This document shows positions 1 through 8,486 of a DNA stretch of 8,486 nt, in pieces (positions within the stretch are counted from its first letter, which is position 1; each line of letters starts with the position of its first letter). This DNA comes from a virus (lineage: Duplodnaviria; Heunggongvirae; Uroviricota; Caudoviricetes). The stretch is taken from IMG/VR virus record IMGVR_UViG_2634166492_000010; one strand, given 5' to 3'. The position numbers were made by a program, and so were the translations under genes. A model generated the notes under the pieces. The model ran no database searches and had not been told where the DNA came from. It saw nothing but the letters and a program-made list of their open reading frames with translations.

Positions 1-1
1 G

Positions 2-286
2 ATTACCGCGCCGGGTTACTGGTTTTACCGCAATGATGAATTTGTCTTTGACTACAGACTCAAAGCGGAAGATGAGCGTGATGCCCTTCTGGCTCAGGTC
101 AGTGCCCGGACAGGGGAATGGGAAGAAGACCTGCTGCTGGGGTTAATCAGCGACGAAGATAAAGAAAAGCTGAAAGCCTGTCGTATTTACGCGAAATCGC
201 TGCAGGCGATGGATTTCAGCACCATCACTGATAAATCCTCATACAACGCCATTGAATGGCCTGCCTCTCCGGAAGGTTCTTCCTGA
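2..286 (+). CDS. Phage tail fiber assembly protein (Tfa / P2 gpG / Mu U-like), C-terminal fragment; 5' end lies outside the window
   Basis: Frame 2 is open from the window edge to TGA at 284-286 and is not in the ORF track because it has no start codon in the window. Translation ends ...DEDKEKLKACRIYAKSLQAMDFSTITDKSSYNAIEWPASPEGSS, matching the conserved C-terminal pattern of Caudovirales tail fiber assembly proteins (acidic stretch, then a hydrophobic motif ending in EWPxxP). It lies immediately upstream of a tail fiber gene. Confidence 0.55.
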   Translation: MTAPGYWFYRNDEFVFDYRLKAEDERDALLAQVSARTGEWEEDLLLGLISDEDKEKLKACRIYAKSLQAMDFSTITDKSSYNAIEWPASPEGSS

Positions 287-309
287 TTTAATTTATCGCG
301 AGAAAAACA

Positions 310-1449
310 ATGTCTGTAGTGATATCAGGTGCGCTGACTGATGGCGCAGGTATCCCCATGTCCGGATACCATATTATTCTGAAATCCCGGGTAAACACCC
401 CGGAAGTGGTGATGAACACTGTTGCTGATGTGATGACAGGAAACGATGGTGAATACTGTTTCCATGCGCGGACTGGAAAATATGGTGTGTATCTGAAACA
501 GGACTGGCGCAACGAGTACAACGTTGGCGACATTGCTGTATATGAGGACTCAAAGCCCGGCACGCTGAATGACTTTCTGATTGCTCCTGATGAGGGCGAC
601 CTGAAACCGGATGTCGTCAAACGCTTTGAGGAAATGGTGGCGCAGGCGCAGCAGAGCGCCGGGGCCGCAGCCGGAAACGCACAGCAGACGGCGCAGGATG
701 TGGCGGCAGCCGCAGGTTATGCCCGCGCAGCAGAGCAGGCCAAAAATGACATTGATGCTGCGCTGACCGGCACCCTGAAAACGGCTAACCATCTGTCTGA
801 AATCGCAGCAGCAGGCGAAAAGGCACAACAGAAGTCCCGGGATAATCTGGGGCTGAAAAGTGCGGCCACGATGGAAGCACAGAGCGACATTTACGACCGG
901 ACAAAAGGCCGTCTGGCGATACCCGGCGCATTCGGCTTTGGGTGTGCTTTTCTGCCTGAAGATGTTATCCGTTTTGACACTAAGAGTGATTTCCTGGCCT
1001 GGGTAAGGAATGCGCTGCCAGGTGAATATTCCGTTGCTGGCCCTTACGGCATCATCATACCCGACACACGGTTTGAAGGGGTGCTCAGCATCCGGTGGAC
1101 TGATGCACGCCCTGAGACAACAGAACCGCGGTACAGAGCCAAATCCCTTACTTTTTACGGCATTAACGGCCCCATTTATCATACCCGCTACTGCTACTGG
1201 CCCATATCCAGACTGACTGACTGGGTGAAAATAAATATAACCACAGAAGATATTATTTACAGAATCGTGGCGAGCTCTGTCCGCAACAGATGGGGAGACC
1301 CTGACATTGGCGGGCTGATTATTGCTGCGTACCAGGGAGAAGCTGACGGTGATAAAGTCATCAGACTTGTCAGGGGCAGTCATACAGAGGCTCACGACTG
1401 GGACCGGTGGGGATTTCAGTGCCCAGTACTCCCACCGGAACGTATATAG
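310..1449 (+). CDS. Side tail fiber protein (379 aa): lambda Stf-like N-terminal anchoring domain, Ala/Gln-rich shaft, unrecognised C-terminal distal domain
   Basis: ATG at 310 with a weak SD-like GAGAAA upstream. N-terminus MSVVISGALTDGAGIPMSG...VYEDSKPGTLNDFL closely parallels the lambda Stf N-terminus (MAVKISGVLKDGTGKPV...ITVYEDSQPGTLNDFL, recalled from memory). Residues about 110-190 are Ala/Gln-rich, typical of fiber shafts. The C-terminal 180 aa (Trp/Tyr/Cys-rich) did not resemble any fiber tip domain I recognise. Confidence 0.8.
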   Translation: MSVVISGALTDGAGIPMSGYHIILKSRVNTPEVVMNTVADVMTGNDGEYCFHARTGKYGVYLKQDWRNEYNVGDIAVYEDSKPGTLNDFLIAPDEGDLKPDVVKRFEEMVAQAQQSAGAAAGNAQQTAQDVAAAAGYARAAEQAKNDIDAALTGTLKTANHLSEIAAAGEKAQQKSRDNLGLKSAATMEAQSDIYDRTKGRLAIPGAFGFGCAFLPEDVIRFDTKSDFLAWVRNALPGEYSVAGPYGIIIPDTRFEGVLSIRWTDARPETTEPRYRAKSLTFYGINGPIYHTRYCYWPISRLTDWVKINITTEDIIYRIVASSVRNRWGDPDIGGLIIAAYQGEADGDKVIRLVRGSHTEAHDWDRWGFQCPVLPPERI

Positions 1450-1587
1450 CATCCCCACAATTTTTCATTACGGGATGTTCAGAGCATTCATTACCGGGGT
1501 CATATTGCGCCCTGTCCGGGGTGCCGGATGCACATGTCTCTGGCGCAATGCCCGGGCTTTTTATTCGCACATCGTGAGGAATGCACC

Positions 1588-2151
1588 GTGGAAATTAAAA
1601 AAATCATTAATCCCCGTTATACCGAAAGTGGCGCAGTAGACTGTGACGTTTTTTTTGACGACAGGGACCAGGCAGTCCCCTACACAGCCACCGCTGATGA
1701 TGTCGCACCGACGGGTCAGCAAATCTGGCAGGAACTGCAAAGTGGCAAATGGGGTGAGATAGCCCCATTCACTGTGACACCAGAAATGCTGGAAGCGGCC
1801 AGAGAGGCCAGACGTCAGGAAATTGAAGCATGGCGCGCAGAACAGGAGGCGAAGCCGTTCACGTTTGAATGGAACGGTCGTATCTGGAATGCTGGTCCCG
1901 ACTCACTGGGCCGCCTGTCCCCGGTAGTCATGCTGGCAAAATCTGTCACAGCACAAACACATATGGCGTGGAGCGATGCGGATAATCAGCAGGTGAAACT
2001 GTCGATGCCGGAACTGGAAGAACTGGCGGCAGCAATGGTGCAGGCGCAGGTCGATCGCAACGATGAGATTTATCGCCGTCAGCGGGAGCTGAAGGAAGAG
2101 CTGAATAGTCTGAAGGATTTGAATTCGGTTAGGAATTTTATCGTGGAATAA
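1588..2151 (+). CDS. Tail fiber assembly chaperone, DUF4376-like; probable GTG start at 1588 (ORF track extends the frame to ATG at 1528)
   Basis: Open frame to TAA at 2149-2151. GAGGAA SD about 7 nt upstream of in-frame GTG at 1588; the N-terminus from the 1528 ATG (MHMSLAQCPGFLFAHREEC) looks non-native. Motifs EIEAWRAEQEAKPFTFEWNGRIWNAGPDSLGRLSPVVMLAKS and the C-terminal coiled-coil-like RQRELKEELNSLKD match DUF4376 proteins encoded downstream of enterobacterial prophage tail fiber genes (from memory). Confidence 0.6.
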   Translation: MEIKKIINPRYTESGAVDCDVFFDDRDQAVPYTATADDVAPTGQQIWQELQSGKWGEIAPFTVTPEMLEAAREARRQEIEAWRAEQEAKPFTFEWNGRIWNAGPDSLGRLSPVVMLAKSVTAQTHMAWSDADNQQVKLSMPELEELAAAMVQAQVDRNDEIYRRQRELKEELNSLKDLNSVRNFIVE

Positions 2152-2157
2152 CAGAAG

Positions 2158-2190
2158 CTGCGGCACGTCGTATGCAGGAACGTGCCGCGG
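2158..2190. other. GC-rich inverted repeat (10-bp stem, 13-nt loop) just after the chaperone gene; possible terminator-like hairpin
   Basis: ctgcggcacg (2158-2167) pairs with cgtgccgcgg (2181-2190), with one G-U pair. There is no clean T-tract on the + strand; the - strand has a moderately U-rich flank. Lies in the convergent intergenic region between the fiber module and sitD. Confidence 0.3.
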
Positions 2191-2351
2191 TTGGCTGGTA
2201 AACTTTCGATAGTGCGAGTATTGAATGATTTCTAGGCGTTATCGATTTTACGTATTTTTTGCATGATAGAATTCGTACCTCCTCCCAACGACCTTCCATG
2301 GCTTTCCGGACTTCTGTAGGCTGGCGGACGATGCTGTCCTCGGATGTTGTG

Positions 2352-3209
2352 CTAATTGGGTGATAACAGATCCTGTGTATGGGCGTTTCCCTTTGTGCGT
2401 GCGTTGATGCTGGTAACGGTAAACGTCATGATGAACACGACCGCGAATAAGACGACAATCGTCGGAGCTGGTGCGCTGTCGATAAAAAAGGACAGCCAGA
2501 CACCAGTCATTGACACTATTACCGATATGCCAGTCGCCAGTAGGAGCGCAATATGAAAGCGTTGTGTCAGGAGTACTGCAATGGCGCCAGGCGCAATGAG
2601 CAGAGAAATAGAGAGAATGATACCTACTGCTTTCAGCGTCGCCACAATGGTCAGGGAAACCATGCACAGCAGCCCATAATGCAGCCATCTCGTATGCAAA
2701 CCGCTTACCTGCGCCTGTTGATAATCAAAGCTGAACAGCAAAAAATCCCGCCATTTTACGCTAATAACAAGTGTAACCAGCCCGGCAATAATCACCGTCT
2801 GGATTATATCGCCGATGGTTATCCCGAGCATGTCGCCGAAAAGAATATGGTCAAGATGTACGTCTGGTTTAATTGCAATATACAAGATCAGACCTGCGGC
2901 AAACATGCCAGAAAAAACAATCCCCATAACTGTATCTTGCTTGATTCGGCTGTTGTCTTTCAGGTATCCCGTCGCCACCGCGCAGAATACTCCGGCGACG
3001 AATGCCCCTGTAGCCAGAGGTAACCCCAGAATCCAGGTAAGCACGATGCCAGGAAAAACCGCATGACTCATCGCGTCACCCATCAGTGCCCAACCTTTCA
3101 GGACCAGAAAGACCGACAGCAGCGCACAGGGTATGGAAACTACCAGTGAAATCAGCAGTGCGTGACTCATAAAGGTGAACTGCAGTGGCTCCAGTAATAA
3201 TGCCATCAT
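2352..3209 (-). CDS. sitD: Manganese/iron ABC transporter permease SitD
   Basis: 285-aa polytopic membrane protein ([24 protein letters not shown]...), the second of two paralogous permeases, typical of Mn/Zn/Fe cluster-9 ABC importers. Its start overlaps the sitC stop by 4 nt (ATGA). Operon order A-B-C-D matches sitABCD. Confidence 0.92.
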   Translation of the reverse strand: MMALLLEPLQFTFMSHALLISLVVSIPCALLSVFLVLKGWALMGDAMSHAVFPGIVLTWILGLPLATGAFVAGVFCAVATGYLKDNSRIKQDTVMGIVFSGMFAAGLILYIAIKPDVHLDHILFGDMLGITIGDIIQTVIIAGLVTLVISVKWRDFLLFSFDYQQAQVSGLHTRWLHYGLLCMVSLTIVATLKAVGIILSISLLIAPGAIAVLLTQRFHIALLLATGISVIVSMTGVWLSFFIDSAPAPTIVVLFAVVFIMTFTVTSINARTKGNAHTQDLLSPN

Positions 3210-4063
3210 GAGCGATCCTCCAGCGCTTTATGCGTACGCCGACGATTTGCCAAAAGTCCATGGGTGGGCGCAAATACAAATGCTAAAAGAAACAGCAGTG
3301 TCTGCGCCACCACGATGATTCCACCTGTCGCGCCGTCCAGAAAGTAACTGACCCACGCGCCGAGGAAACTGGTTACACTGCCAATAGTTACAGCAATTAT
3401 GAGCAGGCGGGGAAAACGATCGGTTAACAACCATGCTGTTGCACCGGGAGTCACCACCAGACAGATCACCAGAAAGGCACCAACCGTTTGCAGCGCCGCA
3501 ACGGTCGAAACCGACAGCAGGGTGAAGAAGAGGATTTTTAATCTGCCCGGATGTAATCCAATAGCACGGGCGTGATTCTCGTCGAAAAAGGTCACCATAA
3601 GATCTTTCCATTTGAAAAAAAGCACGATGATCGAGAGAATGCCAATGATAGTGAGTTGCAGGATATCCGCCGGATCGATTGCCAGAATATTGCCCAGGAC
3701 GATGGTCTGAATGTTCACGGATGTCGGGTTCAATGACACCATAAACAGCCCCAGGCCAAAAAAGGACGAGAAGATCAGGCCGATGATGGCATCTTCTTTT
3801 AAGCGGGTGCGTTGGTTAAGAAACAGCATGCTGCCCGCTGCCAGTCCGCCGGAAAAGAAGGCTCCCAGAGAAAACGGAAGCCCCAGCATATATGCCCCCG
3901 CAACACCCGGGACAATAGAGTGCGACAGCGCATCGCCAATCAGCGACCAGCCTTTTAGCATCAGATAGCATGACAGGAAAGCGCAGAGACCGCCGACCAT
4001 TGCCGAGACCCACATCGCATTGAGCATATATTCATAGCTGAAGGGTTCCAGTAGCACGTTCAT
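3206..4063 (-). CDS. sitC: Manganese/iron ABC transporter permease SitC
   Basis: 285-aa hydrophobic membrane protein ([25 protein letters not shown]...), paralogous to the downstream permease. Its start overlaps the sitB stop by 4 nt. Confidence 0.92.
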
Positions 4064-4887
4064 CTTGCTTCCCTCTGCACCGCTGACGGTCGATGTGCCA
4101 CAAAAGGGCGTTCATCGTCAGTAATAATGCTTTCTTCCGAGCCGTTAAGTGTGACATGGCGCAGTACGCCGCTAAAAGCCAGCTCCAGGTTCTCGGCTGT
4201 AAAAGTGGTGTCTGTCGGCCCGCTTGCCAGGACTGTGCCTTTGACCATGACCGTATAATCGCAAAATGTCGTGACTGAGCCGAGATTGTGCGTTGAGACA
4301 AGCATCGTTTTGCCTTCCGCGCGTAACTCCCTCAACAGGCTGATGATTTTCGCTTCGGTTTTCACATCAACGCCGGTAAAAGGTTCATCCAGCAGGATCA
4401 CATTACCCTGCTGTGCAATCGCTCTCGCCAGAAAGACGCGTTTCTTTTGTCCACCGGAAAGCTCGCCGATTTGACGATGGCGAAAATCCACCATATCGAC
4501 ACGTTCCAGCGCATCGGTGACAATCTGACGATCCCTCTTTTTGGCTATACGCAACATACCCATATGCCCATAGCGGCCCATCATCACCACATCTTCCACC
4601 AGTACAGGAAATGACCAGTCAACCTCTTCTGACTGAGGAACGTAGGCAACCAGGTTTTTCTGTAGCGCCTGTCGCGTGGGAATACCCAGAACAGATATCT
4701 TTCCGCTGGTCAGACGCACAAATCCCATAATCGCTTTAAACAACGTCGATTTTCCGGAACCGTTTACCCCAACCAGAGCGGCAATAGATCCACTTGGTAC
4801 TGTGAAGGATGCATCGCGCAGTGCTGTGTGCCCGTTACGCCAGGTGACAGTAACATCATTAACGACAATGCCTGCAGATTGCATCAT
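4060..4887 (-). CDS. sitB: Manganese/iron ABC transporter ATP-binding protein SitB
   Basis: Walker [13 protein letters not shown] signature LSGGQKKR, Walker B ILLDEP and an H-loop (STHN) are all present. Its ATG overlaps the sitA TAA (TAATG). Confidence 0.93.
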
Positions 4888-5801
4888 TATTTCTCCCTTT
4901 TCCCGGCTTTAATTCCCTGTACCAGCGTACTGGTAGTAACCTTAAGAAGGTCGATATACGTAGGTACCGGGCCGTTTTCTGTGCTCAGGGAATCGACATA
5001 GAGCACACCGCCGTAGTGTGCGCCGGTTTCACGCGCAACCTGACGCGCTGGTTTATCGGAAATCGTACTCTCGCTAAAGACTGCCGGGATATGATTTTTC
5101 TTAACTATATCAACAACCTTACGTACCTGCTGCGGTGTTCCTTGTTGATCGGCATTAATCGGCCACAGATAAAGCTCTTTTAGCCCCAAATCGCGTGCGA
5201 GATAAGAAAAAGCCCCTTCACTGGTGACCATCCATCGCTGATTCTCAGGGAGTTCCGTAATCTGCTTACGCAGGGGGGCAAGGGTTTGGGTAATCTTGGC
5301 TTTATAAGTATCGGCATTACGTTGGTAGGTTTGTGCATTTGCCGGATCGTATTTTATCAACGCATCACGAATATTATCGACGTAAATCAGAGCATTATCT
5401 GGCGATATCCATGCATGGGGATTAGGTTTGCCCTCATAGGGTCCTTCGGTGATCCCTACTGGCGTCACACCCGAAGAGACAATTACTTCTGGAACCCCAT
5501 TGAGATGCTGGTAAAAGCGTTGGAACCACAATTCCAGATTCATACCATTGGCGAGAATCAGTTGTGCCCCCTGCGCACGTTTAATATCGCCAGGGGTAGG
5601 CTGATACTCATGAATTTCTGCACCAGGCTTGGTTATGGATGAGACTTCTGCAGCATCTCCAGCCACGTTTTTGGCCATATCCGCGATGATGGTAAATGTT
5701 GTAATGACCTTGAATTTTTCAGTTGCACTTGCCTGAAATGCGATCGAGCAGGTGAGGGCGAGGCACCCCAAGAGCATGGTTACTTTTTTTATTGAGTGCA
5801 T
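4887..5801 (-). CDS. sitA: Periplasmic metal-binding protein SitA (Mn2+/Fe2+ substrate-binding component)
   Basis: 304 aa with an N-terminal signal peptide ([26 protein letters not shown]). Cluster-9 substrate-binding protein character ([28 protein letters not shown]). First gene of the operon, with metalloregulator boxes upstream. Confidence 0.93.
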
Positions 5802-5833
5802 AATTTAGTACCTATAGTGAGCAAAATTAGAAC

Positions 5834-5855
5834 AAACATAGCAACGGCTATGTTT
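5834..5855. promoter_or_regulatory. MntR-type operator: perfect inverted repeat AAACATAGC-AACG-GCTATGTTT upstream of sitA
   Basis: Directly read: 5834-5842 AAACATAGC, 4-bp spacer, 5847-5855 GCTATGTTT, a perfect 9-bp palindrome. Matches the MntR box known from enterobacterial mntH and sitA promoters (from memory). Lies 33-55 bp upstream of the sitA start codon. Confidence 0.75.
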
Positions 5856-5877
5856 TATAGCATAACCTATACAAAAT

Positions 5878-5896
5878 GAAAATAATTATCATTAAC
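5878..5896. promoter_or_regulatory. Fur-box-like site in the sitA promoter region
   Basis: GAAAATAATTATCATTAAC resembles the 19-bp Fur consensus GATAATGATAATCATTATC (about 15 of 19 by eye). Sits just upstream of the MntR box, where -35/-10 elements of a leftward promoter are expected; a TATAAA -10 candidate lies near 5854-5859 on the - strand. Confidence 0.55.
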
Positions 5897-6087
5897 AGCT
5901 TTGAGGCCTAAAACAGGGATTAGGTTGTTTCCTGCTGGCGACATGATATTGAGGAAAAAAGTAGAGCAGCTATTAGGCTTTGAAATGACTTTATGAGGAA
6001 AATTGTTGATGGCAAAAATGGGGCAAAAAAGAGTGGGTTATCGTAGCTTATTGTTGTCGCTGATAATGTTTAACATATTGAAAAATA

Positions 6088-6110
6088 GGTAATGCTGCCA
6101 ACTTACTGAT
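6088..6110. repeat. IS1 terminal inverted repeat, insA-proximal end
   Basis: ggtaatgctgccaacttactgat; matches the opposite end in reverse complement at 20 of 23 positions. Confidence 0.85.
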
Positions 6111-6142
6111 TTAGTGTATGATGGTGATTTTAAGGTGCTTGC

Positions 6143-6418
6143 GTGGCTTCCATTTCCATCAGATGTCCTTCCTGCTCCGCTACTGAAGGCGTGGTGCGTA
6201 ACGGCAAAAGCACTGCCGGACATCAGCGCTATCTCTGCTCTCATTGCCGTAAAACATGGCAACTACAGTTCACTTACACCGCCTCTCAGCCCGGTACGCA
6301 CCAGAAAATCATTGATATGGCCATGAATGGCGTCGGATGTCGCGCCAGTGCACGCATTATGGGCGTTGGCCTCAACACGGTTTTACGTCACTTAAAAAAC
6401 TCAGGCCGCAGTCGGTAA
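6143..6418 (+). CDS. insA: IS1 InsA (transposition inhibitor / N-terminal part of the InsAB' transposase)
   Basis: 91 aa [43 protein letters not shown]... with zinc-finger Cys pairs and a helix-turn-helix region, near-identical to K-12 InsA. GTG start at 6143. Confidence 0.93.
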
Positions 6419-6840
6419 CCTCGCGCATACAACCGGGCAGTGATGTGATTGTCTGCGCTGAAATGGACGAACATTGGGGCTACGTCGGTGCTAAATCACG
6501 TCAGCGCTGGCTGTTTTACGCGTATGACAGGATACGGAGGACGGTTGTGGCGCACGTCTTCGGTGAACGCACTCTGGCCACACTGGAGCGTCTTCTGAGC
6601 CTGCTGTCGGCCTTTGAGGTCGTGGTATGGATGACGGATGGCTGGCCGCTGTATGAATCACGCCTGAAGGGAAAGCTGCACGTTATCAGCAAGCGTTACA
6701 CTCAGCGCATTGAGCGACATAATCTGAATCTGAGACAACATCTGGCAAGGCTGGGACGGAAGTCACTGTCGTTCTCAAAATCGGTGGAGCTGCATGACAA
6801 GGTCATCGGGCATTATCTGAACATAAAACACTATCAGTAA
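6337..6840 (+). CDS. insB: IS1 InsB frame (expressed as the InsAB' transposase by -1 frameshift at the A6C motif)
   Basis: 167-aa frame ...[28 protein letters not shown]...[42 protein letters not shown]..., near-identical to K-12 InsB. The A6C slippery site lies at 6394-6400. Confidence 0.9.
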
Positions 6841-7683
6841 GTTGGAGTCATTACCTGCACGCTTTTCTTTTAGCCATGTCGGTGTACCGTCGTTGGCAAA
6901 TAATTCACTGTTATCCCGTGAGGTATCGATGCCGAGGTGTTCACCTCCCAGGTTAAGAAACTCGATATGAGGAAGAAAGTTTTTAAATGTTGGGTTTGAA
7001 AATACCTGTCCATCAATACGGGTGGAGCGATCTTTTAGTATTCTGGCGGTGCGCCACACCTGACCGGTTTCTATGTTCATTTGCTTCTCCATCTGGATCA
7101 GGATGGAGGGTTCATAACCGGTTTCTGTTTCTGCTTTCATTTTTATACCGGTTTTTGCCAACTGGCGTTTGCCATCATCACCTTCGAAAAAGTCATACTC
7201 ATATCCTGCACGCCCGCACATAATAATGTGCGCCTGACTGTTAACAAATCGATCGGTAAAGCGTCGCCACTCCTGTTTGAGCCACGCCCAGTCTGAAAAT
7301 TCCAGTCCTCGTTTACGGTTTCGGCGTCTGGCATACTCGTCGCATAATCCGGTCCAGAAGTGACTGATGGAGTCGATGATCATTACGGAACCGCTGCTTT
7401 CCGCTTCATTAATGGCTTCAAGCAGATCAACAAACGAGCGGGTTTTTGCCGTAAATAATTCGATATTTTCCGCATCAAAGCGGGGTTTAACCCAGTCAGA
7501 GCCTGTTTCTGTGTCCAGAAACATTACCGGGCGGTTACCAGCTTCAATTCCCCGTTGCCGCATAAGCATTACCAGACCAATAGCCAGTTCGCTTGCTGTG
7601 TAGGTTTTGCCGTCGCCAGCAAACCCCATAATTCCTGCTTTTAGATAGGCCTGTGTGTTTATTGCTCGTTGAAAAAGCGCCAT
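6775..7683 (-). CDS. Phage-associated P-loop NTPase (RecA-like; AAA_24/Sak4-like is the best guess); native 276 codons (6856..7683) fused to 26 IS1-derived codons, so 3'-truncated by IS1
   Basis: Walker A GFAGDGKT at residues 19-26, followed by FLDTETG; Walker B-like MIIDSISHF. The C-terminal 26 aa ([26 protein letters not shown]) are translated from the IS1 terminus, so the native 3' end is missing. ATG at 7683 is preceded by GGAGG lying inside the upstream gene's end (translational coupling). Family assignment is from motif pattern only. Confidence 0.6.
6833..6855. repeat. IS1 terminal inverted repeat, insB-proximal end
   Basis: atcagtaagttggagtcattacc, the reverse complement of the canonical IS1 end (ggtaatgactccaacttactgat). 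Confidence 0.85.
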
Positions 7684-7688
7684 AGATT

Positions 7689-8486: not shown

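Follow-up and report, generated by a model that had tools for sequence, protein, structure and literature searches.

In the side tail fiber of phage lambda, Stf, the C-terminal end is a T4 gp37-like, His-rich region; the assembly protein that goes with this fiber belongs to the Caudo_TAP (PF02413) family. DUF4376 proteins have been shown by experiment to serve other fibers as chaperones: the gp26 protein of Alteromonas phage V22 binds cells only after co-expression with gp27, a DUF4376 protein (PMC7289586), and the Campylobacter CJIE1 H-fiber requires the DUF4376 gene that lies downstream of it (PMC7882524). The related gp9 chaperone of phage A5 was proposed to be a transient cap (PMC10579305). 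In the Vibrio myophage XM1, the 100-residue N-terminal domain of gp40 binds neck proteins (PMC10457771).

The window, i.e., the whole stretch of 8,486 nucleotides analyzed here (IMG/VR record IMGVR_UViG_2634166492_000010), is very probably the end of a decayed phiP27/Rac-type prophage of Shigella or enteroinvasive E. coli, in which a modular fiber gene, now frameshifted, and its cognate DUF4376 gene are followed by sitABCD. Signs of decay are the IS1 and IS3-family elements within the window and the differing indels found in other Shigella copies of the same module.

Gene order in the window and in related prophages

At the left end of the window lies the 3' part of a tail fiber assembly (Tfa) gene (2..289, plus strand), whose 5' side is cut off by the contig start; its match to PF02413 Caudo_TAP (3.1e-20) covers profile positions 39-131 of 131. 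This remnant is a member of the prophage's preceding fiber/Tfa pair: at the equivalent position, E. coli VL46 encodes a complete 181-aa "tail fiber assembly protein" with a "phage tail fiber protein" before it. The fiber ORF as read in the window follows at 310..1449 and the DUF4376 gene at 1588..2151, both on the plus strand. The sitDCBA genes occupy 2352-5801 on the minus strand, after which come IS1 (insA/insB, 6143-6840), a Sak4-like AAA_24 ATPase ORF (6775-7683, minus strand), a Gam homologue (7689-8009, minus strand) and, at the contig end, only the start of an IS3-family orfA (8048 onward). The ATPase ORF is truncated by IS1, its last ~34 codons running into the element. Both it and the Gam homologue are early-region prophage genes, apparently brought beside sit by an IS-mediated rearrangement. 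A scan of positions 1-2400 for promoters and terminators gave nothing over shuffle expectation.

The closest relatives of the locus are in Shigella flexneri, S. sonnei, and enteroinvasive-type E. coli. The order in VL46 is baseplate hub, spike, sheath initiator, baseplate J/gp47, DUF2612, a first fiber, Tfa, and then the present fiber, followed by DUF4376, sitDCBA, and uspF; the module thus closes a contractile-tail gene set. The terminal order of phiP27 is the same (L54-L57, then attR), and Rac-SA53 has tail1-4 followed by attB and uspF. Because this terminal order is common to VL46, phiP27, and Rac-SA53, the sitABCD iron/manganese transporter looks like cargo carried at the end of a phiP27/Rac-type prophage. 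Note that in VL46, sitABCD lies between the fiber/chaperone module and uspF, where Rac-SA53 has attB (L001 11353-15823; L005 4979-5309).

The complete genomes of S. flexneri SFBU1023 and of "E. coli" ECMA0423 (L006-L014) each contain four to five copies of the fiber/DUF4376 module. Only the sit-linked copy is intact in these two genomes; the others have either a 4-nt deletion in module A (the first of two tip modules, see below) or a 1-nt insertion in the chaperone gene. That the draft contig begins within the upstream Tfa gene is probably due to this multi-copy repeat.

Anchor, shaft, and reading frame of the fiber gene

Residues 1-131 of the fiber (310..702, plus strand) match PF08400, "prophage tail fibre N-terminal", at 2e-70 and 235.5 bits (cut-off 26.6), and residues 1-92 are 47% identical over 92 aa to the 94-aa "Tail fiber protein" chain of PDB 9e7m (E 2.4e-16), which we take to be the lambda Stf N-terminus. 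A preliminary description of the locus had proposed just such a lambda Stf-like N-terminus followed by an Ala/Gln-rich shaft, and both are present, the shaft being a short one by direct sequence reading (aa 132-178; 703..843, plus strand). The gene's assignment as a side-tail-fiber-type protein with a lambda Stf-like anchor is therefore supported. Shaft length differs among alleles, even near-identical ones: P0002 and P0021 have ~46 additional shaft residues and P0001 has fewer, and the shafts of UMNF18 and P0090 are much longer. Anchors are also exchanged within the family; it is PF08400 here, and the P2 gpH-like PF12571 in E. coli proteins of 416 aa with 43-48% identity in the tip.

The end of the ORF does not follow the frame of its relatives. 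A run of four Gs at 1373..1376 (plus strand) aligns with five in E. coli VL46 (L001), which is ~99% identical, and the 1-nt deletion shifts the frame after codon 356; codons 357-379 of the window ORF (SHTEAHDWDRWGFQCPVLPPERI, 23 residues) are thus out of frame. Five Gs were present in every S. flexneri/E. coli copy examined (9/9 copies in two complete Shigella-type genomes, L006-L014), and other full-length E. coli matches were one base longer than the query, as expected from a G5 run. In S. flexneri SFBU1023, the copy next to sit encodes an uninterrupted protein of 422 aa; only 19 differences in 4573 nt, the missing G among them, set it apart from the window. The intact 422-aa protein ends in ...LPGSYCALSGVPDAHVSGAMPGLFIRTS, and this end is conserved in >40 diverged homologues. 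In the window, its native continuation (QSYRGSRLGPVGISVPSTPTGTYIASPQFFITGCSEHSLPGSYCALSGVPDAHVSGAMPGLFIRTS) is found at 1377-1577 in another frame, where it restores the motifs GSRL, LPGxYxALSG, and GLFxRxx; in alignments of 13 and of 44 diverged homologues these motifs vary little or not at all. The end of the UMNF18 fiber (664 aa) can be aligned with this continuation too.

Two further comparisons place the break at the same site. The ORF matches PHROG 2636, "tail fiber protein", at 3e-174 and 582 bits, with the best stretch running from residue 133 to 358 against profile positions 272-503 of 568, so that the match ends at the frameshift. The complete set of tip motifs (GGLxxAAY, GSRL, LPGxYxALSG, and GLFxRxx) is present in the intact allele (P0003, L007) and is not found in a single frame of the window ORF, because those beyond GGLIIAAY sit in the other frame, at 1377-1577. 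Overall, the frameshift costs 66 of the 95 residues of the distal tip module (~70%), and 23 unrelated ones stand in their place.

Judged from these alignments, the window ORF comes from a prophage tail fiber gene that encodes 422 aa when intact and is frameshifted here, and the window copy most likely cannot make a functional fiber, because the GSRL, LPGxYxALSG, and GLFxR motifs of the distal module are lost. The preliminary description had taken 310-1449 to encode a complete fiber of 379 aa. That is indeed the length of the ORF as read, but the gene's true length is 422 aa and the end is wrong. The ORF is what a frameshift has left of a longer fiber gene, and a truncated remnant of this kind is one of the outcomes that the preliminary description had named as refuting its reading. 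The unusual C-terminal sequence that had drawn attention to the locus is partly an artifact of reading frame, as the out-of-frame tail accounts for 2/7 Trp and 1/3 Cys residues in the reportedly Trp/Tyr/Cys-rich last 180 residues. That a seemingly unrecognizable end can be due to a frameshift is a caution for any reading made from sequence only.

The missing G could itself be a sequencing or assembly artifact, in which case the strain would encode the intact 422-aa fiber. This is unlikely, although it deserves more weight than the other two readings of the ORF considered here. Just one base differs, it lies in a homopolymer, and the contig is a draft; no contig other than that of the window itself is on record with the exact 379-aa protein; the four to five near-identical module copies per Shigella genome complicate a short-read consensus; and S. 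flexneri SFBU1023, ECMA0423, and the complete E. coli genomes all have an intact copy beside sit. However, Illumina errors at runs of four or five Gs are uncommon, real indels are clear in other module copies, and another S. flexneri protein record (P0021, representative of a 16-member cluster), which has a longer shaft, shows the same shifted end, ...GFQCPVLPPERI. Because a protein with a different shaft carries the same shifted end, we favor a real frameshift. It is far less probable that the 379-aa ORF is a complete and functional short fiber whose Trp/Tyr/Cys-rich C-terminal 180 residues constitute a new receptor-binding domain. Past residue 131 the ORF has no Pfam, NCBIfam, or PDB sequence match, and fold matches are weak, but its last 23 residues are out of frame with respect to all homologues, the invariant terminal motifs are absent, and RefSeq has annotated E. 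coli and Shigella proteins with 98-100% identity to the in-frame part, which belongs to PHROG 2636, a family already represented in sequenced phages. Equally improbable is that the G run serves as a slipped-strand switch or a programmed frameshift site, turning the fiber on and off or giving two products. The indel does lie in a homopolymer, and the shifted end is common to two allelic backgrounds; on the other hand, four or five Gs are short for phase variation, the run is G5 in VL46 and in all nine copies of the two complete Shigella-type genomes, a slippery heptamer is absent, and the shifted product would be without any conserved tip motif.

A different alternative concerns where on the virion an intact fiber would sit. 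The N-terminal 212 residues (window 310-945) match the XM1 gp40 "collar spike" (7kjk, E 8.7e-6), and the intact parent in VL46 has contractile-tail baseplate genes with a separate fiber/Tfa pair directly behind them; the present fiber comes after that pair. Because the N-terminal domain of XM1 gp40, which is alike, binds the neck, the protein might be a neck (collar) fiber of a contractile-tailed phage that aids reversible adsorption, and not the primary receptor-binding protein. We put this forward only tentatively. The match to the 9e7m chain is much stronger, and lambda Stf is located in the tail tip region; moreover, position on the virion is not readable from sequence, and a neck location would bear on where the fiber is attached and not on the nature of its tip. 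The frameshifted side-tail-fiber-type gene remains our preferred description of the ORF.

Tip modules and the DUF4376 partner

The true C-terminal 244 aa of the fiber consist of two modules, as seen when a profile of these residues was mapped back onto its matches. Searched against 1.84 billion representative proteins, the profile found 115 clusters, 74 of them below 1e-30. Module A (profile positions 1 to ~140; aa 179-323, window 844..1278, plus strand) is made up of the conserved neck motif QSDIYDRTxGRLAxPGAFGFG, KSAATMEAQSDIYDRTKGRLAIPGAFGFG in the window, and an alpha/beta knob ending in GWxxL. It behaves as an independent unit, occurring one to three times per fiber and also upstream of other endings, e.g., in P0153, whose end looks by eye like an S74-type intramolecular chaperone and lies only downstream of module A. 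Module B (profile positions ~143-245, ~95 aa) is always C-terminal and also follows other upstream modules (P0165, P0184, P0186). In the intact protein it spans aa 328-422 (window 1291..1577, plus strand, with the stop codon at 1575-1577), and in the window it is read in frame 1 to 1376 and in the other frame over 1377-1577. Family members P0068, P0069, P0073, and P0090-P0095 have two or three module A knobs and then a single module B, and the linker joining knob to knob in such fibers is conserved ("APLxSPAFTGTPTTPTPPDDA...LDTLNELAAALGNDPNFATT").

The tip has no close match of known structure in the databases searched. From residue 132 to the end, no Pfam or NCBIfam model matches; a profile of 44 tips found nothing among PDB sequences at E up to 1; and Pfam, NCBIfam, and PDB sequence searches with either the single sequence or the 44-sequence profile gave no match for the tip. 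The T4 gp37/lambda Stf His-rich, collagen-like, and S74 types had no C-terminal match among the Pfam models past residue 131 or in the PDB profile search, in agreement with the preliminary description, which had recognized no known tip type. The AlphaFold2 monomer model built from the 44-sequence alignment (pLDDT 91.5, pTM 0.74) has two well-predicted alpha/beta regions; confidence is lower between them, around residue 145, in keeping with the division into two modules; pLDDT over module A is 85-97. Foldseek found no PDB match for the tip at E <= 1e-3, and from the weak fold matches the predicted tip looks like the distal knob or foot domains of other fibers, with no close solved relative. Among the closest known systems are the knob/foot domains of the R2 pyocin, Mu S, and T4 gp34 fibers and the C-terminal domains of the Staphylococcus phage K gp144 / phi812 receptor-binding protein.

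The family itself is not new. It is catalogued as PHROG 2636, generically annotated, and structurally unsolved; it occurs in the sequenced phages phiP27, Rac-SA53, Av-05, SerU-LTIIb, and Goslar, and it is widespread in E. coli/Shigella prophages and found in some lytic phages as well. Related loci were found in Escherichia/Shigella, Salmonella, and Yersinia at least, a species list that is a lower bound because the search, made from a 13-sequence alignment, used a single peptide pattern. The suggestion of a plausible new receptor-binding domain therefore stands in part: the family has no solved structure, and the literature searched contained no functional study of it and reported no receptor, but its members were already known in PHROG 2636 and RefSeq. 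Column entropy peaks at residues 81-100, 111-150, and 191-215 of the tip alignment, and the variable tip loops are likely the determinants of specificity.

A gene with a PF14301 match (1.2e-16) lies immediately downstream of the fiber gene on the same strand, as the preliminary description had stated in naming a dedicated DUF4376 chaperone. The mechanically called ORF begins at ATG 1528 (1528-2151, 207 aa). Its match to PHROG 1141 (2.8e-88) aligns from residue 19 of the 207-aa ORF, and in 16 loci, among them UMNF18, phiP27, Rac-SA53, Av-05, Salmonella, Yersinia, and every Shigella copy, the alignment of the homologue begins at the residue that GTG 1588 encodes. The chaperone start is for that reason most likely GTG 1588 and not ATG 1528, giving a predicted protein of 187 aa. 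The sequence GAGGA at 1576-1580 is 7 nt upstream of this GTG and overlaps the stop codon of the intact fiber, and the GTG is 10 nt past the stop of the intact frame. The same spacing holds elsewhere: in 16/16 loci (E. coli, Shigella, Salmonella, Yersinia, and three phages), the DUF4376 homologue starts 0-16 nt past the fiber stop. The chaperone is 75-80% identical to its counterparts in UMNF18, phiP27, and Rac-SA53 (L002, L003, L005), compared with 35-37% for module B. PDB and NCBIfam sequence searches gave no match for the chaperone.

By analogy with the DUF4376 partners of other fibers, we infer that the enterobacterial DUF4376 protein is a fiber chaperone. In an intact copy, the lambda Stf-type N-terminal domain would dock the fiber trimer on the virion, and the short Ala/Gln shaft would lead to the neck and knob of module A and then to the ~95-aa distal tip of module B. 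The DUF4376 protein would fold and trimerize the fiber from its C-terminal end and may remain transiently on the tip, and the variable loops of both modules would contact a receptor on the cell surface. In the window copy, the loss of one nucleotide from the G run would spoil the tip by shifting the frame after codon 356.

The window locus is an ordinary decayed prophage fiber module and of little importance in itself. The intact family is an uncharacterized modular tip with a well-conserved, dedicated DUF4376 chaperone, and its unsolved fold is mildly interesting. It is possible, although we would not expect it, that the two modules and the enterobacterial DUF4376 protein form a structurally distinct class of fiber tip, confined to phages and prophages of Enterobacterales and having its own receptor, the chaperone then serving many specificities alike, as an assembly factor or as a cap. 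If true, this could be useful for fiber engineering. With a fiber-chaperone complex solved and its receptor found, one more tip type would be available when host range is to be predicted or when phages or tailocins are to be retargeted to Shigella and E. coli.

Comparison with known fiber systems

The DUF4376 partners V22 gp27, A5 gp9, and that of CJIE1 are, like the protein described here, ~190-240 aa long, encoded directly downstream of the fiber gene, and have a C-terminal PF14301 domain, but the fibers of these three systems are unrelated in sequence to that of the window. Lambda Stf with Tfa shares the overall plan, i.e., a PF08400 anchor, a shaft, an exchangeable tip, and a downstream assembly protein. 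However, the lambda Stf tip is unrelated in sequence to the tip of the window fiber, the partner here is a DUF4376 protein, and the parent prophage has a contractile tail.

The Stx2e phage phiP27 (AJ298298; L56 and L57) and Rac-SA53 (tail3/tail4) share the gene order at the right end of the prophage, i.e., fiber, Tfa, a PF08400-type fiber, and DUF4376, with the attachment site next. The N-terminal ~110 residues of their fibers are ~85% identical by eye, the neck motif is retained, and both modules have homologous counterparts at 33-37% identity; the chaperones are 78-80% identical. Both fibers, at 490 aa in phiP27 and 1061 aa in Rac-SA53, have longer shafts than the window fiber, and their tips have diverged from that of the window and probably differ in specificity. 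The frameshift and the sitABCD genes that come next also set the window copy apart from both.

Follow-up and report, generated by a model that had tools for sequence, protein, structure and literature searches.

IS1-borne junctions of the sit operon and a prophage ATPase gene in a Shigella flexneri draft contig

Gene content of the contig

The analysed stretch (8,486 bp, hereafter the window) corresponded base for base, in reverse complement, to the whole Shigella flexneri draft contig AMWM01000054.1 (GCA_000826695.1). Its features are listed in Table 1. The phage tail genes occupied the first part of the window, where the Caudo_TAP fragment was colinear with the sit prophages of E. coli and S. 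flexneri. The tail-fibre product was shortened because a run of five G reads as four at position 1373, and according to an exact-protein look-up this 379-aa form was confined to the present contig. Closed genomes of the 3a/3b type carried the end of an IS66-family element at 2036/2037, from which the window was free.

Table 1. Features of the window, with positions, strand and the basis of each assignment.
Feature	Position	Strand	Basis and remarks
Caudo_TAP (phage tail-fibre assembly) gene, 3' part	1..286	+	gene call and Pfam; gene cut by the contig end
Tail-fibre gene (phage_tail_N)	310..1449	+	379 aa here, 422 aa elsewhere
DUF4376 tail-fibre-associated gene	1528..2151	+	gene call
sitDCBA iron/manganese ABC transporter operon, intact	2352..5801	-	ORFs; SitA of the ZnuA family; sitA-D annotated in homologous loci
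sit upstream region and IS1 left flank, 286 bp	5802..6087	-	sequence and alignment
Putative MntR-type palindrome	5834-5855		between sitA and IS1; by eye against consensus
Fur-box-like site	5878-5896		between sitA and IS1; by eye against consensus
Nine bases outside IRL, TGAAAAATA	6079..6087		junction common, base for base, to mppA-IS1-sitA loci of closed 3a/3b genomes
IS1, intact, 768 bp	6088..6855	+	IRL 6088-6110, insA 6143-6418, frameshift motif 6392-6400, insB' frame 6337-6840, IRR 6833-6855
Nine bases outside IRR, TGCACGCTT	6856..6864		junction common, base for base, to ybhA-int'-IS1-ATPase loci of closed 3a/3b genomes
Prophage AAA_24 ATPase gene, 5' 828 nt (codons 1-276 of 365)	6856..7683	-	family match; identity to the full-length gene
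Gam (host-nuclease inhibitor) gene	7689..7983	-	called as ORF 7689-8009, with a GTG start inside IS600
IS600, first 503 bp	7984..8486	+	IRL TGAGGTAGCC..., orfA 8048-8350, HTH_Tnp_1 match; reaches the contig end

The sit operon and its putative MntR- and Fur-type control sites, which were assigned against what we take to be the consensus sequences, were untouched; since these sites lie between sitA and IS1, regulation of sit should be unaffected. Further upstream, at the GGGGCAAAA repeats (6020), the alignment placed the window in a 30-bp-deleted state. At the opposite end, the ATG start of Gam was destroyed by the end of an IS600 that was 99.6% identical, over the part present, to an annotated IS600 of E. 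coli VL40.

Members of the IS1 family are about 768 bp long, with imperfect terminal inverted repeats of about 23 bp starting with GGTAATG, and their insA gene (zinc ribbon and HTH) overlaps the insB' frame (DDE), to which it is joined by a -1 frameshift at an A6C motif. The element of the window agreed with the family in size, inverted repeats, insA/insB' genes and frameshift motif (TTAAAAAAC). Its IRL (GGTAATGCTGCCAACTTACTGAT) was matched by the IRR at 20 of 23 positions, insA matched Zn_ribbon_InsA and HTH_Tnp_IS1 (PF03811, PF12759), and the insB' frame matched DDE_Tnp_IS1 (PF03400). It was approximately 91% identical to E. coli IS1A and is a normal, probably active element.

Simple insertion of IS1 generates a direct target duplication of 8-9 bp. 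As the earlier note had observed, none accompanies this copy: comparison of the nine bases on each side (TGAAAAATA and TGCACGCTT) revealed no direct repeat. For seven further IS1 copies in the comparison loci the same flank comparison picked up clean 8-9-bp duplications, so that one at the window IS1 would have been detected as well. Duplications were missing from 7 of the 14 distinct IS1 sites in the comparison loci, and their absence was therefore common in the material examined; it is a property of the insertion event and not of the IS1 element.

The flanks themselves led to different places. The left flank ran on as AATAAAATAC... and the right flank was preceded by ...GCGATTTCTTT in every comparator. 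For example, in the enteroinvasive E. coli CFSAN029787 the left flank led to uspF-ompN-nifJ, while the right flank lay within a full-length ATPase gene of a prophage next to gyrA/yfaA, approximately 835 kb from the left flank. The junction pair occurred in none of the E. coli complete genomes. A simple insertion whose 8-9-bp duplication had been overlooked or had mutated away was thus rejected as extremely improbable, in agreement with the earlier note: the flanks share no repeat, they were contiguous in no comparator, and 80% or more of positions 5400-7700 was covered in no E. coli complete genome.

The two junctions in related genomes

The distribution of the left junction was followed through the sit alleles. 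The SitB allele of the window was present on at least 25 contigs (exact-protein look-up), and among the matches listed all 24 long contigs with this allele displayed the gene neighbourhood fnr-uspE-ynaI-mppA-IS1-sitABCD. The mppA-IS1-sitA arrangement was confirmed by sequence in the eight long loci displayed (L013-L020). Such loci possessed the same junction between TGAAAAATA and IRL as the window, with DNA from upstream of mppA (TATTCTCAG...) at the IRR; the mppA upstream sequence in the sit-linked partner read TATTCTCAGTTCC.... In addition, the closest relatives by SitA allele, 11 other contigs with the allele of the window, broke off at both IS boundaries, 2041 and 6084; GCA_026147505.1 and ERR6004928 are among the isolates with this allele. 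As the comparison of loci shows, the left junction, where the sit upstream region meets IRL 286 bp upstream of sitA, formed separately. An IS1 junction shared with ColV plasmids was considered and rejected, because the plasmid junction, although about equally far from sitA, differs in sequence.

The right junction fell inside the ATPase reading frame, as the earlier note had read it. The fused ORF (6775-7683, minus strand, 302 aa) was identical at 276 of 276 positions to residues 1-276 of a 365-aa AAA_24 ATPase, and its last 26 codons and stop came from inside IS1. This ORF represents a pseudogene remnant whose IS1-encoded tail is accidental. The ATPase part showed 100% identity to the gene in the ybhA prophage of E. 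coli FDAARGOS_944, as did the larger interval 6856-7983 to the same prophage, which is intact in that genome (L045; modABC-ybhA-int-xis-DUF1187-ATPase-Gam-RecE).

At least 24 long contigs carried the 302-aa fusion protein (exact-protein look-up), including those of S. flexneri 3a FDAARGOS_713 (CP054892), 3a CP066809 and 3b SFL1520 (CP032513). In the fusion loci displayed, the junction of IRR with TGCACGCTT and the IS1 itself were identical or nearly identical to those of the window. On the IRL side of the ATPase-linked IS1, closed 3a/3b genomes presented ...CTTCTTCGGCAAGAC and an integrase fragment, followed by ybhA and modCBA; int'-ybhA was the IRL partner in five of the displayed loci (L004-L007, L009) and a third partner was found in L008 (GCA_030646415.1). 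Among the matches listed, sit was found at the IRL of none of the 24 long fusion-protein contigs.

The 3a/3b loci were colinear with FDAARGOS_944 on both sides of their IS1, which stood in place of exactly 1,272 bp (L045 5868-7139). This interval contains the 5' portion of int, all of xis and DUF1187, and the final 270 nt of the ATPase gene. The ATPase gene was thus cut short by a local IS1-associated deletion in the lambdoid prophage next to ybhA, and the native partner of the junction between IRR and the ATPase gene is the integrase fragment, not sit. The earlier note had proposed aligning the two flanks separately to relatives in order to find a deleted interval. The deletion found extended toward the integrase at ybhA, away from sit, and did not lie between the flanks.

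In every closed genome examined that carried both junctions, each sat on its own IS1 copy, with 0.7-0.9 Mb between them. The copies were inverted and 863 kb apart in CP054892 (3,544,709-3,545,476, minus strand, and 4,407,705-4,408,472, plus strand), and direct repeats 707 kb apart in CP066809. The sit-linked and ATPase-linked copies of closed genomes differed from the window IS1 by 0-1 base, and the latter was the consensus sequence, carrying no copy-specific marker; SNPs inside IS1 were therefore uninformative for placing a crossover or a collapsed consensus. Both junctions are therefore real and fixed in the 3a/3b-type lineage, on two IS1 copies. As an in-silico crossover inside the IS1 of the two FDAARGOS_713 loci reproduced window positions 2037-7983 (5,947 bp) with one mismatch and one 19-bp gap, the window IS1 appears to be a hybrid of two copies, which would record an exchange between IS1 copies and not one local deletion.

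These results divide the interpretation offered by the earlier note, namely an adjacent deletion or a recombination between two IS1 copies with loss of the DNA between the sit promoter region and the ATPase gene. Recombination between two copies fits the data. A single deletion is not supported and neither is the postulated loss: in the closest relatives, as judged from SNPs and from both junctions, the flanks belong to separate loci at a distance of 0.7-0.9 Mb, and an IS1 is present at each. The sit-IS1-ATPase join was found on no other contig among the matches listed for exact SitA, SitB, DUF4376, tail-fibre, fusion-ORF and 106-aa Gam proteins.

Affinities of the contig and origin of the sit-ATPase linkage

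At the nucleotide level the contig grouped with the 3a/3b type, with which it had four derived sit SNPs in common and no difference over 1,128 bp of ATPase-Gam, compared with 7-11 differences (sit) and five differences (ATPase-Gam) from genomes of the 2457T type (AE014073, which we take to be 2457T). An allele at 6935 common to J17B and 2457T was missing from the window, and a private allele was present at 8437. Structurally, the contig agreed with 2457T in several respects: sit lay beside the ATPase gene, IS600 stood at the start of Gam, the repeats at 6020 were in the 30-bp-deleted state and position 2037 was free of an IS66-family element. The IS600 abutted the Gam start codon at the same base in the contig and in 2457T, whereas 3a/3b genomes kept approximately 1.3 kb of recE there.

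2457T and about 30 other closed genomes possessed sit, an integrase fragment, IS1, xis, IS629, a full-length ATPase gene, Gam and IS600, in the order and orientation of the window. J17B (CP100042, L027) displayed the same arrangement without the IS1. In both types sit and the full-length copy of the ATPase gene were approximately 3 kb apart in the window orientation. The flanks of the window were 2,931 bp apart in J17B, compared with 0.7-0.9 Mb in the closest relatives, and had the same orientation; the interval missing from the window corresponded to L027 14591-17521. The 2457T-type IS1, in the window orientation, replaced J17B 15156-15579 (424 bp), which is nested in this interval. In J17B and 2457T the ATPase module adjoined a Rac-type int-xis through IS629, with IS600 on the far side, and by our reading of this context it looks like a relocated piece and not like a module in its native surroundings.

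The 2,931-bp interval, the 424-bp interval nested in it and the common IS1 orientation made a deletion in place attractive at first. In such a scenario, which was the main idea of the earlier note, the ancestor would have been 2457T- or J17B-like (sit, 87 bp, int, xis, IS629, ATPase, Gam), and a resident same-orientation IS1 in int would have deleted outward at both ends by intramolecular replicative transposition, leaving IS1 between sit and the ATPase gene and 2,931 bp missing relative to J17B. The arrangement of the flanks in J17B, the nested replacement in 2457T-type genomes and the junction of IS600 with Gam common to the contig and 2457T are all in its favour. It was nevertheless downgraded to an unlikely explanation because the ATPase junction is native to the colinear ybhA prophage of the closest relatives: there the identical junction of IRR with the ATPase gene is a clean local deletion, with recE still on Gam, so that the scenario calls either for the same nucleotide to be hit in two independent events or for several compensating inversions. 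The SNPs, moreover, are of the 3a/3b type and not those of 2457T or J17B, the 6935 allele common to these two is missing, and the ATPase module of both seems to have been relocated.

As a draft contig running across a multicopy repeat, the window may owe the union of its junctions to assembly. Its structure is the footprint of an IS1-mediated rearrangement but possibly not the physical structure of the strain. Between the cell and the assembler the choice was left undecided, with a leaning toward the assembler over a real inversion; linkage of sit to the ATPase gene in silico was given slightly less than an even chance. S. flexneri genomes carry roughly a hundred IS1 copies. The junction of IRR with ATPase codon 276 was created by the IS1-associated deletion inside the ybhA prophage. 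In an in-silico join, the contig would have been carried through the 768-bp repeat, which is present in numerous near-identical copies in a Shigella genome. The contigs bearing sit and the ATPase gene would then have been merged, plausibly as neighbours when ordered against a 2a reference (2457T or 301). Both junction sequences would be real and their physical linkage would not, and in this strain no DNA would have been lost between sit and the ATPase gene.

Several observations are consistent with such a join. The two junctions were located on separate IS1 copies in long assemblies, and the SNPs of the contig were of the 3a/3b type while its structure was of the 2457T type. The contig also ended 503 bp inside IS600, a stop that fits extension limited by read or insert length, in which 768 bp would be bridged from both sides and 1.26 kb would not. 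This particular pair of IS1 flanks would have been united because sit and the ATPase gene become neighbours once contigs are arranged along a genome of serotype 2a; for an inversion in the cell, or for a mis-join at random, to hit the 2a-type pair would take a coincidence, and it is on this account that the in-silico join was preferred.

A pure read-mapping consensus on 2457T was rejected as the source of the contig, as IS629 was missing, the contig stopped mid-IS600 and a private allele was present at 8437. No single pipeline was named that reproduces every detail of the contig. A de novo assembler, for its part, cannot invent the junction of IS600 with Gam or an uninterrupted DUF4376-sitD interval. 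If the assembly was de novo, both are real and the strain therefore differs structurally from the closed 3a/3b genomes, so that a real difference at IS1 becomes less surprising. Mate pairs or PCR gap closure, if used, would likewise make the join real.

A real hybrid, considered possible but doubtful, would have arisen by homologous recombination between inverted sit-linked and ATPase-linked IS1 copies, inverting approximately 0.86 Mb with nothing lost. Both parental junctions were found in closed relatives, the copies are inverted in FDAARGOS_713 (CP054892), where a single crossover gives exactly the window, and the different IRL partner in L008 suggests that the ATPase-linked IS1 changes partners in nature. 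The strain also departs in structure from the closed 3a/3b genomes at sites where de novo assembly could not have produced the difference, and the part of PMC7545054 that summarises Fisher et al. (2009) describes the sit island (PAI sit) as unstable through homologous recombination. Were an inversion to account for the window, itself a tentative proposition, the reciprocal joint mppA-IS1-int'-ybhA would be expected elsewhere in the genome. The join is, however, known from one draft contig only, and of many possible IS1 partners the one recreating the 2a-type neighbourhood would have been hit by chance. Moreover, the copies are direct repeats 707 kb apart in CP066809, where a crossover would delete or excise the interval.

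A further and distinctly unlikely variant is that the contig faithfully represents a lineage of S. flexneri that has so far escaped sampling and carries 3a-type SNPs, and in which an IS1-IS1 inversion of approximately 0.86 Mb independently recreated the 2a-type sit-ATPase neighbourhood and IS600 inserted independently at the same Gam base as in 2457T. If true, recurrent, site-preferring IS rearrangements would be driving convergent genome architecture in Shigella.

Comparison with known IS1 behaviour and Shigella genome rearrangements

The truncated ATPase gene is a remnant in a decayed prophage and of small biological weight, and in Shigella it is common for IS1 copies to have no target duplication. 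The case illustrates that an IS lacking its duplication in a short draft contig is not readable as a deletion footprint before closed relatives have been consulted; here such relatives showed that the two junctions are independent and that one of them is a clean deletion of 1,272 bp at a different locus, and the union of the two may be assembler-made.

IS1 reportedly promotes adjacent deletions and inversions by intramolecular replicative transposition, as Reif and Saedler are said to have described in 1975 and Turlan and Chandler in 1995. The window resembles an adjacent deletion of this kind in that the IS was kept, no target duplication was present and one flank was swapped for a new target. 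The right junction fits such a deletion exactly, given the contiguous 1,272 bp missing from 3a/3b genomes relative to the intact ybhA prophage. Unlike in a single IS1 adjacent deletion, the flank pair of the window lies at different loci in the nearest relatives, and the mechanism is unreadable from the sequence.

The IS-rich, decayed prophage around sitABCD, with junctions common to lineages and partners that differ, is also reminiscent of IS-mediated recombination at the PAI sit of Shigella, for which the portion of PMC7545054 devoted to Fisher et al. (2009) reports RecA-type recombination and deletions in the sit island. In contrast to that island, support for the event considered here comes from one draft contig.

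The window likewise has the features of a chimeric contig or of reference-ordered gap closure. The repeat crossed at least equals in length the typical reads of the period, the contig terminates in other repeats, the join matches the adjacency of standard serotype 2a references, and among the matches listed no independent assembly has the join. It departs from a chimeric contig in its other unusual junctions, which are necessarily real in the case of a de novo assembly. Nothing in the window departs from the known behaviour of IS1 and of Shigella genomes.

IS600 at the start of Gam and the ATPase-Gam module

At window position 7983/7984, the Gam gene is directly abutted by the IRL of IS600 (TGAGGTAGCC...), which changes its start codon from ATG to CAG; gene callers chose instead a GTG within IS600 as the start, giving a product of 106 aa. 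2457T has the identical IS600|Gam junction, as do about 30 further closed genomes of S. flexneri. The junction was absent from J17B, and also from the 3a/3b-type genomes (closed genomes carrying both window junctions on two separate IS1 copies), which possessed the SNPs and IS1 junctions of the window.

Past IS600, the recE of 2457T shared only about 95-96% identity with the recE natively joined to Gam. The ATPase-Gam module of J17B and 2457T-type genomes looks like a piece of a ybhA-type prophage relocated by an IS-mediated rearrangement. In this region of these genomes (15926-17231 in the J17B locus, L027; 7226-9167 in the reverse complement of the 2457T locus, L040), an IS629 separates a Rac-type xis (DUF1233) from a site 17 bp past the ATPase stop codon.

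Genome arrangement in the 3a/3b type and the tail-fibre end

The orientation of the sit-linked and ATPase-linked IS1 copies was compared between two closed 3a genomes, CP054892 (loci L004 and L013) and CP066809 (loci L006 and L015). In CP054892 the paired copies lay 863 kb from each other in inverted orientation; in CP066809 they were direct, with a spacing of 707 kb and unchanged flanks. The lineage is therefore polymorphic for one or more large inversions that have other endpoints.

At the tail-fibre end, window position 2036/2037 is the exact position at which an IS66-family element ends (GTAAGCGCCCCGAG...) in closed 3a/3b-type genomes, which lack the tail-fibre genes; the window sequence is continuous across this point, without the element. 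Short sit contigs with the SitA allele of the window stop at 2041. At 1373, a G4 run instead of G5, private to the contig of the window, cuts the tail-fibre protein short at 379 aa instead of 422; the change is a genuine frameshift or else a sequencing error in the homopolymer.

The upstream region of sitA and other IS1 copies

The GGGGCAAAA direct-repeat region at window position 6020 occurred in three length states, likely caused by slippage between short repeats: E. coli, J17B and others had the full-length region, the 3a/3b type lacked 11 bp of it, and the window and 2457T-type genomes lacked 30 bp. Two putative sites were both kept, as they lie between sitA and IS1.

Candidate sites in the window upstream of sitA
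Feature	Position	Location	Basis
Putative MntR-box-type palindrome, AAACATAGC-N4-GCTATGTTT	5834-5855	upstream of sitA	by eye, against a consensus
Putative Fur-box-like site, GAAAATAATTATCATTAAC	5878-5896	upstream of sitA	by eye, against a consensus

ColV-type plasmids also carry an IS1 near sitA, located in pAPEC2908 (L043, 3700-4461) about 297 bp upstream of the gene and in the same orientation as that of the window. It lacks a duplication, and its flanking sequence is unlike that of the window, so it constitutes an independent junction beside sit. In CP050862 (L028, 14759-15526), the sitA-uspF spacer holds an IS1 located 167 bp past the insertion point of the window and flanked by a clean duplication of 9 bp (TAAGAAATC). 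IS1 has entered this A+T-rich spacer on more than one occasion.
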